A DNA stretch of 64,000 bases from a virus. This document shows, in pieces, positions 1 through 64,000 of the stretch. A model generated the notes under the pieces. That model worked only from the letters and a program-made list of their open reading frames with translations, was not told the DNA's origin and did no database searches. The stretch covers positions 1 to 64,000 of IMG/VR virus record IMGVR_UViG_3300027969_003137. The stretch is one strand, 5' to 3'. A program made the translations under genes and the position numbers. Numbering within the stretch: position 1 is the first letter of the stretch; the number at the start of each line of letters is the position of its first letter.

Positions 1-1
1 T

Positions 2-472
2 ATTGCCGAGGGTAATTACTTTACTAACAGTCCCAAATACCAAACCAAAGAAAATATTTTTGGAAGACCAGAAGCTGTATGGTTGAAATATCGTATGAGT
101 TTTATGTTTAGCGTATTCATGTATCTAGGCCGAGAAGTCAAAGTAAACAACATGATGTCTTGGAGTTTTATGACCAATCTCCAGGGTGCCGAAGATCGCG
201 AAAATCTATGGCATCATCATTGGCATCCAACACACGCTGATGCCAAAATGTTAAGTGGAATAATGTATCTACATATCCCCGACGATGTCAAAGATTACGA
301 TTACTGTGGAACCGAAATGGCGCCAAACGGTCCTGGCGGTGAAGGTAAACTATTTGTGAGGCCTACAGAATACACATGGTTGATCTATCCCAGTAATCAA
401 TGGCACAGACCCGGAATTGTACAAAGCAATCAATATCGTTTTATACTAGCAGCAGACATAGAATATATTTGA
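2..472 (+). CDS. Putative 2OG-Fe(II) oxygenase, 5'-truncated by the window edge
   Basis: Frame is open from nt 2; WHHH...LSGIMYL...WHRP...R pattern typical of double-stranded beta-helix (DSBH) dioxygenases. Confidence 0.65.
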   Translation: MAEGNYFTNSPKYQTKENIFGRPEAVWLKYRMSFMFSVFMYLGREVKVNNMMSWSFMTNLQGAEDRENLWHHHWHPTHADAKMLSGIMYLHIPDDVKDYDYCGTEMAPNGPGGEGKLFVRPTEYTWLIYPSNQWHRPGIVQSNQYRFILAADIEYI

Positions 473-476
473 CTAT

Positions 477-1076
477 ATGATAGAAATTATTGAAGACTGT
501 AGTCCTTACTATATTAGATTTACCGTTGATAGTTTAGGAAGTATAATTGAATTTGCTAAAAGTCAGCCTACAAAATTAATACAGAAATTTCCGGGATACA
601 CTCACGAGCATTATAAAATAGATGCCGCCAACAAAATTATTTTAATGTTAACTGAGTTGACCGCTATCAGATTAAGAAGAGACCGGGCAGCATTGTTTAA
701 CACGCCGCCCGGAGGCGGCTGTGGTATACATAAAGATGGCGGCAATGCTAAAGTTAGTTTTAATATACCTATCGAAGTTATCGATAAAGAATGTTTAACA
801 CACTGGTATACAGATGATGAAGTAACAGAATTTTCAGCGAAGAAAATATTTAACACATATTCGAATAACGTGTGGGGCAACTGGAAAGATCTTAACAATT
901 TCAATCCTGCTAAAACAATGACAGCTAATCCAAACGAAATGTTATTGTTTAACACTAACATTTATCATTGCTGGTCTAATGAAAATTCTAAAAATTATCG
1001 TAAAATGCTCACCTTACGTACTGTAGATACATCTATATTTTTTGAGGATGCAAAGCAGATATTGTATAAACAATAA
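477..1076 (+). CDS. Cupin/2OG-Fe(II) oxygenase-like protein
   Basis: IHKD...FNIPI...FNTNIYH...R facial-triad pattern. Confidence 0.65.
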   Translation: MIEIIEDCSPYYIRFTVDSLGSIIEFAKSQPTKLIQKFPGYTHEHYKIDAANKIILMLTELTAIRLRRDRAALFNTPPGGGCGIHKDGGNAKVSFNIPIEVIDKECLTHWYTDDEVTEFSAKKIFNTYSNNVWGNWKDLNNFNPAKTMTANPNEMLLFNTNIYHCWSNENSKNYRKMLTLRTVDTSIFFEDAKQILYKQ

Positions 1077-1077
1077 T

Positions 1078-1151
1078 GCGGGATTAGTTTAATGGTCAAA
1101 CGAAACCTTGCCAAGGTTTAGTCAGGAGTTCGATTCTCCTATCCCGCTCCA
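1078..1151 (+). tRNA. tRNA-Gly(GCC)
   Basis: GCGGGAT/ATCCCGC acceptor stem, AAACC-TTGCCAA-GGTTT anticodon arm, TTCGA T-loop, encoded CCA. Confidence 0.93.
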
Positions 1152-1155
1152 CGTA

Positions 1156-1230
1156 CTGGCGTTAGCACAATGGATAGTGCAGTAGCCTTCTAAGCTATAG
1201 ATACAGGTTCGATTCCTGTACGCCGGACCA
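1156..1230 (+). tRNA. tRNA-Arg(TCT)
   Basis: CTGGCGT/ACGCCGG acceptor stem, GTAGC-CTTCTAA-GCTAT anticodon arm, ACAGG-TTCGATT-CCTGT T-arm, CCA end. Confidence 0.92.
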
Positions 1231-1242
1231 AATAATTATCGG

Positions 1243-1271
1243 TTGACAACTCTTAGGGTTGATTGTATAAT
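1243..1271 (+). promoter_or_regulatory. Sigma70-type promoter
   Basis: Perfect TTGACA-17nt-TATAAT. Confidence 0.85.
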
Positions 1272-1296
1272 ATATACTTACACAGTAAAGGATTAT

Positions 1297-1470
1297 ATGG
1301 CAGGCAAAGCAAAATCGGTTTATTTGACTATAAACCCAAAAGGTACGTTCAAGACAGTGTTTCACAAGATGTTATTTGATGCTAAGTCATACAACGAATA
1401 TGTTAAAACTGATGAATTTAAAGCCAAATGGCCTACAGAAGAATTTGATATTGTAAAAGAAACTTACTAA
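1297..1470 (+). CDS. Small hypothetical protein (57 aa)
   Basis: ATG at 1297 follows AAAGGA SD and lies downstream of the promoter; the ORF-track start at 1243 falls inside the -35 box. Confidence 0.75.
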   Translation: MAGKAKSVYLTINPKGTFKTVFHKMLFDAKSYNEYVKTDEFKAKWPTEEFDIVKETY

Positions 1471-1482
1471 AAAGGAGGCAAT

Positions 1483-2088
1483 ATGCCAAGTGTATTCTTA
1501 GTAAGCGACACGCACTTTGGACACACAGGTGTATGCCGCTTTACCCGCAACGACGGCGTTACAAAACTTCGTCCCTGGGACGATGCAGATGAGATGGATG
1601 AAGCCATGATCAAGGCTTGGAACGAAAGAGTCAAGCCCACTGACAAGGTGTACCATTTGGGTGACGTTGTTATCAACCGCAAGGCCTTGGGCATCATGCG
1701 TAGGTTGAACGGTGACAAGGTCCTGATCCGTGGTAATCACGATATTTTCAAGGATGAGGACTACAGACAGCATTTCCGTGAGTTGCGGGCGTATCACGTT
1801 ATGAACGGAATGATCTTAAGTCATATTCCTGTACACGCAGAAAGTTTGGGTCGTTTCGGAGTTAACATCCACGGACACACTCACGCTAATCGTGTGAAGA
1901 AAGCTCGTGGTGTAGATGCTAAAACGGGAGAAGTATTGTACAGCGATGAAAACGATGTGCGTTATCACTGCGTTTGCGTAGAACAAACACCGGACTTTGC
2001 TCCTATATTGTTTGAAGATGTGTTAAAACGCATTGAAGAAGAAGGTGGGAGTGTTGGGTTTAAGAACGGAAACGGTCCTACAATGTAA
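1483..2088 (+). CDS. Calcineurin-like metallophosphoesterase
   Basis: SDTHFGH, LGDV, RGNHD, HGHTH motifs; AGGAGG SD. Confidence 0.9.
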   Translation: MPSVFLVSDTHFGHTGVCRFTRNDGVTKLRPWDDADEMDEAMIKAWNERVKPTDKVYHLGDVVINRKALGIMRRLNGDKVLIRGNHDIFKDEDYRQHFRELRAYHVMNGMILSHIPVHAESLGRFGVNIHGHTHANRVKKARGVDAKTGEVLYSDENDVRYHCVCVEQTPDFAPILFEDVLKRIEEEGGSVGFKNGNGPTM

Positions 2089-2100
2089 TATAGTAGCATA

Positions 2101-2128
2101 AAATAGGACCTTCGGGTCCTATTTTTTT
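2101..2128 (+). terminator. Rho-independent terminator
   Basis: AAATAGGACC-TTCG-GGTCCTATTT followed by a T run. Confidence 0.85.
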
Positions 2129-2154
2129 GGCTGTACGTTCTCTAGCTCACGGCA

Positions 2155-2160
2155 TAAATA
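2155..2160 (+). promoter_or_regulatory. T4-like late promoter box TAAATA
   Basis: Motif recurs upstream of many genes in the window. Confidence 0.55.
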
Positions 2161-2190
2161 CTAGACTAACATTGCCCCGGAGTTATTAAT

Positions 2191-3903
2191 ATGGCCTTAC
2201 AAATCAGACGTGGACCGACCGCAGATCGAATGAGTTATACCCCAGTTGTGGGCGAACTTGTTTGGGATACTTCAACAAATTCATTATACATTGGAAACGG
2301 ATCCATCGCCGGCGGATTACCCGCAGGTACACTGGTCACAGAGGATGTACAAGATATTGCATCCTCTATGCTGATTAACGGCACCCACCAAAACATTACT
2401 TTTACCTATGATGATACATTGGGTAGAATAAATTCCACATTTAATCTTTCCTCATTCGACGGTACTATTAATGCTGCTGGATTTATTGGTTCTCATTATG
2501 CCAACGATTCTACGCTATTGCTAAATGCACTAACTGGCGCTGTTAATTTAAACGGCACAGTTAAAGGACACATTATTCCGTCTACAAACATTGCCTACGA
2601 TCTAGGTAGCACAGCTTATAGATTTAGAGATTTATTCCTTAGCGGTTCCAGTATCAAACTTGGTAGTGCTACTATTACAGCTACAGGCTCGGCTGTTAAT
2701 TTACCAGCAGGATCTACGATAAACGGTGTAGTAATTGGAACTGGATCGGGCGCAGGAGTGGAAGCTGGGATGAACTACAATATCAATATTGTAGGCGACG
2801 ACAGTACAGTAATTGTAAATGCTCGTACACGAGCAATAACTGCCGCTGGTGGATTTACAGGAAATACCGCAGGTACACATACTGGCGCCGTTATTGGCAA
2901 TGTTACAGGAAATACCGCAGGTACACATACTGGTCCTGTTATTGGCAGTGTCACCGGCGTTGTGACAGGTAATGTGATAACTAACCTTATTTCTTCAGCT
3001 GATTCTAGTGCCATTGTGTTTGACACTCCTACACGTTTTCAAGCATCGCTTGATGTAGACGAAGATATAACTTTAAACGGCGGAACTTTAGAAATTCGAG
3101 CTAATGAAATAGACGATAACATTATATTTGCTTCTCATGCTAATAGCAACCAGGCTGGAACATTGTTATTTAGAAGATCAAGAGGCACACGAACAGTGCC
3201 GCAGACTGTTCAAACCAATGATAAACTTCATCAAATTATCTTTAATGCACATGACGGAGCAGCATACCGGCCAGTCGCAACCATACAAGCGCAGGTTCTT
3301 GGTGCAGTATCTTCAGGAATTATCCCAACTGGGTTGAGATTCCTTACTCAAGATGTAGCAGGACAAGAAGTAGAATCTTTCCGAATTAATGAATTTGCTG
3401 CTACTGAATTTTTTACCAATGTTAACATTCATAGTCTAAATGGAAATTCTAATTTTAACACTCTAGCATTACATAATTATCATACCAGTACTACTGATGC
3501 AAGTAACTTAACACTTCGTAGAGCTCGCGGAGTTAGAGACGCAGAAATCATAGTGCAGAACGGAGATCCTATCTACGATATTAATTTTGCTGGCTGGGAT
3601 GGTACACAGTATATTACTGCTGGAGGTATTAGAAGTGTTGTAGCAAATACTCCCGGTGTTGGTGTTGTGCCTGGCAGAGTAGATATCAGAGCGGCAAACA
3701 ATGCTGGTACTAACGGCAACAGAGTACAGATTGACGCTTATAAAACTGTCTTTAACAACGTTCCTGTTTTGCCAACGTTTGCAAACGAAGCAGCAGCTAC
3801 AGCAGCAGTTAACGCTACATTGACAAACGGTATGATGTATTATGATACTGCACTAGCTAAAGTTAGAGCAGTCGCCGGCGGTGTTTGGATAAATCTACAC
3901 TAA
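2191..3903 (+). CDS. Tail fibre/virion protein with Mtd-N-like N-terminus
   Basis: MALQIRRG...GELVWDT...LYIGNG N-terminus; G/T/N-rich repeats; two RRxRG...VQxxD...F..DG modules. Confidence 0.7.
   Translation: MALQIRRGPTADRMSYTPVVGELVWDTSTNSLYIGNGSIAGGLPAGTLVTEDVQDIASSMLINGTHQNITFTYDDTLGRINSTFNLSSFDGTINAAGFIGSHYANDSTLLLNALTGAVNLNGTVKGHIIPSTNIAYDLGSTAYRFRDLFLSGSSIKLGSATITATGSAVNLPAGSTINGVVIGTGSGAGVEAGMNYNINIVGDDSTVIVNARTRAITAAGGFTGNTAGTHTGAVIGNVTGNTAGTHTGPVIGSVTGVVTGNVITNLISSADSSAIVFDTPTRFQASLDVDEDITLNGGTLEIRANEIDDNIIFASHANSNQAGTLLFRRSRGTRTVPQTVQTNDKLHQIIFNAHDGAAYRPVATIQAQVLGAVSSGIIPTGLRFLTQDVAGQEVESFRINEFAATEFFTNVNIHSLNGNSNFNTLALHNYHTSTTDASNLTLRRARGVRDAEIIVQNGDPIYDINFAGWDGTQYITAGGIRSVVANTPGVGVVPGRVDIRAANNAGTNGNRVQIDAYKTVFNNVPVLPTFANEAAATAAVNATLTNGMMYYDTALAKVRAVAGGVWINLH
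2855..2950 (+). repeat. Coding tandem repeat, 48-nt period (TGNTAGTHTGxVIGxV, two copies)
   Basis: ttacaggaaataccgcaggtacacatactgg at 2855 and 2903. Confidence 0.85.
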
Positions 3904-3941
3904 AATATTGTTAGGGTCAAATATAAGAGTAAATATCTTAT

Positions 3942-4751
3942 ATGACTAGACATAACACTGGATTTGTTTTAGATGAAAAACAATGGTTCTCTGATCAACG
4001 AATTCTTCATCTAAATCGGCACGACGACGAAACAAAGAAAAATATTCTAAGACTAGAACAAAAGTTTGGATCTACCTGTTTTACACCTCTGGATATTCCG
4101 ATCATTCAAGATAAAGCATTTTTCAATTGGTATTTTGAAAATGCCGTTCCTAGCGTAAAACAAAATAAAGATGTGGCAACAGGATATACAGGGGGCAGCA
4201 GCTTTCTTTCAATTGATTTGTTTCCCGACAGATACGACAGTTCGAAATCTATTTGGTCTAAAAATATTAGAAATGATTTAGAAAACTTGTGGCCCGACCT
4301 TTGGGAACAATTTTATCTACATCTGCCCTTTGAAAAAATTGAAGGCATGTCAATATGGTCTAGTACCAAAGATATTGTTCCGCATAGAGACCAAAGCGTT
4401 TTTGTTGATATTCCTTTGGAATTTAGAATTGTCATGGACGAAAACCCAGTTGATAATTTTTGGGTCACAGAAGTTTTACCAAATACAGCCATTGACACGA
4501 AATTAAATACTGCTGTCGTTTCAACAAAATTAGATACAAATAGTTTTGCCTGGAATAATCTCCGAACCCAGCATCATACTAAATTCTATCCAGACCATAA
4601 AAAACTCACATTCATATTTCATTGGGTGAACAAGATCAACTGGAAAAAATATGAAAGCCTTCTCGAACGAAGTTTAGAAAAATATCAAAAAAACCTGTTA
4701 GTTAGTACTCGACCAATTACTGATTTTGTTGAATCAACAACATTATCATGA
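3942..4751 (+). CDS. Putative cupin/2OG-Fe(II) oxygenase-like protein
   Basis: PHRD...WNNLRTQH; TAAATA at 3930. Confidence 0.5.
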   Translation: MTRHNTGFVLDEKQWFSDQRILHLNRHDDETKKNILRLEQKFGSTCFTPLDIPIIQDKAFFNWYFENAVPSVKQNKDVATGYTGGSSFLSIDLFPDRYDSSKSIWSKNIRNDLENLWPDLWEQFYLHLPFEKIEGMSIWSSTKDIVPHRDQSVFVDIPLEFRIVMDENPVDNFWVTEVLPNTAIDTKLNTAVVSTKLDTNSFAWNNLRTQHHTKFYPDHKKLTFIFHWVNKINWKKYESLLERSLEKYQKNLLVSTRPITDFVESTTLS

Positions 4752-5443
4752 GGACCCCAGAGCAAATAGAAAAAATCAAAAAGAATTTTTCTAATCCTAT
4801 AGAGATAAAAAATGTATTAACAGTTGAAGATATAAATCATTTGTTAAAAATCTATGAAGGTGCGGACAATCTAGTATACAAAAATACTGGCCCGATAACA
4901 TTAAACATAGAATCATATCTAGATGATCGTGTGATAAAACACTTACTATCTGTTATTCAACATCATATAGGCAAGTTTGAAATTACCGCTGGATTCTTTT
5001 TCCATACTACCTTTCCGCATATTATACACAACGATGATACTTTTGAATTGCCGGAAAATGTCTACAAGGCCATTACTATTCCGCTAAAACTCGAAACTGA
5101 AAAAATTAAACAATATCCTAAACTATGTTTTTTTGATCAATTCTACTTTCACGGCCCTGCTAAATTCTTTAAAGGTGATGATCATATAGACACGTATTAC
5201 AATGAACAGATATATGACTATACAAATGTAGACGGAATAACTGATAAAAAATTTATTGATAGAGAACGATTGTTTTCTCATTTAAAATCTAGATGGTTAG
5301 AAGGGCTTAGTCTACACTCCACACTAGATTGGGTACCTGGGAATATTATGATTTTTGACAGTCTAAGATTACATTGCGCCAGTGATTTTAGAAAATTAGG
5401 AATCCGATCTAAAACAGCCATGAGCATTTTTACAAAATTATGA
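4748..5443 (+). CDS. Putative 2OG-Fe(II) oxygenase
   Basis: IHNDD...IPL...GNIMIFDSLRLHCAS. Confidence 0.65.
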   Translation: MRTPEQIEKIKKNFSNPIEIKNVLTVEDINHLLKIYEGADNLVYKNTGPITLNIESYLDDRVIKHLLSVIQHHIGKFEITAGFFFHTTFPHIIHNDDTFELPENVYKAITIPLKLETEKIKQYPKLCFFDQFYFHGPAKFFKGDDHIDTYYNEQIYDYTNVDGITDKKFIDRERLFSHLKSRWLEGLSLHSTLDWVPGNIMIFDSLRLHCASDFRKLGIRSKTAMSIFTKL

Positions 5444-6282
5444 ATATATACGTAAATGGTGATAGTTTTACTGCCGGTGCCGAATTAACAGATTGGGTCT
5501 TGCCGGGATTTCCCGGGTATGGTACAACTGGTCATCGCGATGGGTTTTGGGAAGTTCCAAAAGAAACAAAAGCATGGTATCGAACAAAACACTATGTTGC
5601 AAGTAAACATTTTGGAAGCATTGAGAATCAGGAGACAACTGAAAAAAATTTAGCATGGCCTGCTGAACTAGGCAAACTTGATCCTACTTTGTTTGTGTAC
5701 AACGGCAGTGCGGCCGGAGCATCAATGACTGGTATTACACATCGTACGGTTGCAGATTTACTAACTTTCAAAGCAAAAGACATTGCATTTGATCAAGTGT
5801 TTATACAACTAACTAGCTGTCACCGGTTTGAAATTTACGACTCAACTATGATTCAAAAAAAATTTATAATTGACAAACCATTTGGCTGGATCGATACTCT
5901 ACCAGGCAGGACTCAACAAGAATTAGGAAAATGCTATATAGCACAATATAAAAATGAAGATCTTGCTATAAAATTTTTATATAATTTATGTACACTAAAG
6001 CAAGCAGTGAAAGGATTAACTGGCCACAATCCAATAATCCTTTCAAGTTTATCGTTGTTTACAACCGCAGTAATAGACCCGTTAAAAAACAATCCAGATC
6101 CTCTTATACAACTATTACTTAAAGAATCTGGAATATTAGATATTCTTCCCGAGTACTGTATGGAAATTGTGCATAGAGATAATAATTTTTTGTATTGTCC
6201 AGGGATGCATTTTGAACATAGGACACATCAAGCATACGCTAAAATTATATATAATAAGTATATAAACTATGATACGCAATAA
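5440..6282 (+). CDS. SGNH/GDSL hydrolase-like protein
   Basis: NGDSFTAG block I, AGAS block II, C-terminal HF...HQAYA. Confidence 0.65.
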   Translation: MNIYVNGDSFTAGAELTDWVLPGFPGYGTTGHRDGFWEVPKETKAWYRTKHYVASKHFGSIENQETTEKNLAWPAELGKLDPTLFVYNGSAAGASMTGITHRTVADLLTFKAKDIAFDQVFIQLTSCHRFEIYDSTMIQKKFIIDKPFGWIDTLPGRTQQELGKCYIAQYKNEDLAIKFLYNLCTLKQAVKGLTGHNPIILSSLSLFTTAVIDPLKNNPDPLIQLLLKESGILDILPEYCMEIVHRDNNFLYCPGMHFEHRTHQAYAKIIYNKYINYDTQ

Positions 6283-6796
6283 ACACATCTATGAATTAGA
6301 CATCGATCTTGATATAGAGTATATCACGGATTTGGTTATGAAAAAACAAAATAAATCTGTTGCTGGTAGAGCTAAACATCATCGTATGGTACAGGAAGAT
6401 TCCTATATGTTATCTATAAAAAATCGGTATCCCTTGTTAAGTAATGTTTACAACATTTATCCAATGCCTGCGTATACAGAAATTCCGCTACATATTGATT
6501 CTAGCAGAAGCTGTGCATTTAATATTCCTATACAAGGGACAGAAGGTACTAGTACTGTCTTTTACGAAGCAGATGATCCGCTAATATTGGAATATGACAA
6601 CAAAAAAATATATAACTTAGTTAAATCTCCAGTTAAAGAAGTGTTTAGTAATACATTATTAAAACCTTTACTAATAAACAACACTACACCACATAAGGTT
6701 ATTAATAATAAGAACACAATGAGAATTACATTGAGTTGGAGTTTAATGGAAGGTTTTACTTTTAAACAAGCTATAGAGTGCTTTAATTTTAGATAA
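6269..6796 (+). CDS. Cupin/2OG-Fe(II) oxygenase-like protein
   Basis: PLHID...FNIPI...PHKVIN...R. Confidence 0.65.
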   Translation: MIRNKHIYELDIDLDIEYITDLVMKKQNKSVAGRAKHHRMVQEDSYMLSIKNRYPLLSNVYNIYPMPAYTEIPLHIDSSRSCAFNIPIQGTEGTSTVFYEADDPLILEYDNKKIYNLVKSPVKEVFSNTLLKPLLINNTTPHKVINNKNTMRITLSWSLMEGFTFKQAIECFNFR

Positions 6797-6803
6797 CATA
6801 CAC

Positions 6804-7508
6804 TCAGTGAGTGTGCTGTAAATTAGCAATAACTTTAGCTACACTTTTTGAAGTCATTGGCACATTTAAAATCAGATGTACACTATCGTTGACCCAACTG
6901 ATTGTTCTGTGAGTTTTTCTAGTGTTTACGTAATAGACACGGCCTGGCTCAATTTGTAATTTACGATCATCTATAAGCCAATCATAGTCTAACGGACCAC
7001 AGTTATTGACAAATACCACTAGTCGAAATACATCTCTAGTTATACTAGGATGGTCTCTATGTGGAACAAAGTATCCGCCTATGTCTGACTTTACAAAAAA
7101 TGTTCGGCCTACCTCTGAAAACGTATCAAATAACGGGCTTAGACTTCGACAGGCAGTATACACTTCCGTCTTATGATTAAATTCTAATTCACTCAGTCTG
7201 CGCCCGGCAGCATAACTAGCTTCAGCAAGACTGGGAGCATCCTTGTGAGTCTTTCCGGGCAAGGTAGTTAGAGTTAGCCCTTTACGATTATTTGGTCTAT
7301 CGGTTCTTGGCAAATAGTCTTGCCAATCTTCTCTAAATTGACTTAGCTCATGCATTAGCGCACCAGTATTTATTTTGATGTTAAGAGGCTCAAAGTCTCC
7401 TATAGTTAGGAGGCTAACTTCATTGGCCAACATTTCAGTATTAACTGTTGCCGGGTTGTGATGTGCTGATTGACCGCTTACTCCGGGGGGCACTTTGATA
7501 GATGTCAT
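6804..7508 (-). CDS. Aspartyl/asparaginyl beta-hydroxylase-like dioxygenase
   Basis: GGYFVPHRD...EPGRVYYVNTRKTH...HLILNV. Confidence 0.75.
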   Translation of the reverse strand: MTSIKVPPGVSGQSAHHNPATVNTEMLANEVSLLTIGDFEPLNIKINTGALMHELSQFREDWQDYLPRTDRPNNRKGLTLTTLPGKTHKDAPSLAEASYAAGRRLSELEFNHKTEVYTACRSLSPLFDTFSEVGRTFFVKSDIGGYFVPHRDHPSITRDVFRLVVFVNNCGPLDYDWLIDDRKLQIEPGRVYYVNTRKTHRTISWVNDSVHLILNVPMTSKSVAKVIANLQHTH

Positions 7509-7516
7509 ATAGTAAT

Positions 7517-8092
7517 TTATGCTGCGCCTGTATCTATTTTGTTCAATTGTGAAAAGGCCCAGGCACGTTCAGTACACTGCCAACATTGCCTACACCTTCC
7601 AATTTGTTGTTCTGTGCAAGAATGAGTAATATTGATCAGGTGTTCTTGCCCTTCACTGTACATAATTTGTACTATTTGATCCTTATACATATCAACAAAA
7701 GGGAATATAATTTTAGGATTGTCACTCTTTTTAGCTCGGTGCGGTGCTCCTGGAAGTTTACCCAATTCTGGGGGATTTTGATTTATAGCAACAAACAGTA
7801 TGTCAACTGGATGTTTACTAAAGATATCAGTAATAGCCACTCTGCTTTGTTGTCGGTGAAATACATTAGGATTACCAACAAGTATCGGTTGGGAGAGACT
7901 GGTAGAAAATATTTTATTATAATAATCAACAATAGGACCTGCATATAATGCTGCTCCGTCAAATTTAGGAATAGTAAACGGTTGTAGATTTATAGTAGGA
8001 TTATCTTTTAACAACAGATATAATAGTATTGCACTATCGAGTCCGCCGCTGAGCATTATTCCGTATTGTTTGCTATTATCTGTAGTAATCAT
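7517..8092 (-). CDS. QueC-like PP-loop ATPase
   Basis: MLSGGLDS PP-loop and C-terminal THSC...CRQCWQCTER Zn motif; short and divergent from canonical QueC. Confidence 0.65.
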   Translation of the reverse strand: MITTDNSKQYGIMLSGGLDSAILLYLLLKDNPTINLQPFTIPKFDGAALYAGPIVDYYNKIFSTSLSQPILVGNPNVFHRQQSRVAITDIFSKHPVDILFVAINQNPPELGKLPGAPHRAKKSDNPKIIFPFVDMYKDQIVQIMYSEGQEHLINITHSCTEQQIGRCRQCWQCTERAWAFSQLNKIDTGAA

Positions 8093-9008
8093 CAGGCATC
8101 ATATTTTTTAAAAATCGGTATATAGACATTGTCCATTTACTTGTATAATCTTTGTATTGATAAAGAAATTGATCATTTACTTGATCACACAGTGTTTGTA
8201 CAAATTCAGCGCCATTATATTTTGGCCTAATTTCAGCATCACTCCAATATTTTTGATAGACAAGATATTTAGAATGCCTAATAGTCGACTCTTCGTCGTC
8301 ACTGATAGTTTGTTTTATGATAGGATCCAACGCCATGGCTAACACTATTTCAGGAGTCTGTTGAAAGAAATTTATCGATCCAATTATCTTTTTGCCAACA
8401 GCGTATCTCATCCAAGCTAAGATGTATTCAAATTCTGTATAGGTCCAGATGTCGTTGATTTTTGAAGCATAAAAATCTCCGTTGCCTAATACAGGAATGC
8501 CATTCATCTCAAAATAAACTCGGTTAATTAAGTCCATGGTAGGCAACATTTCAGAATAGGGACATTTAGCGATCTCTGCCATTTCTAAGTAGTGTGGAGA
8601 CGACAGTGCGTTTTCTATATCTAGTTCAATGTACTTCACTTCTAAATTATATTTTTTAGAGAAGCGTTCTATTAATGTAATTTCGTGTTCGTTTAAATTG
8701 TTGGAAAATTTGTTGGACACAATTTTAAATGGCCTACCAGACTCTATAAAACTTCTGACTACTATTTCACTGTCAAGTCCGCCACTGAGTAATACTATAG
8801 GAACACGGCCAATAGACATTGCATAATCACTTATTTTTTCACAAACTTTGATACATTCATCTTTAAAAGAAGTTGGAACATATTGAGCACGTTTGTAGTT
8901 GCATTGAAATTGAGAGTCTGCAGATTCTCTAAAATTATAGATACTGTTGTCATAGCCATAGGAAAAGTTTTCATCTAGAGGATTTTGGAAATTTTTCATG
9001 GCATGCAT
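8076..9008 (-). CDS. Adenine nucleotide alpha-hydrolase (PP-loop, Asn-synthetase-like) protein
   Basis: LLSGGLDSE motif. Confidence 0.6.
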   Translation of the reverse strand: MHAMKNFQNPLDENFSYGYDNSIYNFRESADSQFQCNYKRAQYVPTSFKDECIKVCEKISDYAMSIGRVPIVLLSGGLDSEIVVRSFIESGRPFKIVSNKFSNNLNEHEITLIERFSKKYNLEVKYIELDIENALSSPHYLEMAEIAKCPYSEMLPTMDLINRVYFEMNGIPVLGNGDFYASKINDIWTYTEFEYILAWMRYAVGKKIIGSINFFQQTPEIVLAMALDPIIKQTISDDEESTIRHSKYLVYQKYWSDAEIRPKYNGAEFVQTLCDQVNDQFLYQYKDYTSKWTMSIYRFLKNMMPDDYYR

Positions 9009-9015
9009 TATAGGT

Positions 9016-9025
9016 TAAATATTTA
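9016..9025. promoter_or_regulatory. Palindromic bidirectional late-promoter box TAAATATTTA
   Basis: Lies in the 19-nt gap between divergent genes; reads TAAATA on both strands. Confidence 0.55.
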
Positions 9026-9027
9026 TT

Positions 9028-9630
9028 ATGAACGCTGACAACCTAAAAATTATCGATATTAAGAAAGAAATTTCAAACTATTCAACTCAATGGTCGGCCT
9101 GCATTGACTATCTTAAAATAAACTGTAAACAAGATGCATTATATCAAAATTACATCGATTTAAATTTAGATAATTTTTTAACATTCACTGCTGTGTTTTA
9201 TCAGGATGATATTATTTCATTTGGTGGAGTAGAAGTAAAGCAAGATCGATGGGGCAACGGTATAGCTAGAGCGTTAACAAGATTTTGGATTAGCCCTAAA
9301 CATCGCACACACGGATTAACCAAGTGGCGAAATGACTCTTTAAAACTAAGCCCGGTTGTTTTAAAAGCTCAGTTAGAATTTTTAAAAACTGTTGAGGACA
9401 TAAAGGCCGTGATCATTACAAGAGAAGGAAAATATCTAAAAAGTTTTAGAGAAATCATTAGATTGGCTAATACTGTGTCGGAACAGGAATTTCAAATACT
9501 GCCAGGAAAATATAACGTATGCGAGTGTATAGCAACTCCTCCCGAAAGTTGTAGACAATTTGTAGCGATCAACAATGTTGAAATGTTTAATCAATCAAGC
9601 AATTTAGGATTTTTTAAAAAGTATGAATAA
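9028..9630 (+). CDS. GNAT-fold acyltransferase-like protein
   Basis: IISFGGV...ARALTRFWISPKHRTHGL resembles GNAT motif A. Confidence 0.5.
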   Translation: MNADNLKIIDIKKEISNYSTQWSACIDYLKINCKQDALYQNYIDLNLDNFLTFTAVFYQDDIISFGGVEVKQDRWGNGIARALTRFWISPKHRTHGLTKWRNDSLKLSPVVLKAQLEFLKTVEDIKAVIITREGKYLKSFREIIRLANTVSEQEFQILPGKYNVCECIATPPESCRQFVAINNVEMFNQSSNLGFFKKYE

Positions 9631-10477
9631 ATTTTTTGTAAAAGATTGTCCCGAGGACATGACCATCTTTCAATGGATCAGCCTAACCATAAATTTCAAA
9701 GAAGCATATACCAACTTGACCTGTTCTGTGCCTATAGACAATTGGATTTCTATTCCTCATAGATTAAATATTGCATCACTAATTACAGATACTCAAGACT
9801 GCTTAGACAAAAACGGTATTAAGGGTTGGCAAACCAAAAAAGGAAATTCAAAGGCCTACGGTGGATTGAGTTTAGTTTACAATCCCAACTTAAAAGAAAA
9901 TACAAATCCCAATCAAAGTACATTAGGTACAACAACCAATGCTCCAGAGGAGTTCTATTGGGCCAGTACCAATCGTTTTGATTCGATAAAAAATACCTAT
10001 TTCGATACCTACGGATTTAGAAAACTATCCCCTGCTGTAGAAAATTCTAATTTAAAAAACTTTATCAACAGTTTTAGACTATCTCCTACTAGAGGTAGAA
10101 TAGGAGTGTTAGATGGAGATTATCAAGATCGAGTTAGTGAAGGATTTTTGTGGCATAAAGACGAACCAGTCTACGAAAACCTAAGACTTAATATACCATT
10201 AGTTGGTGACGAATCATTTATGTTTCAAACTGAAGGAAAAGATCCCATGCCTACTCCTGTGGGGAATATCTATACCTCGGACACGAGCATAGCACATCGA
10301 GTATATGCTACCAATAAGAGCTTGACAAAGCGCACACACCTTGTATTGGGTTTTAGTCCATGGCTAGATTACATTACTGAAGATGATAGTTATGTGGTAA
10401 ATGAATTCTTTGGTCGAGTACATCCAATAGATTTACTTTTTAAAGGGCTGGCGCATCCAGACATCGGCAATGAATAA
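9623..10477 (+). CDS. AspH-like/2OG-Fe(II) oxygenase
   Basis: WHKDE...RLNIPL...GNIYTSDTSIAHRV...RTHLVLG. Confidence 0.65.
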   Translation: MNKFFVKDCPEDMTIFQWISLTINFKEAYTNLTCSVPIDNWISIPHRLNIASLITDTQDCLDKNGIKGWQTKKGNSKAYGGLSLVYNPNLKENTNPNQSTLGTTTNAPEEFYWASTNRFDSIKNTYFDTYGFRKLSPAVENSNLKNFINSFRLSPTRGRIGVLDGDYQDRVSEGFLWHKDEPVYENLRLNIPLVGDESFMFQTEGKDPMPTPVGNIYTSDTSIAHRVYATNKSLTKRTHLVLGFSPWLDYITEDDSYVVNEFFGRVHPIDLLFKGLAHPDIGNE

Positions 10478-11162
10478 TATATTATGGATTCCGTTAGACC
10501 TCCCATTGCTGCCTAAAGAATTAACATTAGAAAAATTACAGGATCATTACACATTTGTTCCTAATATATGTGAGAAAGATCGAAGCGAGCTCGAAAGACA
10601 GAAAAAACATCATCTATATGCATGGAACAGTTTTCGCATACACGTACCATCTAAGGAACTAGCAAACCCCTACGAAGCACAAGTAGCTGATATTGATTGG
10701 CATTGGACTACTGAAGCACAGAATCTATGCCCTCAATTAATAGCCTATATCAAACAACATCTGCCATTTAAAAAATTTAAATATGTCACAGCTATCAGTT
10801 CAACTGGTGCTGTGCCATTACACCTAGATCTTACAGACAATCTTACTGAGGAAGAAAAGTTATTTTACAAAGATAACGATCCATGTTTTTATCGACTGTT
10901 ATTGGACGGCGAGATGCATAGAGATAGCTTTTATGTTTATACAAAATCTCTGGGCAAGATATATTGTACATTGCCCGACTCTAGCCCAGGATGGGCCATG
11001 GGCAGTTATAGTTGTGCCCACGGCAATGACGAAGCAGTGCCCAATCAAAAATTATTATTGTATGTTATGGGTGATCTAGATCTCGAAAAACATCAAGACT
11101 TAATCAACAGAAGCTGTAAGATTTACAAAGACTTTGCTGTGGTCAAGGAGTATGAGTTTTAA
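10470..11162 (+). CDS. Putative cupin oxygenase-like protein
   Basis: VPLHLD...CAHG. Confidence 0.45.
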   Translation: MNNILWIPLDLPLLPKELTLEKLQDHYTFVPNICEKDRSELERQKKHHLYAWNSFRIHVPSKELANPYEAQVADIDWHWTTEAQNLCPQLIAYIKQHLPFKKFKYVTAISSTGAVPLHLDLTDNLTEEEKLFYKDNDPCFYRLLLDGEMHRDSFYVYTKSLGKIYCTLPDSSPGWAMGSYSCAHGNDEAVPNQKLLLYVMGDLDLEKHQDLINRSCKIYKDFAVVKEYEF

Positions 11163-11949
11163 TCTGGGCAAGGCCTAATTTTTTCAACAATAGCACAGAA
11201 TAAAAACTTAAATCAATTTCCCAGGCGCTCATGGCAAATCTTGCTCGACCTGGGTAGCGATGATGTGTGTTGTGCCAACCTTCACCCCAAGTAAGTAGGG
11301 CAACAATAGGACTGTTTTGACTAGAATCTTTTGTATTGTGTCTACGATAATTAAACATTAGTATATCAGAATGTGAGAATTTATTGACAACATTGCTAGC
11401 AATAATAGTCAACAATGCAGGATAGAGAAATCCATAAAAGAAAAAGTCTACGCCTAAAAGACTCCAAGCAACAGCATATAGCGATAACACTAGAAAATAG
11501 TATCTATGTGTAAATCTATTGAAGGCACTGTCTGCATATCTACGTATTCCTCGGGTTCCAACTTTAGGATACTGGCCCATCAGTGTACTAGATATCTTCC
11601 ATGGCGGATGTGGATCTAGCTCAGTGTCTGAATGTAGGTGATGTGCTCTATGTGTCATAACCCAACTGATAACCGAACCTGTGCCGCCCATCATGGCCAT
11701 AAACTTACCGAATGTTTCTACCCAAGGATGAAATACTATAGATCTATGCGTTATAGCTCGATGCAGTGTAGCACTGACACCAAACCCAAATATTAGATAG
11801 TACATAATTACAGATAAACCTAGCATTGGCCAGCTGAAACTGATATAGAAAAAAGAAATTGCTGCTGCAACGAATGCTGCTATTGTAGCATATTGCAACA
11901 GATTTAGATTTTTAGCATTGAAAAAATTGAGAAGATGTCGTGTATTCAT
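11143..11949 (-). CDS. Membrane fatty-acid desaturase (delta-9-like)
   Basis: Three His boxes HRAITH, HRAHH, GEGWHNTHH plus TM helices; start set at ATG 11949 just after a minus-strand TAAATA. Confidence 0.88.
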   Translation of the reverse strand: MNTRHLLNFFNAKNLNLLQYATIAAFVAAAISFFYISFSWPMLGLSVIMYYLIFGFGVSATLHRAITHRSIVFHPWVETFGKFMAMMGGTGSVISWVMTHRAHHLHSDTELDPHPPWKISSTLMGQYPKVGTRGIRRYADSAFNRFTHRYYFLVLSLYAVAWSLLGVDFFFYGFLYPALLTIIASNVVNKFSHSDILMFNYRRHNTKDSSQNSPIVALLTWGEGWHNTHHRYPGRARFAMSAWEIDLSFYSVLLLKKLGLAQIKTHTP

Positions 11950-11994
11950 ATGGGTATTTATCAACAGGTAAAATGCATATGGATTAAATAGTCA

Positions 11995-12717
11995 ATGGAC
12001 GTTAACAATATACTTGCCGCTAGTCTAAATTTAGACTTTGATTATAATCAAATCAAGGAAGAAATACTTGCAACCAAACAATTCTGGAATCATTCGCCGC
12101 CGTATGATTTCAATATACAAGCTGCAAAACAAGGACGGATATTTGCTTCTGAATCTTTAGAGTGTTATGATCAAGTAGATTGTCAAACTAGTCAGCATCG
12201 GCACAATAACAAGAATTTAAGAGGTCAGCATATTTTCTATATGAGATACCATGCAGATAACAAAAAAAATGTCAATCGATTTGATGTCACAAAAAAATTA
12301 AATGTCGAAGACTGGCAATGGCGAAAAGAAATCATAGAAAAAACTCCCTATCTAAAGTCTTGTCTAGAAAGTTTGCCATACGAACACATTGGCTGTATAC
12401 GTGTATTCATTACTGAAAATACATTCTTTGCCACACATAGAGATTACGGGTGGGATGAGGAAAAATTAAGCAAGGATTACGATGCCTGTTTTGGTCTAAG
12501 TATTATACCAGATAACGGCGGTGTGCCTATGAAAATATATTCATTTGAAACCAACAAAGTGCATAACGTTTCAGGAAATGCTATGTTGTTTAATGATAGT
12601 GCCTGGCACGGCGTGGGCATGGTAGAGGGTATTAGAATTACTATTAGGGTGTTTGGCAAAATTGATTATCAAAAATTTTTACCTTTTATAAATCACAATA
12701 CAGTGATCTTGGCATAG
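11995..12717 (+). CDS. AspH-like/2OG-Fe(II) oxygenase
   Basis: THRD...MLFNDSAWHGV...RITIRVFG. Confidence 0.65.
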   Translation: MDVNNILAASLNLDFDYNQIKEEILATKQFWNHSPPYDFNIQAAKQGRIFASESLECYDQVDCQTSQHRHNNKNLRGQHIFYMRYHADNKKNVNRFDVTKKLNVEDWQWRKEIIEKTPYLKSCLESLPYEHIGCIRVFITENTFFATHRDYGWDEEKLSKDYDACFGLSIIPDNGGVPMKIYSFETNKVHNVSGNAMLFNDSAWHGVGMVEGIRITIRVFGKIDYQKFLPFINHNTVILA

Positions 12718-13256
12718 TATTTTGGTTTCAAGTGATGGTGTCTTACAATCTTTCGTTGTTTCCGTATAGTGGTGTTCATAAGATAAACCCAATGCAAATA
12801 GTATTGAGAAAAACACTCCGGTTCTATAACTTCATCTACATAGGTATCATAGCGTTCCCGCCATGTAAATATTGAATTTTTTTTCTTGAGTACATCAACA
12901 GTGTTTAGCATGTCATCGGTTAAGAAAGTGTAAAATCTATATATGCCTTTTTGTTCTCCAAATCGTATGGCATAGTCAACTACTTCCCCCACTCGATTTT
13001 TAAAAATAGAAATCCCTGTTCTCGAAACAATAAAATCTAAAACCTGAGTCTTTTGCTCTACAAGTTCTCGTATAAAACAAGCACTGAGTATTCTTCCACT
13101 ATCGTCAAATTTTGCAAACCCTCTATAATAATCGTCAGTGGCTATGTAATAGGGAACTACGGAGAATGTATCGGCCCTGTGATCCTCACTGGTCATTGCA
13201 GACTGAAAAAATTCTTCTAAGGATCTCAAATCAGATAACAAAATTTGTCGAATCAC
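12693..13256 (-). CDS. GNAT-like hypothetical protein
   Basis: VVDYAIRFGEQKGIYRFYT pattern; similar to 14169-14633. Confidence 0.4.
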   Translation of the reverse strand: MIRQILLSDLRSLEEFFQSAMTSEDHRADTFSVVPYYIATDDYYRGFAKFDDSGRILSACFIRELVEQKTQVLDFIVSRTGISIFKNRVGEVVDYAIRFGEQKGIYRFYTFLTDDMLNTVDVLKKKNSIFTWRERYDTYVDEVIEPECFSQYYLHWVYLMNTTIRKQRKIVRHHHLKPKYYAKITVL

Positions 13257-14185
13257 GATATCATCCTTATTAATTCATTATACTCATAGGCCTGTCCGCT
13301 GTGCCTATCATAGAATGTCTTGGCATTTAACTTTCTGTTTAGATTGTTTATTAGAGTTTTTGGAATATATTCGAACCCCCGATACTTGGGCCTATCTTCA
13401 AAATTGAATTCAGGAAAAGTTTTTTTATACAATGGTGCAGCAGTAGTTCTAATAGTGATCTTTCCGTATGGATCATTGTTAACTAACTTTGCAATCATAG
13501 GATCTAATAAAAATGCCAGTATGATTTCAGGGCTCCAATGATAGAAACTAGGACAAGCATCTATATTTTTTCTCATGCAATGAAAATAGTAGGCAGAAAG
13601 ATGCTCGTAATCTTTCCAGTACCATTTACTAGTTTCCGATAAAATAGGATTGTCTCTATGCAATACGACTCCCGGATGATCGCTAATAGGGAAATACATA
13701 TCTTTTATTTTATCTGTAATATCTGTAATTAACTGAAGCTCGATCAATCTGGCATTGTCTGCAACAGCATTGGGAATTGTACTAGCCCTAGAAAAGAATT
13801 CTATCGGGTCAACTTCAAACTGTTTAAGATCTAATTTATATCGATCACAGAATCTATAGACATATTCAGTCTCGTGTCGATTATAGTCGAGCCCATATTT
13901 AACGTGGGCCAGTGAAAAATTCTTTCCGGCCGCAATAAACGAAGCTGCAATAACTTCACTGTCGATACCTCCCGAATACATTACTAACGGAGTTTTATTA
14001 AGTTCGCAACATCTAGCTGATATCTCTTCTGCTGAAGTTATACAGGCTTCTCTAAATGAACTAGGTACCTTATTGACTTTGCCAAATTTAACAAAAAACT
14101 TATCATATAAAGTGCTTCGTGTTGTCCAAGGAACATCGTTATATCCTACGATCATGTGATTGTGTTTACTAAGTTCTATATTCAT
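13253..14185 (-). CDS. PP-loop (Asn-synthetase-like) protein, paralogue of 8076-9008
   Basis: MYSGGIDSE; shares SF(K/R)xxC, PEIxLA and RPKYxGxE motifs with 8076-9008. Confidence 0.6.
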   Translation of the reverse strand: MNIELSKHNHMIVGYNDVPWTTRSTLYDKFFVKFGKVNKVPSSFREACITSAEEISARCCELNKTPLVMYSGGIDSEVIAASFIAAGKNFSLAHVKYGLDYNRHETEYVYRFCDRYKLDLKQFEVDPIEFFSRASTIPNAVADNARLIELQLITDITDKIKDMYFPISDHPGVVLHRDNPILSETSKWYWKDYEHLSAYYFHCMRKNIDACPSFYHWSPEIILAFLLDPMIAKLVNNDPYGKITIRTTAAPLYKKTFPEFNFEDRPKYRGFEYIPKTLINNLNRKLNAKTFYDRHSGQAYEYNELIRMIS

Positions 14186-14633
14186 TTCTTAATATCCATA
14201 AAATCACTAACATAGGCTCGTCGTAGACTTTGTACTCTAACACATCGTGGTCTATATTTTCATAGCCGGTTAACGAATTTGGCAGTAGTTGATGTTCTAA
14301 ATACGGCTGATACTTTGTTAATATTTTTTTAAAATTTTCAAATTCTTTGTCTGTGTTTAGTGTAAAAATTTGATAGATTTTTTTTGACTCTAAGTGCTGA
14401 ATTGCATGATTTAACAATTCAGGTTGTACATTGGCTGAATGTATTCTTGATAACGACCAAGCAGGAATCTCTTCATTCTCAATTATCGAGATGCAGGATG
14501 TGCTGTTGCCAAAACAATAAAATCTTGGTTCGTGGTCATTTAAAAAATAATTAATGAATGAGCTTTCTACTGTTGAATCAAGATCTAAGAATTTTTTAAT
14601 TACAGAAATGTCAGCTTTGTTGAGTAATTTCAT
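14169..14633 (-). CDS. GNAT-like hypothetical protein
   Basis: ELLNHAIQHLESKKIYQIFT pattern. Confidence 0.35.
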   Translation of the reverse strand: MKLLNKADISVIKKFLDLDSTVESSFINYFLNDHEPRFYCFGNSTSCISIIENEEIPAWSLSRIHSANVQPELLNHAIQHLESKKIYQIFTLNTDKEFENFKKILTKYQPYLEHQLLPNSLTGYENIDHDVLEYKVYDEPMLVILWILRNEYRT

Positions 14634-14674
14634 ATCAGATATTTATTAGAATAAACTACGCATATAAATATATC

Positions 14675-15859
14675 ATGAGCTACATCCCCAATCCCGAGTT
14701 AGGCTATTATGTATGCAATGATATTGCGTTTACATCAAAGATAGAGGCATGTATACATTCTACTAAAAATAATAAACCAATCCAATGGTTCTTCAACGAC
14801 GAATTGTTTAGCCGCAATTACTGGTGGGTCGAACCTGAGGAAACTTTGGATCAGTTGTACAATAAAAGATCAAAATCTATAAGAGAAAAATACGACTACG
14901 TGGCATTGAGCTATAGCGGCGGAGCAGACAGTCATAATATACTAGAAAGCTTCTTGCGACAAAATCTGGTTATTGACGAAATATTGGTTAACGTTTTTGA
15001 AAAGGCCAATAAACTGTATAAGGATGATCCGTTAATCACAGATAATTGGAATTATGGGGCAGAATATGCTTTACAAATTTATCCTAGACTAAATGAAATA
15101 AAATCTAAATCTCCCAATACCAAAATTACAGTGATAGATATGAGCGATGCTGTATTTGATTCGTTGCGAAGCGCAGGTGATGCCAGTTGGATTTTAGACA
15201 AAAGAGAAACATTGAATGTAAGTGGCGCTACTCGATATAACTATGCTTGGTTCAAAGACATCAAGAAACAATTTGATAAAGACAAAAAAATAGTGTTGTT
15301 GGTAGGCGAGGGGAAGCCTATGACCTTTATTCGAGATGGAGAATTTTATATTACATTTTCTGATAAATCTGCCAACGTTATAACTGCCCAAGAGCATCTT
15401 GGGGATCATCCCAACACTCATGTAGAGTTATACTATTGGCATCCAGACTCTCTTCCAATTATGACCAAGCAGGCACATATTATTAGAAAATGGCTCACTG
15501 TACATCCTGCTATGATCGGCATATGGACTCCTAAAACTCGAGAAGAGTTTGATGCCAACAACGGAAAATACTATCAAAAATTGTTAAGAAACATAATCTA
15601 TACAACCTGGAATAACAGTTGGTTTCAAACTGACAAAAGTAAGTTAACGTGGTATGACGAAATCGATACGTGGTTCCATCAACTGTATCACGAAACTACA
15701 GAATATAAAATATGGCTAGAAGGAATAACCTATGTGGCCAATAATGCTGGTGATTATGTACATAGAGATCCTATTAGTAATCGAGCAGAAGGATTACGAG
15801 GATTTATAAAAACCTATCACATAGGAAAAATGCCCGAGACTAGTTATCTACGCACATGA
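14675..15859 (+). CDS. PP-loop ATPase-like protein
   Basis: LSYSGGADSHNIL; TATAAATA at 14663. Confidence 0.6.
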   Translation: MSYIPNPELGYYVCNDIAFTSKIEACIHSTKNNKPIQWFFNDELFSRNYWWVEPEETLDQLYNKRSKSIREKYDYVALSYSGGADSHNILESFLRQNLVIDEILVNVFEKANKLYKDDPLITDNWNYGAEYALQIYPRLNEIKSKSPNTKITVIDMSDAVFDSLRSAGDASWILDKRETLNVSGATRYNYAWFKDIKKQFDKDKKIVLLVGEGKPMTFIRDGEFYITFSDKSANVITAQEHLGDHPNTHVELYYWHPDSLPIMTKQAHIIRKWLTVHPAMIGIWTPKTREEFDANNGKYYQKLLRNIIYTTWNNSWFQTDKSKLTWYDEIDTWFHQLYHETTEYKIWLEGITYVANNAGDYVHRDPISNRAEGLRGFIKTYHIGKMPETSYLRT

Positions 15860-16337
15860 CAATGTGTATTCTATTTTCAGTACCGCCATTAGCAAAAGTA
15901 TGTTGTCTTCGAGTGTCGGCATAGTAGGCCTTGCCCGCTGGTAGTCTAAAACATAGGCTATTGTAAGGCCAAATCATCCAACATTGATCATTAGTGACTA
16001 TAGGAATATGTATTCTGGCTGTAGGATCAGCATGAATTGAATAACAGGCTCTAGGTGGCATTATCATTATTCTAGCTCTAAAGCCTTGATAATGATTAAT
16101 TACATTTTCTATTTCTGAACCGACAAGACTTTTATTTAAATATTGATATTTTTTTTCTTCTTGTACTTCTAACTCTTCAATAGAACCTACACCAACTTGC
16201 CATTCTTCAACTTCGGGATCAAGCCCGTGGAGTATGATCTGGTTTGACTTAGGAGAATGCTGTTCGATTAATGTCAATACCTCATCTCGAAGTTTTTCAA
16301 AATTTAAAAGTTGATCTACAGGGTATATTATTTTCAT
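15840..16337 (-). CDS. Aspartyl/asparaginyl beta-hydroxylase-like dioxygenase
   Basis: RIMIMPP...YSIHAD...RIHIPI...DTRRQHTFANGGTENRIHIV. Confidence 0.8.
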   Translation of the reverse strand: MKIIYPVDQLLNFEKLRDEVLTLIEQHSPKSNQIILHGLDPEVEEWQVGVGSIEELEVQEEKKYQYLNKSLVGSEIENVINHYQGFRARIMIMPPRACYSIHADPTARIHIPIVTNDQCWMIWPYNSLCFRLPAGKAYYADTRRQHTFANGGTENRIHIVMCVDN

Positions 16338-16347
16338 AATATCATAT

Positions 16348-17670
16348 TTATTTTACCCTGTGCCATTCTGCGTATAGTCTAGTAGAAAAACGCTTGCTGT
16401 CAGGAAAGACTTGGTCTGGATATTTGAGTCTTCTATCGTTCAACTCCTTGCTGGCATTGCGCTGTTCAAATCCAAAATCATGAGCCATCTCGTCTAGTTC
16501 TTCTAGGCTCCATGGATAAAAATCTATACCTTTACACATTTCATTTAGGTGATCTTTATGCCCGGGATTTACCCTCCAAAATATTCTTCCATTAGGAGTT
16601 AGACAAGCAACCACAGCAGCAATTTGTCTTTTAATATCTTCTTTGTTTCCAAAATTGATTGAGCCAAAACATGCAGCAGCATCGAACAGGCGATTGGGTT
16701 TGTATTCTTCGATAGTGGTTTTAATATCAGCAGTATCAAATGCAGGATCAATACCGACAACATTTTTTACCATCTGTTTAAAAGGATTGTATCCGCAGCC
16801 AACATCTAGCAACCATTCAGTATCTTTGATCTGTTTAGCCACTCGAACGTGTGCATCTTCGTGTCCTCTTCTATAACTAGGGGTCCAATTTTTTTCAAAG
16901 TATCTATTAAGAATATCTTGATCTAACTTTCTAGGCTTCTTTTGGAATACAAAGTATAGACGTTCATTAGCATCTTGTTTAAAATTTTCCAAATGAAGGC
17001 TGTACTTTTTAGAAAGCTCATAGGCTATCTCAAAACTCCAGGGGAATATGTCTACATACGGACCAGTGGGCCATTGAATTCCAGGGTTGGCTCTAAAATA
17101 GATCTTGCCTTCTGGTTTGAGAAGTTCAACTACTCGCTTGAATCTTTCTTCGACGTCTTCGAAACTGTTAAAGTTAATACTACCAAAGCAAATTATATGA
17201 TCAAAACTTTCGTTTTCTATGGTAAAATCTAATATGTCGACCATGTAATCGGCATTTTTATTGTAGGGGTCTATGCCTGTAATGTTGTGAATTTTATCTT
17301 TAAATGGATGATACCCGCAGCCTACATCTAGAACTGCTTGAGGATCGGAGCTAGCAATTTCTTCAGCAACTTGCCAACCACTGTAATTATAGCTGTCAAT
17401 AGTAGGTTCCCATATACTTCCAAAGAATTTGTTTAGATATTGTTTATCGAAGCGATTAACTGCTTGTTCGATAGTTCCGGAAAAATCTAAATTGGATAAG
17501 CCTAGTGTATCTATTACGCTAGCCTTAAATTTTTCGTATCTAACCGGAGTCCACGGTAATTGATCGATGTTGGTTGAAAATTTTAAATTTTCTTTTACCT
17601 GTTGATATTTTATAGGATTGAAGGCAATCTTTAATTGTTCAATTAATAAGTTATAAATTTTTTGGTTCAT
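16348..17670 (-). CDS. Tandem double class I SAM methyltransferase
   Basis: Two LDVGCGY...GIDP...CFGSINF...RxNPG units after an approximately 80-aa N-terminal domain. Confidence 0.8.
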   Translation of the reverse strand: MNQKIYNLLIEQLKIAFNPIKYQQVKENLKFSTNIDQLPWTPVRYEKFKASVIDTLGLSNLDFSGTIEQAVNRFDKQYLNKFFGSIWEPTIDSYNYSGWQVAEEIASSDPQAVLDVGCGYHPFKDKIHNITGIDPYNKNADYMVDILDFTIENESFDHIICFGSINFNSFEDVEERFKRVVELLKPEGKIYFRANPGIQWPTGPYVDIFPWSFEIAYELSKKYSLHLENFKQDANERLYFVFQKKPRKLDQDILNRYFEKNWTPSYRRGHEDAHVRVAKQIKDTEWLLDVGCGYNPFKQMVKNVVGIDPAFDTADIKTTIEEYKPNRLFDAAACFGSINFGNKEDIKRQIAAVVACLTPNGRIFWRVNPGHKDHLNEMCKGIDFYPWSLEELDEMAHDFGFEQRNASKELNDRRLKYPDQVFPDSKRFSTRLYAEWHRVK

Positions 17671-17743
17671 AGTGGTCTCTCAATATTTTTTAAAAATGTT
17701 ATAGGTATTTACTCAAGATAGCCTCACGACGGATTTTTTTTAA

Positions 17744-17772
17744 TTGACAATTTTTTTTCTTTCTAGTATAAT
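17744..17772 (+). promoter_or_regulatory. Sigma70-type promoter (plus TATAAATA at 17810) upstream of tctA
   Basis: Perfect TTGACA-17-TATAAT. Confidence 0.8.
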
Positions 17773-17844
17773 TTTTTTATCAGATTCGACAAATTTTTTA
17801 TCGGTCGTGTATAAATAAAACTGATTTTAAAATACAGGAAACTT

Positions 17845-19308
17845 ATGTTAGATATTTTTGCAAACTATTCTATTTGGGCAATACTGGGAACACTCTACGG
17901 ATTTCTATTCGGAGTCATTCCAGTAGCAGGCGCTACTACTGCTCTGCTGACTGTTTTTGGATTTATCGAAATTTTTAAAGCTGACCCATACAGCCTAGTA
18001 GTTTTTAGCATGGCATTGGTAGTTGCTGTTTGTACTGGAGATTTATTTTCCAGTGTGGTTATGAATGTACCAGGTGGCGGTGGCAGTGCGGCCACCATGG
18101 TGGACGGATACCCAATGGCTAGGAAAGGCGAAGCAGCTAGAGCAATGTCTGCTTCGTTAGGCAGCTCAACTGTACAAGGGTTGTTTTGGGGATTGGTTGC
18201 AATTGTGTTTTTACCGTTTTATGTTCCCTTGGTGCTGGCTTTTGGCACCCCGGAGATGTTTGTATTTGTCCTGCTAGCAATGGCCTGCGGCACCTTTATA
18301 TCAAATGAGTATTGGTTTAGAGGAATTATAGGCCTATGCTTTGGTATATGGGTGGGCTTGATCGGACTAGATCCGGTCACCAACGGTGAAAGATTCACAT
18401 TCGATTGGTACTATTTGGCCAACGGTATACAGTTTGCACCACTAATGGCCGGCGTACTTGCTCTTCCTGAACTATGGGAAGCACTAAGAACAAAAATTAC
18501 CTACATGGTGTCACCTAACAATAACTGGCAACAGATCAAACAGGGGCTGGGTGATGTTTGGAAAAATAAAAGAGACAGTTTTGAAGGTGGTGCAATTGGT
18601 GCGTTTGTTGGGTTCATCCCGGGCATGTCCAGTCAAATTGCTGAATGGATGACCTATGGTCGTGTGGTGGCAAGAAACAAAGACCAAGAAGTGGCGTTTG
18701 GGGAAGGAAATGTAAAAGGTGTGATTGCTCCGGAAGGCGCGAATCTTGCACACAAAGCAACTACCTATGTGCCAACAGTATTGTTTGGGGTTCCCGGAGC
18801 ACCATTTGAAGTGCTGATAATTGCCATGTTGTCAATTGTGGGGTTAGATCTAGGCAGTACCGCTTTACTTGGAAACCCTAAATTTTTCGATCTATTATCT
18901 TATGGGTACATGTTCGCCCTTGCCATGTCATTTGTTATAGGAATATTTTTTATCAGGTATGCAACATTGATAACTAGAATACCAGTCATCTACTGGATTA
19001 CTCCAGTTATGGTATTAATTGTGTGGAGTTGTGTACAATATACAGGTGGTTGGGAAGACTATGCAATCTTGGCAATTTGTACAGTGGTTGGGCTGGCGCT
19101 GAGATATCTAAAGATAAGTCGAATTAGTTTTATTCTAGGCGTTGCACTTTCGGCCAAGATTGAACTACTTGGATTGCAATTTTTTACCTTGTATGAATTT
19201 ACAGACTTGCTGACCCGTCCTATCAGCGTAGTGCTGCTGCTTTGTATAGTAGCAGTTGTTGTTAAGGGGCTGTTTTTTAATAGTGGTTCTAAAATCAAAT
19301 ATGTTTAA
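17845..19308 (+). CDS. tctA: Tripartite tricarboxylate transporter large membrane subunit (TctA family)
   Basis: About 12 TM segments; NVPG...AATMVDGYPMARKGEA, GVIAPEGAN and PTVLFGVPG signatures. Confidence 0.88.
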   Translation: MLDIFANYSIWAILGTLYGFLFGVIPVAGATTALLTVFGFIEIFKADPYSLVVFSMALVVAVCTGDLFSSVVMNVPGGGGSAATMVDGYPMARKGEAARAMSASLGSSTVQGLFWGLVAIVFLPFYVPLVLAFGTPEMFVFVLLAMACGTFISNEYWFRGIIGLCFGIWVGLIGLDPVTNGERFTFDWYYLANGIQFAPLMAGVLALPELWEALRTKITYMVSPNNNWQQIKQGLGDVWKNKRDSFEGGAIGAFVGFIPGMSSQIAEWMTYGRVVARNKDQEVAFGEGNVKGVIAPEGANLAHKATTYVPTVLFGVPGAPFEVLIIAMLSIVGLDLGSTALLGNPKFFDLLSYGYMFALAMSFVIGIFFIRYATLITRIPVIYWITPVMVLIVWSCVQYTGGWEDYAILAICTVVGLALRYLKISRISFILGVALSAKIELLGLQFFTLYEFTDLLTRPISVVLLLCIVAVVVKGLFFNSGSKIKYV

Positions 19309-19319
19309 AGGAGAAATAC

Positions 19320-20375
19320 ATGAAAAAGATTTTAATGGGTATGTTATTTGCCGTTGTGTCTGCTTCGGCAATGGCTGACATGCTTGCGGTTGTTCCTAGT
19401 CCTAAAGGTTGGCACACCATTGTGCTTCCAGAGTTAGCCAAGCATCTTGGCGAGCCGATTCGTATGGAAGTTATCGAAGGTGCTAAGGCTATTCCTGCAG
19501 GTGATAAGTGGCACGAAAAGTATAGATTTGATAATAATGCTATGTGGTTTTCACAAGGAGGCCAAGCAGAAGCATTTCTAATTGACAAGGTCAAATATAA
19601 TTATAACGACTATGAGCCTATTTTTGCTCATAATAATTCTATCATGATGGCCATTAGAAATGGATTTGATATCTATGGCAATGATAAAATAAAGTTTGGA
19701 TATTCAAACGGATCTAATCCAGATATCATGGCGTTGACCATGATGATCTGCGGAGATTTGCCTTCTATGCAGGCCTACAAAGAATGCTATGATAAAAGAG
19801 TTATCTATGTAAAGGGTATGTCTCAACCTGAAATTTACCTAGGATTTACTCGTGGTGAATTAAATGTTATGCGAAATCATCCTAATGAATGGATCACTAA
19901 TTTCGATGGCAAGGATATTGGTAAGGAATGGATGAGTGCTGGTATTACCAATCACAAAACTGGTAAATTAGAAGCAGACACAAACTTTCCAGTTGGTCAA
20001 CGCAGTTTCCCAGAGGCATATAAAGCCAAGTGGGGCAAAGAGCCTAAGGGTGAAATGTACGATGCTTGGTTGTTAGTTAAAGGTTATCGTGATGTTTTAC
20101 AAAAAGTTATCTGGGTTAACAAAAATAATCCAAACAAAGATCGATTAATTGCAGCCGCAAAGAAAATGATTGCTGACCCTGAAAGTCAAAAAATCATTGA
20201 CGAGCGTGTGGGCAAATATCCATGGTTGGTAGGCAATGAAGTCAATCAAGCATATGATCAATTAAATAAAGGGTTGACTAAAAAGAATCTAGAAAACCTA
20301 GTATGGTGGACACAGAATGCTGTTAAGATGGAAGCAACTATGAAACCAGAAATACTCAGCAAAGCTAAAAAGTAA
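19320..20375 (+). CDS. Divergent periplasmic substrate-binding protein (TctC/Bug-like)
   Basis: Sec signal peptide (ASAMA); VVPS, YEPI and RGELN motifs; directly follows tctA. Confidence 0.65.
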   Translation: MKKILMGMLFAVVSASAMADMLAVVPSPKGWHTIVLPELAKHLGEPIRMEVIEGAKAIPAGDKWHEKYRFDNNAMWFSQGGQAEAFLIDKVKYNYNDYEPIFAHNNSIMMAIRNGFDIYGNDKIKFGYSNGSNPDIMALTMMICGDLPSMQAYKECYDKRVIYVKGMSQPEIYLGFTRGELNVMRNHPNEWITNFDGKDIGKEWMSAGITNHKTGKLEADTNFPVGQRSFPEAYKAKWGKEPKGEMYDAWLLVKGYRDVLQKVIWVNKNNPNKDRLIAAAKKMIADPESQKIIDERVGKYPWLVGNEVNQAYDQLNKGLTKKNLENLVWWTQNAVKMEATMKPEILSKAKK

Positions 20376-20382
20376 TTTAACC

Positions 20383-20407
20383 GTGGGGGATTCGTCCCCC
20401 ACTCTTT
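20383..20407 (+). terminator. Stable hairpin / weak terminator
   Basis: GTGGGGGA-TTCG-TCCCCCAC then TCTTT. Confidence 0.7.
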
Positions 20408-20413
20408 GTATCT

Positions 20414-21100
20414 ATGAAGAAAAGATTATTGATTCTAACTGGCCCACAGGGTTCGGGCAATCACTTGTGGAGTAAAGTATTCAGCGAAGACCCGTCGGTC
20501 AGAGGCTGGGAACAGTTAACCAAGTCCTATTGGGTAGGACACGGCGATGAACCTTTTGTTGATATCTGGGAAAATCCCAAATTATTTTCAAAGATTGACT
20601 GGGACCACGATCTGTATTTTACAAGTATAAGCTGTCCCTATATTCTAGAAGGAGGTCCTATACTTCCCAAAGATAAACCCTTGCGTATTCCTAAATATGA
20701 AGAATTTATCAAGGAAGCATCTCTAGCGGGATTTGAAGTAGTCTTGGTAGTTATAGGCCGAGATAAGAATATATTAGAATTTCAGCAATCGAGAGTTCGA
20801 AAACAATTTACACTACCTACATTTATTGACGTTATAAAAACTAAACTAGTAAACTATAATCCTTTTTTCATAAGTACAGAACAACTTTATCTCTACGAGA
20901 CGGTCTATTTAAATCATGTTTCTAAAATGTTAGACTGGCCTATTAATATTAGTCCTGAGAAACTACAAGATGCACTCAAAGATAACTCCAATCAAAAATA
21001 TCTAAGATCAGTTGACGAGTATTGGTTAGACGAGCTAATGGCCAATACAAAGAATGGCGGGGATGATAATCCTTATAAACATCATGCTAAGAATAATTAA
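20414..21100 (+). CDS. Sulfotransferase-like P-loop protein
   Basis: LILTGPQGSGNHLWSK and VIGRD motifs. Confidence 0.55.
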   Translation: MKKRLLILTGPQGSGNHLWSKVFSEDPSVRGWEQLTKSYWVGHGDEPFVDIWENPKLFSKIDWDHDLYFTSISCPYILEGGPILPKDKPLRIPKYEEFIKEASLAGFEVVLVVIGRDKNILEFQQSRVRKQFTLPTFIDVIKTKLVNYNPFFISTEQLYLYETVYLNHVSKMLDWPINISPEKLQDALKDNSNQKYLRSVDEYWLDELMANTKNGGDDNPYKHHAKNN

Positions 21101-21221
21101 GAGATTATTAAACAAATTCTGGATTTGGTCAACACGATATGAGTCTGATGTTGACTTTATGTTGCGCATGGAAAGAGAATATCAAAAATTAAGAGAGGAA
21201 AGACATGGAATTTCAAAATAA
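21084..21221 (+). CDS. Small basic protein (45 aa, MLRIIKRLLNKFWIW...), absent from the ORF track
   Basis: Bridges the 104-nt gap and overlaps both neighbours. Confidence 0.55.
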   Translation: MLRIIKRLLNKFWIWSTRYESDVDFMLRMEREYQKLREERHGISK

Positions 21222-21921
21222 ATCAGACTATCAAAGCAGTTGGGAATGGGCCAGGGCACACAGCAAATATCATTTTGACGACACCAAAAAAGATCAGTTA
21301 GGCGAATGGGTAAAACCGTTAGGCAGATTTGATGGAGACTGGTCAGCTGAAATGGCAGACGTGGTTGAGAAATCTAAGAACTGGACCGTGACATGGGCCA
21401 ATCGAAAGTTCTGGAGAAATGATGATTCTAAAGTTTCTGATATGCTTGAGCAGGAACACTACGATCTAAAAACTACAGGAGCACCTACTGACCTTGCAAT
21501 GTCCAATCGTTATGACTTTGTAGAAGAATATCCTACATTTAAAAAAATGTGCGATTATTTTGCCATGGAAGAAGAATATCATAAGCCTTGGGTGCATGTA
21601 CAGATACCCGGACAGATGTTCAATTTACATATAGATAAATTCTGGGACAAACTAAAAGACACAGATAAACCCGAGTCGATGTCGAGAATTGTGGTTATGT
21701 TAGACGACTGGCGTCCTGGACAGTTCTATCTGTACGGAACACATACATATAGTCATTGGCGAGCTGGCGACATACATGTATTCGATTGGCCGAATGTGCC
21801 CCATGCAACTGCTAACGCCAGTAGATTTCCAAGGCCTACGTTAGTTATCACCGGGTTAAATTCTGCTAGGACTAACGAACTATTGCAAAATTCAAACGAA
21901 ACCACAGTGCATAAAATATAA
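21205..21921 (+). CDS. 2OG-Fe(II)/AspH-like dioxygenase
   Basis: QIPGQMFNLHID...WRAGDIHVFDWPNVPHATANAS..PR. Confidence 0.75.
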   Translation: MEFQNKSDYQSSWEWARAHSKYHFDDTKKDQLGEWVKPLGRFDGDWSAEMADVVEKSKNWTVTWANRKFWRNDDSKVSDMLEQEHYDLKTTGAPTDLAMSNRYDFVEEYPTFKKMCDYFAMEEEYHKPWVHVQIPGQMFNLHIDKFWDKLKDTDKPESMSRIVVMLDDWRPGQFYLYGTHTYSHWRAGDIHVFDWPNVPHATANASRFPRPTLVITGLNSARTNELLQNSNETTVHKI

Positions 21922-21933
21922 GATATATAAAGC

Positions 21934-22491
21934 ATGGAACAAAAAAATTACATAGCAGAATATTTTACAAACTCTACAGATCCAACTAAAGAAGGATATT
22001 GGAGACCAAGATACCTCGACGGCAACCAAGAATCCCTAAAAGAATACGACGATATTGTGGCCGAAATTAAAGATGACGACATTGTAATAGATGTAGGCTG
22101 CGGCTATCACCCATTTAAGGGTCGTATTAAAAATCTAATAGGCATAGACAAATATAATCCCACTGCCGATGTAGTTGTCGATCTCTTAGACTATAATGCT
22201 CCAGAAAATCATTTTGACGTTGTTATTTCATTAGGTGCTACCAATTTAGATTCCTTTGAATTAATTTCACAGCAAATTGAAAGACTAGTCTATTGGTGTA
22301 AGCCGGGAGGTAAAATCTACATGCGAGTTAATCCTGTTTTAGAAGAAGTTGTATCTCCTAAAAAGCATGTTTGCAAATGGACCATAGATCACATTGCTGA
22401 ATATACTAGAAAACACAATTTAGAAATTATAAAACCAGTACGATTAACCAACGGCTTACGATACATATTCACATGGCAAAAGCAAAAGTAA
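21934..22491 (+). CDS. Class I SAM methyltransferase, paralogue of the 16348-17670 domains
   Basis: VIDVGCGYHPFK...GID...KPGGKIYMRVNP. Confidence 0.8.
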   Translation: MEQKNYIAEYFTNSTDPTKEGYWRPRYLDGNQESLKEYDDIVAEIKDDDIVIDVGCGYHPFKGRIKNLIGIDKYNPTADVVVDLLDYNAPENHFDVVISLGATNLDSFELISQQIERLVYWCKPGGKIYMRVNPVLEEVVSPKKHVCKWTIDHIAEYTRKHNLEIIKPVRLTNGLRYIFTWQKQK

Positions 22492-23207
22492 AAAGAATTT
22501 TTATCAGCGGAACCGCTGGTAGTCTGTGGAGCGGCGTTGATAAATACTTAAGGTATGCACTGTTAGGATTTGTAGACAATTCCGACATCAATGAATATCG
22601 TAATCAAGAAGGCCATCTTGGTGCTTACTGGAATCCCGGTAACGAACCTAGTTGGGACTGGATATTGAACTTTGCCGACTATGATCGAGATCACATAATA
22701 GAAACACTAGACAGTGCATATTCAAACCCAATACCCGATGCCAGCGAAAAAGAATTCATCATACGAACACACAAAAGCCATTTCTGGGCCTTGCATTATG
22801 ACAAGCTAGTTGATCTATTCCCCGACGACGATATTTTAATTTGTCGTACCCCACACCATAAAGCCTGGATATGGTGGCAAATCTGTGGCGGGCATAATAC
22901 TGAATTTAACGATTACAAATATTACAACAGAGACTACGAAGCTATTTGGCAAGAGATAGGTCTGCAACTTTCCTACACTGACAAATTTATTGAAAAACAT
23001 CAATTAGAAAAAGAACTATGGAACCGAAGTTTTATTGAAAAACATTTTATCAAAACTCCGCATCCTTTTCTTGATCGTAGAATCGAAGAGTTCATTAGGC
23101 ACCCAGAAAAAATTGATAGTCTGGCGGGGAGAGGCCAAGGGACACATCTAACAAACGAGACTAGAGTGATAGTGAAATTAGGCAATTATAGGCCATTTGA
23201 AAAATGA
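22473..23207 (+). CDS. Divergent sulfotransferase-like P-loop protein, copy A
   Basis: IFISGTAGSLWS, HKSH; paralogue of 26510-27244. Confidence 0.45.
   Translation: MAKAKVKRIFISGTAGSLWSGVDKYLRYALLGFVDNSDINEYRNQEGHLGAYWNPGNEPSWDWILNFADYDRDHIIETLDSAYSNPIPDASEKEFIIRTHKSHFWALHYDKLVDLFPDDDILICRTPHHKAWIWWQICGGHNTEFNDYKYYNRDYEAIWQEIGLQLSYTDKFIEKHQLEKELWNRSFIEKHFIKTPHPFLDRRIEEFIRHPEKIDSLAGRGQGTHLTNETRVIVKLGNYRPFEK
22680..22804 (+). repeat. 125-bp perfect direct repeat, copy 1
   Basis: Identical to 26717-26841. Confidence 0.9.
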
Positions 23208-23773
23208 GAATAAATTATTGGGTAGGATTGCCCCATTCTCTATATGTAGCACGAGACATATTAAAACAATGTCCAGACGTTAATACTCCAGTGCTACCTG
23301 TGTATAAACCGTTATACTGGGTTCATCATCTTATATTGGACGATACTAGCATAGTTAAATATGTTACTGACATATGGGAAACTGACAACAAAAAAGAATT
23401 CAATTTTGGATCAGATAACTTGGAAGACAATCAGAGCAACCCTCTCTTTACTCCTTTTATGGAAAAATTTCCATCAGGATCTAGATTTTGGTTTTTTAGA
23501 TTTAAAGATATAGCAGACTACGCAGACGCATACGACGATGCTCAAACTGATCCATTAATTAGAGATTGGGTAGTTGAAACGAAAAAGAAAATTCCAGGAT
23601 GGAAAAATTTAAGTCGTCAAGAAATTTTTAACAGGTTATATACACGTCTAGATAAAGTTGCTAGTATGGTCGGAGCAGATCCTAAATGGCGGGAATTTGA
23701 TCTATCCGTATATATGGACAATAAAATGCAACTAGAAACAAATTTAGAATATCGACTTTATTCTAAGCCTTGA
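23204..23773 (+). CDS. Hypothetical protein, paralogue of 27241-27819
   Basis: Shared MRxNYW, NTPxLP, GSRFWFF, RLDKVA, YRLYxKP. Confidence 0.75.
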   Translation: MRINYWVGLPHSLYVARDILKQCPDVNTPVLPVYKPLYWVHHLILDDTSIVKYVTDIWETDNKKEFNFGSDNLEDNQSNPLFTPFMEKFPSGSRFWFFRFKDIADYADAYDDAQTDPLIRDWVVETKKKIPGWKNLSRQEIFNRLYTRLDKVASMVGADPKWREFDLSVYMDNKMQLETNLEYRLYSKP

Positions 23774-24327
23774 CCTAGAATTGTATACATATGCGGACCT
23801 GGCTCTGTTTTGATCCTTACTGGCGATAACTCTATAGTTGGATTCAATGCCATGGATGTCCACAGATTATCTGCAATATGGTCTACACAAAAAGTTGATA
23901 CTTTTGCATCAATTGCATTTTTAATTGCTAATTCTTCAGGAATATTGGTATTCCAGTGCGAATGTGTAAATGCGGCATCAATGGCGCCAAACGCTGGATT
24001 TTCTTTTACAATGATAAACGATGCGCTATCACAATATTGAGCATATATCTGCTCAATAAACATTGAAATACGATATCCATAAAATATAACAACATCAAAC
24101 TCTAGCCCTGATACTTCTATAAAGTCGTTTACATGAAAATCTAATTCTTCAAATGTTGAATCATGATATCTTGCCACTCTAGATGTTGGAATATTGTTGT
24201 TGTGATTGTTTGCAAACTGTTTTAAAAATACGGTTTTTCCGGATTGATGATAAGCAGCTTCTAATGCATTGATTAGAAAATTTCGTGTACCCGAATTACC
24301 GGCTGTAAAAATGTATTTTGTAGGCAT
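23758..24327 (-). CDS. Hypothetical protein, possibly degenerate P-loop
   Basis: KYIFTAGNSGT N-terminus; start at ATG 24327 with GGAG SD and upstream TAAATA. Confidence 0.6.
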   Translation of the reverse strand: MPTKYIFTAGNSGTRNFLINALEAAYHQSGKTVFLKQFANNHNNNIPTSRVARYHDSTFEELDFHVNDFIEVSGLEFDVVIFYGYRISMFIEQIYAQYCDSASFIIVKENPAFGAIDAAFTHSHWNTNIPEELAIKNAIDAKVSTFCVDHIADNLWTSMALNPTIELSPVRIKTEPGPHMYTILGQGLE

Positions 24328-24395
24328 AAAAGTCTCCGTGGATCTTGTATCATTATTTATCCACGCAAACATAAACGAACTTAAATAGTACTATT

Positions 24396-25082
24396 ATGCA
24401 ATCTCAAAAACAACTTCTAATAACCTGTGGACCGCAAGGTTCTGGGAATCATATATTTGCTAGAATCTTTAGTATGCATCCAGATGTCAATGGATGGGAC
24501 GAACTTACGGAAAACTATTGGGTAGGTCATCAACGAGAAAAATTTGCAATGTATTGGTGGTACCCCCAATTAATGAAACCAGAAGTTTTCGATGACGGAC
24601 AATACTTTATTACAAACGTCAGTTATCCATATGTATTTGATGGATATAATATTAAACCAAAAATTTTAGAAGTTGCAAATATAGCCAAGAGCTGGGGCAT
24701 CGATGTACAGATCGCTGTAATTGCTCGAGATGAAAAAATATCTAGATTACAACAAGAACGGATAAGAAAAAAACCCACAATAGATTATGCTAAAGATTAT
24801 ATTATCAATACGTTGTTGGCTAGTGATTTTCCTGTAAACTTTATAAGTCTAGAAACATTTTTTTGTTATAAAACTAACTATCTAAAATATTTAGAAAAAA
24901 CTTTAAATTTTCCAATAGATCATACCAGCCCAGAAATTTTAAAATTCATCGACGATCAGAGCCCAAATGAAAAATATATAATTCCTGCTGAACCCTATCC
25001 TGGTGAGGAACTAAAAGGAGTAGAGGGCGAAGAGATCGATGAATTGTTTAGCCCCATGTCTAAAGGAAACAAAGATGATTAA
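24396..25082 (+). CDS. Sulfotransferase-like P-loop protein, paralogue of 20414-21100
   Basis: LITCGPQGSGNHIFAR, YWVGH, IARD; same length (228 aa). Confidence 0.55.
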   Translation: MQSQKQLLITCGPQGSGNHIFARIFSMHPDVNGWDELTENYWVGHQREKFAMYWWYPQLMKPEVFDDGQYFITNVSYPYVFDGYNIKPKILEVANIAKSWGIDVQIAVIARDEKISRLQQERIRKKPTIDYAKDYIINTLLASDFPVNFISLETFFCYKTNYLKYLEKTLNFPIDHTSPEILKFIDDQSPNEKYIIPAEPYPGEELKGVEGEEIDELFSPMSKGNKDD

Positions 25083-25593
25083 TTCAAATAAGATATATTT
25101 TATAACTTCACCGTTAGGACAATATAATGTCTGGTGTTTGGACAAGCTCAAAACACTGTTTCATTACGATGATAATAATAAGATTTATTTTAGATTCGGC
25201 TCGTTATCAAGACTAGACCTAGAACTGATGTACGATCACTATGATCGAATATCATTGATCATCAACGATCAAATTTCCAATTTTCATAATACAAACTTTT
25301 TTTATTATGGTTGGGAAATTTTGCCGTGTTTAGATGAACTCTACAGAGATTTTCCGGGGTCTGAATTTTTATTAGTCGTTAATAATTTAGATGATGATTC
25401 ATTTCAACTTGCAGCAAACAAAAAAAAGGGCAAGTTAAAAGATCCTGCATTTGTAGCTGCTGCCGAAGCAAATCAAAAGACAGCAATTAAAAATTTCATC
25501 AAGGGTAAAATTTACACAGATCGAGTTCGAGAGAGAAAATCTGAAAATGGGGCTGTTGAAAGATCTATTACTACCTACTATTTAAAAAATTAA
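25075..25593 (+). CDS. Hypothetical protein
   Basis: Coupled ORF with AAAGGA SD before ATG 25075. Confidence 0.65.
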   Translation: MINSNKIYFITSPLGQYNVWCLDKLKTLFHYDDNNKIYFRFGSLSRLDLELMYDHYDRISLIINDQISNFHNTNFFYYGWEILPCLDELYRDFPGSEFLLVVNNLDDDSFQLAANKKKGKLKDPAFVAAAEANQKTAIKNFIKGKIYTDRVRERKSENGAVERSITTYYLKN

Positions 25594-25594
25594 T

Positions 25595-26500
25595 ATGTAT
25601 CAAGACAAACTAATAGATGCCATGGCTCAAATTTATTTTAATATTAAAGATGAAGTATTTGAATCATATCTCGAAAGTTCTGGAATAGATTATATTGCAA
25701 TATCAGCTGGCATACCCGGCGGAAAAGATTGTTCGTTAAGATTAAAACAAAAATTCAACAGTAGAATACTGTTAGGAACTAGTAAACGATTTGACCAACG
25801 GGATGACTTTGATCCTCAATACATCAACACAATTATACAAGAACTCAAAGACCCGTCCTATCGATATATAGGCGAGTTGCATTTTACTCATGCCGACAAA
25901 GAAGATGGCGAAATAAATGATGAACTTGAAAGGCGTGTTAGTGCAGTATCGCCTAATACTAAAAAATTATTAGATCATATTTCTGCATATCAAGTACCTG
26001 TTTTTTTTCATTGGGAAGTGTTTCATTGGGAAAGAGATTGGCCAGAGATTAGTAAAATGTTAAAGTCTTATCCTAATTTAAAATTTGTTTGGCCGCACTG
26101 CGGGTTTGCTACCGTTGACCAAATAGATAAAGTACTATCAGAACATCCAAATGTTTATGCTACACTAAGTAAACGAGAATTAAAAAGATGGAAGAACTTG
26201 TGGATAGGACCCGATAATACAGATCTTGGGGGGTTTCAGATAGTTAATTCCGAATGGTGGGATAAAGTAGATAGTAATTCTATAGTAGACGACCATAACA
26301 AGATTAGACAAGAATGGGTCACACTAATTGATAAATTTCAAGATCGATTTTTATTTGCCACTGATGCCCATAAAACTTTAAGATGGAACAGCTACAACAA
26401 TATTGTGTTATGTTGGAGAAACATTCTTGGACAACTAGATGCAGATTTAGCCAAAAAAATATCCTATACCAATGCTGCAAAGCTATATAAGATATCATAA
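25595..26500 (+). CDS. Amidohydrolase-family TIM-barrel metalloprotein
   Basis: IGELH, PVFFHWE, WPHCG, RFLFATD, NAAKLY motifs. Confidence 0.8.
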   Translation: MYQDKLIDAMAQIYFNIKDEVFESYLESSGIDYIAISAGIPGGKDCSLRLKQKFNSRILLGTSKRFDQRDDFDPQYINTIIQELKDPSYRYIGELHFTHADKEDGEINDELERRVSAVSPNTKKLLDHISAYQVPVFFHWEVFHWERDWPEISKMLKSYPNLKFVWPHCGFATVDQIDKVLSEHPNVYATLSKRELKRWKNLWIGPDNTDLGGFQIVNSEWWDKVDSNSIVDDHNKIRQEWVTLIDKFQDRFLFATDAHKTLRWNSYNNIVLCWRNILGQLDADLAKKISYTNAAKLYKIS

Positions 26501-26509
26501 AGGAATAGC

Positions 26510-27244
26510 GTGACAAAGGCCAAAGTAAAAAGAATATTTGTGTGCGGTCCTCCGGGAGGCATGTTCTCAACCATAGATCGATACCTGCGTGTGGGATTGC
26601 TTCAACATGTTGACAATTCTGATATAACGCCCCAGAGATTCTGGGGCGGACATATTGGTGCTTACTGGCACCCGGGCAACGAACCTAGTTGGGACTGGAT
26701 ATTAAACTTCGGCGAATATGATCGAGATCACATAATAGAAACACTAGACAGTGCATATTCAAACCCAATACCCGATGCCAGCGAAAAAGAATTCATCATA
26801 CGAACACACAAAAGCCATTTCTGGGCCTTGCATTATGACAAAATTATAGAGTTATTTCCCGAAGCAGACATAATTACAACAATTATAGAACCGCATGTTG
26901 CTTTTATATGGTGGGAACTATGTGGTGGCCACGACACTGTACATAATAATTACAAATTTTTTCATAGGAACTATGAGGCTATCTGGCAAGAAATAAATGT
27001 ACAAACTACGGCAACAAAGAAATTTGTTGAAAAATATAATATTACTCCTGTCTATTATGATATGGATTTTCTTACAAAAAATTATGGGACTATGTCTATA
27101 CATTTAAAAAGAATGGCAGCAGAAGGCATGCGCCATCCGGGCGGATACAATCATTTTTTAGGGGGAATGGCAGATGGTACAGGGTTGAGCGATAATGTGA
27201 AAGTTGCCTTTAAACCGGGATGTCCTAGACAGTTTAATCTATGA
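26510..27244 (+). CDS. Divergent sulfotransferase-like P-loop protein, copy B
   Basis: IFVCGPPGGMFS; 244 aa, same length as copy A. Confidence 0.45.
   Translation: MTKAKVKRIFVCGPPGGMFSTIDRYLRVGLLQHVDNSDITPQRFWGGHIGAYWHPGNEPSWDWILNFGEYDRDHIIETLDSAYSNPIPDASEKEFIIRTHKSHFWALHYDKIIELFPEADIITTIIEPHVAFIWWELCGGHDTVHNNYKFFHRNYEAIWQEINVQTTATKKFVEKYNITPVYYDMDFLTKNYGTMSIHLKRMAAEGMRHPGGYNHFLGGMADGTGLSDNVKVAFKPGCPRQFNL
26717..26841 (+). repeat. 125-bp perfect direct repeat, copy 2
   Basis: Identical to 22680-22804. Confidence 0.9.
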
Positions 27245-27819
27245 GAATGAATTATTGGTTAGGCGGTGGGTACACTGCCCATATTCCTCGTGAAATCTTA
27301 GAAAAAAATGATAATACTATCAATACACCTATATTACCAACAGTTAGTCATCATTCTAGATTTGAATGGATATACAAATATATAGGCGAAAAGAAATCTG
27401 TAATTCCTGCATTAAAATTGATGTTTTATACTACTGATAAAGAAGAGTATAATCTCGGTACACATAGTCTTAATCTAGATGACGGTGATTTCTTTTTTAA
27501 ATATTGTCTACCTCATACTCCGCCTGGATCTAGATTTTGGTTTTTTAAATTGAAAACTGTTAAGTTATATTTAGAAGAATACGAAGACTCTCTAAAGAAT
27601 GTCACAATGACCGATTGGATGGAAGTTAAACGATTAGAAAATCCAAAATTAGCAACTGCCTCTAGAGAGAGGATGGCTGAGCTTATGCTCGAAAGATTGG
27701 ACAAAGTTGCTGATAGATACGGTGCTGGTGAGTGGAAACCGTTTACTCCCAATGACTATTTCGATAATGGGGATCTAAGTGAAACTCCCTTGTTATATCG
27801 ATTGTATACAAAACCTTAA
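27241..27819 (+). CDS. Hypothetical protein, paralogue of 23204-23773
   Basis: Shared motifs; same position behind the P-loop paralogue. Confidence 0.75.
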   Translation: MRMNYWLGGGYTAHIPREILEKNDNTINTPILPTVSHHSRFEWIYKYIGEKKSVIPALKLMFYTTDKEEYNLGTHSLNLDDGDFFFKYCLPHTPPGSRFWFFKLKTVKLYLEEYEDSLKNVTMTDWMEVKRLENPKLATASRERMAELMLERLDKVADRYGAGEWKPFTPNDYFDNGDLSETPLLYRLYTKP

Positions 27820-27844
27820 AATTTTACATTTGGTAGTCTAGTAC

Positions 27845-27873
27845 TTGCTATTTAATTATAGACCAACTATACT
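27845..27873 (+). promoter_or_regulatory. Sigma70-type promoter of the tRNA-like RNA
   Basis: TTGCTA-17-TATACT, with -10 ending 6 nt before the acceptor stem. Confidence 0.6.
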
Positions 27874-27879
27874 ATACTT

Positions 27880-27990
27880 GTGGTCGTGAGTGGAATTGGC
27901 AGACCTCCCGCTTGGCCCATAGCCAAGAGTGGGGACGGGACAAAGTCGTAGACAGAGTCTTTGTAGGTTCGAAACCTACCGACCATACCA
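27880..27990 (+). ncRNA. Atypical 111-nt tRNA-like RNA (Leu-type body, extended anticodon and variable arms)
   Basis: GTGGTCG/CGACCAT-A-CCA acceptor, GGAATTGGCAGAC D-loop, GTAGG-TTCGAAA-CCTAC T-arm. Confidence 0.8.
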
Positions 27991-28053
27991 GTTTTAAGCC
28001 CCTACAAGCAAGGTGGCTTATAAGTATTAGAACATAACTATAAGGAAACAATT

Positions 28054-28245
28054 ATGTCAACAACAGTAGAACAACTAAAAGCAGACTTCGAAGCATTCTT
28101 AGCAGAGGACGCAAAATTCACAGCTGGCAACGGTGCAGCAGGAACTCGTGCTCGCAAAGCTCTTCAAGAAGTTGCCAAGGGTGTTAAAGCTCGTCGCAAC
28201 GAAATCACAGAAGAAAAGAACGCTCGCAAAGAAGCCAAGGCCTAA
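28054..28245 (+). CDS. Small histone H1-like (Hc1-type) basic protein
   Basis: GNGAAGTRARKAL...R.EI..K motif; strong SD. Confidence 0.7.
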   Translation: MSTTVEQLKADFEAFLAEDAKFTAGNGAAGTRARKALQEVAKGVKARRNEITEEKNARKEAKA

Positions 28246-28249
28246 TAAA

Positions 28250-28756
28250 ATGAGCGATCAAGATTCTATAGTAGATCTTGGTGAAGACAGTGCCACTGCC
28301 ACAATTGATTGGGGTGGCACTGATACCATTACTCTTAGCCCAGGTACGTACGGAGTTGATTTAAGTAGCATGAGTACTATCACCCTACCAAGTCCTAGTA
28401 CTACTTTTACTTACAGCGGAATGGGTGCAACTGTTGGTGGCATTACTACTATTAATAATATCAACAGCAATAGTCAATGGACTACAGGAACAACAGGTTA
28501 TGCATATAACAATACTCTTACTCCTAACACAGTCAATATCAGTACCACAGGTATTGAAATGGCTGCTGGGACCGATATTACTGTTGGTGGGCAGAGTTTA
28601 AAAGAGTTCATGAAGAAGATGGAACAGAGACTTGCTATACTAGTACCTGATCCTGCAAAACTTGAAAAGTTTGAAGCACTTAAGAAAGCCTATGAACATT
28701 ACAAGACCATGGAAAGTCTTTGTTTCGATGAACCAATTGAAGAACCCGAGCAGTAA
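28250..28756 (+). CDS. Hypothetical protein, Thr-rich N-terminus
   Basis: Start reassigned to MSDQDS at 28250; C-terminal ERLAIL.PD...LK.AYEHYK helix. Confidence 0.75.
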   Translation: MSDQDSIVDLGEDSATATIDWGGTDTITLSPGTYGVDLSSMSTITLPSPSTTFTYSGMGATVGGITTINNINSNSQWTTGTTGYAYNNTLTPNTVNISTTGIEMAAGTDITVGGQSLKEFMKKMEQRLAILVPDPAKLEKFEALKKAYEHYKTMESLCFDEPIEEPEQ

Positions 28757-28762
28757 ATACAA

Positions 28763-29428
28763 ATGAATGTTAAACTTTTATCATACAGCCAACCCGCAGT
28801 CGAATTTCGAGATATGGGCATCGAAGATGCGCAGGAACTCATTGCGTATTGCGCCCGTGTCAGCAATCCTGCCAATCAACTCAACACAGACACATCCGAA
28901 AAACTCATCAGATACTTGGTCAAGCACCAACACTGGAGCCCACTTGAAATGGTCTCCGCCTGTATCGAAATCACCACCACCCGAGATATTGCCCGACAGA
29001 TCCTTAGACACAGAAGTTTCTCATTCCAAGAGTTCAGTCAGCGATATGCTGACCCTACTAAAGACCTGTCGTTTGTATGTAGAGAAGCACGGCTCCAAGA
29101 TCCAAAAAACAGACAGAACAGCGTCCCAGTCGATGATCAACTCTTACAAAATGAATGGTATCGTGCTCAACAACGAGTTATCTATGCTGCCAAACGAGAA
29201 TACGAATGGGCCATTGCCAACGGCATAGCCAAGGAACAGGCTCGTGCTGTGCTGCCGGAAGGTCTTACAGAAAGTCGCCTGTATATGAATGGCACACTGC
29301 GTTCATGGGTACACTTCATTGAACTACGTTCGGCCAATGGCACACAACTAGAGCATCAGGAAGTTGCTAAGGCCTGTGCCAAAGTAATTGCAGAAATATT
29401 TCCATTGGCAGAAAGTCTTGTCAAATGA
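28763..29428 (+). CDS. thyX: Flavin-dependent thymidylate synthase
   Basis: HWSPLE, RQILRHRSFSFQEFSQRY, EQARAVLP. Confidence 0.95.
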   Translation: MNVKLLSYSQPAVEFRDMGIEDAQELIAYCARVSNPANQLNTDTSEKLIRYLVKHQHWSPLEMVSACIEITTTRDIARQILRHRSFSFQEFSQRYADPTKDLSFVCREARLQDPKNRQNSVPVDDQLLQNEWYRAQQRVIYAAKREYEWAIANGIAKEQARAVLPEGLTESRLYMNGTLRSWVHFIELRSANGTQLEHQEVAKACAKVIAEIFPLAESLVK

Positions 29429-29808
29429 AAGAAAAGATTGATCAGTTTTGCAAAAACTACGAAATTCAAATCGTAGATGATCAAAAACGTAGGGCCAGAT
29501 ATCACCCTCCTAAGTATTTTACAGATCCCTCTCGAGCAGACATTGTAAGTAAAGATTTTGTAGAATATGAAACAGAAAAAGTCTTTACCGTTCAAATACC
29601 CGAAAGCCGCTTTCGTGCTCTTGTAGAAATGGAGCAGAGATTTTTTGGCAATCACACGCACGGTTATAGCGATGCTGATATGTTTTCCATGCTGATGGAA
29701 AAGGAACGTGAGGAAAGTTGGTATCGGCAGTCAAATCAAGCTGTACAAAAAGCCTACGAACAATATTCAATCATGCTCAATCTAGTAGGATATCAAAGGA
29801 AGATATGA
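29425..29808 (+). CDS. Hypothetical protein
   Basis: ATGA-coupled ORF. Confidence 0.75.
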   Translation: MKEKIDQFCKNYEIQIVDDQKRRARYHPPKYFTDPSRADIVSKDFVEYETEKVFTVQIPESRFRALVEMEQRFFGNHTHGYSDADMFSMLMEKEREESWYRQSNQAVQKAYEQYSIMLNLVGYQRKI

Positions 29809-30158
29809 ACGAAATACAGATATTATCAGGATGTTTGGCATTTTTAGTATTATGTGGAGCAGTTTATCGACATATCGGATTTGATAAAATGAGAGAATGC
29901 TACGGCATTTGGTTTACAAAGACGTACTGGACAGACTACAATACCGTAGAATTTGCCAGTTGGACCGCTAAAGCCTGCATCATTATTCCCGGATTAATTT
30001 TTGGAATTAGTATTTGGTGGTTGTATTTCTTTACCTTGGCAACAAGTCTAACACTTATCTGGGCCAGTGAAAAGAAACTACTGCCAACACTCGTAGGATT
30101 TAACACCATTTGGGTTTGGATCAGCTGCATGGTTTTGGCACAAAATCTTGTGAAATAA
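29805..30158 (+). CDS. Hypothetical membrane protein
   Basis: ATGA-coupled start at 29805; 3-4 hydrophobic segments. Confidence 0.7.
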   Translation: MNEIQILSGCLAFLVLCGAVYRHIGFDKMRECYGIWFTKTYWTDYNTVEFASWTAKACIIIPGLIFGISIWWLYFFTLATSLTLIWASEKKLLPTLVGFNTIWVWISCMVLAQNLVK

Positions 30159-30180
30159 AACGATTCAAAAAAGATTCTTA

Positions 30181-30209
30181 TTGACAGGTTTCTAGAAAGA
30201 TAGTATAAT
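30181..30209 (+). promoter_or_regulatory. Sigma70-type (early) promoter
   Basis: Perfect TTGACA-17-TATAAT. Confidence 0.85.
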
Positions 30210-30239
30210 TAAGTTGTTCAACAGAGAAAACACACTATT

Positions 30240-31079
30240 ATGGCACATCACACAAACTACTGGTCATGCACTCCTTTTGCAGATTGGCTCCGCGGCACTA
30301 AAAAACTCAGTGCGGGCACCAGCGAGGAATGGGACGATTGGACCACTGCGGCTCAGATGAAGCACAATTTTCGTTACTGGCTAGCTGAAGAGGCCCTAGG
30401 CTATATCCAGGATTTTGTCACTTGGCCTGTTAGAAAGATCTACGATGTTAAGTATTACATCAATAACCGTTGGATTACTCGTACTCACTCTCTTACCGCC
30501 CATGCTCGTGATATCAAGCCTGGCGCTTGGTGTGATGTTGGCAATCGGTTCCTGCCATGCCTATTTAATGAGTTGGTGGATTTTGTCGAAGTCGAATCCG
30601 CATGGTCGCACATTGCCTGGGGAGATAAGGAAGCTCGTGCAAAGTATGATCCTCCCTTTTACGCTACTGGTTGGTGGCGCTGGCGCACTTGGCGTTGCCC
30701 TCAAGCAGGTATCGATCATCTTGACTGGGCAATGACACTGACTAATACCGACTGGTGTGGTCCAGAGCATCCAGACTACGGCAAGCCAACTGGTCAAGCC
30801 ATCCGTGCAAAAGAAATCAAAGAACTTTATGTATGGTGGACCACTACCTATCGTGCTCGTCCTGATCCCTACGATGCCAGTGGCTGGACTGCGGCCTGTG
30901 AAGCACAGCGAGAAGCCAATGGTGGAAAGTTAAGTTTTAGCACCCCTAAAGATCCTGTACTTAAAAAAGCCAGCGATAAGGCTCATAAGTTGCTTCAAAA
31001 GATTGAAGAGGGTTATGAAAAAGAAGATGAAGCTATGATGATTCGACTGATCAAAGCTCGTGACAGCCTATGGACTTAA
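30240..31079 (+). CDS. Trp-rich hypothetical phage protein
   Basis: Long ORF downstream of the promoter. Confidence 0.8.
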   Translation: MAHHTNYWSCTPFADWLRGTKKLSAGTSEEWDDWTTAAQMKHNFRYWLAEEALGYIQDFVTWPVRKIYDVKYYINNRWITRTHSLTAHARDIKPGAWCDVGNRFLPCLFNELVDFVEVESAWSHIAWGDKEARAKYDPPFYATGWWRWRTWRCPQAGIDHLDWAMTLTNTDWCGPEHPDYGKPTGQAIRAKEIKELYVWWTTTYRARPDPYDASGWTAACEAQREANGGKLSFSTPKDPVLKKASDKAHKLLQKIEEGYEKEDEAMMIRLIKARDSLWT

Positions 31080-31228
31080 ACCTAAACTATTGTGATTGCG
31101 AGAATAAAAAATTATACTCGCAAGAGTATGACGCTTACTATTGCAAGTCTTGCGATAAATGGTTAGAGGATAAATGTGATGACCCAACGTGTGAATATTG
31201 TACCAACCGACCACAGACACCAGTCTAG
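31070..31228 (+). CDS. Cys-rich small protein (52 aa), absent from the ORF track
   Basis: MDLNLNYCDC...YDAYYCKSCDKWLEDKCDDPTCEYCTNRP; 7 Cys. Confidence 0.65.
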   Translation: MDLNLNYCDCENKKLYSQEYDAYYCKSCDKWLEDKCDDPTCEYCTNRPQTPV

Positions 31229-31379
31229 CCCTTTTAGACGATGGGTCAACGAACTTTGGATGGAGAATCGAGAAGAACGGTTGCTCTATGGCGAAGAACC
31301 TGCTACAATAAATCAGTATTGGGAACGATACAAATTTTGGCTCAAACGAGAATACAAACATCAACGAGATAAAGCATGA
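31179..31379 (+). CDS. Hypothetical protein
   Basis: ORF coupled (ATGA) to the next gene. Confidence 0.6.
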   Translation: MTQRVNIVPTDHRHQSSPFRRWVNELWMENREERLLYGEEPATINQYWERYKFWLKREYKHQRDKA

Positions 31380-31705
31380 AAGCACAGACACCTGCTGAGG
31401 GAATTTTAAAGACCAACGACTGGGGAGACAGTCGTGCCTATCATGTAGTATGCGAGTGTGGCAGTCCAGACTGTTCTCATAACCTATGGGTCGAGGCAGA
31501 CGACACCGGCGTGGCTGTAATAGTCTACACAACCGTTCGGTCTAACTTTTGGTCTAAGCGTCGGTGGACTCACCTTTGGACCTTGCTCACCAAAGGCTAT
31601 GTAGACTTTGAAGGCAGTATTCATCTAAAAGAACAAACAGCATTAAACTACGCAGAAACTCTCAAATTGGCAATCAAAGATGTTAAAGATTTCAAAAAGC
31701 CCTAA
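31376..31705 (+). CDS. Hypothetical protein with CECxxxxCxH motif
   Basis: Coupled ORF. Confidence 0.75.
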   Translation: MKAQTPAEGILKTNDWGDSRAYHVVCECGSPDCSHNLWVEADDTGVAVIVYTTVRSNFWSKRRWTHLWTLLTKGYVDFEGSIHLKEQTALNYAETLKLAIKDVKDFKKP

Positions 31706-32228
31706 CCGAATGACCTTTCAACAAGAACGTTCTGAAAAGCGATTGGAAGATCCCGCTATCACTGAAGAACAACGAGTCAACGCACAGGCCTATGTTGACA
31801 TGTGGGCCGATTGGCGGGCCGAAGCCGATTCACGAGAACTCACCCCCGAGTGGCAGGAAAACAACATGGAGTACGATCTCCGTACCTGCGAACTGATGTT
31901 AAATAAAGTTCGAAGCAGTGATACCTATGCTCAAAACTTATATGCGGCCATGTGCAATAGACAATTTCAAAAATTGGATCTCATGCCTGTTCTCAAAGAC
32001 GAGCGATGGAGTGCCAGTTGGCGTAGTGCCGGTGGAATAATTGCCAATATGCGTGAGGAAGGTGATTACATTGATTGGTACTGCTCTGGCATCGGAGATG
32101 GTCTAGGCAATGGTGATCTAGATGGCACTAAAGGATATGTTCCAGAAAGTGTAGTCACTGATGAAATTCGTGAGGATCTAAAACAATTGGGTTGGATTGT
32201 TTTGGATATAGAAGATGATGACCGTTAA
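31680..32228 (+). CDS. Hypothetical phage protein
   Basis: YAQNLYAAMCN...SWRSAGGIIA...YIDWYCSG. Confidence 0.8.
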   Translation: MLKISKSPNRMTFQQERSEKRLEDPAITEEQRVNAQAYVDMWADWRAEADSRELTPEWQENNMEYDLRTCELMLNKVRSSDTYAQNLYAAMCNRQFQKLDLMPVLKDERWSASWRSAGGIIANMREEGDYIDWYCSGIGDGLGNGDLDGTKGYVPESVVTDEIREDLKQLGWIVLDIEDDDR

Positions 32229-32249
32229 GGAGGTTAGAAAGCAACCAAA

Positions 32250-32456
32250 ATGACATATATGCTATACGAAGTTTGGGCCGAAGATGAGGACGGCCATAAT
32301 GAATTATTAGATACCACTGCTAGTCAAAAAGAAGCATTTGAAATAGCACAATCTAGTCTCAGCGACGGATATCTATCATCCACAGTTTATCAAGAAACTG
32401 ATAATGGAGACCCAATCCTTATCAAAACTTTTCAAAATGACCCGCTTGACAACTAG
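32250..32456 (+). CDS. Small acidic hypothetical protein
   Basis: ORF with upstream AGGAGG. Confidence 0.65.
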   Translation: MTYMLYEVWAEDEDGHNELLDTTASQKEAFEIAQSSLSDGYLSSTVYQETDNGDPILIKTFQNDPLDN

Positions 32457-32474
32457 ACAAAACGATGTTATAAT
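32446..32474 (+). promoter_or_regulatory. Sigma70-type (early) promoter
   Basis: Perfect TTGACA-17-TATAAT. Confidence 0.85.
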
Positions 32475-32500
32475 ATACATATTGTTTAATTAATAGGAGT

Positions 32501-33673
32501 GTGGCAATGGCAACTAAGGCAAAACATCTAGCAGAAGCTCGTGCATCTAAAGGCAAAGACTATTCTCCAAAGTGGGACGGTCACGAAGCTTGGGATACTA
32601 ATCAGTTCCTGCGTCAGTTCCATATTGCCATGAGCTGGTATCGTTTAGAGTCTAGTGGTAAAGAACTCAAACCCAAAGTGATCAATTGGATGAGTGCTAA
32701 CGGCTACACCAAAGATCAAATTGCTGAATTTAAGAAAACCAAAGACAATCGCTGTGGTACAACTGTAGGTGCAATTGCTGCCTGTTTGTTAAAAGGTATG
32801 CCACCTGTTCGTGCAGACTTTAACGACGGTCGTAGTTCAGCTGTTTGGTTAGGCCAAGCCATTGCCAAGATTGTCAGTGAAGGCAAAGATGACACAGATG
32901 ACAGCGAAGAAGTAGAAGTTAAACCCGCCGGCCCTGTTGTTAGTATTCAAGACCGGGTACGTGAAGCATCTTACAAGATGACTGAGGAAATTGAAACAGC
33001 CATTGAGGCGTTTCAAACAGATCCAGAAACATTTGATCCCAAGGCATTCAAAGTTCTTAACTTACTTAAGGCCCATCAAGCCAAAGCAGCCCATGCTCGA
33101 GTTATTCGAGATTTTTATGCTAGAGATTTAGATGAGCTAGTGGAAGCGGCCACAACTAAAGACGAACAACTTAAAGAAGCCTACAGTCATCTAAGCAAGA
33201 TACAACTGCGTAAGATTACAGCATTCTATCAAGAAATTGTCAGTGCCTGCGAGATGTTGGCACAAGAAGCCAAAGTCAACCGCAAGCCCAAGGCTAAAAA
33301 GGCTGTGCCTGCAGAGAAGATTATTGCCAAGCTCAAATACAAAAAAGCAGATGAGCCGCTTAAATTGGTGTCTATTAATCCTGCAGATATCCTAGGTGCT
33401 AAAGAACTGTGGACCTACAATACCAAGAGCCGTAAGTTGGGCAAGTACTTGGCTGCTGAGTTCCAAGAACTTGGCGTCAAGGGTACCACAATTACAGGCT
33501 TTAACGAAGCAACATCTGTACAAAAGACACTGCGTAAACCAGCTGATCAGCTTAAAGAATTTAAGGCAGCAGGTAAAGTGGTGCTACGTAAATTCCTTGA
33601 AGATATCAATGCCGTCGATACACGCATGAACGGGCGTATCAACGAAGACATAATTCTGTTAAAAATTGTCTAA
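32501..33673 (+). CDS. Hypothetical phage protein (390 aa)
   Basis: Long ORF, AGGAG SD, own promoter. Confidence 0.85.
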   Translation: MAMATKAKHLAEARASKGKDYSPKWDGHEAWDTNQFLRQFHIAMSWYRLESSGKELKPKVINWMSANGYTKDQIAEFKKTKDNRCGTTVGAIAACLLKGMPPVRADFNDGRSSAVWLGQAIAKIVSEGKDDTDDSEEVEVKPAGPVVSIQDRVREASYKMTEEIETAIEAFQTDPETFDPKAFKVLNLLKAHQAKAAHARVIRDFYARDLDELVEAATTKDEQLKEAYSHLSKIQLRKITAFYQEIVSACEMLAQEAKVNRKPKAKKAVPAEKIIAKLKYKKADEPLKLVSINPADILGAKELWTYNTKSRKLGKYLAAEFQELGVKGTTITGFNEATSVQKTLRKPADQLKEFKAAGKVVLRKFLEDINAVDTRMNGRINEDIILLKIV

Positions 33674-33703
33674 CGTTTAGATCGGAGTTTGATAAATACT
33701 GGT

Positions 33704-34579
33704 ATGAACAATACCAATATCGATCAAACTCTAACAGATTTAAGCAGAGTTCTTAAAGAACTTGTTGATGCGGCCCACCAACCTGTTGCCCAAGAAATAA
33801 CTCAATACTTAGAATTCCGTGCCCGCAAAGGTGAGGAAAACTTTGGAAAAGGCGTTATTTGGAGCGGTAATGGGTATACTAAACAGTTTGTATTCAACGG
33901 AAATCCTGATAGATTTTTCTCATCAGAAAGCATTGATCTAGATAAAGATCGACATCTTGCTATTGGTGGAACTGTTGTACTATCTAGTAAAGAGCTAGGT
34001 ACATCAGTGACCAAAAGCAATTTACAAACTGTTGGTAGACTCAAGGGGTTGATTGTTGATGGTTCATTAAATATCAATCAATACCTGATTTATAACGGTA
34101 CTACTGATCGATTAGGCCTAGGCACTGACGCACCCAATGCTGCTCTTAGTGTTGCAGAAAATGCCATTGAAGTTATGTTAGGTACTAACGATGCATTCCA
34201 TGGAATGGTTGGTACATACGCTAGTACAGATTTTGATATTGTCACTGATAATACCGCACGTATTTCAGTAAAGGCCAACGGCAATGTCGAGCTAGGCAAT
34301 CCCAACCGAAATCCTATACAGGTCAAGGTTAACGGAAAACTAAGCGTTGGTGTTGAGAATCCAGATCCTGCTGTTGATTTACATGTGGCAGGGGCTGTAC
34401 GTTTCAGCGGTCATATTCATATGTACGCAGGAGAACCTCCGCAAGAAGGTACCTATGCAGTAGGCGACATTATTTGGAATACCAATGCCAGAGTTGGTAC
34501 AGGTGTAGGTTGGGTCTGTCTAAGAGCCGGTAGTCCAGGTGCGTGGTATCCATTTGGTGAGATCAAAGAAAGAGGCTAA
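33704..34579 (+). CDS. Putative virion/tail-associated protein
   Basis: RLGLGT..P...L.V repeats and C-terminal GDIIWN...GWVC...PG.W..FG; TAAATA at 33693. Confidence 0.6.
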   Translation: MNNTNIDQTLTDLSRVLKELVDAAHQPVAQEITQYLEFRARKGEENFGKGVIWSGNGYTKQFVFNGNPDRFFSSESIDLDKDRHLAIGGTVVLSSKELGTSVTKSNLQTVGRLKGLIVDGSLNINQYLIYNGTTDRLGLGTDAPNAALSVAENAIEVMLGTNDAFHGMVGTYASTDFDIVTDNTARISVKANGNVELGNPNRNPIQVKVNGKLSVGVENPDPAVDLHVAGAVRFSGHIHMYAGEPPQEGTYAVGDIIWNTNARVGTGVGWVCLRAGSPGAWYPFGEIKERG

Positions 34580-34582
34580 ACT

Positions 34583-35215
34583 ATGGCCAACACGGCCCTT
34601 GTTATAGGCAACGGCGAAAGTCGTTTTCAAATCAACCTAAATGATTTTACAGACACACATGTTCTTGTAGGCTGCAATGCCATACATAGGGACTGTGTTG
34701 TTGATCATTTGATCTGTTGTGATCACAGAATGGTTAGAGAAGCATTAGAAAATCCCAGTACCGCAAACTCAACTATTCATGTTAGAGACAACTGGCATCA
34801 CTATTTTAGAAAGATAGAAAAAAATAAAAACGTAAAACTTCTTCCCGACCTTCCCTATCAAGGAGATCTTCGTCCTGATAAAGCTATTCATTGGGGGTCT
34901 GGTCCGTATGCTGTTCTTGTTGCCTCACAATTAAATTTACCTACGGTATCACTTGTTGGTTTTGATTTATACGGTAGACAAGATGTTGTAAACAACATGT
35001 ACAAGGGAACTAATAATTATTCTCATCCAACCTCTAGTGCTGTGGATCCTAGCTATTGGATATACCAAATAGGAAAATTGTTTTCATTGTTTCCTAATAC
35101 TCAATTTAATATCATCAATACAGAAGGTTGGAAGATGCCCATAGAATGGCAATACGATAATGTTAAAAAAGAATCTATTGGGGTTGCATTACCTATAAAT
35201 ACCTTGTATAATTAA
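34583..35215 (+). CDS. Glycosyltransferase-like Rossmann protein
   Basis: VIGNGESR, GCNA, SGPYA, LVGFDLY pattern resembles sialyltransferase/MAF-like folds. Confidence 0.5.
   Translation: MANTALVIGNGESRFQINLNDFTDTHVLVGCNAIHRDCVVDHLICCDHRMVREALENPSTANSTIHVRDNWHHYFRKIEKNKNVKLLPDLPYQGDLRPDKAIHWGSGPYAVLVASQLNLPTVSLVGFDLYGRQDVVNNMYKGTNNYSHPTSSAVDPSYWIYQIGKLFSLFPNTQFNIINTEGWKMPIEWQYDNVKKESIGVALPINTLYN
35184..35212 (+). promoter_or_regulatory. Sigma70-type promoter with nested TATAAATA
   Basis: TTGCAT-17-TATAAT; TATAAATA at 35194. Confidence 0.6.
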
Positions 35216-35232
35216 TCTATACACACAGGCAC

Positions 35233-35275
35233 AGCGGACTTTTTAACGTCATTCATCCCGCTATATAAACTCTGC
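35233..35275 (+). promoter_or_regulatory. Candidate preQ1-I-like riboswitch variant in the queD leader
   Basis: AGCGG...CATC-CCGCT-ATATAAAC: P1 stem plus A-rich tail. Confidence 0.4.
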
Positions 35276-35314
35276 ATGTCGTCAAACTTGCTACCTTAAT
35301 AAAGGAGACTAGAG

Positions 35315-35764
35315 ATGGCAAAATTTTTCTCAACAAAACATTACGGACACAACATCGGTCTGTCGGCGGTATTCCGTCAACCCAACGCAGATCACAGTCA
35401 CTGTCACTTGCTACATGGCTACAGTCTAGCGTTTACGTTCACATTTGGCTGTGACTCATTAGACAACAAAAACTGGGCAGTAGACTTTGGCGGGCTCAAA
35501 CCACTCAAGGCATGGCTGGAAGATAACTTCGATCATAAATTAGCTTTGGATAAATCAGATCCGCACTTGGCCAAGTTTCAAGAACTAGAAGCATTGGATC
35601 TAGCAGAGATTAGAATATTTGATGGTGTAGGTGCAGAGAAGTTTGCCGAACATGCCTTTAACTTTGCTGATCAATTAATTCGAGAAAAGACCAACAATCG
35701 TTGCTATTGTGTTCGAGTTGAATGTGCCGAGCACGGTGCTAACTCCGCAATATACGAAGCCTAA
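35315..35764 (+). CDS. queD: 6-carboxytetrahydropterin synthase / PTPS family
   Basis: HCHLLHGYS, VDFGGLK, FDHK, AEKFA, ECAEH. Confidence 0.85.
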   Translation: MAKFFSTKHYGHNIGLSAVFRQPNADHSHCHLLHGYSLAFTFTFGCDSLDNKNWAVDFGGLKPLKAWLEDNFDHKLALDKSDPHLAKFQELEALDLAEIRIFDGVGAEKFAEHAFNFADQLIREKTNNRCYCVRVECAEHGANSAIYEA

Positions 35765-35788
35765 CACAATGTACGCATAAATAATAAT

Positions 35789-36622
35789 ATGCGTACATTT
35801 AACATTAACCAACTTACCATCGGTAACAAACTACCCTTTGTTCTTATTGCTGGCCCGTGTCAAATAGAAAGTCAGGATCATGCCGAGGCAACCTGTGCCA
35901 GACTGATTGCTATTACAGCATTACTTGGTATTCCTCTGATATACAAAAGCAGTTTTGATAAAGCCAATCGTTCTAGTATTAGCACTAAACGAGGTGTCGG
36001 TATTACAGAAGGTCTTGACATTCTCAATGCTATCAAGCATACTTTCGGAGTGCCTGTTTTAACAGATATTCACGAATCGTGGCAGGCAAAAGAATGTGCA
36101 GACGCTGGTATTGACATATTACAAATCCCTGCATTCCTTTGCAGACAAACTGATTTATTATTAGCCGCTGGAGAAACCGGATGTGCTATCAATGTCAAGA
36201 AAGGGCAGTTTCTTGCTCCTCACGATATGAAGAACGTTGCTGCAAAGATTGCGTCAACTGGTAATGAACGTATTATGTTATGCGAAAGAGGATACACTCA
36301 TGGATATAATAATCTTGTTGTTGATATGCGTAGTTTACCCATTATGGCAGGCACCGGGTATCCAGTGGTCTTTGATGCCACACATTCTGTTCAGCAGCCA
36401 GGGGGATTGGGCACAGTCTCCGGAGGGGATCGCACTATGGTCCCGTACCTCGCGAGGGCAGCAGTGGCCACCGGATGCGTAAGTGCTGTGTTCATGGAAT
36501 GTCATGAAGATCCAGATAACGCACCCAGCGACGGTCCTAACATGATCAAATTAGACGACCTCAGCGATATTTTAAAAGACCTAATAGCCATCGATGAAAT
36601 TGTCAAAAGAAAATCTCACTAA
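35789..36622 (+). CDS. kdsA: KDO-8-phosphate synthase
   Basis: [47 protein letters not shown]. Confidence 0.95.
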
Positions 36623-37418
36623 AGATCAGTGGCGCCACTATAAGAAATTTGGGTTTCCTCCTACAGAAATTAGTGTAGAGGAACCAATAGTTCAAGAACC
36701 TAAACCCATACCTTCTCACACTGAAACAATTTCTGTGTTATGTGTACGGTTTGGCTGGCGATATGGTCGTGAATATGTTGAACGTCTACGCAACATGGTA
36801 GCTAGACATCTAACAGTACCTTACGAATTTTATTGTTTAACTGACGATCAACATCCAATAGACGGTGTTATCAGCATTGTAAGACCTAATGAAGGCTATG
36901 CTAAAGGTTGGTGGCATAAAGTTCACATGTTCGATCCCAGGTTAAATCTTCGTGGAAGAGTTTTATATTTTGATTTGGATATTGTTATTCACAATAACAT
37001 TGACAAGTTGGTATTAGGATATGACCAAGAGTTTTTGGGCATTAGAGATTTCAACAGAAAATTTAATCCCCAATGGAATATTCTTAATAGTTCTGTTATG
37101 AGTTGGCCTGCAGGATTGCATCCGGATATCTTTACCGTATTCCAAACTAATCCCAAGCAGGCTCAAAAATTACACGGTGATCAAGATTGGATTTGGCAAG
37201 TGGCAAAAAGTCGTATAACCTTTTGGCCTGAACGATGGATACAGAGCTACAAATGGGAAATCCGAGATAGAAACGAACTTACGTATAGTGGCGGTAAAAG
37301 ACATTTTAAAGATATTCGCAGCCCAAAGATACATCCAGAGTGTTCGGTATGTGTATTCCACGGCGAACCAAAACCCGAAGATGTTAAAGACCCTTTTATT
37401 GTTGACAACTGGCAGTGA
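36594..37418 (+). CDS. Glycosyltransferase (GT-A fold)
   Basis: WWHKV, YFDLDIV (DxD), NSSVM, GDQDWI, FHGEPKP. Confidence 0.75.
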
Positions 37419-37430
37419 TTGTGTTATACT
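37402..37430 (+). promoter_or_regulatory. Sigma70-type promoter, probably leaderless
   Basis: TTGACA-17-TATACT with ATG 6 nt after the -10 box. Confidence 0.7.
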
Positions 37431-37436
37431 AGTAGT

Positions 37437-37730
37437 ATGACAAATACTATTACCCCCGAAGCGTTACGCACTCTTCTTCTTGAAAATGAGTGCATTGTTG
37501 AGTTTACCAAAGTGAATGGCGAGATTCGATCAATGCCCTGTACACTTAAAGCAGAGTTTATTCCTGATCCTGTCCCTGCCCCGCATTTCACTAATACAGA
37601 CAATCCCATTGACTTGCCCAAAGTTAAAAAAGAAAACCCAGATGTTATGAATGTTTGGTGCCTAGATAAAAATGAATGGCGCAGTTTCCGTATTGCTAAT
37701 GTTATTTCAGCGAAAGTAAAAAATGCCTAA
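37437..37730 (+). CDS. WYL/Sm-like SH3 beta-barrel protein
   Basis: VEFTKVNGEIRSMPCTL...VWCLDKNEWRSFR. Confidence 0.7.
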   Translation: MTNTITPEALRTLLLENECIVEFTKVNGEIRSMPCTLKAEFIPDPVPAPHFTNTDNPIDLPKVKKENPDVMNVWCLDKNEWRSFRIANVISAKVKNA

Positions 37731-38760
37731 ACGTATCGGCTTTGCCTGCAAGTGGATCGATGGTCCCAATCAAATTAACGGGATCAAGCAAAAAGACAAC
37801 TGTAAACAGTATAATACAGGGTCTACTACGGTATCTTGGTTAAATAGACAACAGAAAGAAACAGCCGAACAGAAGCTCTGGTCCCTGATGGAACAGAATA
37901 TTGAAAGCTGTCGCTTACTGGTTGAAAAGGTAGGTACACTTAATGAAAATCTTAGAATGGTACGACTCAGCAGCGATATCCTTCCTGTTTACACTGAGCC
38001 ATCTTGGAGCTGGTTTTGGCGGCTTCCCGATGTTAGGGCATATTGCGAAAGAGGATTTGGACAAATCGGAGATGTGGCTCGTAAGGCTGATGTTCGGTTG
38101 TCTATGCACCCTGGCCAGTTTACTGTGCTTGCATCTGAGTCTGATGATATTGTAAATCGATCAATAGAGGAATTCGAATATCATGTGGACATGGCTAGAT
38201 GGATGGGATATGGCAAAACGTTTCAAGACTTTAAAATCAACGTTCATATCTCGGGTCGACGAGGCCCCAATGGAATACGTGCTGTTCTGGGCCGCTTGAC
38301 GCCCGAGGCTCGTAATACACTCACAATCGAAAACGACGAAATGACCTGGGGTATTGAACACAGCCTTGAGCTAGTCAATGACTGTGCGTTGGTCATGGAC
38401 ATACATCATCATTGGATTAAAACTGGAGAATACATTGACCCATCTGACGACCGTGTTAAAAGGATTATTGATAGTTGGCGTGGTGTTCGCCCTACTTTAC
38501 ATTACAGTGTTTCACGGGAAGACTGTATTATTGACCATCCCGGACATATCCGCCCCGATCTTCCGTCCCTCTTAGAACAGGGCTACAAGAAACAAAAACT
38601 CAGAGCCCACTCAAACTTCTACTGGAACACAGCAGTGAATGAATGGGCACTGAGCTTTAGAGACGACTTTGATATGATGTGCGAAAGCAAGGCTAAGAAT
38701 CTAGCCAGCTTTGCACTCTACGAACAAAGTCTTACGCAGCCGGCTTTGCTTTTGGCTTAG
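37723..38760 (+). CDS. uvsE: UV-damage endonuclease
   Basis: RLSSDILP, RLSMHPGQF, IENDE, DIHHHW, AHS, ESKAK. Confidence 0.92.
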   Translation: MPKRIGFACKWIDGPNQINGIKQKDNCKQYNTGSTTVSWLNRQQKETAEQKLWSLMEQNIESCRLLVEKVGTLNENLRMVRLSSDILPVYTEPSWSWFWRLPDVRAYCERGFGQIGDVARKADVRLSMHPGQFTVLASESDDIVNRSIEEFEYHVDMARWMGYGKTFQDFKINVHISGRRGPNGIRAVLGRLTPEARNTLTIENDEMTWGIEHSLELVNDCALVMDIHHHWIKTGEYIDPSDDRVKRIIDSWRGVRPTLHYSVSREDCIIDHPGHIRPDLPSLLEQGYKKQKLRAHSNFYWNTAVNEWALSFRDDFDMMCESKAKNLASFALYEQSLTQPALLLA

Positions 38761-38998
38761 AAGGTGCTTTTGGCTTTGCAGTCTTTGGAGCAGCAGGCTT
38801 CTTGGCGAACTGTTGCTTTTTAGGTGCAGGCTTTTTAGCAGGTGCCTGAGCAACCACAGCCTCTGGTACAACTACCACTGCGTCAACTGCTGGTGCAGGT
38901 GATGCCTCTACAACTGGCACTGTCTCAACTTTGTATGGTACTTCCGCAGCTTGTTCTGCTGGCTTACCACCAAATAGTTTCTTTAATAAACCGATCAT
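38732..38998 (-). CDS. Lys/Ala/Pro-rich small protein
   Basis: GGAG SD, amphipathic MIGLLKKLFG start, histone-like tail. Confidence 0.7.
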   Translation of the reverse strand: MIGLLKKLFGGKPAEQAAEVPYKVETVPVVEASPAPAVDAVVVVPEAVVAQAPAKKPAPKKQQFAKKPAAPKTAKPKAPSKPKAKPAA

Positions 38999-39039
38999 AT
39001 TAAAATCTCCTTGTAGGTTATTTATGCGCTAAATATAGG

Positions 39040-39600
39040 ATGGCACTACATTTCATCAAATACCTACACGAAGATACTGATACCAGAGAGATAGTTCAAA
39101 ACAAGTTGAGTTTTGGCAAAGAAGAGCTTGATCCTGTTATGAGTAAAGCTACTCTAGACTATCACTTTTCTGGGCTAGCTGCCAAGTACGTTGAAAGATA
39201 CAATGCAGGTGAAGGCGATGCTAAGTTTAATTATGGCGGTGCAATGCTGCATAATTTTTACTTTGGAAATCTAACTCCTCCTAGGGCTGCTAATAAGCCC
39301 ACGGAAATGTCGGGTAAACTGATTAACGATGTCTATGGCAGCTTTGATGCATTTAAAGAAGCTGTTGAAAAAGAAGCTATGGCTATTCAAGGTTCAGGTT
39401 GGGTGTATATGGACGTTGCGGGTAAACTGCATACCATACACAATCACGAATATGCTAAAGGAATGAAAATTGCTCTGTTAATAGATTGGTGGGAACATGC
39501 ATGGGCACTGGACTACCAACAGGACAAGGCCAAATACCTTTCAAATATTTGGCGTATCATCGACTGGTCTGTCGTGAACGACCGCTTAATAGGAGAATAA
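39040..39600 (+). CDS. Fe/Mn superoxide dismutase
   Basis: LDYH, LHNFYF, QGSGW, DWWEHAWALDY. Confidence 0.88.
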   Translation: MALHFIKYLHEDTDTREIVQNKLSFGKEELDPVMSKATLDYHFSGLAAKYVERYNAGEGDAKFNYGGAMLHNFYFGNLTPPRAANKPTEMSGKLINDVYGSFDAFKEAVEKEAMAIQGSGWVYMDVAGKLHTIHNHEYAKGMKIALLIDWWEHAWALDYQQDKAKYLSNIWRIIDWSVVNDRLIGE

Positions 39601-39601
39601 C

Positions 39602-39715
39602 ATGTTAGAAACATTATTTTGGTTAGCACTAGGTGCAGTTATTGGTTGGAATTTTCCGCAACCGGAATTTGCAAAAACCATACAAGCTAAGATCGTATCA
39701 GCATTCAAGAAGTAA
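39602..39715 (+). CDS. Small membrane protein (37 aa), absent from the ORF track
   Basis: AGGAG SD; MLETLFWLALGAVIGWNFPQPEFAK... Confidence 0.7.
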   Translation: MLETLFWLALGAVIGWNFPQPEFAKTIQAKIVSAFKK

Positions 39716-39771
39716 ACAAAACCCACGCCGTAGGCGTTGTATATAATATAAACACTCTAAAGGAGAATGTT

Positions 39772-40068
39772 ATGAAGAAGCTAGTTATAGCATTGTTAAT
39801 TGCAGGTGCAGGTGTTACATCGGCACACGCAGACGGGTATCGTCATCACGGTGGACATTATCGTGGAGGAAACGGTTGGGGTTGGGTAGCACCGTTAGCT
39901 ATTGGGGGAGTTATTGGTTATGAACTTAACCGCCCCCGATACTACGACCCGCCAGTGATTGTACAGCAACCAATCTACTCGGTAACCACATCTCAAAACT
40001 GCACAGTTTGGACTGAAACCCAATATGCAGATGGTACCATAACACGTACTAGGACTTGTACACAATAA
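39772..40068 (+). CDS. Secreted Gly/His-rich protein with glycine-zipper-like segment
   Basis: Signal peptide (SAHA); WVAPLAIGGVIG. Confidence 0.75.
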   Translation: MKKLVIALLIAGAGVTSAHADGYRHHGGHYRGGNGWGWVAPLAIGGVIGYELNRPRYYDPPVIVQQPIYSVTTSQNCTVWTETQYADGTITRTRTCTQ

Positions 40069-40069
40069 T

Positions 40070-40456
40070 ATGGCATACTCAGATAAAGTAATCGATCATT
40101 ATGAAAATCCCAGGAATGTCGGATCTTTTGATAAGAGCGATCCAAGCGTAGGCACCGGTATGGTTGGTGCCCCTGCTTGTGGTGATGTAATGAAATTACA
40201 AATAAAGGTGGATCATGATACAGGTATTATTACAGATGCAAAATTTAAAACGTATGGCTGCGGATCGGCTATCGCGAGTTCGAGTCTCATTACAGAGTGG
40301 GTCAAAGGCATGCACCTCGACCAAGCCGGAGCAATCAAAAACTCCGACATCGCCGAAGAACTAGCCCTACCTCCAGTTAAGATACATTGTAGCATATTGG
40401 CCGAGGATGCTATTAAAGCAGCCGTTGATGATTACCGTAACCGACACAGCCAGTAA
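40070..40456 (+). CDS. iscU: Fe-S cluster scaffold
   Basis: DHYENPRNVG, APACGD, GCGSAIAS, LPPVKIHCS. Confidence 0.96.
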   Translation: MAYSDKVIDHYENPRNVGSFDKSDPSVGTGMVGAPACGDVMKLQIKVDHDTGIITDAKFKTYGCGSAIASSSLITEWVKGMHLDQAGAIKNSDIAEELALPPVKIHCSILAEDAIKAAVDDYRNRHSQ

Positions 40457-40754
40457 ACGAATTAAACAAAATTTGGCAAAACGTGGCCATGGTGTTGGTA
40501 TTCGTATAGGTGTAAGAACTACAGGCTGTAGTGGTCTAGCATACACCATGGAATATGTGGATGAATACACCGCAGAAGTGGGAGTGACTAATTTTGCACA
40601 CGACGGGTTTGTTGTATTAGTAGATGCCAAAAGTCTGGCTTATTTAAACGGGTTGACCATGGATTGGATTCGCAATGGACTCAATGAAGGATTCGATTTT
40701 ATCAATCCCAACGAGCGCGATCGTTGCGGGTGCGGCGAAAGTTTTAGAGTTTAA
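40428..40754 (+). CDS. iscA: Fe-S cluster A-type carrier
   Basis: TTGCSGLAY, CGCGESF. Confidence 0.93.
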   Translation: MITVTDTASKRIKQNLAKRGHGVGIRIGVRTTGCSGLAYTMEYVDEYTAEVGVTNFAHDGFVVLVDAKSLAYLNGLTMDWIRNGLNEGFDFINPNERDRCGCGESFRV

Positions 40755-41038
40755 TATTTGCCTACAGGCAGTTCAGTGCTGGCCGGCATATCCCAAATCT
40801 GCTTGCGTTCAACACCCTTACGCTGAGCAAATTTCTTGGCATCACAACTAGAGCAGACATGAAAGTAGTTGTTGCTCAAACGCTTGTGATCCATATGTTT
40901 TAGATCCCTAGTAAAAGTTTCATCGCAATTATCGCAACGGAAGACTGCAACGGTCTTTTTACGAACGTATTCATGCGGTGTTCCCAATTTACTGAGTCTA
41001 ACATGTTGAGTTTGTTGGGTTTCTTTTTTTAAGAACAT
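40751..41038 (-). CDS. Zn-ribbon hypothetical protein
   Basis: CDNC...CSSC; minus-strand TAAATA at 41043-41048. Confidence 0.7.
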   Translation of the reverse strand: MFLKKETQQTQHVRLSKLGTPHEYVRKKTVAVFRCDNCDETFTRDLKHMDHKRLSNNYFHVCSSCDAKKFAQRKGVERKQIWDMPASTELPVGKY

Positions 41039-41108
41039 CACGTATTTACATTCGGCTTATAAAACTTTGGGCTAAATAGTAGAGCAACCATACATCTTAG
41101 GATCTACC

Positions 41109-44100
41109 ATGGCAAGAAAAATTATTGATACCGGCGTTGTAGGCAACGACGGCACTGGCGACAGTATACGAGACTCATTCCGTAAGGTAAATGACAACTT
41201 TAGAGAACTTTACAGTTCGTTAGGTTTAGGTGAGAAGCTTACTTTTAAAAATCTAGACGATACTCCTAGCAGTTATCTTGGGCAAGAAAACGCATTACTT
41301 GCCGTTAATAATACCGAGACAGGAGTTGTTTTTAAACAGTTAACTCCGGGCTCTGGTATCAGTTTAGATTTTACTACCAACATAAACGAAATTAGAGTTA
41401 GCTCTGAGTTTTCGGAAGTTGTTGGAGATTCTAGTCCTCAACTAGGCGGAAATCTAAGTGCAAGATCTGGAGGACTACAATATAGAATTTTAGATCTAGG
41501 AACTAACGCACTTCCTATCACCCCACTATACGAACACGAAGCTGTTAATAAACGATATGCCGATAGCAAAATTGCTAGAGCAGGTGTTGATACAGTAGAT
41601 CCTAGAACTGGGTTAACTAACAGTTCGTTTGGTAGAATGAGCGGACCTCTTATACTTTCTAGAGATCCTGAACCAGAAGACGATGATATTTATGGCGGAT
41701 TAATTGCTGCAACTAAAAGATATGTAGACAATTCAGCTTTTGGCAGTTCAGTAAACTTGTATGTTGCAACTTCTGGTCAAGATGATAGAGTTGGGGTTAG
41801 TGCTGCTCTACAAGGTCGTGCATTGGCCTATGCCTATCGCACGTTGGAAGCTGCGCTTAAACGGGCAGAGGAAATAGTATTAGAAGCCAGAAACGAAATT
41901 GGTCCTTACAAAAAAACATTAACTTATAATAATGGTGCAGCAGAATGTACCTTGGATGACATAACAGACGCTCCCGCCAGTGGTTCTGGGTTTAGCGGAT
42001 CACCGTTAATGAGTGTGGATTCAGTAGTTGTTAATAATGTTGGTGTGAACTATAGACCAGGTGATATACTGACTGTTGTCGGTGGAGCATTTGTTCAGCC
42101 AGCTAGAATTGAAATATTATCAACCACTGAAGCGGGCGGTGCATTAACATTTAGAATATTATCTACTGGTGTTTACAGCAGTTTACCTCCTACCAACACC
42201 AATGTGGCCACTACTGATGACAGTGCTAACGGACAACTTGCCACACTGAATCTAACCTATAGAGTCAACAATGTTGTGGTAAATGCTGGTGGAAGTGGCT
42301 ACGGACTTGTATCTGTTAGAATTTCAGGTGGTGGCGGGTCAGGTGCATTTGGAACTGCTGATGTCCTTAGCGGCATTGTTCAAAGTATTACCATAACTGA
42401 CCAAGGTTCTGGTTTTACCAGCTTACCTGTGGTATCAGTGTCTCTTCCAAGATTCTTAATTAATACTGACGGATACCGAACAGACTTTACAGGTGATGTG
42501 ACCACATCAACTCCAAGTGCTGTTAGAAGCAGAGACATTCGAGAAGGTCTGTATCTTCGAGGTGAATCATCAGGTGCACTGGCACAGATACTATCTCACC
42601 AAGGTGCATTAGATAGCCTCGGCAACGAAATTTTTGATGTGGATCTAAAGTACGGAACTTTTGTGATTGGCGAAGTAATATCTTACGGCGACGTTGCAAA
42701 AAATATTCAAATTAGTATATTAGTAGAAACTGGTGTCTACGAAGAAAATTTACCCTTAAGACTTCCCAACAACGTGTCTATTATTGGTGACGAATTTAGA
42801 CGTTGTATTATTAGACCCAAGCCAGGCATAAGTTCAAGTCCTTGGGCGTTTTTGCATTTTAGAAGAGACCTATCAGTGGGTGTTGCTGGCACTGACTTGA
42901 TAACACTAACTGATAGACTGTTTGGATATCACTATCTCCAAGACACATCACAGCCCATTTATCCTCTAGTTAACAATCGAGGCTTTTATAGATCAGCTGC
43001 ACAGCTCCTACAATTAAATCGTGTGTTCATACAAAAAGAAGTAGTGGGCTGGATAGCTGATCAAGTGGCAGAAGAAATTTCTCCGTTCACTGCTGCTTTC
43101 TTGTACAACAGCGAAACTTGTGAAAGGGATGTAGGACTTATTATTGACTCTATGATATTTGATTTGAAGTGGGGCGGCTCAAATAGAACCATATCATCGG
43201 CACTTAAATATTATGGCAATGCCAGCGGATTAATTGCAATCAATGCTCAACTATCACAGACTATTGCGGCTATTCGACGACTGGGCACACTTGCTCAACT
43301 GGTTATTCGAAATGTAGAAATCCAAGAACTTTATCAAGATGCCTATCCTCAAATCATAGACGGTGCCTATATTGCTGAAGTTGGTACTACCGGAACATCA
43401 TTTAATATTACCGGAGTCACTAACGCCAACCCAATTGCAATTACTACCGCTACTGCTCACGGACTAGCTTCAGGCAACCAAATTTTAATTAGTGGAGTAG
43501 GTGGTACCACACAAATCAATGGCAACGACTATTATGTCACTGTTATAAATGCAACATCATTTTACATATACAGTGATGCTGCAAGAACAATTTCAGTTAG
43601 CGGTGTAACCTATGGAACATATACATCCGGCGGTAGTGCCGTTAGTATTGGCGGAGTGGTAGGTGCATTAATTAATGTTGTTATTGATGTCATTGATAAT
43701 TCAGGAAGTGTTAACTATCCTAAAAATAACGACGAGATGGACGTTATATTGTGTAATGACGCTGTACGTATACAGTCAATCACATTCCAAGGGCATGGCG
43801 GATTTGCCATGGTACTTGATCCAGAGGGCCAGATCCTTGCCAAATCTCCATACGCTCAAGAGTGTGCGTCGTTCTCAAAGGGAACTGGGGCTCAGACGTT
43901 TGCAGGCGGCCAATACATTGACGGCTTTACCGGCAACTTAAAATTTAAAATTCTAAGTAAAGATTCAAATACGTTCTTGCGTGTGGGCGAGTTGAAGCGC
44001 ATACCTCAACTGCCTGCTTCTTTTATTGTTGAAGACACAGTATATAGAATTAACTATGTTAGAGACTACACATTTAACACAGCAGGTTCTACAGCGTCAT

Positions 44101-47100
44101 TTGTTCTAGATGAAACGACTCCTTGGCCGTTTGATTTATTCACCTACAACGAAGCTATCTGCTCTAGAGACGTTGGCCTAATTTTAAATGGCGTTGGCTA
44201 TGACGTTGTGTTTGGCACTAATTATCATTCTAGACGATCTGGTTTGACCTATAGACTGGCAGCTGCCAGCGTGGTCATCGAAGATCAATTAGATTTAACT
44301 GTTCGAGCAATAGAAGAAGCGCACACACTGGCATCTAATTATTTGACATTGTATCCTACTGCGCAGTCAATTGTCGAGACCAGTAAAGTCAATATTGCCA
44401 ATATTGTTAGAAATGGTAGTACATTTGCAGCGGCTTTATCGTTTACAAATCCTCCTGGGCTAGCAGCTAATAGAGTCAACGCCAGTTCATTACTGCAAGC
44501 AAACATTCAATTTATCAAAGATGAGACTGTTGGATACCTAGCCTCTACCTACCCCTCACTGTCATTTAATCAAACAACCTGCGCTCGAGATGTTGAGTAC
44601 CTTGTTGAATCATTGATATATGATATTTTGTATGGTGGTAATAGTGAAACTAGAAAAGCAGGTATCAAATATTGGGATGGAGTAGGATCTGCGGCTGTAT
44701 TGCAAGTTCCTGTAGGACAACAAGCACAAACTGCCGACGGCATTAACTATGCCAAATATCTAGCCAAGCAGGTCATTGTTAGTCTAGCTCCTACTATCTC
44801 ATACACAGCTACTCCAAGAGTGGGTGGCTCTGCAAGCGATGGTGCCATTCAATCTGTAATCGAAACATTGTTAACTAATGTTGCAGCCATTGTGACCAGC
44901 GGTGTAGGATCTGCTACTGCTGAAACATTGCCTAACCTGGGGGCATACGCATATGCTGGGACTGCTATAACTGCACGTACAATAATTAACACAAATAAAA
45001 CTGCCATTCAAGCGGCAGTAATTACTTTTGTAAATGAAAATGCCAATGCCTACGAAGTACTGATGCCTGGTAATAGATCGATGTTGTCCAACGACTACAC
45101 GCAGATCAATGACCTAGGTTATGGTATTGTGGTCAACAACGGTGGATTAGCAGAATGTGTGAGTATGTTTACCTACTACTGCCATATCTCATATTACTCG
45201 ATTGGCGGTGGACAGATTCGATCAATTGGCGGATCAAGTGCTCACGGTAATTTTGCACTAGTTGCTGAAGGTAGCGATCCTCTAGAAGTTCCAACTCCTG
45301 TGTCAACATATTACGATCTTGCTCAAGGAGCAAGATGTTATTTCCCTTCAGGATCATATGCCAACGTAGCAGGCGGGCTATCAATATATGTTACTAACTA
45401 TACATATCCGCCGTCACCAAATTCAGAATTAGAAGTCGACCACGGTCTTGGAACTATATTTAGATATCCAATTACTGGAGTATCTACTGATGATTCGTTG
45501 CCTGCTGGAGTGGCAAGACTAAGTCTACGAAGTTCCGAAGGTGCAGGCATCACCGGTCTTGCAGCCGTAATTGCCAACACCACTATATTAACCATTAGAC
45601 AAAACTCCACAGTGGTTCTAACTGGCAATGCCGTGGACGTTGCTGTTCGACCAAGTACTGGACTAGTGCTTGCTGAGTCCCCTGAAGTATATCGAGTGCT
45701 ACAATTTGAAGCATATGCCGACCCTGTGGGTGCTAGAACTATTACTATTGCCCTAGGTACTCCTGGAATTATAACCAGAGCATCTCATGGTCTTCAACCA
45801 GGATATCAAATTGTTATTACCACAACTGGTGCATTGCCTACAGGATTAACAGCAGGTATAGTTTATTATGTACAGTCAGACGGCTTCACTGCAAATAGTT
45901 TTAGACTAGCTACAACAAAACGTGGTGTTGCTATTAATGCAACCGGCAGTCAAAGTGGGACCCATTCCTACACAGTATTTGGTCTTGCGCAGACCACACT
46001 GAGAGAAAATTACAACTATATCGATATATCATTATATCCAGAGCAACCATTTGTGACTGCTCCAAGGGTGTGTACAATTTCCATTGCTAATCCTGCGGTA
46101 GTTACATTAACCAGTCACGGATTTAGTGCAAACAATGTTGTTAGATTTACCACAACTGGTGCATTGCCTAGCGGAATTTCACTTACTAGACTGTATTTTG
46201 TTAAAACGGTATTAGATGCAAATACATTTACCATAACAGATATTGCAACCAGCTCGTCATTACCATTAGAGTGTACGGGAATTCAATATGGTGTCCAACG
46301 TGTAGGTCTAGTAATAGGTCGTGCAGGAGATAGTACTGTTGCCATTGTGCCAATCAGCGGTGCAGAAGAGAATCGAGTCCTTGGTACCAAGATTGTGTAC
46401 AAAGGTGTAGAGTACACCGTGCAGGCCTATCAGAATGAAACAACAACTGGAGATAATTATGGATTGATAACTGTCAGCCCTGCGTTATCAAACTCTTTGA
46501 TTTATTTTACAAGTCTGCCAACTCTTAAATCTGCGGTACCAAAAGACGAACCAGGCACACTCACAATTAGGATTTCTTTAACTCGTGTGACTTCACATGA
46601 TCTATTAGAAATTGGTACTGGCTCTTATGCCGATACAAATTATCCAAACGAAATTTATGGTCCGGCAGTTAACGCACTAGATCCAGATTCTGAAACTCAA
46701 GAGCGTAGTGTAGGTCGAGTTTTCTATGTGACCACTGACCAATTTGGTAATTTCTCTGTTGGTCCATACTTCCGTGTTGACCAAGGTACTGGTAGTGTGA
46801 CTTTTGCGGCGTCAATTGCGCTGTCGAATCTAGACGGTATTGGTTTTAAACGAGGTGTTCCAGTAAGTGAATTTTCAACTGACAGTTCGTTCAGTGACAA
46901 CGCCACTGACACAGTACCGACAGAAAATGCTGCAAGAGGCTATATCGAACGTAGATTAGGAATCAGCCATACTGGTGCTGTATTGCCCTTGGGCACATTG
47001 ATCCCGGCATTCAGTGGCGGGTATATGGCTCTTGACGGCCAATTGGCCATGAAGTCCGATATGGATCTAGGCAATTTTAAAATTAGGAATGTGGCGGATC

Positions 47101-48455
47101 CAGTAAATCCAACCGATGCCCTCAATCTTAGAAGTTTAACTCTCAACAACTTAGTTGACTTTCAAGCCACTAATCCGCGAAGTGGTGACATTTTAACATT
47201 TACTGGTGCAGGGACATTTGCGCAGAACTCTGCGGTGGTAGGAGATATTAGCCTTAATATTGATTCTACTGCCAACACAGTTGATATTCAGATTAATCCA
47301 GGTGTAATTATTGATGCCGATATTAACAATGCTGCTAATATTGTTCAAAGTAAATTGCTGTTATCATCTGCTACAACTAGAGCAAATGCCGCTGGCATAA
47401 CACAGGCAGAAAAAGGCATATCCAGTTTTGATAATGCGCAGTTTGATGTCACTGACGGGTGGGTCACACTAAAAGACAACGGTGTTAATTTAACAGACCT
47501 TCCACAGATTGCAACTAAAACAGTGCTAGGCAATTCAACTCTGGCAACTGCTAACGTATCAGCTGTGCTGTTCAGCACAGTAGTCAATGACGGTGGCGCC
47601 ATTAAGAAATCACAGTACAATGGCGGAACTGGCTATCTAAGAAGAATTGGTTTTACTTCTACTAATGACGCTGACTATGCTATTGTAGACGAATCTACCA
47701 GCGTTGCTGCAAGCACATTGGTCAAGCGTGATGTCAACGGCGACTTTGCTGGTAGATTCGTCAGCATAGACAAACTCATTGTTGACACAAAAACCATTCT
47801 TGATACTACAACAACCTCAACAGGTGGATATACTCAGCTGTATGGATTTTCAAATAACGTTGGTATTTTAATTGGTGACGGAACTACCTTGCCTGATCGT
47901 AGAACATTCTACGACAACGACTCACATACGTTTAGAACATACAATGGTCTGAGTAATGCTCCTATAACTGTAGGATCAATTACTACTCCAGTACTCACTA
48001 CAGGTGCTGTTAGCTCTGGTGGTACAATAACTGGTCTTTGGGGGCTAAGTTCTGGTAGTAGATTAACAGCTACCTATGCAGACTTAGCTGAATACTACGA
48101 AGGCGATCGTGAATATGCAGTTGGAACTGTGTTAATATTTGGTGGAGATAAAGAAGTCACTATGTCGTCAACGTACGGGGATCATAAAGTTGTTGGCGTG
48201 GTCAGTGATACTGCTGCATATATTATGAATGAACAATGCGCCGGCACAAAAAATCTAGTAGCATTACAAGGTCGTGTGCCCTGTAAGGTAGTAGGAAAAA
48301 TTAACAAAGGCGATTTAATAGTAACATCCAATATTCCAGGTGTTGGTATATCAGCAGGAGGCAATGCCAAAACTGGTACCGTTATTGGTAAGGCAATAGC
48401 AGATTACAACTCAGATCACATTGGCACTATTGAAGTTGCCGTAGGAAGAACATAA
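41109..48455 (+). CDS. Giant virion (baseplate/fibre) protein, 2448 aa
   Basis: NDGTGDSIR..F.KVN.NF N-terminus (T4 gp9/10-like), beta-helix-like segments, three HG-containing beta repeats, three CxRD helical repeats, ADLAEYY...GRVPCKV C-terminal chaperone-like domain. Confidence 0.8.
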   Translation: MARKIIDTGVVGNDGTGDSIRDSFRKVNDNFRELYSSLGLGEKLTFKNLDDTPSSYLGQENALLAVNNTETGVVFKQLTPGSGISLDFTTNINEIRVSSEFSEVVGDSSPQLGGNLSARSGGLQYRILDLGTNALPITPLYEHEAVNKRYADSKIARAGVDTVDPRTGLTNSSFGRMSGPLILSRDPEPEDDDIYGGLIAATKRYVDNSAFGSSVNLYVATSGQDDRVGVSAALQGRALAYAYRTLEAALKRAEEIVLEARNEIGPYKKTLTYNNGAAECTLDDITDAPASGSGFSGSPLMSVDSVVVNNVGVNYRPGDILTVVGGAFVQPARIEILSTTEAGGALTFRILSTGVYSSLPPTNTNVATTDDSANGQLATLNLTYRVNNVVVNAGGSGYGLVSVRISGGGGSGAFGTADVLSGIVQSITITDQGSGFTSLPVVSVSLPRFLINTDGYRTDFTGDVTTSTPSAVRSRDIREGLYLRGESSGALAQILSHQGALDSLGNEIFDVDLKYGTFVIGEVISYGDVAKNIQISILVETGVYEENLPLRLPNNVSIIGDEFRRCIIRPKPGISSSPWAFLHFRRDLSVGVAGTDLITLTDRLFGYHYLQDTSQPIYPLVNNRGFYRSAAQLLQLNRVFIQKEVVGWIADQVAEEISPFTAAFLYNSETCERDVGLIIDSMIFDLKWGGSNRTISSALKYYGNASGLIAINAQLSQTIAAIRRLGTLAQLVIRNVEIQELYQDAYPQIIDGAYIAEVGTTGTSFNITGVTNANPIAITTATAHGLASGNQILISGVGGTTQINGNDYYVTVINATSFYIYSDAARTISVSGVTYGTYTSGGSAVSIGGVVGALINVVIDVIDNSGSVNYPKNNDEMDVILCNDAVRIQSITFQGHGGFAMVLDPEGQILAKSPYAQECASFSKGTGAQTFAGGQYIDGFTGNLKFKILSKDSNTFLRVGELKRIPQLPASFIVEDTVYRINYVRDYTFNTAGSTASFVLDETTPWPFDLFTYNEAICSRDVGLILNGVGYDVVFGTNYHSRRSGLTYRLAAASVVIEDQLDLTVRAIEEAHTLASNYLTLYPTAQSIVETSKVNIANIVRNGSTFAAALSFTNPPGLAANRVNASSLLQANIQFIKDETVGYLASTYPSLSFNQTTCARDVEYLVESLIYDILYGGNSETRKAGIKYWDGVGSAAVLQVPVGQQAQTADGINYAKYLAKQVIVSLAPTISYTATPRVGGSASDGAIQSVIETLLTNVAAIVTSGVGSATAETLPNLGAYAYAGTAITARTIINTNKTAIQAAVITFVNENANAYEVLMPGNRSMLSNDYTQINDLGYGIVVNNGGLAECVSMFTYYCHISYYSIGGGQIRSIGGSSAHGNFALVAEGSDPLEVPTPVSTYYDLAQGARCYFPSGSYANVAGGLSIYVTNYTYPPSPNSELEVDHGLGTIFRYPITGVSTDDSLPAGVARLSLRSSEGAGITGLAAVIANTTILTIRQNSTVVLTGNAVDVAVRPSTGLVLAESPEVYRVLQFEAYADPVGARTITIALGTPGIITRASHGLQPGYQIVITTTGALPTGLTAGIVYYVQSDGFTANSFRLATTKRGVAINATGSQSGTHSYTVFGLAQTTLRENYNYIDISLYPEQPFVTAPRVCTISIANPAVVTLTSHGFSANNVVRFTTTGALPSGISLTRLYFVKTVLDANTFTITDIATSSSLPLECTGIQYGVQRVGLVIGRAGDSTVAIVPISGAEENRVLGTKIVYKGVEYTVQAYQNETTTGDNYGLITVSPALSNSLIYFTSLPTLKSAVPKDEPGTLTIRISLTRVTSHDLLEIGTGSYADTNYPNEIYGPAVNALDPDSETQERSVGRVFYVTTDQFGNFSVGPYFRVDQGTGSVTFAASIALSNLDGIGFKRGVPVSEFSTDSSFSDNATDTVPTENAARGYIERRLGISHTGAVLPLGTLIPAFSGGYMALDGQLAMKSDMDLGNFKIRNVADPVNPTDALNLRSLTLNNLVDFQATNPRSGDILTFTGAGTFAQNSAVVGDISLNIDSTANTVDIQINPGVIIDADINNAANIVQSKLLLSSATTRANAAGITQAEKGISSFDNAQFDVTDGWVTLKDNGVNLTDLPQIATKTVLGNSTLATANVSAVLFSTVVNDGGAIKKSQYNGGTGYLRRIGFTSTNDADYAIVDESTSVAASTLVKRDVNGDFAGRFVSIDKLIVDTKTILDTTTTSTGGYTQLYGFSNNVGILIGDGTTLPDRRTFYDNDSHTFRTYNGLSNAPITVGSITTPVLTTGAVSSGGTITGLWGLSSGSRLTATYADLAEYYEGDREYAVGTVLIFGGDKEVTMSSTYGDHKVVGVVSDTAAYIMNEQCAGTKNLVALQGRVPCKVVGKINKGDLIVTSNIPGVGISAGGNAKTGTVIGKAIADYNSDHIGTIEVAVGRT

Positions 48456-50944
48456 TGTCTAGAAAAACAATAAATTCAGGTTCTGCTCCAATACTGTGGA
48501 GCACAGTTGACGAAGCATTTAATAGAATAAATGACAACTTTACAGAGCTGTATCTAAGCGTAGGTGGTGGCGGTGCTATTGATCTAACAGCAATAAACAG
48601 CAACATCAACCCAGGAGCGAACGAAACATATGATCTAGGATCGCCAACTAAACGTTGGAGAGACATCTATCTTAGTGGCAGCTCGATTCATCTGGGAACA
48701 GCGGTAATTACTTCACAATACGGTGCAGTTAATCTTCCGGCAGGATCTACCATCGGTAGTCTAGCACTAGACGAAAACTATTTTAAAACTATTGCTGTGC
48801 CCGGTCAGCCAAGTATTGTTGCCGACACCGGAACTGATACACTAATTATTGCAGCCAGCAGTGGTATTACATTGACTACAGCAGCGGGACTTGATCGATT
48901 GACTATTGCTAACAGCGGAGTATTAACCAATGCTGGCGGTACAGGTATTACGGTCAGTGGGTCAACTGGCAATGTTGTAATTAACAATGCGGGTGTAGTT
49001 TCAGCCGTTGCTGGATACGGTATCAGTGTTAGTTCAGCAACAGGTAATGTCACTATTGCCAATACCGGAATAGTTAGCATTATCACTGACCCAGGATCTG
49101 GTATTGCATTAGATACCAGTGTTCCTGGTACTGTTCGAATTACAAACTCAGCGCCCAGCGTGCCGCAAAATATTTTCCAAACTGTGGCAGTTAGCGGTCA
49201 ATCAAATGTGGTCGCAGATAGTACATCAGACATATTGACATTTGTAAACGGTACAGGCATTAGTATCACTACCAATGCTGGTGCTGACTCGATTACATTT
49301 ACCAACTCAGGTGTGACCAGCTTTGCAGTATCTGGTGTTGGTCTAAGCGCAAGTGCTGCCACAGGATCGATCACATTATCCAACACCGGAGTCACTGCTA
49401 TATCGGCAGGCGATGGCATTTCCATTAACCAAAGTACTGGTACAGTTATTGTCACAAACACAAGATTTGGATTTACTTCTATTGCAGTAGGTGGACAATC
49501 ATCCGTATTAGCTGATAACACCACAGACACCTTGGTGTTGGTAGCAGGTGAAGGTATACAATTAACCACAAACGCAGTCAGCGATAGCATCACATTTGAT
49601 GTGACATACCTCAAGGGTTCTGTGTTCTCAGACACATCCACACTGGTGATCAACGGTGCTACTGGCACGGTGGTTGGCGCTGTTGCAACTTCAAGTTTAC
49701 GTACTTCAGAAACCAAAATAGCATTAGGATATGGTGCAGGCAGTGTTTCTCAAGGCAATGCTGCGGTTGCAGTTGGACCATTTGCTGGGCAAACAACGCA
49801 AGGCCAAAATGCGGTAGCTGTCGGTTTCAATGCCGGCCAAACTACTCAAGGTATTGCAGCCGTAGCTGTCGGCATAGCATCTGGTTATCTTCTTCAAGGC
49901 GTCGACGCTGTTGCAATCGGAAGCGGTGCTGGTTATACTAGTCAAGGCACGCAATCAGTTGCCATTGGTAAACTAGCTGGTAATACTGGACAAGGCCTAC
50001 AAGCGATTGCCATAGGATCTGGAGCTGGCCAAACTAGCCAGCCCGCAAATAGTATTGTTATCAATGCCAGCGGCTCCATACTCAACGGCGCAGCAGCTGG
50101 CTTCTATGTAAGACCAATTAGGGAAGTCACTGGTCCGCAAACCGTATACTACAATCCTGTCACATATGAAGTCACGTGGGGACCTGTACCCTCAGGTGGT
50201 GTAGGCGGTGGTGGCACCAGCAATTATGAATTCAGTGTAGCCGGTGATGACTCCACACAGCGAGTGATCAGCAATGGTGAGACATTACGCTTTGCAGGTG
50301 CAGGAGGAATTAGCACAACCACAGATGGTGAAGGTCGAGTCACAATTACCGGACCAACATTGACCACAGTGGCCACAAGTGGTAGCTATACTGACTTAAC
50401 AAATAAACCAACCATACCAGCAGCCTACTCTTCAACCAGTATCGACGCCCTAAGTGATGTTGATACAACCACTAGTGCACCTACAAATGGTCAAGCACTT
50501 GTATGGAGCTCAGCAGGAAGTAAATGGTTGCCTGGCACAGTGTCGGGAGGTGGTGGTGGTACACTGGCATCAAGAGCCGCAGTGGCGGGGACTACTGCAA
50601 GCCTAGCTAATGCCGCAAGAGGCAACTTGACCATTACTGGCTATAAAGGCTACATGCTTTACAAGATTCAAACATCAGCTGCTGCATGGGTAAGAATTTA
50701 CACAGACATTGCCAGCAGAACAGCAGATGCAACTAGAGTAGAAGGCGCTGATCCAACTCCAGGTTCAGGTGTTGTTGCTGAGGTAATTACCACAGGAGCA
50801 CAGACTATTTTGATTAGTCCAGGTGCATTAGGGTTCAGCAACGAAACTGTTCCAGATACAAATATACAATTAGCAGTGACCAACAAAAGTGGCGGGACAA
50901 CTACAATCACTGTCACATTAACTGCTGTGCAACTAGAGGCATAA
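48455..50944 (+). CDS. Tail fibre protein with YadA-head-like repeats
   Basis: AFNRINDNFTELY N-terminus; AGxGIxI repeats; (A/S)VAxGxxAGxxxQG repeats of 16 aa. Confidence 0.75.
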   Translation: MSRKTINSGSAPILWSTVDEAFNRINDNFTELYLSVGGGGAIDLTAINSNINPGANETYDLGSPTKRWRDIYLSGSSIHLGTAVITSQYGAVNLPAGSTIGSLALDENYFKTIAVPGQPSIVADTGTDTLIIAASSGITLTTAAGLDRLTIANSGVLTNAGGTGITVSGSTGNVVINNAGVVSAVAGYGISVSSATGNVTIANTGIVSIITDPGSGIALDTSVPGTVRITNSAPSVPQNIFQTVAVSGQSNVVADSTSDILTFVNGTGISITTNAGADSITFTNSGVTSFAVSGVGLSASAATGSITLSNTGVTAISAGDGISINQSTGTVIVTNTRFGFTSIAVGGQSSVLADNTTDTLVLVAGEGIQLTTNAVSDSITFDVTYLKGSVFSDTSTLVINGATGTVVGAVATSSLRTSETKIALGYGAGSVSQGNAAVAVGPFAGQTTQGQNAVAVGFNAGQTTQGIAAVAVGIASGYLLQGVDAVAIGSGAGYTSQGTQSVAIGKLAGNTGQGLQAIAIGSGAGQTSQPANSIVINASGSILNGAAAGFYVRPIREVTGPQTVYYNPVTYEVTWGPVPSGGVGGGGTSNYEFSVAGDDSTQRVISNGETLRFAGAGGISTTTDGEGRVTITGPTLTTVATSGSYTDLTNKPTIPAAYSSTSIDALSDVDTTTSAPTNGQALVWSSAGSKWLPGTVSGGGGGTLASRAAVAGTTASLANAARGNLTITGYKGYMLYKIQTSAAAWVRIYTDIASRTADATRVEGADPTPGSGVVAEVITTGAQTILISPGALGFSNETVPDTNIQLAVTNKSGGTTTITVTLTAVQLEA

Positions 50945-50945
50945 T

Positions 50946-53633
50946 ATGTCAGAAATGCTGTCGTACATACAGACTAGAAAGTACATTGTCACTGTGTACA
51001 ACCACGATGACCTTGGTGTCATCTATGAAGAATTAGAAACAGCAGGTAAGGCTCCGCCTGAAACAGAGATATTTCGTGATGTAGAATGCCTAGAACGCAG
51101 ACCTATGAGCAGAAATACTGTTTATAGGCTGACCGATTGGGAATCCAGTCAATTAAAAAATGATCCCAGAATAAAGGCAGTGAGCATACATCCAGACGAA
51201 TTAGGTATCCAGGCCGGTACTAACACAACCACGCAGACCAGTTCTGCTTGGGACAAATCAAGCGGTACTTCTTCCACAATGAAAAACTGGGCTTTGTTGA
51301 GATGCACCGAAGGCCAACAACGTGCAGGGTGGGGCGGAACTGGCTATCAAGGCAACGGATCGGGCACTGCGGCGCAAACTGGCACCATCGAATTAACTCA
51401 GACCGGGCGTAATGTTGATGTTGTGATCTGCGACACTGGACTGCCAACACAGGCACATCCAGAATTTGCAGTTAATGCGGACGGTACGGGAGGATCAAGA
51501 GTTGTTAACTACAATTGGTTTCAACACAATCCAGAAGTCACTGGCGGTGCGGTGGGCACCTACAATCTAGGACTAATTGATCCGCACGGCATGCATGTGG
51601 CAGGCACCGTGGCAGGCAACACACAAGGATGGGCACGTGACTCCACAATCTATAGTTTATACTATGATACTGGCAACACCGGTAATTTTAGTTTGGTATT
51701 TGATTATGTACGAGCTTTTCATAGAAACAAAACAGTTAATGTTGCAACTGGTAGAAAGAATCCCACAATTGTAAACAACAGTTGGGGTATGAGTGTGTTT
51801 CCTAGTGAATGGTCGTTAACTGATATTACTGCGGTGACTTACAGAGGAACTAGATATACTCCAGGCGGTGCTACTACTTTCCTTGGAACTAGCGGTGTAT
51901 GCACCAGTTCGACTAGGTTGGCAAATTTATTAGGATTAGAAAATTTTGGTAATAGAATAACCACTGCAGGACCAGTTGGTGCCACAGGTGGCACTATCAG
52001 TACAAAACCCGCTGCATGGACTCTAGAATCAAATCAGTCGGCGTATCTTTTAGGAACATCGCCACCAGACGCAACTTATGTAATAACATTAACTACCACA
52101 GGTAATAACACCACAATAAGAGTTAAAAATGATGTTGCCTCGGGTGGCCAAACTGGTCAGACCAGCTTGTCCATGGGCATACAGATAGTTAGACAAAGTG
52201 ATAACTCTGTGATAACATCATTTAGTCAAGGACCGTTTACATCAATCGAAGGCGGTGAGGTCAGTGCTGTCATCGATGAAAATGTAATACTGCCAACTAC
52301 TGGCACGTATACTATTACCTATACAACAGCATTAGACGTTAGTCAAGCTAATAATTCATTAACAGCATTTGCCATGCTGTGTACAATCACACAAACACCA
52401 AGTGGCAGCGAAACTGCTACAGTTAGCAGTATTACACCCAGCTTGCTAGGAGCAGCAAGTCTAACAGCATCAACCTCTCCCACAGTGGGAAACAACGACG
52501 ACGGCTATTGGACATTGGCATTACCTTTTAACATTACCTATCTAGGAACTACATACAGTACACTATATCCTAGTACAAACTTTTATCTAACATTTGGCAA
52601 TGGTTCAACGGTATGGAGTGGGGTTAGCATTACCAATCCTGCACTACCTAAGATAATGTGGTGCGCACAAGACAATTCAGTACAAAGAATTTACTACGGC
52701 ACCGAAGGTGTTGCACCAAATAGAACATTTAGAGTAAGACAAGAAGGAACATCAACTACCGGCGGAACTGTAGGCAGTCCCTCAATGGTATGCGAGTGGA
52801 CATTCTACGAAAATGCTCCTAGTCGAATAGATCTACAAGTTGGGGTTAACAGCGCCAAAACAACTGGCGGTGGTTTTACTACTCAACAACTTAACGATTG
52901 GGGATTTATCAGTGGACAACGTATTCCTTTAAGGGTTCCTGCCTGCGATGATGATATCGAAGATCTCTACGACGAAGGCATTGTTATGGTAGGCGCTGCA
53001 GGGAACGGTCGATGGAAACATGATGTACCAGGCGGAGTTGATTGGAACAACACATTTGAAATGGCTGTTAGATATCCTGCTAGCGTTTTGCAACCCTACT
53101 ATACTCATCGAGGAACAAGCCCTACCGCCAATGACACATTAGCCTACGGTACACACGACCTACCAGCAATATGCGTGGGCTCAGTTGACACTATTCAAAT
53201 TGATCAAAAGGTATTATATAGTGACTGCGGTGCAGGAGTTGATCTATTTGCCCCAGGTACATATATTGTCAGCGCATTGCCTAGTGGTACTGCTGATCCC
53301 AGAAATGCCAGCTATTTTATTGGCAAGTATAGTGGAACCAGTATGGCAAGCCCGCAGGTATGCGGTGTATTAGCCTGTGCGTTAGAAGTGTATCCGGATA
53401 TGAATCAAGAGCGGGCCAAAGCCTATATAACAGCTATTGCCAAGGCAGGACAAATTACAGCAACATCAGGCGGCCCTACAGACGGGCAAGATTTACAAGG
53501 TACGCCTAATTTATATTTGTTTTACAAAAAAGAACGGGAAACTAGTGGCAACGTATTTCCAAAAATCAATTATAAACCAAGACCCACAACAGGATCCGTT
53601 TATCCTAGACCTAGAATTAAAAGAACATTATAA
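50946..53633 (+). CDS. Subtilisin-like S8 serine protease with large insertion
   Basis: VICDTG, HGMHVAGT, NNSWG, AAGN, GTSMASPQV. Confidence 0.9.
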   Translation: MSEMLSYIQTRKYIVTVYNHDDLGVIYEELETAGKAPPETEIFRDVECLERRPMSRNTVYRLTDWESSQLKNDPRIKAVSIHPDELGIQAGTNTTTQTSSAWDKSSGTSSTMKNWALLRCTEGQQRAGWGGTGYQGNGSGTAAQTGTIELTQTGRNVDVVICDTGLPTQAHPEFAVNADGTGGSRVVNYNWFQHNPEVTGGAVGTYNLGLIDPHGMHVAGTVAGNTQGWARDSTIYSLYYDTGNTGNFSLVFDYVRAFHRNKTVNVATGRKNPTIVNNSWGMSVFPSEWSLTDITAVTYRGTRYTPGGATTFLGTSGVCTSSTRLANLLGLENFGNRITTAGPVGATGGTISTKPAAWTLESNQSAYLLGTSPPDATYVITLTTTGNNTTIRVKNDVASGGQTGQTSLSMGIQIVRQSDNSVITSFSQGPFTSIEGGEVSAVIDENVILPTTGTYTITYTTALDVSQANNSLTAFAMLCTITQTPSGSETATVSSITPSLLGAASLTASTSPTVGNNDDGYWTLALPFNITYLGTTYSTLYPSTNFYLTFGNGSTVWSGVSITNPALPKIMWCAQDNSVQRIYYGTEGVAPNRTFRVRQEGTSTTGGTVGSPSMVCEWTFYENAPSRIDLQVGVNSAKTTGGGFTTQQLNDWGFISGQRIPLRVPACDDDIEDLYDEGIVMVGAAGNGRWKHDVPGGVDWNNTFEMAVRYPASVLQPYYTHRGTSPTANDTLAYGTHDLPAICVGSVDTIQIDQKVLYSDCGAGVDLFAPGTYIVSALPSGTADPRNASYFIGKYSGTSMASPQVCGVLACALEVYPDMNQERAKAYITAIAKAGQITATSGGPTDGQDLQGTPNLYLFYKKERETSGNVFPKINYKPRPTTGSVYPRPRIKRTL

Positions 53634-53661
53634 CGGGTAAATATACTAAAGAGAGCGGAAT

Positions 53662-54204
53662 ATGACAATACAACCAATCAATATCGGCAATGCAGTCAAC
53701 GACGGACTAGGTGATGATCTTAGATCAGCCTTTCAAAAGGTAAATGCCAACTTTGCAGATCTAGCTGCCAGCATTACTGTGACCGCTAGTAATTTAGGCG
53801 GTGGTAGCGGAGTATTTAAAAATAAGGTCGGAGTTGATCTACAGTTTAAATCTCTAGTCGCTGGTACTAAAATGTTCATCAATGAACTAACCAACACTAT
53901 TGTAATTAACAATCAACAGCCCGACGGCTTTGCTAGAATTGACACAGACCTTGGCATTGTTGAAGCTAGCAGTCATCTTAATATAACCCTTGAAGGTGGA
54001 GACAATGTCAACGTTTCTGCTGTTGGTTCTGTGATTACAGTAGACACCAATTTAGATCTAAATCAAATTATTGCAGGCTTTGACTTTGGAGTGTTGGGCA
54101 ACAATTTTCAATTCTCCCCTCAGCTGGCCCTAGCAGCAGCTAATGTAGATTTTGGTACGATTACTAATCCAGGGACCATTAATTTAGACCTTGGTGCATT
54201 TTAA
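53662..54204 (+). CDS. Virion protein with gp9/10-like N-terminus
   Basis: INIGNAVNDGLGDDLRSAFQKVNANF. Confidence 0.7.
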   Translation: MTIQPINIGNAVNDGLGDDLRSAFQKVNANFADLAASITVTASNLGGGSGVFKNKVGVDLQFKSLVAGTKMFINELTNTIVINNQQPDGFARIDTDLGIVEASSHLNITLEGGDNVNVSAVGSVITVDTNLDLNQIIAGFDFGVLGNNFQFSPQLALAAANVDFGTITNPGTINLDLGAF

Positions 54205-54216
54205 GGATATAGATTT

Positions 54217-56682
54217 GTGGCTATAACTTGGATCACTCCTGCAGGTAGCTTGGGAATACTAGTAGAAAGAAATACTTTAGAAATTCCCGTTCTTGCAACT
54301 TCAAACTCTGGATCTATTACCTACAGCGTAATAGCCGGACGTCTACCACGAGGACTGAGATTATCTAACAATGTGATTAACGGCAGTCCTGTAGAAGTGA
54401 GACGATTTACAGAATATCGATTTGTCATACGTGCCAACGACGGAATAGATTTAGAAGATCGTACTTTTGGCCTGTCGGTTGACGGTAGCGATTTGCCCTA
54501 TTGGTTGACTCAAGAGGGATTTTTAAAAGTAGGAGAAAATAATGCTTACTTTGTGTTGGACAATGCCTATGTAGAATTTCAACTGGAAGCCGATGACACT
54601 GACATCAATGCCGGAGACTCACTGGAATACTACCTAGTACCAGTTGGGGGGGAACTACCGCCGGGATTGTCATTAAGCAAAACCGGCGTAATATCTGGAT
54701 TTACTGACCCAGTATTTGCTGTTGACTATTCAGAAACTCAAACCGGATCATACGATACTGCGGCCTTTGACATCCTGCCATTGGACAAGCCTGAAGCAAG
54801 ATCCAACGGCTTTGACAGCTTTCTCTATGATAATGTGACCTTTGACTACAACGAACCCAGTCGTGCTCCAAGACGCCTAAGTAGATTTTATACGTTTATT
54901 GTTGCTGTTAGTGATGGCGTTAATGAGGTGCGCAGAGTATTTAGAATATATGTGGTCACCGAAGAATTCCTACAAGCTGACAACACCATAGTTCAAGTTG
55001 ATACCAATCTGTTCCAGGCAGATGCCACAGGTGATCGTGTTCCGCTGTGGATTACAGAAAGCAATTTGGGTAGATTTAGAGCAGACAACTATGTCACTAT
55101 ATATCTAGATGTTTACGATCCAGTTTCATTGTCGGGCACGATCACTTACTTTCTGTTAGCCACTAACCCCGACGGGTCACCTAGTGTTATTCCTCCAGGA
55201 TTAATTCTAGATACTATAACTGGAGAACTGGCTGGCAGGGTTCCTTATCAGGCCGCTATAACTAAGACCTATCAGTTTACCATGCAGGCTGTGAATTTTC
55301 CTACATCACTGGCCGATATTAATTATACGTTGGTAGGTGATTGGAGTTCCACTAGAATTTATTTTGAAAACCAAGCTGTTAGATACTTAGGCTTTGTCTA
55401 TATCTGTTTACAGGAACACAGAAACGTGGTTCCAGTAGACGGACCTTATTGGAATTTAGGGGTTGCAACCTCTGAAAAAACATTTACTGTAGATATTATT
55501 GGAGAAATAGAAAGTGCTATTCAATGGATTAGTTCTAATGATCTAGGTTCTATAAAACCTAATCAACCAAGCACAATAAATGTGCAGGCAGAAAGCCTGC
55601 TATACGGAAACAAAGTGATATACGAATTACAATCAGGTCTGCTACCTCCGGGGTTGAGTTTGCTTTCTACAGGTATCATTCAAGGCAAGGTAAAACAATT
55701 TGCCGATAGTCAAGGTCCAGGACTAACTAGATTCTTTGACAGAGATTCATCTCTGGTAGACTCAACTGGTACTATAACATTTAATACCACGTTTGATAAC
55801 AATACTACTAGTTTTGGTAAACAATTTACATTTAAAATAAAAGCCAGAGATACTGCGAAATTTGCAGAAACTATCAAAGAATTTTTTATTAATGTTATTT
55901 CAAGTACAGAAAAAACCTTTGCAAATTTATATCTAAAAGCATTCCAGACCAAAGACAAAAGATTAAATTGGTATAATTTCATTACCGATTCTAACATTTT
56001 TAGAGCAACTGATATCTATAGATACGGCGATTCGAACTTTGGAATTCAAACTGAATTAAGAGTGTTGGTATTTGCCGGTATCGAAAGTGTTGGTGCAGTA
56101 AGCTATGTTCAGGCCATGAGTCAGAACCACTATAGAAAGAATTTAAAATTTGGAAATGTTAAATACGCAGTGGCTAAGGATCTGCTAACTCAAGACCCTT
56201 TATATGAAGTAATATATGTAGATGTTGTTGACGAATTTGAAAAAAACGGTAATAGTATCAGTGGTACTGTAAATTTATCTAATAACATTAACAGCAAGAT
56301 TTTGGTTAGTTATGATGCTATTAAAGTAGACAGCAATATTCCATTTGCCAGTGATAGTGACCACCAGCGCATATTTCCTAACAGTATCAAGAACATGCGT
56401 AGAAGAATTCGAGGAGTAGGCGAAAGAGATCGAGAATTTTTGCCTTTGTGGATGCGTAGTATCCAAACAGATAGCTTTGTAGAAACAGGTTATGTGAAAG
56501 CCTTGATACTGTGCTATCTACAACCAGGGCAGTCCGAAAGAGTGATTTCTAGAATAAAATCCAGTGGATTTGACTTTAAATCAATCGATTTTACTGCCGA
56601 TCGATATGTGATAGATATTTTAGACGGAGAAATAGAGGATAAATACCTTGCATTCCCGCAACGTGGAGAAAAATTACCGTGA
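54217..56682 (+). CDS. Ig-like (He_PIG-type) repeat structural protein
   Basis: Four LP(P/R)GLxL...G.I.G units. Confidence 0.75.
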   Translation: MAITWITPAGSLGILVERNTLEIPVLATSNSGSITYSVIAGRLPRGLRLSNNVINGSPVEVRRFTEYRFVIRANDGIDLEDRTFGLSVDGSDLPYWLTQEGFLKVGENNAYFVLDNAYVEFQLEADDTDINAGDSLEYYLVPVGGELPPGLSLSKTGVISGFTDPVFAVDYSETQTGSYDTAAFDILPLDKPEARSNGFDSFLYDNVTFDYNEPSRAPRRLSRFYTFIVAVSDGVNEVRRVFRIYVVTEEFLQADNTIVQVDTNLFQADATGDRVPLWITESNLGRFRADNYVTIYLDVYDPVSLSGTITYFLLATNPDGSPSVIPPGLILDTITGELAGRVPYQAAITKTYQFTMQAVNFPTSLADINYTLVGDWSSTRIYFENQAVRYLGFVYICLQEHRNVVPVDGPYWNLGVATSEKTFTVDIIGEIESAIQWISSNDLGSIKPNQPSTINVQAESLLYGNKVIYELQSGLLPPGLSLLSTGIIQGKVKQFADSQGPGLTRFFDRDSSLVDSTGTITFNTTFDNNTTSFGKQFTFKIKARDTAKFAETIKEFFINVISSTEKTFANLYLKAFQTKDKRLNWYNFITDSNIFRATDIYRYGDSNFGIQTELRVLVFAGIESVGAVSYVQAMSQNHYRKNLKFGNVKYAVAKDLLTQDPLYEVIYVDVVDEFEKNGNSISGTVNLSNNINSKILVSYDAIKVDSNIPFASDSDHQRIFPNSIKNMRRRIRGVGERDREFLPLWMRSIQTDSFVETGYVKALILCYLQPGQSERVISRIKSSGFDFKSIDFTADRYVIDILDGEIEDKYLAFPQRGEKLP

Positions 56683-57263
56683 CGAGCAATATTAACTATT
56701 TGGGCATAAATGAAAACTTTCCTGTAGCAGGAGAGGACAACGACACGCAGGTGTTTAGAGATAACTTTGATACTATCAAAACCAGTCTTAACACAGCTAA
56801 AACTGAGATTACTGATCTACAGACCAATGTAGCAAGAACTGACACTGATACCGATTTCAATCGAAAATTGATTAGCAATGCAGTTATGTTAAACAATTAC
56901 AATAAGAAGTTTGATGGTGGTGTAATTACTGCGCCGTTGACTGTGGATTATGAAAATGGCAACTATCAAATTTTTAGATTTGGTGTTAGTACTACAGTAG
57001 AATTTTTAAATTTCCCAAACGACGAATCTAGCCCATCTGGGCTTGGCAAGGTCACATTAGAATTGTACGGTGACGGAACTGCTAGAACATTGACTTTTAG
57101 TACCAGTGGCGGAACTGTTGTTAAAAAGAATGCTACATTTCCTAGTCCGTTTACATTAACATCAGCAGAAGCTGCTGCTGGCAGTGGTAATCCTGTTATT
57201 ATTGAAGTTTGGAAACACAAAACGGATAGAATCTTTTTACACTACCTGGGGCAATTCAGTTAA
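56679..57263 (+). CDS. Putative structural protein
   Basis: FPVAGEDNDTQVFRDNF...EI..LQ; coupled within the virion operon. Confidence 0.65.
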   Translation: MTSNINYLGINENFPVAGEDNDTQVFRDNFDTIKTSLNTAKTEITDLQTNVARTDTDTDFNRKLISNAVMLNNYNKKFDGGVITAPLTVDYENGNYQIFRFGVSTTVEFLNFPNDESSPSGLGKVTLELYGDGTARTLTFSTSGGTVVKKNATFPSPFTLTSAEAAAGSGNPVIIEVWKHKTDRIFLHYLGQFS

Positions 57264-57265
57264 TA

Positions 57266-57502
57266 ATGCTACATCCATTATCTGTTGACCTTTCGGCGTT
57301 AAAAGACTCCGAGGTTGAAGAAAAATTACAAGAATTAACAAGAAAATATTTTGCTGCTCAGCGTTTAGGTAAACCTGAGCTCTTGACACAGATCTCAACT
57401 TTTGTTACAATATATAAACAAGAGTTATCAAGAAGGTATTTAGAAAAAACTAATCCCGAACTTGATGGAGATTTGGATCAATTAATTAATGTTAACAAAT
57501 AA
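57266..57502 (+). CDS. Hypothetical helical protein
   Basis: Coupled ORF. Confidence 0.7.
   Translation: MLHPLSVDLSALKDSEVEEKLQELTRKYFAAQRLGKPELLTQISTFVTIYKQELSRRYLEKTNPELDGDLDQLINVNK
57383..57411 (+). promoter_or_regulatory. Intragenic sigma70-type promoter upstream of the DnaE fragment
   Basis: TTGACA-17-TACAAT. Confidence 0.55.
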
Positions 57503-57956
57503 TACCAATGAAAATTTAATCGAAGGAGTACTTAGACACGGTCCGGATATCCTGGCTCATTGTCAAACTTCTGCCGATATTCAGCAGTATCTAGATAGAA
57601 TAGCATTTGAACATCTAAGCTATCCAACACCCCCAACTGACATTGATCCTAAACATTGGTTTATACCGGAAGAGTACAGAACCATGGATATCTTAGATTG
57701 GTTATATCATCGATGTCCTACTCCTGAAATTCGTGAACGGGTAGTTGAGGAACTTAGGTTATTTGCCAAACACGACATGATTCCCATGTTAAAAACCATG
57801 AAATATGTTGTAGATACTCTTAGAGCTAATAATGTAGTTTGGGGAGTAGGGCGTGGATCTAGCGTGGCCAGTTATGTGCTTCACATTATTGGGGTTCACA
57901 AGATTGACAGCATTAAATACAATATACCAATAGAAGAATTCTTTAAGGAGATATAA
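57489..57956 (+). CDS. DNA polymerase III alpha-like fragment
   Basis: ERVVEEL...VWGVGRGSSVASYVLHIIGVHKID...FF. Confidence 0.8.
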   Translation: MLTNNTNENLIEGVLRHGPDILAHCQTSADIQQYLDRIAFEHLSYPTPPTDIDPKHWFIPEEYRTMDILDWLYHRCPTPEIRERVVEELRLFAKHDMIPMLKTMKYVVDTLRANNVVWGVGRGSSVASYVLHIIGVHKIDSIKYNIPIEEFFKEI

Positions 57957-57957
57957 C

Positions 57958-58194
57958 ATGGGTAGAGTCTACACAAGTATGCAAGGTAAACAAATCGATA
58001 TGGAAAAACTACAACTTAGAAATGAGTTGTCGCCTGCCGTCGGAAACATGAAAGTAAATGCCAGAGGTGATGAGTTGGGTGCTGGTGGTAAAATTGTTCG
58101 TACACGAGAACAGATCTTACAAGATTATTATAAAAATAATCCAAGAGCAATTGCCGATGAGGTTGTAGGTTCACGTGCAGGTGGAAAGAAATAA
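57958..58194 (+). CDS. Hypothetical protein
   Basis: AAGGAG SD; AVGNMKVNARGDELG. Confidence 0.8.
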   Translation: MGRVYTSMQGKQIDMEKLQLRNELSPAVGNMKVNARGDELGAGGKIVRTREQILQDYYKNNPRAIADEVVGSRAGGKK

Positions 58195-58196
58195 TA

Positions 58197-58556
58197 ATGG
58201 CTACAAACTTTGATGTTAAACATGTTAAGATACGAGCCCTTCATGATTGGGTTATTGTTTCAGACATGGACTTTGGCGAAATTACTACCGCGGCTGGATT
58301 AGTTATTCGAAGTGATAATGGTAAAACACATGGCATTAAACCTCGGTGGGGTAAGGTTTACTGTATAGGGCCTGAACAAAAAGATGTCAAAGTAGGTGAT
58401 TGGATTTTAATTGAACATGGTCGATGGACTAGAGCCATGCACATTAACGACGGCGAACAAGAAGTCAAAATTCATCGAGTTGATGCTAACTGTATCATAG
58501 GCATATCTGATACACCGCCTACATCGGAAGAATGGTACGTTGCCGATTCAATGTAA
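58197..58556 (+). CDS. groES: GroES-like co-chaperonin
   Basis: RALHDWVIV, TAAGLVI, GKVYCIGP..DVKVGD. Confidence 0.8.
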   Translation: MATNFDVKHVKIRALHDWVIVSDMDFGEITTAAGLVIRSDNGKTHGIKPRWGKVYCIGPEQKDVKVGDWILIEHGRWTRAMHINDGEQEVKIHRVDANCIIGISDTPPTSEEWYVADSM

Positions 58557-58559
58557 TAT

Positions 58560-58799
58560 ATGCACATGAAGAAAAAGTCATGGAGCGTGGAGGAAATTGC
58601 CACGCAAATCCATGCCATTGCTAGGGAATGTTCTAGTCCCTACAATGAAGGGTTCACTGCATTTGAACTCAAAAAAGATCTCTATCAAATTAAAGAAATC
58701 TTAGAAACAGCCATTAAACAAAGTCCCACCTTTTATGGCGAACAAGAGTGGTTGACAGAACAAGAAAAAAAGCGTATTATTAAGATATTAAAGTCTTAA
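58560..58799 (+). CDS. Hypothetical protein
   Basis: ORF within the operon. Confidence 0.7.
   Translation: MHMKKKSWSVEEIATQIHAIARECSSPYNEGFTAFELKKDLYQIKEILETAIKQSPTFYGEQEWLTEQEKKRIIKILKS
58752..58780 (+). promoter_or_regulatory. Intragenic sigma70-type promoter
   Basis: TTGACA-17-TATTAT ahead of the 58809 gene. Confidence 0.55.
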
Positions 58800-58808
58800 G
58801 GAGATACT

Positions 58809-59189
58809 GTGACTAATCCATTTCGTGATCAAGAAAAGTTCATGCGGGCCTGCGACCAAAGTGTTGGCAAATTTGACGAACTACAATTTGCATTGTATAC
58901 TAATCTTATTACTGAAGAGCATCAAGAATTTCTAGAGGCCACACTAGCAGAAGATCCGATAGAACAATTAGATGCACTTATTGACATACTAGTAGTCACC
59001 ATTGGTGCTATTCACAGCATGGGTGCAGATGCAGAAGGTGCATGGAAAGAAGTAATGATGACTAACTTTGCCAAGATTGATTCGGAGACCGGTAAGGTTC
59101 GCAAGCGTGAAGATGGCAAAGTACTAAAGCCAATCGGTTGGGAGTCACCTGCATTAGGACAGTTTGTATTTAAAAAGGCAAAAGAATGA
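58809..59189 (+). CDS. MazG-like NTP pyrophosphohydrolase
   Basis: LITEEHQE...LDALID...NFAK...KREDGKVLKP. Confidence 0.82.
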   Translation: MTNPFRDQEKFMRACDQSVGKFDELQFALYTNLITEEHQEFLEATLAEDPIEQLDALIDILVVTIGAIHSMGADAEGAWKEVMMTNFAKIDSETGKVRKREDGKVLKPIGWESPALGQFVFKKAKE

Positions 59190-60100
59190 AAGAACTATGG
59201 GTAGAAAAATACCGTCCTAAAACTATTGACGGCTTTGTGTGGCGAGACGAGGCTCAACGTAAACAGGTAATGACCTGGATCAAAGATAAAAGTGTTCCAC
59301 ATCTATTGTTAAGTGGACCACCCGGTATCGGAAAGACCACTATGGCCAAGATGCTGGTAAATGAAATTGGTATCGAAGATGCTGATGTCCTAGAAGTCAA
59401 TGCTAGTAGAGAAACAGGTATTGATTTTATTAGAGACAAGATTGTTCCATTCATTTCTACTATTGCTTGGGGTCCGTTTAAAGTTGTACTACTAGATGAG
59501 GCAGATCGTCTTAGCCCTAATGCACAAGATTCTCTAAAGGGTATCATTGAGGAGTATAGTTCCTTTGCTAGGTTTATTTTAACCTGCAATAGTCCAAATA
59601 AAATTGTTCCTGCTTTGCACAGTAGATGTCAGCAGTTTCATTTTAGCAAACTGGATATGACTGAGTATACTGCAAGAGCTGCTACCATACTGGTCGAAGA
59701 GTCTATTGAATTTGATTTAGAAACATTGGATTTGTATGTTAGTACTGCATATCCAGATTTAAGAAAGTGTATTAACCTGTTGCAACAGCATGTTAATGAT
59801 GATAAACTTCATGTTCCTACAAAAGAAGATGCAGGTACTATGGAGTGGAAGTTTGATATGGTTGCACTTTTCAAAGCTGGAAAAATTACAGAAGCACGTA
59901 AACTAATCTGTAGTAAAATCCGTGTAGAAGAAGTAGAAGAAGTATTTCGTTGGTTGTACGACAATCTTGATGTGTTTGGTGATGATCAAAAACAAGACTC
60001 GGCTATTATCATTATCAAGCAAGGATTAGCTGATCATACATTGGTAGCTGACCCAGAAATCAATCTTGCAGCCACATTGGTCAAGCTGGCACGTCTCTAA
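59186..60100 (+). CDS. Sliding-clamp loader AAA+ subunit (RFC/gp44-like)
   Basis: WVEKYRP, GPPGIGKT, LDEAD, SRC. Confidence 0.92.
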   Translation: MKELWVEKYRPKTIDGFVWRDEAQRKQVMTWIKDKSVPHLLLSGPPGIGKTTMAKMLVNEIGIEDADVLEVNASRETGIDFIRDKIVPFISTIAWGPFKVVLLDEADRLSPNAQDSLKGIIEEYSSFARFILTCNSPNKIVPALHSRCQQFHFSKLDMTEYTARAATILVEESIEFDLETLDLYVSTAYPDLRKCINLLQQHVNDDKLHVPTKEDAGTMEWKFDMVALFKAGKITEARKLICSKIRVEEVEEVFRWLYDNLDVFGDDQKQDSAIIIIKQGLADHTLVADPEINLAATLVKLARL

Positions 60101-60573
60101 TGTCAGATGATAAGTCTAACTCTGCCAAGGGCCGTACCAGCTACGACTCTACATCAACAGGTTCTCTGATACCATTCTTTAATAGGAATGTGTCAGAGTA
60201 TCCCACAGAAGCTGGTGGTGTTAAATTTGATCTAGTGCCTGTCACCAAACAAAAAGATATCATGATTAATCATGCTAGGATTTATGCCCAGCAAGAGTAT
60301 GATCGAATTATGGAACTGGTTGCTGTGTTAGAGAATCAAGCTCAGGCAATTAAGCGACGACTGGATATTACTGATGCCGTACATGGAGCCGTTTATCAAT
60401 TTCAACCTGTAATGGGCAACATCTATTGGCTGGCATGGGATAAACGGAAACAGCATACCTTATTAACACAAAACGGACCGAACAATTGGTCTAGTAGTTC
60501 ACCGGAAGATTACGAATACAAGGCGCAGGTAAAGTATATGGGCGACCATACCTGGATGGAAATAAATGAATAA
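60100..60573 (+). CDS. DUF2452-like protein
   Basis: YQFQPVMGNIYWL...P..W...DHTW. Confidence 0.6.
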   Translation: MSDDKSNSAKGRTSYDSTSTGSLIPFFNRNVSEYPTEAGGVKFDLVPVTKQKDIMINHARIYAQQEYDRIMELVAVLENQAQAIKRRLDITDAVHGAVYQFQPVMGNIYWLAWDKRKQHTLLTQNGPNNWSSSSPEDYEYKAQVKYMGDHTWMEINE

Positions 60574-60811
60574 CAGATATATGATTGTGACCTATGTACA
60601 AAAGTCTGATGGTAAATGGGACGAGCTCACTGAATTTAAAAATAGTATTAGACCAAAACATCTGCAGAATGCCAAGGTCATTCTTGATTTTAGATATAAA
60701 AAAGTCGTCAAAAACACCCTCAATAAAGAAGCTGGATTTGACGACATGTTGGAATTTTACAAGAGGCTGTTAGGAGATCAACTAACACCCTATCTGCCTC
60801 CTGAGCTTTAA
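60566..60811 (+). CDS. Hypothetical protein
   Basis: Coupled ORF. Confidence 0.7.
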   Translation: MNNRYMIVTYVQKSDGKWDELTEFKNSIRPKHLQNAKVILDFRYKKVVKNTLNKEAGFDDMLEFYKRLLGDQLTPYLPPEL

Positions 60812-61548
60812 GTTTCTCCGTAGATTGCTAGTATCTCCTTGACAGCTTCATGGCGTTCAACGTCACTCACAGTAAAATGACAGGTGTCTACATATCTGTG
60901 ATTTTCAAAGTTATTATATAACTTCAGGAATTCAAGCAACCCATTATTGCTTGGGCGGTCGGCCTGCTGTAGATCTCCAGTGACAACCATTCTAGATCCC
61001 TGTCCTAGTCGAGTCAGCAGCATCTTCATCTGACTAGGCGTTGTGTTTTGCATTTCGTCGGCTATAACGATGGCATTCTTAAACGTTCTGCCTCGCATAT
61101 AAGCTAGTGGACTGGTTTCAATGATTCCTTCTGCAACCATATGTTCAATCTCTTTAGCGTTATAATTCTCGGCAATTACATCAAAGATTGGTCTCGTCCA
61201 TGGGGCCATCTTTTCATTAAGATCACCTGGTAAAAACCCGTGTTCCTCATCCACTGAAACAGCTGGTCTGGTAATTATAATTTTATCAACTTCACCGTAC
61301 TTGAGTTGATCCACCGCCCATTGTACAGCTAACATGGTTTTACCCGTGCCGGCTGGACCTGTAGCAAATACGATCATTTTAGTTGAATCGTTTAGCTTTA
61401 ACAGGTAATTTTCTTGATTAAGGTTTTTGGGATATATTTGAACTCTTGGACGTTTTTTGTAGGATGTTGTATCTACTATTTTAATTACGTTAGACTCTTG
61501 GTGATATTGATTAGCTTTCAGTGCTACTGCTGCTCTTTTACGCTTCAT
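60808..61548 (-). CDS. phoH: PhoH-family ATPase
   Basis: GPAGTGKT, GFLPGDL, YMRGRTF, DEMQN, GDLQQAD. Confidence 0.93.
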   Translation of the reverse strand: MKRKRAAVALKANQYHQESNVIKIVDTTSYKKRPRVQIYPKNLNQENYLLKLNDSTKMIVFATGPAGTGKTMLAVQWAVDQLKYGEVDKIIITRPAVSVDEEHGFLPGDLNEKMAPWTRPIFDVIAENYNAKEIEHMVAEGIIETSPLAYMRGRTFKNAIVIADEMQNTTPSQMKMLLTRLGQGSRMVVTGDLQQADRPSNNGLLEFLKLYNNFENHRYVDTCHFTVSDVERHEAVKEILAIYGET

Positions 61549-61567
61549 ATAAGGTTAGCCCTCCTTG

Positions 61568-61620
61568 TTATGTGTTAGGCACGGACCTTTTAACCGACGT
61601 GTCCGTGTACGAACACACAA
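61568..61620 (-). promoter_or_regulatory. Structured 5' leader of phoH
   Basis: Nested stems UUGUGUGUU/AACACAUAA and CACGGAC/GUCCGUG between TAAATA and the AAGGAGG SD. Confidence 0.5.
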
Positions 61621-61692
61621 GTATTTAACTCCAGGATCTAAAAGTTATGTGTTATGTTTGTATTTTGACGATAAATACAATTAGGAGAAATC

Positions 61693-62223
61693 ATGGCCGA
61701 TATTAAAGATATTATACAAAATATAGAACAGCTTTACGGGTCTAATAACAGCTTGAACATGCTTAAAGATTTTGAGCGTGTTGTAGACGAGTTAGATGTC
61801 TATGTTTATGAAAACTGGATTGACGGTGAGCTAGTTGCCGGACCCAAAGAATCACGCTACTTTGTAGAGTGTACATTCATGTGGCCCGAAGAAAAGATGC
61901 CTGAGCCGCAAGGCGGCAAGCGCCTATTAGACTACGGTTGCAAAGTTCAGTACGCTGAAAGCAGCATTTCTAAAGTGCGTAAAATTAAAACCCCAGATGA
62001 TGTTCGTCCTGGTACAAAGAAAGGCAAGATTGATCATGAGCCTGTGTGGATGGTAAAAATTTCCATGCCCAAGAAATTAATGAACGACATCAATCGTGGT
62101 TATAAAAATCTCGATGCAAATAAAGTAGAAGATATACTAAATCAAAATGGAGTAGTAGCAGCTCAACCAGAAGCTACTGCGCCTGCAGAAGGAGCCGCAG
62201 ATGCCGCACAGCCAACAGCTTAA
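61693..62223 (+). CDS. Hypothetical phage protein
   Basis: AGGAG SD, TAAATA at 61672. Confidence 0.8.
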   Translation: MADIKDIIQNIEQLYGSNNSLNMLKDFERVVDELDVYVYENWIDGELVAGPKESRYFVECTFMWPEEKMPEPQGGKRLLDYGCKVQYAESSISKVRKIKTPDDVRPGTKKGKIDHEPVWMVKISMPKKLMNDINRGYKNLDANKVEDILNQNGVVAAQPEATAPAEGAADAAQPTA

Positions 62224-62947
62224 TGAAGGACTACGTCCAATGGACCTAGCCGAAATGGTTAATAAAACTTTTGAAGTAGATACCTTTCGATCAAAGATGG
62301 GCGAGGACCGTGACGTATGTGTATTAACATTCACTGTGCTTGATAGAAATCCTGCAAAGGATCTCATGGAGTTTATCGAGAAGGGCTACGACTTTGTGCT
62401 AGATGCCGATGTCAGCAGTGGCGAGAATACCAATGGCGAGTATAGTGTATTTGTTGAATTGTCAAGAACCAAAGACCTTGCTGAACAGATCAAAGAACTA
62501 ACCTACGGTATTAAAAAACTAACAGGTATTGGTGATTGGGAATTCCGCTATCACAAAGACGGCAAGAAGTTTCAGGTATCAGAAGAAACTCTTAAATCAG
62601 TTATTCCACCATCGCCAGGTGCCTATGATGGACTAATGAGCAAGATGCGTACTGAAGGAATCAAACGTTTCTTCAACAAGACTCTAATGGACGATCTAAC
62701 ACTAGACGGTGATATTATCACCATTCACAAACCTTTTGACCGACAGGTCAAACTGCGTATGGTTAAAGAAGCTGCTACCGATTCTATTCTAGAAGGTGTA
62801 GTAGATCCTATCACAATGGATGATGTTTCTACTAGCGAAATATTTTGGTTAACCAAAGTACTAGGCGACTACAATATCAACAAGGTAGGCGACAAATTTA
62901 TGTTTGACAACAACGGTCAAGCAATGCTATTACAAAGGATAGATTAA
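62201..62947 (+). CDS. Hypothetical phage protein
   Basis: Coupled long ORF. Confidence 0.8.
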   Translation: MPHSQQLNEGLRPMDLAEMVNKTFEVDTFRSKMGEDRDVCVLTFTVLDRNPAKDLMEFIEKGYDFVLDADVSSGENTNGEYSVFVELSRTKDLAEQIKELTYGIKKLTGIGDWEFRYHKDGKKFQVSEETLKSVIPPSPGAYDGLMSKMRTEGIKRFFNKTLMDDLTLDGDIITIHKPFDRQVKLRMVKEAATDSILEGVVDPITMDDVSTSEIFWLTKVLGDYNINKVGDKFMFDNNGQAMLLQRID

Positions 62948-63576
62948 TGAGCTTTACATTCGATTTTACAAAAGACCAACTGAAAGAAATGATTCCCAAG
63001 AATTCCTATGTGGATCAATGGTTTGAAGCATTAGACAATATACTACCAGAGTACGATATCACAACTCCACAACGTGTGGCTGCTTTCCTAGCACAGTGCG
63101 CTCACGAAAGCGGTGGTTTTGTTTTCCTAAAAGAAAACCTAAACTACAAGGCAGCAAGCCTACGCAGAGTGTTTCCCAAGTATTTTCCAGACGATGCCAT
63201 TGCTGCTCAGTATGCTGGCAAGGGCGAAATGATTGCCAATCGAGTGTATGCTAATCGTATGGGCAATGGCTCAGAAGCATCAGGCGATGGATTTAAGTAC
63301 TGCGGTCGTGGGCTTATTCAGTTGACTGGCAAGAACAACTACACATTCTTTGCAGGATCGCTAGACATTCCTGTAGAAGAAGCCAGCGAATACCTACAGA
63401 CATTCGAAGGCGCTGTGCAGTCAGCCTGTTTTTTCTGGGAACAAAACAAACTAAATCAGTACGCAGATAGTGGTGATATTTTAACAATGACCAAACGTAT
63501 CAACGGTGGCACCATTGGTCTAGAAGATCGCATCAAGCATTACGAACACGCATTACACATATTTGGAGCAGCATAA
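62947..63576 (+). CDS. Glycoside hydrolase family 19 endolysin
   Basis: FLAQCAHESGG, ENLNY, GRGLIQLTGKNNY, TKRINGG. Confidence 0.9.
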   Translation: MSFTFDFTKDQLKEMIPKNSYVDQWFEALDNILPEYDITTPQRVAAFLAQCAHESGGFVFLKENLNYKAASLRRVFPKYFPDDAIAAQYAGKGEMIANRVYANRMGNGSEASGDGFKYCGRGLIQLTGKNNYTFFAGSLDIPVEEASEYLQTFEGAVQSACFFWEQNKLNQYADSGDILTMTKRINGGTIGLEDRIKHYEHALHIFGAA

Positions 63577-64000
63577 TGACCCTGATAGGATGGCTGTTCG
63601 GTATTATTCCTGATAGTCTTTTTATTTGGATTACCTATATTCTGTTCGGAATAGGTGTTGTGTTATACTCGGCTAGCAAGTTGGTTCCTTGGATTCCCAT
63701 GATGGGCCAATACAAACTTCCGGCAGAGCTATTTGGTATTGTATTTCTAGTTATAGGTTCCTATATGTTTGGTAGCTATGGAACTGAAATGGTGTGGCGC
63801 GAACGTGTAGCAGAACTAGAAGCAAAAGTTAAGGTTGCCGAAGAAAAAAGTCAACAGGTCAACACAGTTATCGAAACTAAAATAGTTACAAAAGTCAAAG
63901 TCATTAAGGAAAATGTATATGTTAACAGAGAAATCATCAAAGAAGTTGCGGGCAAGCAGTTGGATGCTCAGTGTACTTTGCCTCGGTCTACTGTCAGCTT
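63576..64000 (+). CDS. Inner-membrane spanin-like protein, 3'-truncated
   Basis: TAATG-coupled to the endolysin; TM segments, then coiled coil and a Cys (QCTLP). Confidence 0.55.
   Translation, partial: MTLIGWLFGIIPDSLFIWITYILFGIGVVLYSASKLVPWIPMMGQYKLPAELFGIVFLVIGSYMFGSYGTEMVWRERVAELEAKVKVAEEKSQQVNTVIETKIVTKVKVIKENVYVNREIIKEVAGKQLDAQCTLPRSTVS

What the first reader, a model, noticed from the sequence alone, without database searches (positions are those of the whole stretch)
27880..27990. Oversized 111-nt tRNA-like RNA with its own promoter and ambiguous anticodon
Seen: intact acceptor stem, A discriminator, CCA, T-arm and a Leu-type D-loop. The anticodon arm is doubled: CCCGC/GTGGG encloses TTGGC-CCATA-GCCAA-GA. 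The variable region of about 28 nt can form two hairpins (ACGGGAC-AAA-GTCGT and AGAC-AGA-GTCT). The apical loop centres on CAT, while deleting the 10 nt GGCCCATAGC restores a TT-CAA-GA Leu(CAA) loop. The promoter places +1 at about 27880. Inference: the intact ends suggest a functional non-decoding tRNA mimic (decoy for anticodon nucleases, aminoacyl donor for tRNA-dependent transferases) or a processed tRNA, rather than a pseudogene.
Basis: partly seen in the sequence, partly recalled or inferred. Interest (0 to 1): 0.72.

Follow-up and report, generated by a model that had tools for sequence, protein, structure and literature searches.

The report
Anticodon-less leucine tRNA mimic of phages
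This large uncultured lake phage, like well over a hundred relatives, keeps one strongly promoted gene for an RNA shaped like a leucine tRNA whose codon-reading arm is replaced by a freely varying closed hairpin, so it cannot translate, is probably still handled as a tRNA by the cell, and its job is unknown.

Summary
The 111-nt element at 27880-27990 is real. It belongs to a conserved RNA family: 194 copies and 112 distinct sequences in IMG/VR phage contigs, one strong copy per genome. No match was found in 50,697 GenBank phage records by BLAST, and none in 185,579 prokaryote genomes by two exact patterns.

Covariation supports a class II cloverleaf. It has a 7-bp acceptor stem, a 3-bp D stem, a T arm, and a two-tier 20-28-nt variable arm usually capped by an N-U-A triloop. 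A73, CCA, U8, A14, A15, G18G19, A20a, U48 and the T loop are essentially invariant. These match the published E. coli leucine identity set.

The anticodon position holds a single closed hairpin of 13-35 nt. Its caps are GNRA, UNCG, YYAUA or others, so there is no conserved anticodon. The "two variable hairpins" are one hairpin.

A near-consensus sigma-70 promoter starts transcription at base 1. No terminator follows, and an Hc1 histone-like gene starts 63 nt downstream.

I read it as a non-decoding, probably LeuRS-recognised tRNA mimic that acts off the ribosome. Its role is unknown. Other agents of this scan found the same family on other DNA.

The parts
27845..27873 (+). Sigma-70-type promoter (TTGCTA, 17-nt spacer, TATACT). 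Its -10 hexamer ends 6 nt before base 1 of the RNA.
   Evidence: for the window. In relatives, TTG at -35..-33 and TATA(A/C)T at -12..-7 occur in 65 unique flanks (T-12, A-11 and T-7 in 65 of 65) and in 61 further unique flanks (60-61 of 61).
27880..27990 (+). The tRNA-like RNA gene (111 nt).
   Evidence: Family model R1 scores 116 bits, E = 1.3e-26. Rfam tRNA scores 25.1 bits, below its threshold. It is a single copy in the 87.5-kb record.
27880..27886 (+). Acceptor stem, 5' strand. It pairs with 27980-27986.
   Evidence: 6 of 7 pairs show compensatory changes and 99.7% of cells are paired in 96 sequences.
27889..27906 (+). D arm. The stem is A-U, G-C, G-C with a bulged U. The 11-nt Leu-type loop carries A14, A15, G18G19, A20a and A21.
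   Evidence: Loop bases are invariant in 47 of 47 sequences collected without constraint on this arm. The third pair is G-C in 44 of them and is swapped to C-G in the 3 that lack the bulged U. The D loop resembles that of a true phage tRNA-Leu.
27907..27933 (+). Central arm in the anticodon position. It has CCC/GGG, a 1x3 internal loop, a 6-bp helix and a YYAUA pentaloop closed by C-G. There is no anticodon.
   Evidence: subgroup of 22 sequences. In the family this arm is always one hairpin of 13-35 nt, capped by GNRA (25), UNCG (10), YYAUA (14), CAU (7) and others.
27937..27961 (+). Extended variable arm. It has a 5-bp outer helix, a 3x3 internal loop, a 3-bp inner helix and a GUA triloop.
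   Evidence: Compensatory changes in 4 of 5 outer and 3 of 3 inner pairs. Length is 20-28 nt, and the triloop is N-U-A in 83 of 96 sequences.
27962..27962 (+). U48, partner of A15 (Levitt pair of the Leu type).
   Evidence: U in 49 of 49 sequences collected without constraint here. Its role in E. coli leucine identity is from the Leucine identity section of PMC9976931.
27963..27979 (+). T arm (5 bp with a TTCGAAA loop).
   Evidence: 100% paired, with 3 of 5 pairs showing compensatory changes. U54, U55, C56 and A58 are present in 49 of 49.
27987..27990 (+). Discriminator A73 and the encoded CCA.
   Evidence: A73 in 49 of 49 and CCA in 45-46 of 49 sequences collected without constraint here. 109 of 112 unique sequences end in ACCA.
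27991..28053 (+). A/U-rich spacer with a small hairpin and the Shine-Dalgarno site of the next gene. It has no terminator.
   Evidence: Spacer lengths are 6-87 nt, mostly 42-44. Only 2 of 128 unique downstream flanks have even a weak terminator-like site within 100 nt.
28054..28245 (+). Hc1 histone H1-like gene (63 aa), co-transcribed with the RNA.
   Evidence: PF07432, E = 5.6e-14. It lies downstream of the RNA in 122 of 130 loci. Among 80 ThyX loci, the RNA and Hc1 are both present in the same 13 and both absent from the other 67. Metatranscriptome contigs bridge the RNA and Hc1.

Best explanation
Shown. This is a single-copy phage gene for a class II, tRNA-Leu-type RNA. Its acceptor, D, T and variable arms are under purifying selection. 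Its anticodon arm has been replaced by an arbitrary closed hairpin, so it cannot read codons.

Shown. A near-consensus sigma-70 promoter is placed so that transcription begins at base 1. No RNase P step is therefore needed, and the 5' end should carry a triphosphate. The transcript runs on into the next gene (here Hc1).

Inferred, maturation. The encoded CCA end is freed by host RNases that cut in the A/U-rich spacer.

Inferred, recognition. The RNA folds into an L shape and is recognised, and probably leucylated, by the host LeuRS. It keeps what E. coli LeuRS needs (A73, A15:U48, G18G19, A20a, D/T-loop contacts) and varies only in what that enzyme ignores (the anticodon arm).

Inferred, function. 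It works in trans and off the ribosome. My favoured role is to occupy or divert a host factor that recognises the body and 3' end of class II tRNAs (long variable arm, elbow and CCA). One example would be a CCA-end-modifying defence toxin. The strictly kept variable arm would be the specific contact.
For: Family and structure. There are 194 copies and 112 unique sequences. In 96 sequences, 94.9% of cells are paired against 83.3% in shuffles, and 18 of 26 pairs show compensatory change. Slid controls pair in 32-54% of cells. The highest mutual-information pairs are the helix pairs, and no extra pairing emerges.

No anticodon. The central arm is one hairpin of 13-35 nt with unrelated caps. ARAGORN calls only 12 of 112 members, and as Pro, Arg, Gln, Ser or '???'.

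Leu type. The invariants are cross-validated on sets collected by the opposite end of the molecule. The E. coli rules come from the Leucine identity section of PMC9976931. In the T4 tRNA region, model R1 scores T4 tRNA-Leu best: 39.3 bits against 24.3 or less for the others.

Promoter and start.

Copy number. There is one strong match per genome in G000-G005, G007 and G009.

Independent gene. It stands alone, with a candidate hairpin and T-run (read by eye), in G007, and sits inside a tRNA array in G009. Downstream genes differ between subgroups.

Expression. Contigs of four metatranscriptomes cover 27879-28250. One 199-nt contig begins at 27882 and runs into Hc1.

Reliance on the host. There is no LeuRS-type anticodon-binding domain, L/F-transferase, CCA-adding enzyme, SmpB or Pth in five related genomes.

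Precedent for recognition through the variable arm and CCA end: MenT3 (abstract of PMC11162799).
Against: No charging, binding or phenotype data exist, and the host is unknown. The leucine rules are taken from E. coli.

The decoy role is pure inference. A substrate decoy is a weak counter to a catalytic toxin.

The RNA sits at the head of an operon with no terminator, which also fits a cis role.

Three related records lack a strong match: G006 (100% complete), G008 (82%) and G010 (58%). The RNA is therefore dispensable for some relatives.

The RNA-seq evidence consists of assembled contigs only. DNA carry-over cannot be excluded, and two contigs of X20 run on upstream.

Members were collected with sequence patterns, and alignment A2 was fitted to the model. 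Both inflate apparent conservation.
Confidence: 0.45

Rival explanations
1. Cis-acting leader. The tRNA shape at the very 5' end of the early operon protects the mRNA from 5'-end-dependent decay. It may also serve as a processing punctuation mark. On this reading the released RNA has no job of its own.
For: Transcription starts at base 1, inside the acceptor helix. No terminator follows in 126 of 128 unique flanks. An ORF starts within 130 nt in 182 of 194 copies. The RNA lies at a divergent promoter region at the head of a conserved gene block. Metatranscriptome contigs bridge the RNA and Hc1.
Against: Any stable hairpin would do this job. Yet A73, CCA, U48 and the D- and T-loop identity bases are invariant while stems change. 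The downstream gene is not constant. The G007 copy appears to stand alone, and the G009 copy lies in a tRNA array. There is only one copy per 280-400-kb genome.
Confidence: 0.2
2. Natural 'tRNA scaffold'. The tRNA body only gives stability and correct processing. The effector is the extended variable arm (N-U-A triloop on a two-tier helix), which binds a phage or host protein.
For: The variable arm is constrained in length (20-28 nt) and in motif (N-U-A in 83 of 96), while the central arm is free. That engineered tRNA scaffolds stabilise inserted RNAs in E. coli is recalled knowledge; of PMC3401473 I saw only the search listing.
Against: It does not explain the invariance of A73 and the Leu-type A15:U48 pair. 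No partner protein co-occurs in all subgroups apart from synteny neighbours.
Confidence: 0.15
3. Leucyl donor for a non-ribosomal aminoacyl transfer (L/F-transferase, Fem-type, cyclodipeptide synthase or similar), kept away from the ribosome by the loss of the anticodon.
For: The RNA keeps a Leu-type identity set and has no anticodon. A precedent is the non-proteinogenic tRNA-Gly of Staphylococcus (recalled, not checked here).
Against: PF03588 is absent from five related genomes. FemAB and CDPS families were not searched. No candidate transferase is linked to the RNA across subgroups. The strict variable-arm conservation is unexplained.
Confidence: 0.1
4. A decoding tRNA after all. Either it is tRNA-Ile/Met read through the CAU loop on an extended arm, or it is a tRNA-Leu(CAA) made by removing a 10-nt insert.
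For: In the window's subgroup the cap reads C-Y-(C/U)-A-U-A-G, which can be written as a 7-nt loop with a CAU or UAU anticodon. The Rfam tRNA model aligns it that way at 25.1 bits.
Against: The loop is closed by an invariant C-G pair, and position 33 is C in many members. The arm is about 4 bp too long. Other subgroups carry GNRA, UNCG and other caps on arms of 13-35 nt. The 'CAA' bases covary as stem partners. No RNA contig shows a spliced form; the two joints seen are sequence differences of relatives.
Confidence: 0.03
5. Decaying tRNA-Leu pseudogene, or an attP-type fragment of a host tRNA.
For: Standard tRNA finders reject it.
Against: Compensatory changes occur in all helices except the D stem (whose third pair shows a G-C/C-G swap), and the loops are invariant. 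A conserved strong promoter precedes it. Neither the 3' 28-mer nor the D-arm-plus-T-loop pattern occurs in 185,579 prokaryote genomes.
Confidence: 0.02

Closest known systems
Class II tRNA-Leu of bacteria and phages (within Rfam RF00005)
   Same: 7/5 acceptor/T geometry, A73-CCA, a 3-bp D stem with an 11-nt loop carrying A14, A15, G18G19 and A20a, U48, a long variable arm and a canonical T loop. The family model scores T4 tRNA-Leu highest among the T4 tRNAs.
   Different: There is no 7-nt anticodon loop and no conserved anticodon. The variable arm is much longer (20-28 nt, two tiers). There is no 5' leader. It falls below the Rfam threshold and is missed by ARAGORN.
Small stable tRNA-like RNAs of T-phages: T4 rnaC/rnaD (species 1 and 2) and T5 RNA1
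   Same: They are phage-encoded stable RNAs next to or among tRNA genes. They are annotated as of unknown function, and T5 RNA1 as 'tRNA-like' (record annotations). Part of T4 rnaC and of T5 RNA1 gives a weak tRNA-like match to the model, at 21.5 and 16 bits.
   Different: There is no specific homology: these scores are no better than those of unrelated tRNAs in the same regions. They differ in size (139, 119 and 144 nt). They are made within tRNA clusters that need processing, whereas this RNA starts at +1.
tRNA-like domain of tmRNA
   Same: It is a chargeable tRNA mimic without an anticodon that acts outside normal decoding.
   Different: There is no G3.U70 (the pair is G-C or A-U). A full D stem is present. 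There is no internal tag reading frame. ARAGORN finds no tmRNA, and five related genomes have no SmpB. The ORF lies 3' of the CCA end, which is topologically incompatible.
Allo-tRNAs and other non-canonical tRNAs (PMC5389517 seen in search listing; PMC7609411 passages)
   Same: They are odd cloverleaves with long variable arms from metagenomes, some in phages and some not usable in translation.
   Different: Allo-tRNAs have 8/4 or 9/3 acceptor/T branches and real anticodon loops. This RNA has a 7/5 branch and no anticodon loop.

Membership tests
tRNA-Leu (class II tRNA, Rfam RF00005) | 7-bp acceptor stem and 5-bp T stem with a canonical T loop | tested here: met
   Acceptor 99.7% and T stem 100% paired in 96 sequences. 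T-loop bases are invariant in 49 of 49.
tRNA-Leu (class II tRNA, Rfam RF00005) | Discriminator A73 and a CCA end | tested here: met
   A73 in 49 of 49 and CCA in 45-46 of 49 unconstrained sequences.
tRNA-Leu (class II tRNA, Rfam RF00005) | Leu-type core: A15:U48, G18G19, A20a and U8:A14 (E. coli and A. aeolicus identity elements, PMC9976931) | tested here: met
   All are present and invariant. The rules were read. Whether the unknown host's LeuRS uses them is not testable here.
tRNA-Leu (class II tRNA, Rfam RF00005) | 5-bp anticodon stem with a 7-nt loop, U33 and a Leu anticodon (NAG or YAA) | tested here: not met
   The central arm is a closed hairpin of 13-35 nt with GNRA, UNCG, YYAUA and other caps. 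In the window it is a pentaloop closed by C-G.
tRNA-Leu (class II tRNA, Rfam RF00005) | Reaches the curated Rfam gathering score or is found by ARAGORN | tested here: not met
   25.1 bits against 29. ARAGORN finds none in the window and 12 of 112 in the family, with inconsistent anticodons.
tRNA-Leu (class II tRNA, Rfam RF00005) | Aminoacylated with leucine and used in decoding | not testable with these tools
   Needs a charging assay and ribosome work.
Intron-containing tRNA | Conserved exon bases that restore a 7-nt anticodon loop after removal of the insert, plus a splicing motif or a spliced RNA form | tested here: not met
   No conserved flanking bases. The two joints in RNA contigs match sequence differences of relatives, not splicing.
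tmRNA | G3.U70, a reduced D arm, an internal tag ORF and an SmpB partner | tested here: not met
   Pair 3-70 is G-C in 62, A-U in 32 and G.U in 2 of 96. ARAGORN reports no tmRNA. SmpB is absent from 5 of 5 related genomes.

The most novel reading that the evidence does not exclude
Giant lake phages make an abundant, 5'-triphosphate, leucine-chargeable tRNA body without an anticodon. Its enlarged variable arm and CCA end trap or saturate a host immunity enzyme that disables class II tRNAs at the acceptor end (MenT/AbiE-type nucleotidyltransferases or similar). This would be the first RNA-only, tRNA-shaped anti-defence factor.
Probability: 0.15. Interest if true: 0.85.

Novelty: new variant of a known kind. 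Interest (0 to 1): 0.66.

Why it matters
Non-decoding tRNA look-alikes in phages (T4 species 1 and 2 RNAs, T5 RNA1) carry record annotations of 'unknown function'; that this has stood for decades is recalled.

This family gives a much cleaner case. It has hundreds of natural variants, and selection has kept exactly the part of a leucine tRNA that the synthetase and tRNA-handling enzymes see, while discarding the part the ribosome reads. That makes a direct test possible of what a cell does with a tRNA that cannot decode.

It also matters for annotation. Standard finders either miss these genes or call them tRNA-Arg, Pro or Gln by reading a tetraloop as an anticodon. This distorts counts of phage tRNA repertoires.

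Tried and rejected
Searches that found nothing.
- Megablast of 27000-29000 and blastn of the 111 nt against 50,697 phage records gave no match. A member of the other subgroup gave only 24-27-nt T-arm matches.
- The upstream 192-aa protein has no relatives in IMG/VR.
- An exact pattern for the window's central arm gave 0 hits.
- Two genome-contig scans (the 3' 28-mer, and the D arm plus T loop) gave 0 hits, so there is no host clue.

Structure attempts.
- RNAalifold on the plain MAFFT alignment recovered only the acceptor, T and outer variable helices, plus a spurious 3-bp helix. I therefore wrote the structure by hand and re-aligned with a covariance model.
- The search for extra pairings or a pseudoknot by mutual information gave only the helix pairs and subgroup correlations.
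- Pairing of the variable-arm loop or central loop with the downstream Shine-Dalgarno region was inspected by eye. There was no consistent co-variation, so I dropped it.

Rejected readings.
- An exclusive Hc1 partnership is rejected. The GTAGACG-type subgroup has 0 of 38 Hc1 genes downstream; most there are small proteins with signal-peptide-like N-termini, read by eye. Synechococcus phage S-SRM01 has an Hc1 homologue whose upstream CDS ends 38 nt away. I did not scan that locus with the RNA model.
- No specific homology to T4 rnaC/rnaD or T5 RNA1.

Partner genes.
- Absent from five relatives: PF03588, PF08264, PF01743, PF01668 and PF01195.
- FemAB, CDPS, class II synthetase cores and RNA ligases were not searched.
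- Radical SAM genes lie upstream in 102 of 144 loci but are not next to the RNA in this genome. I treat this as synteny.

RNA-seq. Parts of 27600-28500 without cover (upstream of 27879 and beyond 28250) are where relatives diverge. They say nothing about transcription.

Literature.
- Searches found no description of this family. One search served only for Hc1.
- PMC10690425 catalogued 8,495 candidate structured RNAs from IMG/VR intergenic regions (passages).
- Not run: structure prediction, protein homology searches and the metagenome-contig scan.
Full report
WHAT IS THERE

The window is the first 64 kb of an 87.5-kb IMG/VR virus record that CheckV rates 25% complete. Contigs that hold family members, or the neighbouring ThyX gene, reach 280-400 kb.

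At 27880-27990 the plus strand reads as a tRNA with several canonical parts:
- a 7-bp acceptor stem
- a 3-bp D stem with one bulged U
- an 11-nt Leu-type D loop
- a canonical T arm
- A73 and an encoded CCA

Standard tools do not accept it. ARAGORN reports only tRNA-Gly and tRNA-Arg near position 1100. Rfam at gathering thresholds reports the same two. The Rfam tRNA model reaches 25.1 bits against a cut-off of 29. The single-sequence fold is no better than shuffles, z = -1.38. By itself the element could have been dismissed.

HOMOLOGUES

The upstream gene has no relatives. The ThyX gene 770 nt downstream gave 80 related loci, and nhmmer found a full-length copy of the element in 13 of them.

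- a 28-nt degenerate pattern of the T arm and 3' acceptor strand
- a pattern of the D arm only

Together they give 194 copies and 112 distinct sequences of 93-119 nt, with 17 different acceptor 5' strands. Of the 112, 109 end in ACCA.

The family model R1 finds exactly one strong match (60-117 bits) in each of eight records: G000-G005, G007 and G009. It also finds weak matches of 20-39 bits and 75-92 nt, many clustered; I read them as the phages' ordinary tRNA genes but did not run a tRNA finder on them. G006 (complete), G008 and G010 have no strong match.

The family was not found outside uncultured phage contigs:
- no match in 50,697 GenBank phage records
- no match in 185,579 prokaryote genomes

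Runs that hold the stretch are labelled freshwater or lake metagenomes.

STRUCTURE

On 96 sequences aligned to the model, 94.9% of cells form standard pairs, against 83.3% in shuffles and 32-54% when partners are slid. Eighteen of 26 pairs show changes on both sides. By helix:

| Helix | Pairs with compensatory change |
|---|---|
| Acceptor | 6 of 7 |
| T stem | 3 of 5 |
| Outer variable-arm helix | 4 of 5 |
| Inner variable-arm helix | 3 of 3 |
| Base of the central arm | 2 of 3 |

The third D-stem pair looked broken in 91 of 96 sequences under my first model. It is explained by a bulged U: G-C in 44 of the 47 sequences of the unconstrained set, swapped to C-G in the 3 that lack the bulged base.

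The two collecting patterns constrain opposite ends of the molecule, so conservation can be cross-checked:
- In the 47 sequences found through the 3' end, U8, A14, A15, G18G19, A20a and A21 are invariant.
- In the 49 sequences found through the D arm or the model, U48, U54, U55, C56, A58 and A73 are invariant, and CCA is present in 45-46.

Mutual information finds no further pairing.

Caveats: the alignment is fitted to the model, and related sequences inflate the counts.

THE ANTICODON POSITION

In all 96 sequences the segment between the D arm and the variable arm folds into one closed hairpin of 13-35 nt. The caps are GNRA (25), UNCG (10), YYAUA (14), CAU (7) and some twenty others.

In the window's own subgroup of 22 sequences, the arm consists of:
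- CCC/GGG at the base
- a 1x3 internal loop
- a 6-bp helix that is 99.2% paired, with compensatory change in 5 of 6 pairs
- an invariant C-G pair closing a YYAUA pentaloop

The central 'CAT' is part of a subgroup-specific cap.

ARAGORN of 112 members, those with the shortest arms. It assigns them to Pro, Arg, Gln, Ser or '???' by reading the tetraloop as an anticodon. This is a codon-blind RNA.

THE VARIABLE ARM

In contrast to the central arm, the variable arm is constrained. It is 20-28 nt long (77 of 96 are 23 or 25 nt) and always a two-tier hairpin. The triloop is N-U-A in 83 of 96 and A-U-U in 9.

TRANSCRIPTION AND CONTEXT

A sigma-70-type promoter lies at 27845-27873. On its own this is weak evidence in an A/T-rich region (17 sites found, 5.4 expected). 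The geometry, however, is invariant across the family. TTG at -35..-33 and TATA(A/C)T at -12..-7 occur in 65 unique flanks, and again in the 61 unique flanks of members with other acceptor stems. Transcription should therefore start at base 1 of the acceptor stem.

The spacer after CCA is A/U-rich and mostly 42-44 nt (63 nt here). Only 2 of 128 unique flanks have even a weak terminator-like site.

The next gene depends on the subgroup:
- In the window's subgroup it is an Hc1 histone-like protein, present in 122 of 130 loci.
- Among the 80 ThyX loci, the RNA and Hc1 occur in the same 13 and in none of the other 67.
- In other subgroups it is usually a small protein of about 108 aa with a signal-peptide-like N-terminus, read by eye (0 of 38 Hc1).

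In G007 the RNA appears to stand alone, followed by a candidate hairpin and T-run that I read by eye. In G009 it lies in a tRNA array and lacks the encoded CCA.

Upstream, 102 of 144 non-redundant loci carry a divergently transcribed radical SAM gene. This genome instead has a variable island there.

Contigs from four metatranscriptome runs cover 27879-28250. One 199-nt contig starts at 27882 and runs into Hc1. Others bridge the RNA and Hc1 in relatives with a shorter spacer. These are assembled contigs, and DNA carry-over is not excluded.

HOW IT PROBABLY WORKS

The Leucine identity section of PMC9976931 states three things for E. coli:
- The A15:U48 Levitt pair, G18G19 and A20a are essential.
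- tRNA-Leu variants lacking the anticodon and variable arms remain chargeable as long as A73 and the D/T-loop contacts are intact.

The phage RNA keeps exactly this set and has lost exactly the dispensable arm. Model R1 also ranks T4 tRNA-Leu above the other T4 tRNAs.

The five related genomes searched encode no LeuRS-type anticodon-binding domain, CCA-adding enzyme, L/F-transferase, SmpB or peptidyl-tRNA hydrolase. Host enzymes must therefore handle the RNA.

I infer an abundant early RNA that folds as an L, is matured at its CCA end, and is recognised and probably charged by host LeuRS. It then acts away from the ribosome.

What it does there is not shown. The strict conservation of the enlarged variable arm points to a partner that reads class II tRNA bodies. 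MenT3, a toxin that blocks the CCA end and selects substrates through the long variable loop (abstract of PMC11162799), shows that such partners exist. This is a precedent, not evidence.

The rival readings remain open and are scored above: a cis-acting 5' stabiliser, a natural tRNA scaffold presenting the variable arm, and a leucyl donor. A decoding tRNA and a pseudogene are effectively excluded.

COMPARISON AND NOVELTY

The RNA works like, and derives from, a class II tRNA-Leu. It fails the defining anticodon-loop test, so it is not a tRNA-Leu.

The nearest analogues are the stable tRNA-like RNAs of T4 (rnaC, rnaD) and T5 (RNA1), annotated as of unknown function. The model shows no specific homology to them.

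Six literature searches found no description of the family. A 2023 catalogue of IMG/VR structured RNAs (PMC10690425, passages) may list it in supplements that I could not open.

Other follow-up agents of this scan reached the same reading on other genomes. I checked the shared claims independently here. This report adds:
- the tie to the Hc1 cassette in one subgroup
- the absence of terminators
- the bridging RNA contigs
- the contrast between a free central arm and a constrained variable arm
- the correction of the two anticodon readings

VERDICT

The feature is real, conserved and apparently undescribed. It is a new variant of the known kind 'non-decoding tRNA mimic', and its function is unknown.

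Noticed in passing
L278 (G009:C1:361780-361899, minus strand): A 120-nt tRNA-shaped gene inside a tRNA array of a 383-kb relative. It has normal acceptor, D and T arms but about 45 extra nt between the D arm and the T arm. It is not a member of this family (35.6 bits).
   Followed up: no
window 27820-27835 and relatives, -53..-47 from the RNA start: A conserved TATTTAA-like block lies upstream of the -35 hexamer in most members of the window's subgroup. It could be an UP element or a regulator site.
   Followed up: no
window 27991-28053: The spacer between CCA and the Hc1 start holds a hairpin with compensatory changes in the closest relatives. It also holds two conserved words (ATAAGTA and ACATAAC) before the Shine-Dalgarno site. 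These may be a processing or regulatory site.
   Followed up: partly
L003:609-1586 (minus) and equivalents in 102 of 144 loci: A 326-aa radical SAM gene is divergently transcribed about 63 nt upstream of the RNA. Further radical SAM genes, including a twitch-domain type, follow it. This block is not next to the RNA in the present genome.
   Followed up: partly
L219:5728-5943 (minus) and 34 of 51 loci of the other subgroup: A phage-encoded translation initiation factor IF-1 homologue (PF01176, E = 7e-20) lies about 1 kb downstream of the RNA.
   Followed up: no
window 28250-28756: The gene after Hc1 starts at the ATG at 28250 (168 aa), not at the GTG at 28133 listed mechanically. It has no Pfam family. 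It is present in 118 of 130 loci but is only about 46% identical.
   Followed up: partly
L102 7634-7715 and L134 4420-4501: A normal phage tRNA-Leu(CAA) lies about 1.6 kb upstream of the mimic in two relatives, so the two can coexist.
   Followed up: partly
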